Origin: a virus | Lineage: Duplodnaviria > Heunggongvirae > Uroviricota > Caudoviricetes | Direction: 5' to 3' (one strand) | Length of the DNA stretch: 11,347 bases | IMG/VR virus record: IMGVR_UViG_2617270980_000009 | Position numbers and translations under genes: made by a program | Notes under the pieces: model-generated | Seen by the model: only the letters and a program-made list of their open reading frames with translations | What the model was told of the DNA's origin: nothing | The model's database searches: none | In this document: positions 1 to 11,347 of the stretch, piece by piece | How the letters are laid out: each line of letters starts with the position of its first letter | How positions within the stretch are numbered: position 1 is the stretch's first letter

Positions 1-261
1 TGAGTTTTTTAAATGGCGGAAAATCGTGTTGAGGCCAACGCCCATAATGCGGGCGGTTGCCCGGCATCCAACGCCATTCATGGCCATATCAATGATTTTC
101 TGGTGCGTACCGGGTTGAGAAGCGGTGTAAGTGAACTGCAGTTGCCATGTTTTACGGCAGTGAGAGCAGAGATAGCGCTGATGTCCGGCAGTGCTTTTGC
201 CGTTACGCACCACCCCGTCAGTAGCTGAACAGGAGGGACAGCTGATAGAAACAGAAGCCAC
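1..261 (-). CDS. insA: IS1 InsA transposase-regulator, 3'-truncated by the window edge; GTG start at 259-261 (minus strand)
   Basis: Minus-strand translation from the GTG gives [86 protein letters not shown], which matches IS1 InsA from memory. It is absent from the supplied ORF track, presumably because of the GTG start and because it runs off the window. Confidence 0.85.
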
Positions 262-316
262 TGGAGCACCTCAAAAACACCATCATACACTAAATCAGTA
301 AGTTGGCAGCATCACC
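1..316 (-). mobile_element. IS1: IS1 insertion sequence, partial: the IRL-proximal 316 bp; the rest lies beyond the left window edge
   Basis: Reverse complement of 253-316 reads GGTGATGCTGCCAACTTACTGATTTAGTGTATGATGGTGTTTTTGAGGTGCTCCAGTGGCTTCT, which matches the IS1 left terminal inverted repeat and insA leader as I recall them. The minus strand of 1-261 translates to an InsA-like protein. The element boundary is at 316; unrelated flank starts at 317 (atatgcggt...). Confidence 0.9.
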
Positions 317-483
317 ATATGCGGTTATCGTATTGGCCTGTCCATCCTTTGTCGTTATGTTCCTGCCTAACCGGCTCCGTCACAAAAAGTACCGTGATGC
401 TTTTTTTGAATTTCCGCAAAACACATATTTATCAGCGGTTGTTATTCTGACTCTGTTTAATTCAGAAACAGGCAGAAAAGACG

Positions 484-2538
484 ATGTCAGACTCCAAGTG
501 GAAAATGCTCTCCGCCATGCCCGGAGAGTTTTCAGTCAAGGTTGCCGGTGGCACGGTGGCATTTATTGAAAGCCCTTTCCGCCCTTCGGGTAATAAAGGG
601 GGGATCACCTTCGCAGACTGCGTGATCCGCTTCAGCACGAAAGAGCCATTATGGGTAATGCCGGTATCCGGTAATCCCAGTGCAGAAATCACCAGTTCAG
701 GCGTGACTGGCATCATTCCAATCACATCTGACGTGGCCGGAACGCTCACGCCCTCCGACTGGAATGCACCGGATAACGCCGGGCCTTCCGGTAGCACGAA
801 TGGCAGCAGTTCAGAGCCGGAATATTACTTTGTTGTCATTCTCGCGGGTCAGTCAAATGGCATGGCCTACGGCGAGGGGCTGCCGTTACCGGATTCGTTT
901 GACCGCCCGGACCCACGCATTAAGCAACTGGCACGCCGCAGTACGGTAACGCCCAACGGTACGTCGTGTACATACAACGACATCATTCCGGCAGACCACT
1001 GCCTGCATGATGTTCAGGATATGAGCGGGATAAACCACCCGAAAGCTGATCTGGCAAAAGGCCAGTACGGGACTGTCGGTCAGGGGTTGCATATTGCCAA
1101 AAAACTGCTTCCCTATATCCCACAGAATGCGGGGATACTTCTGGTGCCCTGTTGTCGTGGCGGGGCAGCATTCACCACTGGAGCCGACGGCTCATTCAGT
1201 GAGGCCAGCGGTGCTTCCGCTGATTCTTCACGCTGGGGGGCCGGTAAACCTCTGTATCAGGACCTGGTAAGCCGCACCAAAGTCGCGCTGGCGAAAAACC
1301 CGAAAAACAAACTTCTGGCTGTGGTCTGGATGCAGGGAGAGGCAGACCTTGCCTCAGGAAGCCAGCAGCATAATAGTTTATTCACGGCCATGGTTCAGCA
1401 GTTCAGAACTGACCTGGCTCCGCTTGCTGCGCAGTGCGTGAGTGGAAATGCCACCACGGTGCCGTGGATTTGCGGTGATACCACGTATTACTGGAAAAAC
1501 GCTGGCACCGATAAATATGAGGCAGTATACGGTGGCTACAAAGGCAAGGAAGCACAGAAAATTTTCTTTGTACCGTTCCTGACGGATGAGAATGGACAGA
1601 GCACGCCAACGAATGCTCCGGCGGAAGACCCGGATATTGTGGCTGTCGGGTATTACGGTGCAGCATCCCGAACCCAGGGCAGTTTTGTTTCGACACAGCG
1701 TGACAGCCATTTCAGCTCATGGGCACGCAGGGGCGTCATTTCAGACCGTCTGGCCTCAGCTATTATGCTCCATGCAGGGCGCACGGCTGAACTGATGCGC
1801 GGGCAGACCGTGACACCACCGGATGAGAAGCCGTCACCTGATACACCATCAAAACCGTCCACGCCACCCGCAGACACCACGACGATGAGTACGCTATTTG
1901 CTTACCGGGCATCTGAGTCTGAAGGACGGTTGACACCACAGGGTTGGGCTGCCGGAGGTGGCAAGGCTCAAATCGTGGATGATGCCGGAGCTAGCGGGGG
2001 TAAGGCAATGAAACTGACCAAGGAAACAGGAAGAGCCCCCTGGTACCTTGAGCATGATGCTGGTAATGGTGCGGACCTGCTGGGTAAAGGTGGTCTTGTC
2101 AGTTGTCGTTTTAAACTCGATGGCGCGCTTACGGCTAATCAGTATGCACTGGCGCTGTACTGGCCGGTTTCTGCCCTGCCGCAAGGGGTTACTCTGGAAG
2201 GAAATGCCGGTCATAACCTGCTGGCATCGTTCTACGTACAGAGCGATGCCACAGACCTTAACGTGATGTATCACAAAGGAAACACGGCGCAGAACACGAA
2301 GCTGGGGTCATTCGGCGCATTTAATAACGAATGGCATACGCTGGGCTTCCGTTTTGCCGGTAACAACAGTATTGAGGTGACGCCGGTCATTGATGGTAAG
2401 GACGGGACACCATTCATGCTGTCGCAGTCTCCGGTCGGCACGTTTACGGCAGACAAGTTGCGCGTGACCGATATCACTAAAAATGCGACTTACCCGGTAC
2501 TGATTGACAGTATCGTGGTGGAAGTGAATAACGCGTAA
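484..2538 (+). CDS. SGNH/DUF303-family esterase, prophage NanS-p-like sialate (9-O-acetyl) O-acetylesterase, with a Pro/Thr-rich linker and a C-terminal ~230-aa beta-rich (lectin-like?) domain
   Basis: 684-aa ORF. A stop in the same frame at 448-450 makes the ATG at 484 the first available start; a weak SD (cagg/gaaaag) lies upstream. It carries a GQSN esterase motif (VVILAGQSNGMAYGEG) and downstream LLAVVWMQGEAD, typical of the sialate O-acetylesterase (SASA/DUF303) family. Linker TPPDEKPSPDTPSKPSTPPADTTT sits at about aa 440-465. The family assignment is from recall, not a search. Confidence 0.6.
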   Translation: MSDSKWKMLSAMPGEFSVKVAGGTVAFIESPFRPSGNKGGITFADCVIRFSTKEPLWVMPVSGNPSAEITSSGVTGIIPITSDVAGTLTPSDWNAPDNAGPSGSTNGSSSEPEYYFVVILAGQSNGMAYGEGLPLPDSFDRPDPRIKQLARRSTVTPNGTSCTYNDIIPADHCLHDVQDMSGINHPKADLAKGQYGTVGQGLHIAKKLLPYIPQNAGILLVPCCRGGAAFTTGADGSFSEASGASADSSRWGAGKPLYQDLVSRTKVALAKNPKNKLLAVVWMQGEADLASGSQQHNSLFTAMVQQFRTDLAPLAAQCVSGNATTVPWICGDTTYYWKNAGTDKYEAVYGGYKGKEAQKIFFVPFLTDENGQSTPTNAPAEDPDIVAVGYYGAASRTQGSFVSTQRDSHFSSWARRGVISDRLASAIMLHAGRTAELMRGQTVTPPDEKPSPDTPSKPSTPPADTTTMSTLFAYRASESEGRLTPQGWAAGGGKAQIVDDAGASGGKAMKLTKETGRAPWYLEHDAGNGADLLGKGGLVSCRFKLDGALTANQYALALYWPVSALPQGVTLEGNAGHNLLASFYVQSDATDLNVMYHKGNTAQNTKLGSFGAFNNEWHTLGFRFAGNNSIEVTPVIDGKDGTPFMLSQSPVGTFTADKLRVTDITKNATYPVLIDSIVVEVNNA

Positions 2539-2553
2539 GCAGGATAAAAAAAT

Positions 2554-2588
2554 CCCGCCGGTCAAAGAGCCATTTGTTGACTGGCGGG
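2554..2588. terminator. Hairpin (12-bp stem with one G-U pair, 11-nt loop) immediately 3' of the esterase gene; the T-tract is on the minus-strand side
   Basis: cccgccggtcaa (2554-2565) pairs with ttgactggcggg (2577-2588). On the plus strand it is preceded by aaaaaaa (2546-2552) and followed by non-U-rich sequence, so as an intrinsic terminator it reads better for leftward (minus-strand) transcription. Confidence 0.35.
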
Positions 2589-2703
2589 GGATATTCCAAA
2601 CCCATTAAGGAAAGCTACAACCTCTGACAAAGAAGACCATTATGTACGCGGTTACTTTTTAGCTGAAAACTGTTTCTGTAGTCAATATCAAAGGTAAGGT
2701 TAT

Positions 2704-2886
2704 ATGACATTTGTTCATACGATGCTGCTTTATTTCTGCACTGTGGTCAGTGCGTTATATCTGGTGAGCGGTGGTTATAAGGCCATCAGAAATTATGTTC
2801 GCCGCAAAATTGATGACGCAGCAGCTGAAAAGCTCAGTAAAACAGCGCAGGCAACTCCGCTCCCAAAAGACCCGACCCAGCCCTGA
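2704..2886 (+). CDS. Hypothetical small protein (60 aa) with one N-terminal hydrophobic helix and a charged Pro-rich tail
   Basis: ATG at 2704 preceded by aaggtaaggt (2691-2700). N-terminal MLLYFCTVVSALYLVSGG is hydrophobic. No family recognised. Confidence 0.45.
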   Translation: MTFVHTMLLYFCTVVSALYLVSGGYKAIRNYVRRKIDDAAAEKLSKTAQATPLPKDPTQP

Positions 2887-2921
2887 TTGCAGGGCTGTAT
2901 TCCCACATAAGGAGGATATAC

Positions 2922-3176
2922 ATGCCAGAGATTAAAGGCACCGTCACTGAAGTCCTGGTAAAACAGGCACTGTATTCCGGTGAAGTAAATAAATTACTGA
3001 AAGCGCAGGTCCGCAAGGATTTTGAGGCACAAATCGACACTTACGTTGATGAAGTGCTGGCAAAACTTATTGGGCCAGCAGTTGCGGCCAGTGATGCTGA
3101 TAATGAGCCGAAAACCGACGCGCAGCCAGAGCAACCAGACCCGGCTCAGCCCGGAACTGACAGTACCATGATGTAA
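2922..3176 (+). CDS. Hypothetical acidic protein (84 aa) with a Pro/Gln/Asp-rich C-terminus
   Basis: Consensus SD aaggagg (2909-2915) sits 6 nt upstream of ATG 2922. Followed by a short palindrome aaaccgg...ccggttt (3184-3208). No family recognised. Confidence 0.5.
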   Translation: MPEIKGTVTEVLVKQALYSGEVNKLLKAQVRKDFEAQIDTYVDEVLAKLIGPAVAASDADNEPKTDAQPEQPDPAQPGTDSTMM

Positions 3177-3343
3177 CAATACAAACCGGTGGTGTCCTCT
3201 GCCGGTTTGACACTAATGAAAACATCTTTGCCGCTATCCAGCCATATGTAATCGCTGGATAGTATTTCGTATTCAGAAATATAGCTGCTTATGGAGCAGT
3301 CAATCCTGCTTCCCCATCCGGGCAGGCAAATGAACCGGTATCA

Positions 3344-3637
3344 TTAGTCCGATTCACGCTTTTGTAGAATCGTTCCCAGAATGCTATACAGCTCATTAGC
3401 CTGTTGCTCCATCATTGAGACGGAGGCTATACGGTGCAAAGTGATTTCAGGAGGTGGCACACCTCCATCTTCTTGCTGTGGAGGAAAAACATAAGATTTA
3501 ATAAAAAAGTTGAAGCATATGAACTCTCCCGCACTCGAACTGTATTTGCAGGCATCTGAATAATCGGAAAAATAATCATTATAGATTTCCGCATTTTCAA
3601 TCATTTTTCGATTTCTCGTCGTTACATGATTGTCCAT
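3344..3637 (-). CDS. Hypothetical protein (97 aa) in an AT-rich island, transcribed divergently from the com/mom-like pair
   Basis: Minus-strand ORF with SD aagagg (reverse complement of 3643-3648) 5 nt upstream of its ATG (3637-3635). Codon usage is AT-rich and unlike the flanking lambdoid genes. No family recognised. Confidence 0.5.
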   Translation of the reverse strand: MDNHVTTRNRKMIENAEIYNDYFSDYSDACKYSSSAGEFICFNFFIKSYVFPPQQEDGGVPPPEITLHRIASVSMMEQQANELYSILGTILQKRESD

Positions 3638-3760
3638 AGCAGCCTCTTACGCTGGCAATTAACCAATTGACTTCTATAAATTAGTTGATTTGTTTGCTTT
3701 GCGGTATTCAAATGTACAATCATTCAGCACTTATGCGTTACAGCACCGTTTAAAATTAGT

Positions 3761-3850
3761 GATCAAACTCATAAATTTTCGCTAATGACATTTCGTGTTA
3801 TTTGTTGTATCAATTAAATAAATCAAATCGATCGTTTTTGTCGATCGATT
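3761..3850. promoter_or_regulatory. Putative regulatory region upstream of com: perfect inverted repeat AATCGATCG-n7-CGATCGATT (3826-3850) and three GATC (Dam) sites at 3761, 3830 and 3843
   Basis: Read directly from the sequence. Both arms contain the palindrome CGATCG. The region lies in the 256-bp AT-rich divergent intergenic space between the 97-aa ORF and com. Confidence 0.4.
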
Positions 3851-3893
3851 GAGTGATAAAGATATCAACAACAAAGCAGGAGGTTATGCGGCC

Positions 3894-4094
3894 ATGTATC
3901 GAAACATACGGTGCCGACATTGTAACAAGCTACTGGCACGAGCCAGCTTCAGTTATCTGGAAGTCAAATGTCCGCGCTGTAAAACCCTCAATCAAATCAC
4001 ATCTCAGAGCGCCACAGAGCACCCCACATACACAAGGAAATCCTGTCGTGGGGAACAGAAAGCAAGTTACATCCCGTATCATCAGCACGCCTGA
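3894..4094 (+). CDS. com: Com-like zinc-finger translational activator (phage Mu Com homolog), 66 aa
   Basis: [45 protein letters not shown]... aligns with Mu Com as I recall it (MKSIRCKNCNKLLFKADSFDHIEIRCPRCKRHII...EHPTEK), including the CxxC...CPRC zinc-binding cysteines. SD aggagg (3878-3883) is 10 nt upstream of ATG 3894. The track ORF start at 3849 is rejected because it has no SD. Confidence 0.7.
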
Positions 4095-4785
4095 ACTTAT
4101 TCACTATAACGACAATATCGTCGGTTATGGCTCCCGTGAGTTACGGGTTGAGACAATAAGTTGCTGGCTGGCCCGGCTGGTCGTCGTCAATAAACATTAC
4201 AGCCATCGTTTCGTAAATAATTCCTACCTTCATCTGGGCATATTTTCAGAACGGGAGCTGGTTGGCGTAATGCAATGGGGTTATGCCCTTAATCCAAACA
4301 ATGGTGCACGCGTCGTAACTGGCACGCAGAACCGCGAATATATGGAGCTTAACCGGTTATGGCTGCATGACTGTATGCCGAGAAACTCCGAATCAAGGGC
4401 AATCAGTTACGCGCTCAAACTAATCAGACAACTTTATCCGCAGGTGCAGTGGGTTCAGTCGTTTGCAGATGAGCGTTGTGGCTGTCTTGGTGTCGTGTAC
4501 CAGGCAAGCAATTTTGATTATGTAGGCAGTCATGAAACAACATTCTATGAACTTGATGGCGAGTGGTATCACGAGATTTGCAAGAATGCAATCAAACGAG
4601 GAGGACAGCGAGGTGAACATCTGCGGGCTAATATCGACAGAGCCAGTGTTCATAAATTCCGTCAGTTTCGTTACATCCGGTTTCTGGACAAGAGAGCCAG
4701 AAAACGCCTTAACACAAAGCTATTCAAAGTCCAGCCTTACCCAAAACCACAAACAGTTAAAACTGGTTTGAAAGAGAGTGAATGA
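4048..4785 (+). CDS. mom: Mom-like DNA modification protein (phage Mu Mom homolog, adenine-modifying anti-restriction function); start inferred as GTG 4048, overlapping the 3' end of com
   Basis: Long ORF in frame 1 directly overlapping a Com homolog, as in Mu. There is no in-frame ATG between 3886 and about codon 137, whereas GTG 4048 has an upstream AGGA (4035-4038) and gives ~245 aa, close to Mu Mom (~231 aa). Assignment rests mainly on synteny with com and on size; I cannot verify Mom sequence motifs from memory. Confidence 0.55.
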
Positions 4786-5701
4786 ACGCTTAAAAACTCA
4801 TTCTAAAACTCAAAAGAAAAGCGCCGATTTAGTATCAAATAAGTTGCGTATCGGCGTTTTTCAGCGGTATCAAATGAAATGCAAATCGGTATCAAAAAAA
4901 TCGCCGCGCTATAGTATCCGTGAGAACGACGACGGCACGTATGCCATCACCGCCGTGCAGCATGTACCGGAAAAAGAGGCCATCGTGGATAACGGGGCGC
5001 ACTTTGACGGCGACCAGAGCGGCACGGTGAATGGTGTCACGCCGCCAGCGGTGCAGCACCTGACCGCCGAAGTCACCGCAGACAGCGGGGAATATCAGGT
5101 GCTGGCGCGCTGGGACACGCCGAAGGTGGTGAAGGGCGTGAACTTCCTGCTCCGTCTGACCGTAACAGCGGATGACGGCAGTGAGCGGCTGGTCAGCACG
5201 GCCCGGACGACGGAAACCACATACCGCTTCAGGCAACTGGCGCTGGGGCGTTACACGCTGACGGTCCGGGCGGTAAATGTGTGGGGACAGCAGGGCGATC
5301 CGGCGTCGGTATCGTTCCGGATTGCCGCCCCGGCAGCGCCGTCGCGGATTGAGCTGACGCCGGGCTATTTTCAGATAACTGCCACGCCGCATCTTGCGGT
5401 TTATGATCCGACGGTACAGTTTGAGTTCTGGTTCTCGGAAACGCGGATTACCGATATCAGGCAGGTTGAAACCACAGCCCGCTACCTTGGCACGGGACTG
5501 TACTGGATAGCCGCCAGTATCAATATCAAACCGGGCCATGATTATTATTTTTACGTTCGCAGTGTGAACACCGTTGGCAAATCGGCATTCGTGGAGGCCG
5601 TCGGTCAGCCGAGTGATGATGCAGAAGGCTACCTGGATTTTTTCAAAGGCAAGATACCGAATCCCATCTCGGTAAAGAGCTGCTGGAAAAAGTTGATCTG
5701 A
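4778..5701 (+). pseudogene. J: Lambda J-like host specificity (central tail fibre) gene, internal fragment: 5'-truncated remnant (J homology starts near 4907) ending at a frameshift
   Basis: From about codon 44 the translation ([35 protein letters not shown]...YLDFFKGK) matches the C-terminal third of lambda J as I recall it. The first ~43 codons are AT-rich junction sequence. A 1-nt loss near 5654-5657 (ata-ccg where a functional gene would read ata-acc-gaa) shifts the frame and gives a premature stop at 5699-5701. Confidence 0.8.
4821..4861 (+). terminator. Possible rho-independent terminator after the mom-like gene
   Basis: gcgccgat (4821-4828) pairs with atcggcg (4850-4856), followed by ttttt (4857-4861). 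The 21-nt loop is long, so confidence is low. Confidence 0.35.
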
Positions 5702-5802
5702 CGGAGGATAACGCCAGCAGACTGGATGAGTTCTCAAAAGACTGGAAGGACGCGAACGATACAGAAAGTTCAGGTTGATACAAATAATAACCTGAACAGC
5801 AT

Positions 5803-6630
5803 GTGGGCTGTGAAGCTGAGCAGACCAAAGACGGAAAACATTATATTGCGGGTATCGGTGCCGGTATTGAGAACACCCCCGACGGCATGCAGAGTCAGGT
5901 GCTGCTGGCGGCAGACAGGATTGCGATGATTAATCCTGCGAATGGCAACACAAAGCCGATGTTTGTTGGTCAGGGCGATCAGATATTCATGAACGACGTG
6001 TTCCTGAAGCGCCTGACAGCCCCCACCATTACCAGCGGTGGCAGTCCTCCGGTATTTTCCCTGACACCAGACGGGCGACTGACGGCGAAAAATGCGGATA
6101 TCAGTGGCAGTGTGAATGCGAACGCCGGGACGCTAAACAACGTCACGATAAATGAGAACTGTACGATTAAGGGCATGCTGGAGGCGACCCAGGTCAGAGG
6201 CGATTTCGTTAAAACAGTATCCAAATCATTCCCGAAGAAGGCTGGTACGTGGGGTAACACGGAAACACCAAACGGGACGGTTACAGTCACTATCAGCGAT
6301 GATCATAACTTTGACCGTCAAATCATTATTCCGCCCATTATTTTTAACGGTGTGGCGTATGACGATCCTGGGAGCGGAAATAACCCCGGAGGCACGAGAT
6401 ACACAGGTTATGGTTTTGAAGTTCGCAAAAACGGCGTATTAATCGCATCCAGAGAAACTAAAGGGGCCATTCCCGGTAGTTACAGTGCAGTTATTGATAT
6501 GCCTAGTGGTGGTGGAAGCGTCACTCTGGAGTTTAAGATTTTCCAGAAAGGCAATCAGGGGGCAGGCAATATCACCGACTGTACGGTGATTGTGACCAAA
6601 AAGGCTGCTTCCGGCATCAGTATTCGTTGA
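5803..6630 (+). pseudogene. J: Lambda J-like host specificity gene, C-terminal receptor-binding portion, separated from the upstream fragment by frameshifts
   Basis: Translation [14 protein letters not shown]...[37 protein letters not shown]...GISIR matches the lambda J C-terminus from memory. J-like coding between 5659 and 5820 continues in other frames: [34 protein letters not shown] in frame 1 up to the stop at 5776-5778, then [18 protein letters not shown] in frame 2. Confidence 0.8.
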
Positions 6631-6651
6631 AATTGTTATAACCCCAATAAA

Positions 6652-6677
6652 GGGCGTCAGGAATGACGCCTTTTTTA
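6652..6677 (+). terminator. Rho-independent terminator between the J remnant and lom
   Basis: gggcgtca (6652-6659), loop ggaa, tgacgcc(t) (6664-6671), followed by tttttta. Confidence 0.6.
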
Positions 6678-6700
6678 TTGCAGAAAAGCGAGAGGTAATT

Positions 6701-7300
6701 ATGCGTAAACTTTATGCCGCCATTTTGTCCGCAGCCATTTGTCTGGCCGTATCCGGTGCGCCTGCATGGGCATCTGAACATCAGTCCACGCTGAGCGCGG
6801 GGTATCTTCATGCCTCGACGAACGTTCCCGGCAGCGATGATCTTAACGGGATTAACGTGAAATACCGTTATGAGTTTACGGACACACTGGGGCTGGTGAC
6901 GTCATTCAGCTATGCAGGAGACAAGAATCGCCAGCTTACCCGTTACAGCGATACCCGCTGGCATGAAGATTCCGTGCGTAACCGCTGGTTCAGCGTGATG
7001 GTGGGGCCGTCTGTGCGCGTGAATGAATGGTTCAGCGCGTATGCGATGGCGGGTATGGCTTACAGCCGTGTGTCGACTTTCTCCGGGGATTATCTCCGCG
7101 TAACTGACAACAAGGGGAAAACGCACGACGTGCTGACCGGAAGTGATGACGGTCGCCACAGCAACACGTCTCTGGCGTGGGGAGCTGGCGTGCAGTTTAA
7201 CCCGACCGAATCCGTGGCCATTGATATTGCTTATGAAGGCTCCGGCAGTGGCGACTGGCGCACTGACGGTTTCATCGTGGGTGTCGGTTATAAGTTCTGA
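6701..7300 (+). CDS. lom: Lom outer-membrane protein (Ail/OmpX/PagC family beta-barrel), 199 aa with signal peptide
   Basis: Signal peptide [24 protein letters not shown]. Motifs [12 protein letters not shown] and the C-terminal [24 protein letters not shown] match lambda Lom from memory. SD agagg is 5 nt upstream. Position between J and stf is as in lambda. Confidence 0.9.
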
Positions 7301-7326
7301 TTAGCCAGGTAACACAGTGTTATGAC

Positions 7327-7354
7327 AGCCCGCCTGTTCAGGCGGGCTTTTTTG
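7327..7354 (+). terminator. Rho-independent terminator downstream of lom
   Basis: agcccgcctg (7327-7336), loop ttc, caggcgggct (7339-7348), followed by tttttt. Confidence 0.6.
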
Positions 7355-7364
7355 TGGGGGGAAT

Positions 7365-10300
7365 ATGGCAGTAAAGATTTCAGGTGTACTGAAAGACGGC
7401 ACAGGAAAACCGGTACAGAACTGCACAATCCAGCTGAAAGCAAAACGTAACAGCACCGCGGTGGTGGTGAACACGCTGGCCTCAGAAAATCCGGATGAAG
7501 CCGGGCGTTACAGCATGGACGTTGAGTACGGTCAGTACAGCGTTATTCTGTTGGTGGAAGGATTCCCGCCGTCACATGCCGGGACCATCACCGTGTATGA
7601 AGATTCCCGACCCGGTACGCTGAATGATTTTCTCGGTGCCATGACGGAGGATGATGCCCGTCCGGAGGCTCTGCGCCGTTTTGAACTGATGGTGGAAGAG
7701 GTGGCGCGTAACGCGTCCGCGGTGGCACAGAACACGGCAGCCGCGAAGAAGTCAGCCGGCGATGCCGGCACATCTGCCCGTGAGGCGGCAACCCATGCGA
7801 CTGATGCTGCAGGCTCAGCACGCGCAGCCAGCACGTCAGCCGGACAGGCCGCTTCGTCGGCTCAGTCAGCGTCTTCCAGCGCAGGAACGGCATCAACAAA
7901 GGCCACTGAAGCGGAAAAAAGTGCTGCCGCTGCAGAGTCCTCAAAAAGCGCGGCAGCTACCAGTGCCAGTGCCGCGAAAACGTCAGAAACGAATGCTGCA
8001 GCGTCACAACAATCAGCAGCCACTTCTGCATCCACCGCGACTACGAAAGCGTCAGAAGCTGCCACCTCAGCCCGGGATGCGTCGGCTTCAAAAGAGGCGG
8101 CAAAATCATCAGAAACGAACGCATCCTCGAGCGCCAGTAGCGCAGCTTCCTCGGCAACGGCGGCAGCAAATTCCGCGAAGGCGGCAAAAACGTCCGAGAC
8201 GAACGCCAGGTCTTCTGAGACGGCAGCGGGACAGAGCGCCTCAGCTGCGGCAGGCTCAAAAACAGCGGCTGCGTCGTCTGCCAGTGCCGCGTCAACAAGT
8301 GCCGGGCAGGCCTCAGCCAGTGCCATCGCCGCCGGAAAATCGGCAGAAAGCGCCGCATCATCCGCTTCAACAGCCACAACGAAGGCTGGCGAAGCCACTG
8401 AACAGGCCAGCGCAGCAGCGAGGTCTGCTTCCGCAGCGAAGACATCCGAAACGAACGCGAAAGCGTCGGAAACCAGCGCAGAATCCTCAAAAACGGCAGC
8501 CGCATCGTCCGCCAGTTCGGCAGCGTCATCGGCATCATCTGCGTCTGCTTCAAAAGATGAGGCGACCAGACAGGCGTCAGCAGCGAAGGGCAGCGCCACG
8601 ACGGCATCCACGAAAGCAACAGAGGCGGCAGGCAGTGCGACGGCTGCATCTCAGAGCAAAACTGCTGCCGAATCTGCTGCGACTCGTGCAGAAGCTGCCG
8701 CTGATCGTGCTGAAGAGATTGCCGGTGCAGTTGCGATGGAAGACGCAAGCCTTACAACTAAAGGTGTTGTGAAACTTAGCAGTGCTGTCGATAGCACCAG
8801 TGAATCTTTAGCCGCGACACCAAAAGCAGTTAAGACCGCATATGATAATGCTGAAAAACGACTACAGAAGGATCAGAATGGTGCTGATATCCCCGACAAG
8901 GGCCGCTTCCTGAATAACATTAATGTTTACAGCAAAGGTGAAGTGGATCAGAAAAAGGGGATGCGATACGTTGTGGTAAATGCCCCGGCGGGTGTCCAGG
9001 AAGGTAAATATTATCCGTTAGTGATAAAAAGGAATGACAGCCATCGGGCATCCCGCGTTGTCATTTCAACGCCAAGTCGCACAGCTAATCACAGAATGAA
9101 TAACTGTGAGTTTAATGGTTTTGTTTGCGCAGGCGGCTGGACGGACCGGGGTAGCTATGCCTGTGGTATGTTCTGGGCTTATTCATCATCGGAACGCGCT
9201 ATTCATTCCATTCTGATGAGTAATAAAGGCGATACCGTAGACAGCGTATTCTATATAGAAGGTGGGGCATTTCCCGTAGAGGTCTTTTTAGAAGAAGGAC
9301 TTTCTGTTACTGCTCCTGCTTCTGATTATGTTGTTGCTGAAACGACTTATAAATTTGGCGCAACTGATCCTTATTCTGAATCAGTTGCGGTAAATTTAAT
9401 TTTAGATTTTAAACAAGGTAATGGATTTTATAGTTCGTATCCTGTTTTGAGTAAGTCAGACATTAGCGGTAATAAGGTTTACGCTAATGATGAAGTTATT
9501 GTCCGTAGTCAGAATGCGTTAAGGATGATTGCTGGCGATTACGGTGTCATATGGCGAAATGATGGAGCAAATACTTACTTGCTCATGACTGATAAAGGCG
9601 ACCAGTACGGTGGCTGGAACGGTCTTCGACCATTTGCAGTAAATAACGCAACAGGTGAAGTGACGATCAATACACCACTTAATTCTCCAAAAGGGGTTAA
9701 GGGGAACTCTGATACAGCTACGAAACTTCAGACTGCAAGAAAAATATCCGGTGTTCCATTTGATGGCTCTACTGATATCACTTTAACCGCCGCGCATGTT
9801 GCCGCTTTCGCAAGAAGAGCAACAGGGTCATATGCTGATGCTGATGGCGGCGTGCCGTGGAATGCTGAATCTGGTGCTTATAATGTAACTAGAACGGGCG
9901 ACAGCTATATTCTGGTTAACTTCTATACCGGAGTCGGAAGTTGCCGGACCTTGCAGATGAAGGCGCATTACAGAAATGGTGGTCTGTTCTACCGTTCTTC
10001 AAGAGACGGTTATGGTTTTGAGGAAGACTGGGCAGAAGTTTATACCTCGAAAAATCTTCCACCAGAAAGCTACCCAGTCGGCGCACCAATCCCGTGGCCA
10101 TCAGATACCGTTCCGTCTGGTTATGCTCTGATGCAGGGGCAGACTTTTGACAAATCTGCCTACCCGAAACTTGCAGCCGCTTATCCGTCAGGCGTGATCC
10201 CTGATATGCGTGGCTGGACGATTAAGGGCAAGCCCGCCAGTGGTCGTGCCGTATTGTCTCAGGAACAGGACGGCATAAAATCGCATACCCACAGCGCCAG

Positions 10301-10763
10301 CGCATCCAGTACGGATTTGGGGACGAAAACCACATCGTCGTTTGATTACGGAACCAAATCCACGAATAACACCGGGGCGCATACCCATAGTATTAGCGGG
10401 ACCGCAAATAGTGCCGGCGCGCACCAACACAAGAGTTCCGGTGCATTTGGTGGCACGAACACGAGCATTTTCCCTAATGGTTATACCGCGATTTCAAATC
10501 CAAGCGCGGGGATTATGAGCACAACAAGCGGTAGTGGCCAGACTCGTAATGCAGGGAAGACATCATCAGATGGTGCTCATACCCACTCGCTGTCCGGCAC
10601 TGCTGCAAGCGCAGGCGCACATGCACATACTGTCGGTATTGGTGCTCATACGCACTCCGTTGCGATTGGCTCACATGGACACACCATCACCGTTAACGCT
10701 GCGGGTAACGCGGAAAACACCGTCAAAAACATCGCATTTAACTATATTGTGAGGCTTGCATAA
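7365..10763 (+). CDS. stf: Side tail fibre protein Stf (lambda Stf / T4 gp37-like), 1132 aa, mosaic with an extended Ala/Ser-rich repeat region and an inserted low-GC central domain
   Basis: N-terminus [26 protein letters not shown]...[16 protein letters not shown] and C-terminus ...[31 protein letters not shown] match lambda Stf from memory. His-x-His repeats (GAHTHS, GAHAHT, GAHTHS, GSHGHT) are present near the C-terminus. The stop overlaps the tfa start (taATG at 10761-10765). Confidence 0.9.
7730..8700 (+). repeat. Low-complexity, GC-rich Ala/Ser/Thr repeat region inside stf, with recurring AAKTSETNA-type units
   Basis: Motifs such as [20 protein letters not shown] and KTAAASSAS recur in the translation. 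The same repetitive DNA yields long spurious ORFs in other frames and on the minus strand. Confidence 0.6.
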
Positions 10764-11347
10764 TGGCATTCAGAATGAGTGAACAAGCACGGACCATAAA
10801 AATTTATAATCTGCTGGCCGGAACTAATGAATTTATTGGTGAAGGTGACGCATATATTCCGCCTCATACAGGTCTGCCAGCAAACAGTACCGATATTGCA
10901 CCACCAGATATTCCGGCAGGCTTCGTGGCTGTTTTCAACAGTGATGAGGCATCGTGGCATCTCGTTGAAGACCATCGGGGTAAAACGGTTTATGACGTGG
11001 CTTCCGGCGACGCGTTATTTATTTCTGAACTCGGTCCGTTACCGGAAAATGTTACCTGGTTGTCGCCGGGAGGGGAATATCAGAAGTGGAACGGCACAGC
11101 CTGGGTGAATGATACGGAAGCAGAAAAACTGTTCCGGATCCGGGAGGCAGAAGAAACAAAAAACAGCCTGATGCAGGTAGCCAGTGAGCATATTGCGCCA
11201 CTTCAGGATGCTGTAGATCTGGAAATCGCAACGGAGGAAGAAACCTTGTTGCTGGAAGCCTGGAAAAAGTATCGGGTGTTGCTGAACCGTGTTAATACAA
11301 CAACTGCACCGGATATTGAATGGCCAACAGTACCCATTATCGAATAG
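10763..11347 (+). CDS. tfa: Tail fibre assembly chaperone Tfa, 194 aa; the stop codon is the last three bases of the window
   Basis: [79 protein letters not shown]... is near-identical to lambda Tfa as I recall it. Translationally coupled to stf. Confidence 0.9.

Follow-up and report, generated by a model that had tools for sequence, protein, structure and literature searches.

What is the AT-rich DNA that lies against a truncated copy of the tail-tip gene J at this locus, and how did J come to lose its 5′ end? In the window (the whole stretch of DNA analysed, 11,347 nt), G+C content is 0.427 across 3200-4905, compared with 0.522 in 1-3199 and 0.525 in 4906-11347, and a lower value is found in just 0.12% of the sequence's 1706-nt windows, the lowest of which starts at 3212. 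The original prediction had picked out this interval as more AT-rich than its flanks, which the G+C values bear out, and had placed within it a 97-aa minus-strand ORF and a com/mom-like pair, both confirmed by the ORF list and Pfam. It interpreted the interval as a foreign cassette inserted, with deletion, into a prophage remnant. Part of that interpretation stands: the DNA left of 4913 is foreign to J, lom and stf, the locus is degraded, and a deletion is very likely. The foreign DNA, however, is not a 1.7-kb cassette but the whole of 317-4913, its right end is a transposition terminus, and the deletion is best seen as separate. We consider it highly probable that the AT-rich interval represents the final ~1.7 kb of a transposable prophage, Mu-like and of the O157 Sp18 type, which survives as the fragment 317-4913; this judgement covers jointly the Mu-like right end, the insertion into J and a later deletion. 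The appropriate label for the stretch is a stump, the right end of an Sp18-type Mu-like prophage, joined to a J pseudogene; 'novel island' and 'lambdoid cassette' would both be wrong.

The fragment 317-4913 aligns along 100% of its length, at 99.9% identity, with an intact 38,238-bp Mu-like prophage located in citF of strain JE86-ST02, whose genes run from repressor, ner, MuA, MuB, gam and mor through lysis, head, tail and tfa, and then from DUF6645 to com-mom. This right arm also comes after gin in Mu-like prophages found elsewhere, in bglJ and in the lambdoid genes L and J. In the window, the esterase-like gene is followed by DUF1378, DUF826, a variable slot with orf97, the mom control region, com, mom and the right-end repeats (Table 1), and 331-400 is similar to the 3′-terminal part of a gin-type recombinase gene (an alignment to the recombinase of another Mu-like locus begins at 331). 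MuA-type transposase and MuB ATPase are absent from this stump, whereas the intact relative with 99.9% identity encodes both, as does another Mu-like prophage locus. Sp18-type prophages (O157 Sakai Sp18, FRIK804 Φ804-3 and the JE86-ST02 copy in citF) share the gene order and the terminus …GCGCTATA, and the O157 copies are ~95% identical to the window from 3785 to the terminus. In contrast to these prophages, only the last 4.6 kb are left here, capped by IS1, and the transposase, repressor, late activator and structural genes are gone. The insertion sites of Sp18-type prophages have been described as strain-specific (PMC7430833).

Table 1. Features of the window, with coordinates, strand and the evidence for each.
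Feature	Position	Strand	Evidence or remark
IS1 copy, terminal 316 nt	1-316	-	100% identical to another annotated IS1; ends …GGCAGCATCACC against Mu-like DNA
IS1-adjacent Mu-like DNA	317-483	+	JE86-ST02 match starts at 317; between tail-fibre assembly/invertase region and esterase-like gene
Esterase-like cargo gene, 684 aa	484-2538	+	Pfam DUF6645 (7.4e-68), SASA (4.7e-13)
DUF1378 small protein gene, cargo	2704-2886	+	Pfam (5.4e-35); same place in intact Mu-like prophages
DUF826 small protein gene, cargo	2922-3176	+	Pfam (1.2e-14); same place in intact Mu-like prophages
Accessory slot, G+C 0.394	3206-3784	no strand	Core of the AT-rich island, between DUF826 and mom control region
orf97, orphan 97-aa protein	3344-3637	-	ORF list and translation
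Inverted repeat, perfect 9-bp, AATCGATCG-N7-CGATCGATT	3826-3850	no strand	Repeat search; just upstream of com
com, 66-aa zinc-ribbon protein	3894-4094	+	Pfam PF10122 Zn_ribbon_Com (7.5e-13)
Predicted mRNA hairpin CCCCAC…GUGGGG	4022-4053	+	MFE fold; 3′ arm includes the mom GUG start (4048-4050)
mom, 245 aa, intact	4048-4785	+	Pfam PF25680 Mom (7.8e-78), profile positions 1-202 of 202
Right end (attR) of Mu-like phage, …ATCGCCGCGCTATA-3′ at 4913	4786-4913	+	Recurrent end base across genomes
J′, 3′ half of lambdoid tail-tip gene J, pseudogene	4914-6630	+	4913 aligns to lambda 17227; Pfam Ig_J, Ig_J_second, Phage_Tail_Tip, Ig_GpJ_C
Resident lambdoid (Qin-type) right arm	6701-11347	+	Annotations of matching loci
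lom	6701-7300	+	Pfam Ail_Lom (1.4e-119)
stf	7365-10763	+	Annotations of matching loci
tfa, start of	10763-11347	+	Annotations of matching loci

The right edge of the Mu-like DNA can be placed to the base. In many E. coli genomes the segment 4500-4913 recurs at 95% identity or more, and it always ends at 4913 or a few chance bases beyond. Its neighbours past that position in other genomes are more than ten unrelated genes, including bglJ, bcsA, citF, flgL, terminase, portal, L, J, appC and ldcC, and six independent insertions hold the terminal sequence in common before they diverge. Three (A/G)GTATCAAA repeats (4831-4839, 4866-4874 and 4888-4896) are putative transposase-binding sites, and in intact copies TTTGATACCGA occurs at each terminus, left and right, 18-28 nt from the tip and in inverted orientation. 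In GenBank records LC727895 and LC727881, a Mu-like phage with the same right-end sequence is annotated inside a Stx-converting lambdoid phage, and the depositor's terminus falls at the same base; those insertions are full length (~39 kb) and at other sites, whereas the window has a 4.6-kb stump in J. Position 4913 is thus a transposition terminus, and therefore J was interrupted by transposition of the Mu type and was not replaced by a deleting insertion.

Mu ends in CA-3′ and duplicates 5 bp of its target. The terminus of the Sp18-type family is instead TA-3′, and intact copies show an apparent 4-bp duplication (GTAC, TTCG), the same length as the target duplication annotated in LC727895. 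Because these two properties differ from those of Mu, the transposition chemistry of the family is assumed from homology. We also considered a 5-bp target duplication with a phage ending in …CTAT, and rejected it: the final A is constant in the six independent insertions, and the bglJ flanks disagree there. For Mu specialists, this is a family that combines such an end and such a duplication with a swappable module downstream of com, where mom is found in the window and is replaced by a C5-cytosine methylase in LC727895.

To the right of the terminus, the lambda position aligned to 4913 is the first base of J codon 575, and 574 of the 1132 codons (51%) are missing. J homology had been predicted to begin abruptly near 4907; the abruptness is real, but J proper begins at 4914. 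The accompanying estimate that roughly 700 codons, or the 5′ two-thirds of the gene, were absent proved too large by the same lambda alignment. A complete J (~1130 aa) combines a tip-assembly region at the N-terminus with Ig and receptor-binding domains at the C-terminus; here only codon 575 onward is found. What is left is frameshifted at ~5650-5830, and intact J aligned to it by tblastn in two HSPs, aa 575-871 in one frame and aa 817-1131 in another. As the original prediction stated, the ORF list and Pfam place no capsid, tail or lysis gene between the esterase gene and J.

The left edge is of another kind. The IS1 end at 316 marks the left truncation of the Mu-like remnant, and it is the one IS1 end that lies in the window. 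Among 5426 complete E. coli genomes, the mom|J junction was found in a single one, that of strain 600029, in a Qin-type prophage, which differs from window positions 1-5600 by 5 mismatches only (over ~5.3 kb). There, the IS1, annotated as an IS1 family transposase, has the same orientation and is positioned 56 nt further left, with truncated ydfR and the holin of the Qin prophage beyond it. The locus continues J′-lom-stf-tfa and then pinQ-ydfK-ydfJ′, with dicB/dicA/hokD/rem/ydfU upstream; this decayed Qin remnant has multiple IS elements and truncated late genes. The J′-lom-stf-tfa block, the IS elements and the truncated late genes are features shared with Qin (and related Rac/e14-type) cryptic prophage remnants, among which a com-mom stump fused to J is peculiar to that 1 genome in 5426.

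These comparisons suggest a history in several steps. A Mu-like phage would have transposed into codon 575 of J in a resident Qin-type lambdoid prophage. A later deletion, the endpoint of which now carries IS1 (1-316), would then have removed the left ~33.6 kb of the Mu-like phage, including its repressor, transposase A/B, Mor/C-type activator, lysis, head and tail genes. The same deletion may have taken the 5′ half of J together with the lambdoid head and tail genes, as one related genome indicates. Loss of this half of J and of the tail genes is best explained by such a separate IS1-associated deletion on the left side. Because the window starts inside IS1, we infer the deletion from one related strain, whose IS1 junction is 56 nt different, and with it the order of events and what adjoins IS1 on its left in the source genome.

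Alternatively, there may have been no large deletion, if a Mu-like prophage that is still complete in the source genome merely received an IS1. The 5′ half of J and the lambdoid tail and head genes would then lie ~34 kb further left, past the left end of the phage. The window does begin within IS1, and the 56-nt offset from strain 600029 means that the two junctions are not identical. We nevertheless regard this reading as improbable. Strain 600029, the sole other genome with the mom|J junction, has its same-orientation IS1 within 56 nt and, beyond it, non-Mu DNA of the Qin lysis region, and a 56-nt IS1-adjacent deletion from the state in 600029 is the simplest link between the two. Moreover, two junctions were found in no complete genome. 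The window's exact IS1|Mu junction is absent from the complete E. coli genomes, and the exact 33-nt junction pattern gave 0 matches in a species-representative genome collection. The reciprocal junction of J with the Mu left end, in which GTAT would separate J codon 575 (or an earlier codon) from TGTAACCAGGTG…, occurs in no complete E. coli genome by megablast with a chimeric 600-nt query built on lambda J, a search that a diverged 5′ J allele would escape. Transposition into J followed by IS1-associated deletion makes the locus a clean example of one prophage disabled by the transposition of another and then subject to IS-associated erosion. The arrangement is ordinary prophage decay, of a kind already known.

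We consider it very improbable that the AT-rich interval is a compact cassette (~3200-4905, with orf97, com and mom) that entered a lambdoid remnant by illegitimate recombination, deleting the 5′ part of J and the tail genes, with the esterase gene belonging to the lambdoid phage. G+C content does drop at ~3200, and 3205 is a real homology breakpoint relative to O157-type phages. An esterase-DUF1378 module, ~68% identical in nucleotide sequence to that of the window, is also known from the late regions of lambdoid Stx phages; the SASA domain of the 684-aa esterase-like protein is of the sialate-O-acetylesterase type, and its gene is a paralogue of the nanS-p-type gene of those phages. In Mu-like prophages, however, the esterase-like gene has a position of its own, between gin/tfa and com-mom, and the genes for the esterase-like protein, DUF1378, DUF826, orf97, Com and Mom form one block that is 99.9% identical to an intact Mu-like prophage. 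The placement of the esterase gene in the lambdoid prophage by the original prediction is accordingly not upheld, since the gene lies inside 317-4913. A version in which esterase-DUF1378-DUF826 is lambdoid DNA with a junction at ~3200 was rejected on the same evidence, because several Mu-like prophages have the block directly joined to gin/tfa and com-mom. The right boundary of the proposed cassette coincides with the end of a transposable phage, seen again at many unrelated loci, and the order holin-ydfR′-IS1-esterase in strain 600029 is unlike the lambdoid order.

The low G+C content is itself native to the end of the Mu-like phage. In the intact JE86-ST02 prophage, the G+C minimum is the phage's own last 1.7 kb (0.443 against a phage mean of 0.536); the AT-richness of 3200-4905 is therefore no sign of a separate origin. 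The interval differs in composition from the lambdoid flank, but it is contiguous with the Mu-like phage, the right end of which is just as low in G+C; an island of independent origin would differ from the element around it. Nor is it uniform, with G+C values of 0.398 in orf97, 0.344 in the intergenic stretch 3638-3893, 0.488 in com, 0.463 in mom and 0.367 in the terminal 128 nt. The edge predicted at ~3200 corresponds to a true mosaic boundary, but one that is internal to the foreign element. Homology to O157-type and LC727895-type Mu-like phages ends at 3205 and resumes at 3785, and mosaicism between phages is restricted to this 579-bp slot, 3206-3784.

Both of those phage types have different small genes in the slot (a 154-aa gene in the O157 copies, as opposed to orf97 here), and just 18 of 5426 complete E. 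coli genomes carry the slot allele of the window. orf97 had no match in Pfam, PHROGs, PADLOC or NCBIfam. A large protein search returned 14 homologues, all unnamed, from E. coli and Shigella only, at 78-99% identity. An AAGAGG Shine-Dalgarno sequence precedes the start of the 97-aa frame, and the internal Met at which RefSeq starts the protein is Thr in one homologue. An AlphaFold2 model from a 7-sequence alignment was unusable (pLDDT 50.7, pTM 0.31). It is conceivable, though unlikely, that orf97 encodes an accessory factor (for defence, counter-defence or superinfection exclusion), kept along with an intact com-mom that might be activated in trans by a Mu-like phage resident in the same cell; the observations that speak for this are its position and its conserved open frame.

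The com-mom region next to the slot resembles the right end of Mu (gin-com-mom-attR) in its com/mom overlap (47 nt here), the clustering of GATC sites upstream of com, its end repeats and its essentially random targets. The two differ in other respects. The gin-com gap is ~100 bp in Mu, whereas the phage type of the window has ~3.4 kb of cargo there, made up of the esterase-like gene, DUF1378, DUF826 and the variable slot; and the end repeats are of the CGAAA type in Mu and of the GATACC type here. Mu has three GATC sites in its gin-com interval, further upstream, whereas the window has two, at 3830 and 3843, inside the perfect palindrome near com, with a ATCAATTAAAT…CGATCG string common to both phages. 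By analogy, this palindrome with its two Dam sites is a candidate operator or methylation switch of the mom operon.

Com of Mu is a translational activator of mom. The Com protein encoded in the window is 45% identical to it, with four aligned cysteines (C7, C10, C26 and C29). The predicted hairpin at the mom start is weakly suggestive of the translation-inhibition structure of Mu, to which it would be analogous by position; the folding energy of the 86-nt segment as a whole is not significant, with a z-score of only -1.08. Promoter and terminator scans of 3100-5000 gave no convincing signal for orf97 or com, with promoter-like sites fewer than in shuffled controls, and at gathering thresholds Rfam detected no non-coding RNA in 3200-4905, the sole match in the window being IS009 in tfa. 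Expression of the com-mom pair in the remnant probably depends on a late activator from a co-resident Mu-like phage, and the pair is otherwise probably silent.

The Mom enzyme of Mu is a GNAT protein that protects DNA from restriction through a tRNA(Gly)-dependent adenine modification, N6-carbamoylmethylation (6-NcmdA). Mom of the window is 78% identical to it and matches the solved Mu Mom structure (PDB 8bv8) at 2.4e-123. Its gene has zero mismatches to that of strain 600029, and the protein, annotated there as WP_000528246.1, also occurs in intact prophages. Residues R111, S124 and D149, as well as W48, H58, Y59, R151, Y159 and W181 (Mu numbering), have been shown or proposed to be essential (PMC13219725), and all nine are identical in both alignments, with R111 and S124 corresponding to R103 and S116 in the window.

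Although com and mom are intact and an ORF (4778-5701) continues across the phage end into J at codon 575 without a change of frame, there is next to no likelihood that the locus is a functional hybrid, in which a lambdoid phage captured com-mom as an anti-restriction module beside a shortened J: the 574 N-terminal codons of J are gone and the remainder is frameshifted, the window is without head, tail and lysis genes, strain 600029 has at the matching locus a decayed Qin prophage with several IS elements, and the mom|J junction appears in no phage record. The original prediction named the same arrangement in a complete functional phage as its refutation, and half of this was observed: the order from the esterase gene to com-mom does occur in a complete phage, though a Mu-like one, whereas the mom|J junction does not. 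What the stump of the Sp18-type prophage illustrates is that a decayed remnant can keep an intact com-mom pair with every known catalytic residue of Mom.

We searched window positions 4500-5300 against 5,426 complete E. coli genomes and found the junction between mom and the tail gene J spanned in only one of them, strain 600029. The mom side (4500-4913) was present in many genomes at 95-100% identity, stopped in every case at 4913 or ran on for a few bases by chance, and adjoined unrelated genes (bglJ, bcsA, citF, flgL, a diguanylate cyclase gene, appC, ldcC and others) as well as the terminase, portal, L and J genes of phages. Six junctions read directly shared …ATCGCCGCGCTATA and diverged beyond it. 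Judged by these junctions, the fixed end at 4913 beside unrelated genes marks where a transposable phage that inserts at random terminates.

Strain DLI.5a carries the block at the right end of its bglJ prophage, which codes for a repressor, a Ner-like protein, Mu transposase, a MuB-like ATPase, Gam and Mor, along with lysis and tail-fibre genes and an invertase. JE86-ST02 carries a complete 38,238-bp copy in citF with a full set of head and tail genes, and in O157:H7 strains the same phage type is inserted within lambdoid L or J genes. Window 317-4913 matched the JE86-ST02 prophage at 99.9% identity over 100% of its length; the esterase-like gene, which the original prediction had taken as lambdoid, and the DUF1378 and DUF826 genes are therefore genes of the Mu-like phage. 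The esterase-like/DUF1378 module (813-2763) has ~68% nucleotide identity to the nanS-p-type SASA-esterase/DUF1378 module that many Stx-converting lambdoid phages carry downstream of stx. This likeness explains the lambdoid assignment, and implies that Mu-like and Stx lambdoid phages would have undergone exchange in the past. By family membership, the window carries a Mu-like right end and IS1, and neither an intact transposable phage nor an intact J.

Features of the Mu-like remnant and its borders (window positions)
Feature	Position	Remarks
IS1 end	1-316	100% identical to another IS1 copy
Esterase-like gene	484-2538	DUF6645 + SASA esterase domain (profile match)
orf97	3344-3637	97-aa ORF, minus strand
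com	3894-4094	Pfam Zn_ribbon_Com, 7.5e-13
mom	4048-4785	Pfam Mom, 7.8e-78
Core motif, three copies	4831-4839, 4866-4874, 4888-4896	window right end

Intact copies begin with TGTAACCAGGTGAATCATTTGATACCGA… at the left end and with TATAGCGCGGCGATTTTTTTGATACCGA… at the right end, read as the reverse complement, and carry the motif TTTGATACCGA 18-28 nt from each tip. By analogy, the three core copies at the right end recall the R1-R3 sites of Mu. The depositors of LC727895, a Mu-like phage inside a Stx1a phage, ended their "inserted Mu-like phage" at the base corresponding to window 4913. The terminus reads TA-3' (…GCGCTATA) in the bglJ prophage locus (23843/43214), the citF prophage locus (reverse complement, 5291/43528) and the window (4913), whereas that of Mu is CA-3'. 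Flanking duplications of the two intact copies were read as 4 bp (GTAC in bglJ, TTCG in citF), as also annotated for LC727895, in contrast to the 5 bp of Mu.

The window starts inside IS1, with Mu-like DNA from 317. Strain 600029 has the same mom-J junction and differs at only 5 positions over window 1-5600. There, a same-orientation IS1 abuts Mu-like DNA 56 nt further left (19317-19372 of the strain 600029 locus). The intact phage has these 56 nt, missing from the window, as contiguous sequence, and this points to a small IS1-adjacent deletion in the window's lineage. On the far side of IS1, strain 600029 continues with Qin-type prophage DNA, including a holin gene and a truncated ydfR; this prophage has dicB, dicA, hokD, rem and ydfU upstream and tfaQ, pinQ, ydfK and ydfJ' downstream. 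The simplest history would comprise three steps: a Mu-like phage would have transposed into J; an IS1-associated deletion would have taken out ~33.6 kb of it and, from the lambdoid prophage, the head and tail genes and the 5' half of J; and the window's lineage would have lost a further 56 nt next to IS1. A plain insertion of IS1 into a full-length prophage draws on the window beginning inside IS1, with the far side beyond view, and is unlikely; the strain 600029 flank beyond IS1 had no similarity to Mu-like DNA. Neither the reciprocal junction of J with the phage left end nor the window's exact IS1 junction was present in any complete genome searched. The event is of a kind already known; its closest counterparts are Sp18-type Mu-like prophages, whose strain-specific insertion sites are published (PMC7430833), Mu's own right end, the Mu-like phages that records LC727895 and LC727881 annotate within Stx phages, and Qin-type cryptic prophages.

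The composition break that drew attention to this interval is real: GC content was 42.7% in 3200-4905 vs 52.2% (1-3199) and 52.5% (4906-11347) by sliding profile and segment counts, just 0.12% of all 1706-nt stretches across the sequence fell lower, and the minimum begins at 3212. The predicted contents, a 97-aa minus-strand ORF and a com/mom-like pair, were borne out by ORF and Pfam matches. Low GC was unevenly spread (orf97, 39.8%; intergenic 3638-3893, 34.4%; com, 48.8%; mom, 46.3%; last 128 nt, 36.7%). The intact phage has 53.6% GC overall and ~44% (0.443) in its last 1.7 kb, about its own minimum (0.438), indicating that AT-richness is native to the phage right end. Set against this profile, the AT-richness of 3200-4905 is no sign of separate acquisition as a cassette; the original observation is correct and its interpretation partly wrong.

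The proposed left edge near 3200 is a genuine boundary, lying inside the foreign element and not at its edge. Homology to O157-type and LC727895-type Mu-like phages ends at 3205 and restarts at 3785, and other small genes fill the equivalent interval in those phages. The 579-bp slot with orf97 (39.4% GC) occurs in only 18 of the 5,426 genomes. It lies at 2-3 sites in some of them, including two in strain 600029 (NZ_CM128582.1), which therefore has at least one further Mu-like copy that could act on the remnant in trans. Four libraries gave no family match for orf97, a protein search found relatives in E. coli/Shigella only, and its structure model was unusable. RefSeq calls a homologue of 86 aa from an internal Met (window 3604-3637). 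The 97-aa start is preferable: its AAGAGG Shine-Dalgarno sequence makes a better ribosome-binding site, and the most divergent homologue has Thr in place of the internal Met. The sole hint to function is its place in a variable slot beside an anti-restriction gene.

The predicted proteins belong to the Mom and Com families. Mom is 78% identical to that of Mu, matches the solved structure 8bv8 (2.4e-123) and conserves W48, H58, Y59, R111, S124, D149, R151, Y159 and W181, all reported as essential or important (PMC13219725). Mu Mom moves glycine from Gly-tRNA(Gly) onto adenine N6 in duplex DNA, and the product rearranges to 6-NcmdA, blocking restriction (PMC13219725). Com keeps its four-Cys zinc ribbon, and com, as in Mu, runs over the mom start, here by 47 nt. 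A predicted hairpin (4022-4053), statistically not distinctive, pairs the mom GUG start and may be analogous to the translation-inhibition structure of Mu. Two Dam GATC sites lie in a perfect 9-bp palindrome (3826-3850) upstream of com, whereas Mu has three in the equivalent interval. The Mu mom promoter is under the control of the late activator C and of Dam methylation at sites of this kind (PMC4461284, PMC3378877). The activator gene (Mor/C family), as placed in intact relatives, lies within the deleted part of the phage, so com-mom in the remnant is probably not expressed unless the activator comes from another Mu-like phage in the same cell. In LC727895 (4232-5483 of the extracted locus), com is followed by a 350-aa C5-cytosine DNA methylase (PF00145, 2.1e-42), with no mom there; the gene downstream of com appears swappable among related Mu-like phages.

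The abrupt onset of J held up, position 4913 corresponding by megablast to lambda 17227, the first base of codon 575; the loss of ~700 codons, or two-thirds, did not, as 574 of 1132 codons (51%) are absent. The J fragment is further broken: an intact J protein aligns to it in two different frames, with aa 575-871 at 4913-5830 and aa 817-1131 at 5638-6624. Compared with strain 600029, 5638-5830 shows several 1-nt indels, one of 28 nt and dense mismatches, making it a mosaic J allele. An ORF with a GTG start (4778-5701) runs through the Mu-like right end into J, in frame at codon 575, until the J frameshift closes it at 5701; this read-through is probably accidental. Within stf, the central/C-terminal part (8846-10038) went unmatched in strain 600029, the closest relative; it includes a second low-GC patch (37-38% at 9151-9600) and is probably a swapped receptor-binding segment. 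Inside tfa, the tail-fibre assembly gene, 11106-11304 (+) matched Rfam IS009 (RF02111) with 230.8 bits.

Follow-up and report, generated by a model that had tools for sequence, protein, structure and literature searches.

Upstream of a com-mom cassette in a stretch of viral DNA of 11 347 nucleotides (IMG/VR record IMGVR_UViG_2617270980_000009; this whole stretch is referred to hereafter as the window) lies an inverted repeat that carries a GATC site in each arm. The locus raises the question of whether this repeat belongs to a switch governed by Dam methylation and OxyR, as in the mom operon of phage Mu, or whether it has another role or none. A sequence-only reading of the same DNA had drawn attention to three GATC sites within 90 bp and to the repeat, and had suggested either methylation-dependent control of the cassette or an operator for an unknown dimeric regulator. 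A literature search on mom regulation in this prophage lineage found no publication.

The com-mom cassette and its prophage

The right end of a Mu-like prophage lies within the window, and an alignment of five copies placed the prophage end at position 4913. The host site of the prophage is gene J, the tip-attachment gene of a lambdoid prophage, which is present from position 4914 on (Table 1). A Mu-into-Stx-phage insertion of the same type is annotated in LC727881 and LC727895, two Stx-converting phages.

The predicted Com protein is 45% identical to Mu Com and gave PHROG matches to 'gpCom control of modification' and 'translational regulator', while the predicted Mom protein is 78% identical to Mu Mom. 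The start of mom overlaps the 3' end of com, like in Mu. Judged by these matches, the cassette is a true com-mom homologue. The RefSeq product name for com is 'Com family DNA-binding transcriptional regulator'; since Mu Com is described in PMC6483171 as an RNA-binding translational activator of mom, this name is probably misleading when applied to the Com of the window. The minus-strand ORF on the other side of the intergenic region had no Pfam or PHROG match.

Identical or near-identical copies of region 3200-4900 were found in 233 of 5426 complete Escherichia coli genomes (~4%), always at the right end of a Mu-like prophage and at varied chromosomal sites (citF, ypdB, flgL and others). One full-length prophage copy, that of strain JE86-ST05, is 38.2 kb in size. 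In this prophage (L004) a 'tRNA-OTHER' is annotated at 1334-1413 between head morphogenesis genes, and many structural genes are marked as frameshifted.

Several further features of the surroundings were recorded. The end of an IS1 copy occupies positions 1-316 (minus strand), with its terminal inverted repeat GGTGATGCTGCCAACTTACTGAT at 294-316, and an InsA ORF running from 261 past the left edge of the window contains the Pfam InsA N- and C-terminal domains. Relatives have a gin-like recombinase where the window has IS1, so that the prophage copy in the window is interrupted by IS1. Cargo of ~3.4 kb separates the gin region from the region upstream of com, where Mu has nothing; from 484 to 3176 it resembles a typical lambdoid/Stx-phage late region, encoding a NanS-like sialate O-acetylesterase (SASA and DUF6645), DUF1378 and DUF826. 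Directly upstream of the putative operator described below is a swap point (3344-3799), at which O157-type relatives have a different ORF of 154 amino acids (phrog_26524) that begins only 114 bp from com. The string atcaattaaat (3809-3819) resembles a vestigial gin end; the Mu OxyR site itself extends over the 3' end of gin. Past the tail-fibre gene, a full-length Rfam match to IS009 (RF02111; 11106-11304, plus strand, 230.8 bits) lies inside or adjoining an ORF that starts at 10763.

Table 1. Positions of features in the window, with the basis on which each was assigned
Feature	Position	Strand	Basis and remarks
Divergent ORF	3344-3637	-	97 aa (RefSeq: 86 aa); shares its intergenic region with com
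Third GATC	3761-3764		Probably outside the switch
Putative OxyR half-site I, ATTTgTtgtAtCAAT	3800-3814		7/10 consensus positions; without GATC
Perfect 9-bp inverted repeat, AATCGATCG-n7-CGATCGATT	3826-3850		Two GATCs within
Dam site, homologous to GATC site 2 of Mu mom and GATC-II of agn43	3830-3833		Sequence alignment
Putative OxyR dimer half-site II, ATCGtTtttgtCGAT (ATCG-TTTTTGT-CGAT)	3831-3845		7/10 against ATAGnTnnnAnCTAT; a GATC in each arm
Candidate weak com-mom promoter	3838-3868	+	-35 TTGTCG (3838-3843), 19-bp spacer, -10 TATCAA (3863-3868); without scan support
Dam site, homologous to GATC site 3 of Mu mom and GATC-III of agn43	3843-3846		Sequence alignment
Alternative -10, TGaTAAAGA	3854-3862	+	Inferred only
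Shine-Dalgarno sequence of com, AGGAGG	3878-3883	+	From the sequence; 10 nt before the ATG at 3894
com	3894-4094	+	Zinc-finger translational activator of mom, 66 aa; identical copies annotated in RefSeq
mom	4048-4785	+	DNA adenine modification enzyme of 245 aa; match to Pfam Mom (PF25680), E = 1.6e-77
J Ig-like and C-terminal domains	4778-5701 and 5803-6630		Two ORFs, downstream of the Mu-like prophage
lom	6701-7300		Lambdoid part
Tail-fibre gene	7365-10763		Lambdoid part

GATC sites and inverted repeat: position and chance

The basic observations of the sequence-only reading proved correct: GATC sites start at 3761, 3830 and 3843, the 9-bp arms of the repeat at 3826-3850 are perfect and contain two of them, and the intergenic region (3638-3893, 256 bp) is AT-rich, with 34% GC compared with 51% for the whole window. 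The clustering of three GATC sites, which had been taken as a signal, did not survive randomisation. When the 21 GATCs of the window were placed at random, some span of 86 bp held three of them in 17% of trials, and therefore the three-in-90-bp cluster is not significant by itself; some pair lay at most 13 bp apart in 38% of trials. The count across the window that had been proposed as a check for enrichment pointed to depletion (21 found, 39.6 expected). The 256-bp intergenic region, with three GATCs against 0.7-0.8 expected from its own composition, is nominally unusual only. GATC enrichment was consequently dropped as insufficient evidence.

The inverted repeat likewise has company. A count of perfect 9-bp inverted repeats whose loop is at most 12 nt gave five distinct ones in the whole window (six raw, two of them overlapping), compared with 0.7 per window expected in Markov-1 random sequences, and the palindrome at 3826-3850 is thus not unique. 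The other four are found at 3234, 5768, 7327 and 9360, with loops of 2-12 nt; the one at 7327, just past lom, may be a terminator.

Statistics confined to the window do not, then, establish the feature, and it is conservation that lifts the 3830/3843 pair above chance. Across the 38.2-kb prophage of JE86-ST05, which contains 112 GATCs where 143 were expected, the only GATC pair spaced by 13 bp and the only ATCG-N7-CGAT are those upstream of com. The third site, at 3761, fared differently. Its aligned position is AATC in O157-type relatives, with which homology begins only at ~3785-3799, so the site lies outside the common block; it also lies 39 bp away from the OxyR-like site, in register with neither half-site, and a GATC at its offset was present in no relative except the near-identical lineage. 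GATC 3761 thus sits in lineage-specific DNA and probably does not belong to the switch. The analogy to the Dam/OxyR control of Mu mom that had been drawn for all three sites holds for 3830 and 3843, which are homologous to Mu sites 2 and 3, and fails for 3761.

Homology to experimentally defined OxyR/Dam sites

In the Mu genome (AF083977), the sequence just upstream of the annotated Pmom is cGATCgaatcaattaaatcGATCggtaatacaGATCgatt, and its counterpart in the window is atcaattaaataaatcaaatcGATCgtttttgtcGATCgatt. Within this region AAATCGATCG-N7-CGATCGATT of the window aligns with AAATCGATCG-N7-AGATCGATT of Mu, which contains GATC sites 2 and 3; the 13-bp spacing is shared, as are the flanks (AAATCGATCG ... 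GATCGATT), while other non-coding DNA aligns poorly. In Mu, the arms of the palindrome match at eight of nine positions (AAATCGATCG-GTAATAC-AGATCGATT), compared with the perfect 9-bp repeat of the window. Mu positions given here were derived from the annotated Mu record and our own counting.

The regulatory region of agn43 (flu) of E. coli K-12, tatcGATCgtttatatcGATCgataag, also contains a 13-bp GATC pair that was aligned with the pair of the window. The agn43 core TATCGATCGTTTATATCGATCGATAAG is nearly identical to AATCGATCGTTTTTGTCGATCGATTGAG of the window, and its arms read TATCGATCG-TTTATAT-CGATCGATA. The three-way alignment of the window with Mu mom and K-12 agn43 thus gives homology to an experimentally defined OxyR/Dam site, the experimental status of the Mu mom and agn43 sites being that given in PMC2909390 and PMC3378877. 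Control by Dam and OxyR is stated for agn43 as well as for Mu mom, and methylation of GATC abrogates OxyR binding (PMC2909390). At P22 gtr, GATC pairs are located at -110/-97 and -46/-33, each pair 13 bp apart and within one OxyR dimer half-site with the consensus ATAGxTxxxAxCTAT (PMC2909390).

Putative OxyR half-sites in the window

The arrangement G-ATCG-N7-CGAT-C yields exactly the 13-bp start-to-start spacing of GATCs, from which it follows that the inner palindrome at 3831-3845 corresponds to one putative OxyR half-site with a Dam site per arm; the GATCs at 3830 and 3843 flank ATCG-N7-CGAT in the arms of this half-site. An unknown dimeric regulator is therefore not needed to account for the dyad, the inner palindrome being read as a single OxyR half-site, as in P22 gtr and agn43.

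A partner was found 31 bp upstream. An OxyR tetramer is expected to use two half-sites offset by ~22 bp or, in the extended mode, by ~31-32 bp, and the pair of half-sites starting at 3800 and 3831 (offset 31) matched 14 of 20 consensus positions, which is the joint top two-half-site score when every position and offset of the 11.3-kb window is considered. Half-sites offset by 31-32 bp instead of 22 have reportedly been linked, by Toledano et al. in 1994, to the extended mode in which reduced OxyR binds. A passage on the OxyR binding mode is quoted in PMC4207228 and is taken to stem from Toledano et al. The consensus match of both half-sites is moderate, not strong; half-site II has G instead of the preferred A at position 10, and the AT-rich composition of the region inflates matches to the AT-rich OxyR consensus. 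Only two GATCs are present inside 3800-3845, compared with the three that are a hallmark of Mu and agn43.

Half-site I is a putative site that is not homologous to half-site I of Mu, and the breakpoint of the cargo insertion falls within it. It is identical in all E. coli relatives of the window type. Both half-sites are in fact invariant among the E. coli relatives, in which at least five variants of the 16 bp immediately downstream (3851-3866) were seen. This hypervariable stretch (gagtgataaagatatc, gcatgagaaaggcatc, tggtgagaaagatatc, aggcgagaaagatatc and tgatgaagcaaacatc among E. coli copies) separates the invariant putative operator from the conserved leader ATCAACAACAAAGCAGGAGG and covers the place at which one would look for a -10 element.

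A third half-site of the gtr kind, in register at ~3769 or making use of GATC 3761, was considered and rejected: the consensus match was poor by eye, and the site appeared in none of the listed pair matches for the region (at least 12/20). An Rfam scan returned nothing in the operator region.

Search for a promoter and an activator site of com-mom

A consensus promoter scan of 3200-4200 identified no plus-strand promoter. A strict search for -10 elements (A2, T6, at least 4/6) between the second GATC and com found none in the window, and recovered TAAGAT in the Mu control. The candidates in Table 1 are therefore put forward tentatively; a T5 run is present at 3835-3839. Loci L042 and L045 have TATCAT at the position of the TATCAA of the window, and other relatives have TATACT (L054 and L055), TATAGT (L056) or TGaTAGATT (L011), all 11-13 bp past the second GATC. 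Half-site II probably overlaps the -35 region under every candidate -10.

In Mu, the C protein binds a dyad just downstream of GATC site 3, overlapping the -35. A Mu-type C box (TTAT-N6-ATAA) was absent between the palindrome and com in the window. The com ATG follows the second GATC at a distance of 51 bp in the window and 78 bp in Mu, and only 32 bp lie between the end of the putative operator (3845) and the Shine-Dalgarno sequence (3878), so that there is no space downstream for the Mu succession of C box, -35, 19-bp spacer and -10. Given that the Mu-type C box is missing, the OxyR site probably overlaps the -35.

The full-length copy of JE86-ST05 encodes one Mor/C-family protein, of 140 amino acids (WP_000852372.1), which is 40% identical to Mu C and 28% identical to Mor; its gene is located just upstream of the lysozyme gene, outside the window. 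Ungapped comparison (14, 18 and 22 nt) of the region upstream of mom with those upstream of lys, I and P revealed no shared motif above the shuffled null. A T5 run that by eye had seemed common to these regions was not supported by the comparison.

Survey of com-mom relatives

Mom relatives were collected as 19 loci, with one genome per species, and as 80 IMG/VR loci representing 62 distinct upstream regions. The 13-bp GATC pair was present upstream of com in all but two of the Mu-type loci (Mom identity of at least ~77%). The two exceptions, L014 and L074, have only a GATC pair spaced by 18 bp. The 13-bp pair was absent from Mom relatives at ~69% identity, which are located mid-contig and in which, among those inspected, no com was detected upstream.

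Thirty distinct com-mom upstream sequences were anchored on the GATC pair, leaving positions 6 and 10 of the half-site as unselected consensus positions. Position 6 was T in 26 of the 30 and position 10 was A in 19 of the 30; many of the compared sequences are close relatives, and such counts overstate the number of independent observations. The best partner half-site was found at offset 31 (30 or 32 where indels were visible), upstream in every lineage except L010, in which it lies 31 bp downstream. A third GATC, where present, is at -18 or -31 from the pair, positions that coincide exactly with the right and left arms, respectively, of the partner; in L010 it follows the pair by 18 bp and occupies the left arm of the partner on that side. 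A missing GATC can be replaced by a canonical CTAT arm, as in half-site II of L010 and in L014, where the second GATC of the pair has become CTAT and the resulting half-site, ATCGtTtgtAtCTAT, matches at 9/10 positions. In more distant lineages the palindromic match between the outer arms is not kept.

Two architectures could be distinguished. The first GATC of the pair is 84-96 bp from the com ATG in the Mu type and 64-70 bp in the window type; the third GATC lies 18 bp upstream in the Mu type, and 31 bp upstream or nowhere in the window type, with none in the operator of the window and of the O157-type prophages. After the pair, the Mu type has a dyad for the C protein (ATTATgccccAATAA in Mu), whereas the window type has no C box. 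The architecture of the window was also found in Edwardsiella (L011) and in the IMG/VR loci L054-L056. In the latter three, the predicted com leader contains, between the -10 candidate and com, a small stem-loop with compensatory substitutions (GCCACcttccaGTGGC in L054, GCCGcctccatCGGC in L056) that is absent from the leader in the window.

A Dam-sensitive OxyR operator as the best explanation

Based on the observed homology, site geometry and conservation, the palindrome is best explained as the core of a putative Dam-sensitive OxyR operator that would gate com-mom and belong to the family of Mu mom, agn43 and gtr. We assign this reading a probability of roughly 0.75. Binding of OxyR, its sensitivity to methylation, the position of the promoter and any role of the phage C homologue are predictions.

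In the mechanism we propose, an OxyR tetramer (two dimers) in the reduced, extended mode would occupy the two 15-bp half-sites at 3800-3814 and 3831-3845, with half-site II presenting a GATC in each arm (3830 and 3843). OxyR would bind unmethylated sites, and probably also hemimethylated sites as in Mu, and repress com-mom; full methylation by the host Dam would block OxyR binding and allow com-mom transcription. With half-site II most likely lying over the -35 of a weak promoter, OxyR may exclude RNA polymerase directly, as at P22 gtr, where a direct block of RNA polymerase has been proposed for the OxyR(BC) site (PMC2909390). As no convincing plus-strand sigma-70 promoter was identified, this mechanism of repression, whether occlusion or interference with an activator, is a guess.

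A more far-reaching version would hold that the operator has shifted to a position over the core promoter, carrying two GATCs but no separate C box, and that com-mom is gated mainly by the methylation of two adenines, as in agn43 and gtr, which could give heritable ON and OFF states in lysogens. The odds against this version are long. If it were true, host DNA would be 'momylated' by the resident prophage in part of the cell population, and not only late in lytic growth. [quoted passage not shown]

Alternative explanations

The site could instead be an inherited, non-functional relic in a disrupted prophage whose com-mom cassette is perhaps no longer expressed or regulated. The replacement of the gin region by an IS1 copy at the left of the window is in keeping with this, as is the -10 region, which is poor in the window and worse in O157-type copies, and many E. 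coli copies belong to degraded prophages. Yet com and mom are intact in the window and identical to the copies from full-length prophages, and the invariance of the half-sites beside 16 variable bp suggests constraint over drift. A relic is therefore improbable.

The palindrome might also be the operator of a dimeric phage regulator, namely the single late activator of the Mor/C family, with the GATCs being incidental or modulating its binding. The lineage does encode one such C homologue, with the 40% identity to Mu C noted above, and as there is no room for a C box between the palindrome and com, any activator site would need to overlap the palindrome region. Neither the palindrome nor ATCG-N7-CGAT occurs anywhere else in the 38.2-kb prophage, including upstream of the equivalents of lys, I and P, whose upstream regions also had no motif in common with that of mom beyond the shuffled null. 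The sequence is moreover conserved in Mu, at a place distinct from the C site, and also in agn43, for which there is no phage activator. The conserved T6 and A10, together with a partner at 31 bp, accord with OxyR in particular. We consider control by the phage regulator through this palindrome distinctly improbable.

Least of all can the inverted repeat be expected to act as a hairpin, either as a weak minus-strand intrinsic terminator for leftward mom/com transcription or, should the com-mom transcript begin upstream of it, as a stem-loop in the 5' leader. A pattern scan did class it as similar to a minus-strand terminator (a stem of 9 bp, a loop of 7 nt and then TGATTTATTT), and RNA folding gave -11.2 kcal/mol (minus) and -13.6 kcal/mol (plus), with z ~ -2.3 to -2.4. 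What is conserved, however, is GATC and the unpaired T6 and A10, not the pairing of the stem. There is no covariation: half-site positions 4/12 are G-C in the window, and other lineages have G-A, A-C or T-C. In L054-L056, L011 and L012 the outer arms (AATC/GATT) lack complementarity. No minus-strand gene upstream needs termination, the plus strand has no T tract following and the minus-strand tail is only moderately U-rich. With the stem not maintained in relatives, a Rho-independent terminator was rejected.

Comparison with the Mu mom, agn43 and gtr switches

The operator assigned here to OxyR is of a type already known from Mu mom, agn43 and gtr, and is not a new kind of system. In Mu, region I of mom reportedly contains three GATC sites that are bound by OxyR (MomR) (Bolker & Kahmann 1989; Hattman & Sun 1997). 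The window has the same com-mom operon as Mu in the same genome position, at the right end of a transposable phage, and the partner half-site of Mu, ATAGAAAACGACGAT, lies 31 bp upstream, the same offset as in the window. Mu has a third GATC (site 1) 18 bp upstream, within half-site I (right arm); the corresponding position of the window is not GATC. Relative to the com ATG the operator extends from -121 to -76 in Mu and from -94 to -49 in the window, 27 bp closer. The C box ATTATgccccAATAA, a T6 run abutting TAAGAT, and a gin 3' end overlapping the operator are features of Mu only, with none of them in the window.

The partner half-site of agn43, ATAGAATAAAACGAT, is 32 bp upstream, and agn43 has three GATCs compared with the two in the putative operator of the window. 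The agn43 site overlaps the -10 and the transcript start, and the annotated IsrC/flu start coincides with GATC-I. What agn43 controls is a host adhesin, and phase variation is proven for agn43.

In P22 and Salmonella gtr, three half-sites 32 bp apart with four GATCs provide two OxyR positions, one activating and one repressing; the window has only two half-sites, with no third found in register. The gtr pair at -46/-33 overlaps the core promoter, which is the arrangement that we infer for the window.

The compact two-GATC architecture, a modest new detail, is common in prophages of Shiga-toxin-producing E. coli (STEC) and O157. It predicts protected GATCs at these two positions in methylomes, and would show how Mom, a toxic DNA-modifying enzyme, stays silent in lysogens. 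Taken together with Mu, the comparison suggests that the epigenetic switch of mom is a conserved, portable module, consisting of a 13-bp GATC pair in an OxyR half-site with a partner 31-32 bp away, and that the same module is present in agn43 and in the Mu-like prophages of ~4% of complete E. coli genomes.

Follow-up and report, generated by a model that had tools for sequence, protein, structure and literature searches.

The com-mom gene pair in the window (the entire stretch of viral DNA analyzed here, 11,347 nucleotides of IMG/VR record IMGVR_UViG_2617270980_000009) lies at the extreme right end of a truncated Mu-type prophage. In the reading that we favor, with a probability of roughly 0.92, the segment 317-4913 is the right end of a phage resembling Sp18, a known Mu-like prophage of E. 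coli O157:H7 Sakai; this phage inserted itself by transposition into J, a gene of a Qin-like lambdoid prophage, and was trimmed by IS1, and its terminal com-mom module works as it does in Mu. The first-pass annotation had recognized the two genes but placed them outside a Mu genome, as what may be a transferable anti-restriction cassette in a lambdoid mosaic. Neither statement survives the comparison with complete prophages: the segment is 99.9% collinear with the end of an Sp18-like Mu-type prophage, its right border is a Mu-type terminus, and its left border is formed by IS1, which has cut into Mu-like DNA. What is left is a remnant rather than a prophage able to transpose, with IS1 in place of everything to the left of position 317. 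The features are listed in Table 1.

Table 1 Features of the window, from left to right, with the basis for each assignment
Feature	Position	Strand	Description and basis
IS1 end	1-316		window begins inside the element; the last base of its terminal inverted repeat ...GGCAGCATCACC is 316, directly followed by Mu-like DNA
Right-terminal 4.6-kb fragment of Sp18-like Mu-type transposable prophage	317-4913	+	collinearity with full-length copies
NanS-like carbohydrate esterase (SASA + DUF6645)	484-2538	+	Pfam: SASA 4.7e-13, DUF6645 7.4e-68
DUF1378 small protein	2704-2886	+	Pfam 5.4e-35
DUF826 small protein	2922-3176	+	Pfam 1.2e-14
Orphan ORF	3344-3637	-	97 aa; RefSeq start at 3604 gives 86 aa
Palindrome AATCGATCG-N7-CGATCGATT	3826-3850		inverted-repeat detection; alignment with Mu and other Sp18-like variants
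com	3894-4094	+	66 aa, ATG start; zinc-ribbon translational activator of mom; Pfam, PHROG, BLASTP
Com RNA recognition motif CC-ACA-GAG	4012-4019	+	fits CC(N)2-3GAG as defined in PMC6483171
mom translation-inhibition hairpin (predicted)	4022-4053	+	RNA fold
mom	4048-4785	+	245 aa, GTG start; GNAT-fold, tRNA(Gly)-dependent adenine N6 modification enzyme by homology
GTATCAAA, three copies	4832, 4867, 4889 (span 4832-4896)	+	candidate transposase-binding sites of the right end
Right terminus of Mu-like prophage (...GCGCTATA)	4913		three-way alignment diverges after this base; J homology starts
3' remnant of lambdoid tail-tip gene J	4914-6630	+	starts at codon 575 of 1137

The resemblance of the shorter ORF to the zinc finger of Mu Com, noticed on first reading, is borne out by three comparisons. 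The predicted protein matches the Pfam family Zn_ribbon_Com (PF10122; E = 7.5e-13, 48.2 bits with a cut-off of 22.9) and the PHROG described as 'gpCom control of modification', and is 45% identical to Mu Com (BLASTP, E = 2e-14). The BLASTP alignment takes in non-cysteine positions (IRC.CNKLL, CPRCK, EHPT), so that the match involves more than cysteine spacing, and a chance alignment over that spacing, a concern raised at the outset, is ruled out. The zinc-binding CCCC set is kept, Cys7, Cys10, Cys26 and Cys29 corresponding to Cys6, Cys9, Cys26 and Cys29 of Mu Com. The gene is preceded by a Shine-Dalgarno sequence (AGGAGG, 9 nt upstream of the ATG) and is located directly 5' of mom, which it overlaps, with both an RNA target for Com and a hairpin hiding the mom start present in the sequence.

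The longer ORF, previously described only as being of Mom-like size from its GTG codon at 4048, encodes a full-length Mom. It covers the entire Pfam model of the family (PF25680, model positions 1-202 of 202; E = 1.6e-77, 260.2 bits with a cut-off of 27.1), is 78% identical to Mu Mom across the full length (BLASTP, E = 5e-140), and matches the crystal structure of Mu Mom (PDB 8bv8) with an E-value of 2.4e-123; a lack of significant similarity to Mom is thus ruled out by the Pfam and BLASTP searches. The GTG start aligns with the homologous GTG of Mu mom. Both proteins are identical to RefSeq entries that are encoded by full-length prophages (WP_014334043.1 for Com and WP_000528246.1 for Mom). 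A search of NCBIfam gave no matches for Com or Mom, although RefSeq names both.

The chemistry of Mu Mom was described in a 2026 structural and biochemical study (PMC13219725), according to which the enzyme takes glycine from Gly-tRNA(Gly) and attaches it to adenine N6 in double-stranded DNA; N6-carbamoylmethyl-adenine then forms by rearrangement on the base. In the same work, R111, S124, D149 and R151 were required for activity, alanine at H58, Y59, W48, Y159 or W181 sharply reduced it, Y28A had little effect, and a helix-turn-helix (HTH)-like insertion (residues 175-209) was required (PMC13219725). The residue numbers in that study count from an ATG located 10 codons upstream of the annotated GTG, and this 10-residue offset was corrected before the comparison. 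All 10 residues probed by mutagenesis (Y28, W48, H58, Y59, R111, S124, D149, R151, Y159 and W181) are kept in the window Mom, and 28 of the 35 residues of the HTH-like insertion are identical to those of Mu Mom. That the similarity of Com and Mom is spurious, or that the genes are pseudogenes, is next to impossible given the Pfam E-values for the two proteins and the BLASTP E-value for Mu Mom; moreover, both ORFs are full-length and uninterrupted, and the residues tested in Mu Mom are retained.

The two genes are arranged as in Mu, with com overlapping the 5' end of mom, in agreement with the original description; the overlap is 47 nt in the window and 50 nt in Mu. The RNA motif recognized by Com is CC(N)2-3GAG (PMC6483171), and its counterpart in the window is found 2 nt 5' of the predicted inhibitory hairpin; in Mu, the motif is CC-UGC-GAG and the distance is 3 nt. 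In the predicted stem, CCCCAC (4022-4027) pairs with GUGGGG (4048-4053), so that the GUG start codon of mom falls within the stem, and the mom Shine-Dalgarno sequence AAGGAA (4034-4039) is enclosed by the hairpin. The fold energy is -12.6 kcal/mol (z = -2.35), and Mu RNA is predicted to form an equivalent hairpin. A further short hairpin, which in Mu lies upstream and presents the Com motif, is only weakly predicted in the window. At the level of the nucleotide sequence, the Com-dependent translational switch is conserved.

The identity of the surrounding DNA is established by comparison with complete prophages of about 39 kb. The segment 317-4913 is collinear with the right end of the full-length JE86-ST05 prophage (99.89% identity over 4,597 bp), as is characteristic of an Sp18-like Mu-type prophage, and is 99.3% identical to the prophage ends of AF39 and 600029. 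The block consisting of the genes for a nanS-like esterase, DUF1378, DUF826, a small ORF, com and mom, in this order, forms the right end of the prophage in JE86-ST05, AF39, the O157 strain F7508 and 600029. The gene content of the full-length prophages is that of a Mu-type phage: transposase A, the AAA ATPase B, Kil, Gam and a repressor region of Mu type; a Mor/C-family activator gene that adjoins the lysozyme gene; Mu-type structural genes (head protein gpT, sheath, tube, baseplate); and invertible tail-fibre genes accompanied by a gin-like recombinase. The fragment in the window has lost the left-hand genes, namely, those for the repressor, transposase A/B, C, lysis, head and tail proteins, and gin, and starts at 317, just downstream of the gin position. 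The host gene directly 3' of the block differs from genome to genome (citF, dcyD, garL, or an sgrR-like gene), as expected of a transposable phage. By megablast of positions 3640-4900, the com-mom module is present in 233 of 5,426 complete E. coli genomes, where RefSeq labels it as a Com family regulator and Mom; com-mom sites in the E. coli genome collection number roughly 285.

A tRNA-like element was observed amid the head-morphogenesis genes of the full-length prophage (in 600029, L011 20674-20753, minus strand; labelled tRNA-OTHER in AF39, L005). It scores 31 bits against the Rfam tRNA model (cut-off 29), is negative with ARAGORN, and has a non-canonical anticodon arm. A link to tRNA(Gly), the co-substrate of Mom, was considered for this element and found no support, with the Rfam score borderline and the ARAGORN result negative.

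The right end of the prophage can be placed to the nucleotide. The window shares its sequence exactly with JE86 and AF39 as far as ...TCGCCGCGCTATA (4913), beyond which the three are unrelated, and the terminus ...GCGCTATA adjoins J, citF, dcyD and the sgrR-like gene in the respective genomes. The corresponding feature in the GenBank record LC727881 ends at the base equivalent to 4913, with a 4-bp duplication marked. Between the stop codon of mom and the terminus are 128 bp, compared with 115 bp in Mu. Three full-length insertions could be delimited at both ends: in AF39, the prophage interrupts dcyD, which was compared with an uninterrupted dcyD, and is flanked by the duplication TACA; in JE86, it is inserted in citF (duplication TTCG); and in 600029, in the sgrR-like gene (duplication AACA). 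Their left ends read TGTAACC... or TATAACC..., and the termini of the Sp18-like lineage are 5'-TGTA or TATA ... TATA-3', with 4 bp duplicated. A 5-bp target duplication was considered and rejected in all three of these insertions. It appears that the Sp18-like lineage transposes with 4-bp target duplications rather than the canonical 5-bp duplications of Mu.

Next to the terminus, the repeat GTATCAAA is present three times, and the left end of the full-length prophages carries three inverted copies, TTTGATAC; at both prophage ends, the first copy starts 18 nt from the terminus. These repeats are plausible transposase-binding sites. Unrelated insertion sites, short duplications and inverted terminal repeats together characterize 4913 as a phage terminus.

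To the right of this terminus, the DNA is lambdoid. The first retained base of J is nucleotide 1724, and from 4913 onward the window shows no difference from intact J genes (100% identity). The homology to J begins at codon 575 exactly at the phage terminus, hence the Mu-like phage transposed into J; the truncated lambda J-like gene just downstream of com-mom was correctly recognized from the start. The J remnant is additionally frameshifted, at least once, around 5660-5830, and is followed by lom, stf and tfa, in this order. For the insertion in J, the original left junction has been lost by deletion, and no target duplication can be demonstrated. Farther along the window, a full-length match to Rfam IS009 (230.8 bits) was observed at 11106-11304 on the plus strand, inside the tail-fibre assembly gene.

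On the left, the fragment is cut off by IS1. The inverted repeat of the element is located at 305-316, and strain 600029 has another IS1 copy, annotated as an IS1 family transposase, to which positions 1-316 are 100% identical. Among the database genomes, the Mu/J junction of the window is shared only by strain 600029, where it resides in a degraded Qin-like prophage. The left part of that locus runs from integrase through dicB to a Q gene broken by IS1, and is followed by holin, truncated ydfR, IS1, the Mu-like fragment, the J remnant, lom, stf, tfaQ and pinQ. This gene order is what one would see if the phage had transposed into J and an IS1-associated deletion had then spanned lambdoid morphogenesis genes together with most of the Mu-like genome. 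The window is not identical to the 600029 junction locus (98.1% identity, with IS1 in 600029 located 53 bp further left), and hence, for the genome from which the window comes, we infer the DNA beyond IS1. The 53-bp offset suggests either an IS1-adjacent deletion or independent events. Elsewhere in its genome, 600029 carries a separate full-length Mu-like prophage that encodes a C homolog; this copy is about 99.3% identical to the fragment across the shared block and so is not a recent duplicate. In the favored reading, the history of the locus comprises two steps: an Sp18-like phage transposed into J of a Qin-like lambdoid prophage, joining its right terminus at 4913 to J codon 575, and an IS1-associated deletion later took out the whole of the Mu-like genome left of position 317.

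Viewed from the window alone, the same region could pass for an anti-restriction cassette, autonomous and transferable, that entered a lambdoid tail-fibre region by mosaic recombination. The lambdoid genes J, lom, stf and tfa come after com-mom, the SASA/DUF6645, DUF1378 and DUF826 families upstream are common in lambdoid late regions, and Mom-family genes are found in many unrelated phage types. Yet, in every genome checked, the upstream 3.3 kb belongs to the Mu-like prophage, and in the phage collection this DNA has no close copy except the Mu-like inserts of two Stx-phage records. Furthermore, the right border coincides with a Mu-type terminus shared by independent transpositions, the left border is IS1 and not lambdoid DNA, and J is broken in the region of codon 575 and not swapped by module exchange. 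A lambdoid accessory ('moron') gene set is likewise not what the flanks reveal, Mu-like DNA and then IS1 being found on the left and J broken at the Mu terminus on the right. We consider acquisition as a cassette highly improbable: the module is a remnant of the known Sp18-like Mu phage type and not a new lambdoid cassette.

The lambdoid-looking genes upstream of com, for the nanS-like esterase, DUF1378 and DUF826, are standard cargo of the Mu-like lineage; in every Sp18-like prophage examined, the nanS-like gene is located between gin and com. The protein families encoded within 484-3176 are otherwise typical of the late region of lambdoid and Stx phages, and are here fixed as Mu-like cargo. 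Recent acquisition of the nanS-like block from lambdoid DNA was considered and rejected, with no close lambdoid match found. The only close copies of the cargo DNA in the phage collection are in two Stx phages, LC727881 and LC727895, which are also the phage-database matches of the fragment, and both records label it 'region of the inserted Bacteriophage Mu-like phage'.

The orphan ORF between DUF826 and com yielded no matches in Pfam, PHROGs, NCBIfam or PADLOC, and its homologs are restricted to E. coli and Shigella. The O157 Sp18-type prophages have a different gene in this position upstream of com, which indicates a variable accessory slot beside com. A promoter-like site of its own was observed at the orphan ORF. 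The PADLOC scan of the genes neighboring com-mom found nothing. The base composition changes along this part of the window, and the AT-rich island of the first-pass annotation holds insofar as the region is somewhat AT-rich, with a GC fraction of 0.35 in the spacer upstream of com and 0.47 in com-mom, compared with 0.54 in the J remnant.

The control region upstream of com (3799-3893) differs in layout from that of Mu. The palindrome in this region bears two Dam (GATC) sites, at 3830 and 3843, and is homologous, by alignment, to the region with GATC sites that precedes the mom promoter of Mu; it is 26 nt nearer to com than in Mu, where there are three GATC sites. When the layout of the Mu mom promoter (GATC region, C site and the -10 element TAAGAT) was superimposed on the window, the palindrome aligned, but with the spacing shorter by these 26 nt and with the C-site dyad absent; indeed, in the alignment with Mu, no dyad of the form TTAT-N6-ATAA is found in the control region upstream of com. 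A -10 candidate, AAAGAT (3857-3862), was rejected as it is not conserved in the O157 variant. The late-promoter motif TTCTGAnnTnCCGCAAAnCCnGCCC, which the full-length prophage has in front of both lys and I, is not evident upstream of com. No sigma-70 promoter was predicted on the plus strand upstream of com, which is consistent with dependence on an activator. The C homolog encoded by the full-length prophage (WP_000852372.1) shares only 40% identity with Mu C; given this divergence and the closer palindrome, transcriptional control of com-mom, to judge from the sequence, may differ from that in Mu.

By homology with Mu, we envisage that a weak late promoter upstream of com would be switched on by the C-type activator of the phage, with Dam methylation of the GATC palindrome influencing this promoter. 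The zinc-ribbon Com protein would bind CC-N3-GAG beside the hairpin that hides the Shine-Dalgarno sequence and GUG codon of mom, and this binding would open the hairpin and allow mom to be translated. Mom would then put glycine from Gly-tRNA(Gly) on N6 of adenine, the product would rearrange to N6-carbamoylmethyl-adenine, and the modified base would block many restriction enzymes. Neither the ORF list nor Pfam revealed a Mor/C-family gene within the window. For a remnant that lacks the C gene, expression probably needs a Mu-like phage, co-resident or infecting, which would supply C; otherwise, the remnant is probably silent.

Whether the fragment still has a role in its host is a separate matter. 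It might be a silent relic in which com and mom are intact only through recent truncation, are never expressed without C in cis, and have no function in the host. This would agree with the lack of both a Mor/C-family gene in the window and a sigma-70 consensus promoter upstream of com, as well as with the decay by frameshifts that is already under way in the adjoining J remnant; the expression of Mu mom is also described as toxic and tightly repressed (PMC3378877). Conversely, full-length prophages encode exactly the same Com and Mom proteins, and 600029, the sole database genome with the junction, has a full-length Mu-like prophage with a C homolog that could act in trans. On balance, we give the silent relic slightly less than even odds. 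A more speculative and rather unlikely scenario is that the orphan com-mom of a dead lambdoid prophage responds in trans to the C protein of an Sp18-like phage, co-resident or infecting, adding to the dosage of Mom or momylating the DNA of other prophages induced in that cell.

The locus as such is already known: the genes are in RefSeq, the mechanism and structure of Mom are published, and so are insertions of Mu-like phages into prophages. Accordingly, the significance beyond correct annotation is small. The case illustrates how a nested insertion, with a Mu-like phage inside a lambdoid prophage trimmed by IS1, can pass for a modular cassette when only the sequence is read. As minor leads, the locus and its full-length relatives offer the 4-bp duplication, the rearranged control region of mom, the tRNA-like element of the full-length prophage and the orphan ORF at 3344-3637. 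If the 4-bp duplications and the different layout of mom control are real, the lineage would be a useful natural variant for the geometry of Mu-type transposition and the regulation of mom.

Genes of the Mom-like GNAT family are also found in non-transposable phages (of Proteus, Listeria, Arthrobacter, Vibrio ICP1 and others) and belong to the same Pfam and PHROG family, but they are only 26-38% identical, often in partial matches, and occupy unrelated genome contexts; these genes are irrelevant to the origin of the window copy. The closest well-characterized system is the com-mom operon of Mu (AF083977, Mu_52/Mu_53), which shares with the window the gene order, the location at the very right end of the genome of the phage, the GUG start of mom inside an inhibitory hairpin with the CC-N3-GAG Com motif just upstream, a highly similar Mom with the tested residues kept, and upstream GATC sites in a conserved palindrome. 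It differs from the window in the more divergent Com, in the number of GATC sites, and in the TTAT-N6-ATAA C site, which is not recognizable in the window. Furthermore, com directly follows gin in Mu, whereas the Sp18-like lineage has about 3.4 kb of cargo between the two genes (nanS-like esterase, DUF1378, DUF826 and the orphan ORF). The terminal sequences (TG...CA in Mu) and the transposase-site motif are also different, as is the length of the target duplication, 4 bp in the Sp18-like lineage and 5 bp in Mu.

The fragment is of the same phage type as Sp18 and related Mu-like prophages of E. coli, with an identical right-end architecture, which in these prophages consists of gin, nanS-like, DUF1378, DUF826, a variable ORF, com, mom and the terminus. 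Unlike these prophages, the window has just the final 4.6 kb, with IS1 as its limit. In com-mom, identity between the window and the O157-type copies is 95.7%, and those copies have another gene in the variable slot. Insertion of such phages into other prophages is on record: among the Sp18-like Mu phages reported in STEC CC119 genomes, 6 of 10 were inserted in mobile elements, Stx phages included (PMC10132054).

Follow-up and report, generated by a model that had tools for sequence, protein, structure and literature searches.

The com-mom locus of this prophage raises the question of how translation of mom is started, as the mom start codon appears to lie within a base-paired stem inside the coding region of the preceding gene, com. 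The window analysed here is a stretch of phage DNA of 11,347 nucleotides, of which a preliminary description had proposed that a stem-loop at 4022-4053 sequesters the mom start, as in phage Mu. Comparison of sequences indicates that this stem-loop, together with an adjacent Com-binding hairpin, probably represents, in Sp18-type prophages, the orthologue of the translation inhibition structure (TIS) of Mu.

The com-mom locus of a Mu-like prophage

The com and mom genes (Table 1) belong to a Mu-like E. coli prophage of the Sp18 type. The segment from 3700 to 4800 shares 100% identity with E. coli JE86-ST05 and 94-95% with the Sakai (O157:H7) prophage Sp18 ('Mu-like phage'). Of 5426 complete E. 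coli genomes, 233 contain a match to the com-mom segment, Sakai included. Both genes have equivalent coordinates in the JE86-ST05 and Sakai Sp18 annotations, where mom is read from the same GTG. Com scores 48.2 bits against its Pfam family (gathering cut-off 22.9), with cysteines at residues 7, 10, 26 and 29, and shares 45% identity with Mu Com, retaining the four zinc-binding cysteines. Mom matches PF25680 with 261 bits over profile positions 1-202 of 202, the domain starting at residue 31, and the DNA is 72% identical to Mu mom, alignable only from 4097 onward. The com stop codon occupies 4092-4094, the end of com lying 44 nt past GTG 4048.

The Mu-like prophage ends on the right at 4913 (...GCGCTATA) and lies within a lambdoid prophage, in its tip-attachment gene J, the remains of which follow (Table 1). 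The same prophage is located in citF in JE86-ST05 and in sorM in Sakai, the behaviour expected from a transposing phage. The window also has an intact open reading frame of 684 aa at 484-2538, which encodes SASA (sialate O-acetylesterase-like) and DUF6645 domains; in the JE86-ST05 prophage, near-identical in other respects, its counterpart carries a frameshift according to the annotation. Upstream of com, a perfect 9-bp inverted repeat at 3826-3850 (AATCGATCG-N7-CGATCGATT) includes two GATC sites, 44-68 nt 5' of the com ATG, and was scored as terminator-like on the minus strand in a promoter/terminator scan. GATC clusters are found 5' of com in all lineages examined, Mu included. Transcription of Mu mom is controlled by Dam methylation and OxyR, and the 3826-3850 region probably plays the corresponding part here.

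Table 1. Features of the com-mom locus and of the genes to its right (window coordinates).
Feature	Position	Strand	Remarks
com Shine-Dalgarno AGGAGG	3878-3883	+	10 nt 5' of com ATG 3894; read from sequence
com	3894-4094	+	66 aa, CCCC zinc-ribbon translational activator; Pfam PF10122 Zn_ribbon_Com, E=7.5e-13
Hairpin 1, putative Com-binding, GCGC[CACAGA]GCAC	4009-4022	+	aligns with Mu AUGC[CUGCGA]GCAU
TIS helix 5' arm CCCCAC	4022-4027	+	C4022 common to hairpin 1
TIS interior	4028-4047	+	SD AAGGA 4034-4038 and predicted inner anti-SD helix
TIS helix 3' arm GUGGGG	4048-4053	+	mom GUG start 4048-4050 and Gly codon 2
mom	4048-4785	+	245 aa, Mom-family DNA adenine modification enzyme; Pfam Mom, E=7.8e-78
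J fragment 1	4914-5701		Ig_J domains
J fragment 2	5803-6630		Phage_Tail_Tip and C-terminal receptor-binding domain
lom	6701-7300		past J fragments
Tail fibre gene	7365-10763		past lom
Tail-fibre assembly gene	10763 onward		

Predicted fold and conservation of the mom initiation region

As first described, the arms CCCCAC and GUGGGG are exact reverse complements spaced by 20 nt within com, the 3' arm carrying the GTG. The whole RNA element sits in the 3' third of com, and the helix encloses the Shine-Dalgarno (SD) sequence AAGGA, 9 nt before GTG 4048. RNA folding places this helix in the minimum free energy (MFE) structure both of 4000-4070 (-14.3 kcal/mol) and of 3960-4100, with -11.5 kcal/mol for the hairpin alone and -8.5 kcal/mol for its six outer pairs only. 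The pair probability is 0.98-0.99 in contexts of 71-250 nt, 0.93-0.98 in 390 nt and 0.70-0.86 in 600 nt, thus the helix is stable relative to alternative folds in all of these contexts. The tetranucleotide CCAC is present twice, at 4012-4015 in the loop of the putative Com site and at 4024-4027 in the 5' arm, and either copy could pair with GUGG 4048-4051, an alternative register that is disfavoured by the partition function.

Taken alone and in a single sequence, the stem is not beyond chance. The plus strand of the window contains 127 perfect 6-bp stems with loops of 3-30 nt, 24 of them with at least five G/C pairs; the fold of 4000-4070 has a z-score of -1.18, with 24 of 200 shuffled sequences folding as well. 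When the GUG was held fixed, 81 of 1000 composition-matched shuffles (8%) paired the start codon at least as fully. The mom start is the most fully paired of the eight gene starts in the window (1.0 versus 0.34-0.71). A scan of 3600-4900 against Rfam at E<=10 gave chance-level matches only, Rfam 15 having no model for the element. These single-sequence tests do not single out the hairpin, therefore the case rests on its position and on comparison with relatives.

The AGGA sequence had been placed in a 20-nt loop, and its location there is borne out, however the loop is not open because the SD residues G4036 and G4037 are predicted to pair with C4043 and C4042 (p=0.97). This inner anti-SD helix comprises A4032-U4046, C4033-G4045, A4034-U4044, G4036-C4043 and G4037-C4042, in which the core is AGG 4035-4037 with CCU 4042-4044 and the flanking ACA/UGU pairs are weaker. 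The AGG/CCU pairing is retained in the window and in the L030, L031, L032 and L002 lineages, which have different loops, and the CC is supplied by UCC, GCC or ACC codons (Com residues Ser, Ala or Thr). Mu, in contrast, is without this helix, and its SD GG can form only G.U pairs beside the stem. In the present prophage the modelled fold suggests that the inner helix would matter for access to the SD.

The hairpin directly 5' of the helix, referred to here as hairpin 1, corresponds to the Com-binding hairpin of Mu, for which a motif 5'-CC(N)2-3GAG-3' in a hairpin with a C-G closing pair, proximal to the TIS, has been described (PMC6483171). The window motif CCACAGAG at 4012-4019 conforms to CC(N)3GAG, has a 6-nt loop (CACAGA) closed by C4012-G4019, and ends 2 nt before the TIS arm. 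The stem is formed by G4009-C4022, G4011-C4020 and C4012-G4019, with a C.A mismatch between 4010 and 4021 that is carried by the window lineage alone among 16 aligned sequences; the stems of its relatives are perfect and covarying. Hairpin 1 has a predicted pair probability of only 0.03-0.62 in the window lineage, and this low occupancy together with the mismatch suggests that Com recognition may differ here from that in Mu. A natural variant, L009 (C4010U), restores a U-A pair.

To place the element among its relatives, 179 loci encoding Mom relatives were fetched, comprising 80 viral, 19 genomic and 80 metagenomic loci; the 19 were obtained by scanning genome contigs with Mom alone, and the loci L119 and L137 came from the metagenome scan with alignment A1. 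A sequence of the form CCCA[CT]...GTGGG precedes a Mom-length reading frame in 81 of the 179, in addition to the window. Alignment A2 brings together 16 distinct sequences, and every one of them pairs the TIS helix in full (100%). At the outermost position nine sequences have C-G, six have U-A and one has U-G, one further pair shows a C-to-U wobble (L041), and the other four of the six are invariant, which gives no information for or against pairing. The covariation of the outer pair may reflect few evolutionary events. All four pairs of hairpin 1 show double changes across the 16 sequences, with stems such as AUGC/GCAU, ACGC/GCGU, GCAC/GUGC, GUGC/GCAU and GCGU/ACGC. In slid-register controls, with the 3' partners moved by 1-3 columns, pairing drops to 23-58%.

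The same two-hairpin consensus was returned independently by RNAalifold, and MFE folds of 14 lineages include the TIS helix in all and a separate hairpin directly 5' of it in most. The SD and start codon are placed precisely within the hairpin in all lineages. The covariance model R1, derived from A2 and so having the window among its own input sequences, gives one match in the window, at 4001-4060, and in more distant lineages it identifies a Com hairpin with covarying stems AGGC/GCCU, GGGC/GCCC and GAGC/GCUC. Two candidates were set aside: the pattern match in L140 that resembles a Mu-type TIS lies inside mom, the covariance model finding a different, weaker element upstream, and GCCAC/GUGGC in L092 was not counted as a compensatory change in the core helix, its 5' arm overlapping its own hairpin 1 in an ambiguous register. 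Alignment A2 could serve as the seed of a new Rfam family, as none exists for the element.

Proposed mechanism and alternative readings

In the proposed mechanism, the mom GUG in the com-mom mRNA would be locked in the G+C-rich 6-bp helix with CCCCAC, the SD would be further held by the inner helix (GG 4036-37 with CC 4042-43), and with both so held 30S subunits could not start translation of mom. Com, itself a product of this mRNA, would bind the neighbouring hairpin with its CACAGA loop and, as this hairpin shares C4022 with the TIS, would destabilise the latter and expose the SD and GUG. Mom, which is potentially toxic, would then be produced only once Com accumulates, late in infection. 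Inhibition of mom translation by the hairpin and its relief by Com are known for Mu, and by analogy are expected in this prophage. The shared nucleotide may also matter: C4022 has G4009 as its partner in hairpin 1 and G4053 in the TIS, and positions 4009, 4022 and 4053 co-vary as G-C-G in nine sequences, A-U-A in five, G-U-A in one (L050) and A-U-G in one (L089). This suggests that hairpin 1, when stabilised by Com, would take a base pair from the TIS.

The com gene overlaps the entire element, and ribosomes translating it pass through 4022-4053 to reach the stop codon at 4092-4094. It is therefore conceivable that the hairpin blocks mom while being opened mainly by these ribosomes, with a minor or absent contribution of Com binding. 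The com-mom overlap is retained in all Mu-type lineages, L137 included, and the weakness of hairpin 1 in the window lineage is in keeping with such translational coupling. Pure coupling, however, has no need of the conserved CC(N)3GAG motif or of a covarying hairpin 1 beside the TIS. Com supplied in trans reportedly activates mom translation, as Wulczyn, Bolker and Kahmann are said to have found in 1989. In addition, Mu Com binds Mu RNA specifically (PMC6483171). Coupling as the main means of opening the hairpin is considered unlikely, but it may contribute.

It is less likely still that the complementarity is coincidental, the arms being kept as Com residues (His-Pro-Thr and Cys/Arg-Gly) and as the first two Mom codons with no regulatory function. 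The abundance of 6-bp stems in the window, the non-significant z-score, the invariance of the four core pairs and the double coding of the region would all agree with this, but several observations argue against conservation as a coding by-product. The com frame reads the 5' arm as (CA)C-CCC-AC(A), and the proline codon CCC is invariant at its four-fold degenerate site across 14 lineages while the third base of the next codon, for threonine, which falls in the loop, varies among ACA, ACG and ACC. CCC is the rarest proline codon in E. coli. In com, the GU of the GUG comes from a UGU, CGU or AGU codon, such that the nucleotides are kept while the amino acid changes between Cys, Arg and Ser. In L137, from a soil metagenome, the com reading frame (458-625) reads the element (566-598) in another frame, unlike all other lineages, giving the Com residues Ala-Ser-His-Gly...Lys-Trp-Glu with hairpin 1 and the TIS intact in their nucleotides. 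The covariation of the outer TIS pair and of hairpin 1, the retention of the cassette ahead of a different gene (see below) and the existence of an experimentally studied homologue, the Mu TIS, likewise count against coincidence.

Population data show little variation in the element. Among 43 Sp18-type loci (17 haplotypes), 78 of 550 positions are variable, and within 4009-4053 only position 4010 varies, the C4010U change converting the C.A mismatch to a U-A pair. These loci were chosen by an identical 32-nt core, however all 44 loci with a Mom of at least 95% identity share that core, therefore the low variation is not an artefact of selection.

The mom frame is open from 3853 to 4785, with GTG 4048 in frame with the Mom-family reading frame, and also contains an ATG at 3886-3888 that follows the AGGAGG sequence of com. 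The preliminary description held that the mom-like reading frame has no ATG start, which is correct for the conserved start but overlooks this ATG, which is not conserved. Initiation there would give a 300-aa product with a 54-codon extension that overlaps all of com, and the hairpin would be internal to mom. The RefSeq entry of Mu mom is also annotated from an upstream ATG. Against this, ATG 3886 lies only 2 nt past the com SD and 8 nt before the com ATG, and relatives do not conserve the extension: L050 is interrupted by a TGA one codon ahead of the GTG and L089 by an in-frame TAA four codons ahead of it, and L086 is without any upstream ATG in the mom frame. The GTG is thus the only canonical start possible in L050 and L089. 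Conserved Mom sequence begins approximately 9 residues past the GTG, with the Pfam domain following from residue 31, and the next in-frame ATG downstream would remove part of the Mom domain. The PGAP/RefSeq annotation of two genomes, JE86-ST05 and Sakai, uses GTG 4048, and the Mu start has been placed at GUG (PMC6483171). Since the upstream extension is not conserved and a downstream ATG would cut the Mom domain, comparison of the sequences identifies GTG 4048 as the mom start, in agreement with the original proposal, and leaves a start at ATG 3886 with a very slight probability. It is plausible that GUG is retained because AUG would break the C4027-G4048 pair.

An attenuator or terminator between com and mom, or an element there for RNA processing or stability, to which a stable G+C-rich hairpin within an operon might otherwise point, is equally improbable, as no terminator was found on the plus strand in a scan of 3600-4950, no U-run lies behind the hairpin (GUGGGGAACAGAAAG), and the SD and start codon are positioned within it so precisely in every lineage.

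Distant lineages and comparison with known systems

The preferred reading, a Mu-type TIS opened by Com, extends to loci in which mom itself is replaced. In L002 (3110-4316; LC727895, a Mu-like phage inside a Stx1a phage), the same com, hairpin 1, TIS and first four codons (GUG GGG AAC A) are followed by a gene for a C5 cytosine methylase (350 aa, Pfam E = 2e-42) in place of mom. Homology to the window ends at 4061, placing the recombination joint at 4061/4062, directly past the hairpin. A further E. coli match, H48, also has this com-TIS cassette joined to a C5 cytosine methylase gene.

In com-mom lineages further removed from the window, different hairpins take the SD GGAG and/or the start codon into base pairs, with covariation such as GUACACC/GGAGUAC versus GCACACC/GGAGUGC. 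In L173 (505-540), L178 (505-540) and L183, whose Mom proteins are about 54% identical, the Com motif GGCC(N)3GAG is itself one strand of a 9-10-bp helix, its 5' arm, and pairs with CUCUGUGGCC, the arm in which the GUG start lies; the SD is masked by an inner CCUC/GGAG helix. This layout is one of direct competition, not of adjacent hairpins. A system richer than the Mu model, in which C4022 acts as a toggle, the SD is locked in two tiers, the cassette is portable among toxic modification genes, and the Com motif doubles as the start-pairing arm in L173 and L178, can be put forward only tentatively and seems doubtful.

The Com/TIS switch, characterised only in phage Mu, is conserved at the RNA level in Sp18-type prophages. 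The Mu-type switch has been known since about 1990, and the window adds an example with modest structural variation that leaves the understanding of the system unchanged, while the comparison fixes the mom start at GTG 4048. A literature search found no paper on the Sp18-type element or its covariation, the classical subscription papers being outside its coverage, and within that search the covariation and frame independence described here are the first comparative support found for the two-hairpin model. Several literature matches concern the use of Com-RNA pairs as tethering tools in genome engineering, for which natural site variants and their cognate Com proteins may be useful.

Translational control of com-mom in Mu is said to be treated by Wulczyn and Kahmann in 1991, by Hattman et al. 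in 1991 and in a 1999 review by Hattman. The counterpart of the window element can be aligned in Mu com, as UCCCAC-GGAGAAACAUU-GUGGGA with an 11-nt interior containing GGAG; read codon by codon, the 3' part of Mu com is ...AUGC[CUGCGA]GCAU-CCCAC-GGAGAAACAUU-GUGGG-A... This alignment, the Com-site hairpin and the presence of Com and Mom homologues support the Mu-style stem-loop first proposed for the mom initiation region. In both cases an operon with overlapping com and mom genes is situated at the right-hand end of a Mu-like prophage, the element lies inside the 3' part of com, and a core of CCCAC/GUGGG carries the mom GUG in its 3' arm with the SD inside. Both also have a neighbouring C-G-closed hairpin with a 6-nt loop carrying CC(N)3GAG, and the elements, like the homologous Com and Mom proteins, align with one another and share one consensus structure. 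The two differ in that the interior is 20 nt in the window and 11 nt in Mu, the outermost TIS pair is C-G rather than U-A, the hairpin 1 stem is GCGC/GCAC with a C.A mismatch whereas that of Mu is a perfect AUGC/GCAU, and the SD is AAGGA rather than GGAG. The window element is known from its sequence, whereas the Mu TIS has been studied experimentally and is thought to melt on Com binding; with a truncated Com, melting of the TIS was not observed, and the data on hairpin versus duplex binding conflict (PMC6483171).

In other Mu-like phages, Com homologues are paired with methyltransferases (B3 ORF47/48 and FluMu-type adenine methyltransferases), and SP18 has been named as a carrier of Mom and its regulators (PMC3299994). 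The window resembles these systems in that a Com homologue precedes a DNA-modification gene, however its downstream gene is a bona fide Mom, and the swap is seen only in relatives. The element is also similar to the start-site hairpin operators that mask an SD or start codon, the opening of which licenses initiation. The usual operator of this kind is a hairpin stabilised by a repressor, whereas an effector of the Com type would be the reverse, an activator that binds beside the hairpin.

Follow-up and report, generated by a model that had tools for sequence, protein, structure and literature searches.

Mosaic tail fibres shared among unrelated phages have been a textbook case since about 1990, and the His-x-His (HxH) iron sites of gp37-type fibre tips became known with the 2XGF structure. 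The side tail fibre (Stf) of lambda uses OmpC as its receptor, and T4 gp34 is a myovirus proximal half-fibre protein that lacks a receptor role. In lambda Stf, the role of the N-terminal collar domain and the positions of the hinge and distal coiled coil have been described (PMC12617516), and functional chimeras have been engineered at the junctions R393 and S528 (PMC11338833). The T4 gp37 needle carries seven coordinated irons along its length, H929/H931 being iron-binding residues, and the tip residues 933–949 are needed for function and form the experimentally mapped receptor contact (PMC6957217). In experiments, lambda also takes up stf and tfa DNA of Rac and Qin through homologous recombination (PMC3945230).

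The window analysed here, an 11,347-nt stretch of Caudoviricetes DNA, carries on its plus strand a side tail fibre gene, stf (7365–10763), which starts with ATG and, as read from the open reading frame list and its translation, encodes a 1132-aa protein of the long StfR-type form. Among E. coli prophage side tail fibre genes it belongs to the K-12 StfR type and is both ordinary and already catalogued, the exact product being present in NCBI as WP_072002740.1 and on several database contigs. The K-12 Rac StfR (b1372, NP_415890.2, 1120 aa) is collinear with it over the full length, aligning in a single HSP with 83% identity over 1135 columns, and shares its domain order, its lom–stf–tfa context and its seven HxH motifs. 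Phages Turner (PP925837), PhiR30_1 (PV340558) and ev099 likewise give collinear full-length alignments, and the central block is, by these alignments, no peculiarity of the window's gene. A single known Stf thus spans the whole of what the initial annotation had described as a mosaic gene with an inserted central domain, although the composition along the gene is not uniform. The gene represents textbook tail-fibre mosaicism on the architecture of K-12 StfR, and in this respect it is already known.

Within the window the genes are arranged as a J remnant (4778–6630), lom (6701–7300), stf and tfa (10763–11347, plus strand), and the order J–lom–stf–tfa is common to the window, lambda, Rac, Turner and H10407. 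The tfa gene encodes a 194-aa tail fibre assembly chaperone (Pfam PF02413, Caudo_TAP, E = 2e-42) that is 94% identical to lambda Tfa; the stf stop and the tfa start overlap in TAATG, placing the chaperone gene directly downstream of the fibre gene. The J remnant is truncated at its 5′ end and lacks the N-terminus, and a frameshift that lies between 5701 and 5803 breaks it in two. Together with an esterase and com/mom, it forms a left flank that matches a Qin-like defective element.

Pfam families matched in the window comprise PF08400, PF21446, PF07484, PF03335 and PF12604, and PDB sequence matches of the stf product fall on the Ur-lambda Stf N-terminus, a Mu/P1-type S fibre, T4 gp34 and the T4 gp37 tip (2XGF). 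An NCBIfam search with the whole protein returned no match, and neither aa 500–700 nor the Ala/Ser region drew a Pfam match at E ≤ 1. On its sequence, the product is very probably a trimeric lambdoid fibre of the long StfR type, built as a patchwork of cassettes and ending in a gp37-type tip, in which trimer formation, metal binding and the receptor are all assigned by homology.

Comparison by blastp with the reconstructed 774-aa Ur-lambda Stf bears out the lambda-like ends that had been noted for the 1132-aa protein. Specifically, identity is 81% over aa 1–352, which cover the N-terminal collar domain and the proximal coiled coil, and 69% between aa 903–1132, the gp37-like C-terminus, and lambda residues 530–774. 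Between these ends, lambda residues 336–398 match aa 441–503 at 59% identity, and the match stops at about aa 500; an apparent extension of the similarity to aa 526 arises in blastp without composition correction and was discarded, as homology ends at about aa 500 once the correction is applied. The region from aa ~500 to 901 (8862–10067, plus strand) is consequently a set of modules without a lambda counterpart, as judged from blastp and the lambda domain map (PMC12617516), and it lies within about 20 nt of the interval 8870–10050 that had been claimed for a domain absent from lambda Stf. This set is additional to lambda but is not a pure insertion, because ~400 aa of β-rich modules here stand in place of a different lambda segment of ~130 aa (about aa 399–529), corresponding to the hinge and the distal coiled coil (aa ~394–525; PMC12617516). 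Both borders of the region map to lambda R393 and S528. Ur-lambda Stf also has eight HxH motifs in all and an additional SFDYGTK repeat, and its tip loop is not the same.

The N-terminal tail-attachment domain occupies aa 1–134 (7365–7766, plus strand; Pfam PF08400, E = 3e-71), and its first 94 residues correspond to the collar domain gpStfN, matching the Ur-lambda Stf N-terminus chains of PDB 9e7m/9mgh with E = 8e-51. It is followed by an Ala/Ser-rich proximal shaft of degenerate repeats (aa ~102–499; 7668–8861, plus strand), which aligns to the lambda proximal coiled coil 102–393, contains repeat families D1–D9 and is longer than that of lambda by ~105 aa of extra Ala/Ser repeats. The Ala+Ser fraction reaches 0.6–0.7 over aa 135–450 with GC2 of ~0.8, and the shaft is GC-rich because of its GCN/AGC codons. 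By analogy with lambda (PMC12617516), this shaft would be in a coiled-coil state.

The central region is built from three modules. An unannotated β-sandwich shaft domain (aa 525–690; 8937–9434, plus strand) belongs to no Pfam family and is also present in an Aeromonas T4-like gp37. Downstream of it, a T4 gp34-like domain (aa 701–786; 9465–9722, plus strand) is identified by PDB 4uxe/5nxf and by Pfam PF21446 (Gp34_trimer, aa 655–758, E = 6e-30); gp34 residues 1035–1115 are 54% identical to aa 702–782, and this is the sole domain that the two proteins have in common. A gp37_C-type domain (aa ~825–890; 9837–10034, plus strand; Pfam PF12604, E = 8e-6; PDB 8ju3 matching aa 812–906) completes the series and shows 98–100% amino-acid identity to its relatives. 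An AF2 monomer model of aa 520–905 gave a pLDDT of 49.5 and was rejected as a basis for fold search; so low a value is to be expected when one chain of an intertwined trimer is modelled alone.

The visibly AT-richer block that had been reported at about 8870–10050 is confirmed, with GC 0.445 and GC3 0.373 against 0.584/0.503 in the 5′ part and 0.530/0.500 in the 3′ part of the gene (chi-square on GC3 counts, p = 4e-5). Within it, 9240–9480 falls to GC 0.361 and GC3 0.20, and a low-GC core (9240–9539, plus strand) inside the exchange cassette termed C below has GC 0.373 and GC3 0.23 (p = 3e-6). Part of the visual GC contrast is due to the 5′ Ala/Ser-rich coiled coil, with its GC2 of ~0.8. A 19-nt hairpin in the AT-rich core is statistically unusual, but it is allele-specific, the K-12 and 9g alleles showing no conservation of it, and it was therefore set aside.

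The C-terminal region adopts the plan of the T4 gp37 tip, PDB 2XGF matching aa 901–1132 with E = 1.7e-83. A tail-collar domain (aa 906–953; 10080–10223, plus strand; Pfam PF07484, E = 8e-12), aligned to the 2XGF collar, leads into a gp37-type needle (aa 974–1106; 10284–10682, plus strand) that carries seven HxH motifs at aa 974, 1006, 1020, 1072, 1086, 1095 and 1104. This number is reached in 0 of 10,000 shuffles (mean 0.37 to 0.79), and all seven motifs align one-to-one with gp37 883/915/929/966/980/989/998, in agreement with the gp37-type HxH motifs named in the initial annotation. The conserved liganding histidines suggest that iron would be coordinated octahedrally at these sites, by six histidines each in the trimer. 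Between motifs 3 and 4 lies a hypervariable tip loop (aa 1023–1071; 10431–10577, plus strand), which aligns with gp37 tip residues 932–965. Collar, needle and tip are homologous between the two proteins, with near-identity over the last 50 residues, whereas the tip loops are unlike in both sequence and length, the similarity farther upstream is weak (23% over aa 650–759 within an alignment of aa 650–1132 to gp37 518–1026) and the N-terminal attachment is entirely different, gp37 joining gp36 rather than a siphovirus tail.

A mosaic scan of differences per 60 nt against K-12, Turner, ev099, H10407 and strain 600029 reveals blocks that switch between ~0% and 25–60% divergence, with partners that differ from block to block. 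Cassette B (aa ~421–519; 8625–8920, plus strand), which spans the end of the coiled coil and a conserved ATPKAVK linker, shows 12–24 differences per 60 nt from K-12, Turner, ev099 and H10407 and none from strain 600029; its dN is 0.11 with saturated dS, and its allele occurs at ≥99% identity in 1 of 5426 genomes. Cassette C (aa ~521–799; 8925–9760, plus strand) is a Turner/H10407-type allele with 0–5 differences per 60 nt from these two and 14–38 from K-12 and ev099, which carry a different allele; here dN is 0.34 (range 0.32–0.37), dS is saturated, and the central-block allele is found in about 157 of the 5426 E. coli genomes. Cassette F (10365–10600, plus strand; variable core 10431–10577) forms the tip, where the loop is identical to those of ev099 and H10407 and differs from K-12 and Turner by 15–44 differences per 60 nt and a 12-aa indel. 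The tip allele is present in 996 and the full-length gene in 140 of 5426 genomes, and dS in the flanks is 0.11. The gene therefore contains at least three exchange cassettes, B, C and F, which have been independently reassorted between near-identical flanks and have each their own distribution.

The relatives combine these cassettes differently. K-12 StfR has other alleles of B and C, with 42–75% amino-acid identity and saturated dS, and a tip loop of 46–63% identity that contains the 12-aa indel. Turner, PhiR30_1 and the ETEC H10407 prophage carry the same central allele at 95–100% nucleotide identity over 8925–9760 and share the length class and context, yet all differ in cassette B; the tip loop of Turner is additionally of the K-12 type, and the Turner Tfa has 191 aa. 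In other homologues the same central domain is joined to P2-type N-termini, other distal domains or S74-chaperone C-termini.

The proposed working of the fibre follows from homology. The N-terminal domain (aa 1–94) would dock the fibre to the tail tip within a surrounding collar, and the Ala/Ser-rich coiled coil, which reaches about aa 500, would form the proximal shaft. The β-sandwich (~525–690), gp34-like (701–786) and gp37_C (~825–890) modules would take the place of the lambda hinge and distal coiled coil and thereby lengthen the distal shaft. In aa 902–1132, the predicted gp37-type collar and needle, each of the three chains would contribute its seven HxH motifs to the coordination of seven metal (iron) ions, and the loop at aa ~1023–1071 between motifs 3 and 4 would be the receptor-contacting tip. 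The downstream Tfa would act as folding chaperone, and the assembled fibre would mediate fast, reversible primary adsorption. The cassettes may have moved by homologous recombination through their conserved flanks, and the low GC3 of cassette C may reflect a long earlier stay of the allele in AT-richer phage genomes rather than a recent event.

The central low-GC block might instead be a horizontally swapped receptor-binding module that sets host range, either as the primary site or as a second, lectin-like site on the shaft, as the initial annotation had proposed. Its strongly diverged alleles are exchanged between otherwise near-identical genes, the β-sandwich at aa 525–690 lacks a Pfam family, and some lambdoid Stf proteins bind LPS sugars, such as Gifsy-1 Stf with core Gal II (PMC12312913). 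The block nevertheless lies upstream of a complete gp37-type collar, needle and tip, the mapped receptor-binding part in T4; a portion of it is homologous to gp34, from a half-fibre without receptor role; and the divergence of the central alleles is spread over the whole domain (saturated dS, dN 0.32–0.37), which indicates old lineages under purifying selection rather than surface-loop hypervariability. A receptor-binding role of the block is accordingly unlikely. What stands of the proposal is a genuinely mosaic gene with a module that lambda Stf lacks, the low-GC core of this module at synonymous sites and the exchange of anciently diverged alleles; the position is that of a shaft, the alignment of the receptor contact falls on aa ~1023–1071, and the AT-rich middle block is probably a swapped shaft module, the putative receptor contact being the hypervariable tip loop as a separate exchange cassette. 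Another reading takes the low GC as a side effect of amino-acid composition or as a chance fluctuation, uninformative on origin; in its favour, Ala/Ser codons largely explain why the 5′ half is so GC-rich, and another part of the window is even lower in GC. Low GC is, however, seen at synonymous positions and is therefore not just amino-acid composition, since GC3 descends to 0.14–0.26 in aa 626–725 against ~0.5 in the flanks. The K-12 allele of the segment is also less AT-rich (GC3 0.34–0.46), and the effect is therefore specific to the window's allele, leaving the composition reading largely refuted and scarcely credible. The lowest-GC stretch of the window itself is at ~3481–3880, with GC of ~0.32.

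A recent and direct acquisition of the block from a virulent, AT-rich T4-like phage would agree with the core GC3 of 0.23, close to the 0.27 of T4 gene 37, with the similarities to gp34 and gp37 described above and with the β-sandwich in the Aeromonas gp37. It is highly improbable, as protein identity to T4 is 23–54% and the allele already resides in about 157 E. coli genomes and in phages Turner and PhiR30_1. Moreover, a sensitive blastn of 8870–10050 against 50,697 phage records returned lambdoid, 9g/JenK1-like, P1 and P2-type phages and, at the 3′ end only, three other Escherichia phage records, but no T-even phage; a recent T-even origin of the low-GC core was rejected on this ground, and no donor of the low-GC allele was identified. 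A different question is whether stf here, as part of a defective prophage, is a relic without function, its only use being as a store of fibre modules on which incoming lambdoid phages can draw. The Qin-like left flank, the frameshifted J remnant without its N-terminus and the experimental uptake of stf/tfa sequences from Rac and Qin by lambda (PMC3945230) speak for it, while the intact 1132-codon frame and tfa, the occurrence of the exact protein on several contigs and the carriage of the same cassette alleles by plaque-forming phages speak against it, making it a tentative reading, possible but not the expected one. It concerns expression in the present host and does not conflict with the identity of the protein: the surrounding prophage is defective, and the stf product may never be built into a virion there.

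The practical value is modest and consists in a clean map of where modules naturally join in a long-form Stf. These natural junctions fall on R393 and S528 of lambda, points at which engineered fibres have already been fused, and the structurally uncharacterised β-sandwich shaft domain can be flagged as a candidate for accessory binding. Site-specific inversion inside stf is not supported, the Gin/Cin/Pin crossover core AAACCNNGGTTT being found nowhere in the window even with 1 mismatch allowed, and no long inverted repeats were found flanking the variable part of the gene. The window ends at the tfa stop; next to tfa, the relatives Rac, Turner and the Qin-like locus carry pinR, pinQ or a DNA invertase.

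The stf gene is a real open reading frame encoding a side tail fibre of 1132 aa at positions 7365–10763 (+), as judged from the ORF list and translation, and sits in the canonical lambdoid order J remnant, lom, stf, tfa. The J remnant lacks its N-terminus and retains the C-terminal part of J in two frames (4778–5701 and 5803–6630) separated by a frameshift, while lom (6701–7300) carries PF06316. The tail fibre assembly gene tfa (10763–11347, PF02413) overlaps the stf stop with its start and encodes a product 94% identical to lambda Tfa.

Relative to the 774-aa Ur-lambda Stf, rebuilt from two frames of lambda PaPa, Stf residues 1–352 are 81% identical and residues 903–1132 match lambda 530–774 at 69% identity, with one further collinear match (Stf 441–503 to lambda 336–398). 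Because the lambda matches end near residue 500 and resume at residue 903, Stf residues ~500–901, the central block at 8862–10067, are without a lambda counterpart, which places the region proposed in the initial annotation (~8870–10050) correctly to about 20 nt. Its edges correspond to lambda R393 and S528, the junctions used for functional lambda Stf chimeras (PMC11338833). The block was described in the initial annotation as inserted; lambda, however, has a 130-aa segment of its own here, a hinge (394–422) plus a distal coiled coil (423–525), with the proximal coiled coil on one side and the gp37-like receptor-binding domain on the other (PMC12617516), so that the block is a replacement. 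The window Stf additionally contains ~105 more residues of Ala/Ser repeats than lambda. Over these repeats lie alternative-frame and antisense ORFs at 7762–8772 (+), 7862–8611 (−) and 8041–8748 (−), of 336, 249 and 235 aa, most likely a side effect of the GCN/AGC richness of the repeats; lambda has a similar case in orf206b, annotated on the opposite strand of this region.

The long form had been implied to be unusual, and it is not. K-12 Rac StfR shares the long architecture and is collinear with it from end to end (83% identity). Of 5426 complete E. coli genomes, 140 contain a full-length match to stf, as do the phage isolates Turner, PhiR30_1, ev099 and mEp332, and NCBI already lists an identical protein, WP_072002740.1. 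All findings on stf fit well-described tail fibre biology. In the NCBI cluster of the 7365–10760 protein, several tail fibre entries are titled 'short-chain fatty acid transporter', and related fragments are titled 'ATP-dependent Clp protease proteolytic subunit 1' and 'phage portal protein' (one each); these names look like annotation errors or source-record fusions.

Along the protein, Pfam assigns the prophage tail fibre N-terminal domain PF08400 to residues 1–134, the T4 gp34 trimerisation domain PF21446 to 655–758, gp37_C (PF12604) to ~825–890, the collar PF07484 to 906–953 and a sub-threshold PF03335 fibre repeat to 1001–1014. PDB sequence searches align residues 1–94 with the Ur-lambda Stf N-terminal collar domain (9e7m/9mgh), 454–521 and 812–906 with S-type fibres (5yvq, 8ju3), 701–786 with T4 gp34, and 901–1132 with the T4 gp37 tip (2XGF, E = 1.7e-83). 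A beta-sandwich shaft domain (residues 525–690) is also found in BFVD within further tail fibres, among them those of JenK1 (60% identity) and Vibrio phage phi 3 and the gp37 of Aeromonas phiAS4. It is followed by a domain with 54% identity to T4 gp34 1035–1115, a conserved 'TATKLQTAR...FDGS' linker, and the gp37_C domain, which is 98–100% conserved among relatives. An accessory binding role for the uncharacterised beta-sandwich is possible but unsupported, and the domain is the one loose end of the analysis.

The proposed gp37-type His-x-His motifs are borne out: seven occur within residues 974–1106, a number reached in 0 of 10,000 shuffles, and they pair one-to-one with gp37 needle histidines H883, H915, H929, H966, H980, H989 and H998. 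The T4 needle holds seven coordinated irons, with H929 and H931 binding iron, and mutational mapping shows that tip residues 933–949 are needed for function (PMC6957217). By alignment, the counterpart of this tip is residues ~1023–1071, the hypervariable part of exchange cassette F. This loop, rather than the central block that had been taken for a receptor-binding module, is probably the primary specificity determinant. It is unlike the tip loops of lambda, T4 gp37 and K-12 StfR. Lambda Stf and T4 gp37 both use OmpC as receptor (PMC12617516); for Gifsy-1 Stf the receptor is a sugar of the LPS core (PMC12312913).

Differences counted per 60 nt against K-12 stfR, Turner, ev099, ETEC H10407 and strain 600029, together with a protein-level profile, confirm that stf is a mosaic, with a different set of closest relatives for each variable block. 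Blocks A (7365–8620), E (9945–10360) and G (10605–10763) are near-identical across all relatives. Block B (8625–8920) is identical only to strain 600029 and diverges by 20–40% from the other four; block C (8925–9760) is near-identical to Turner and H10407 and diverges by 25–60% from K-12 and ev099; block D (9765–9940) diverges moderately from all; and block F (10365–10600) is identical to ev099 and H10407 and diverges strongly from K-12 and Turner, also by a 12-aa indel. Against K-12, dS is 0.11 in A, E and G, saturated in B and C, and 1.5 in F, with dN of 0.11 in B and 0.34 in C; the variable-block alleles are old lineages between young flanks. The central allele is present in 157 and the tip allele in 996 of the 5426 genomes, and the block B allele reaches ≥99% identity in one (next-best ~93%). 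Block B comprises the coiled-coil end and an ATPKAVK linker, and at the protein level it appears to resemble a fragment from Escherichia albertii (P0104).

Homologues in protein databases join the central domain to P2-type N-termini, other distal domains or S74-chaperone C-termini. Sensitive blastn of the central block against 50,697 phage records matches lambdoid, 9g/JenK1-type, P1 and P2-type phages, as well as three other Escherichia phage records at the block's 3' end only. A recent T4-like donor is not supported, since no T-even phage is among these matches. Experimentally, lambda recombines homologously with the Rac and Qin stf-tfa regions (PMC3945230, which also cites earlier work on the exchange of fibres between unrelated phages). 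No invertase crossover site was found in the stf gene.

The central block is AT-richer than its flanks, as initially noted, with GC 0.445 and GC3 0.373 against 0.584/0.503 upstream and 0.530/0.500 downstream in stf; the visual contrast, however, is partly due to the upstream Ala/Ser-rich region, whose GC2 is ~0.8. In its core (9240–9539) GC falls to 0.373 and GC3 to 0.23. Chi-square tests on GC3 counts give p = 4e-5 for the block and p = 3e-6 for the core, so the AT-richness reaches synonymous sites. This core (residues 626–725) runs from the last part of the beta-sandwich into the first part of the gp34-like domain, entirely inside cassette C; in K-12 the allele of this stretch is less AT-rich (GC3 0.34–0.46). 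A 19-nt inverted repeat inside it (9350–9398; 89% complementary, 11-nt loop, RNA fold −22.3 kcal/mol) occurs in the H10407 allele and, with one weakening change, in Turner, but in neither the K-12 nor the 9g allele. The window's lowest GC, below the stf core, lies at 3481–3880 (~0.32), upstream of a Mom-family ORF (3853–4785).

The window's left part, which encodes a 684-aa SASA/DUF6645 esterase (484–2538) and com/mom as well as the J remnant, matches a Qin-like defective prophage, and to judge from 484–6630 stf appears to lie in such an element. The closest complete genome, E. coli 600029, carries a 99.7%-identical stf (L003, 12001–15399) in a fuller lambdoid prophage by ybhB/bioA (bio). Its locus matching the window's left flank at 98% has a different stf of 1024 aa (L009, 10394–13468), with tfaQ and pinQ. 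Because the two matches sit in separate prophages there, the window looks as if it arose when two resident prophages exchanged stf, or else like a combination specific to the strain.
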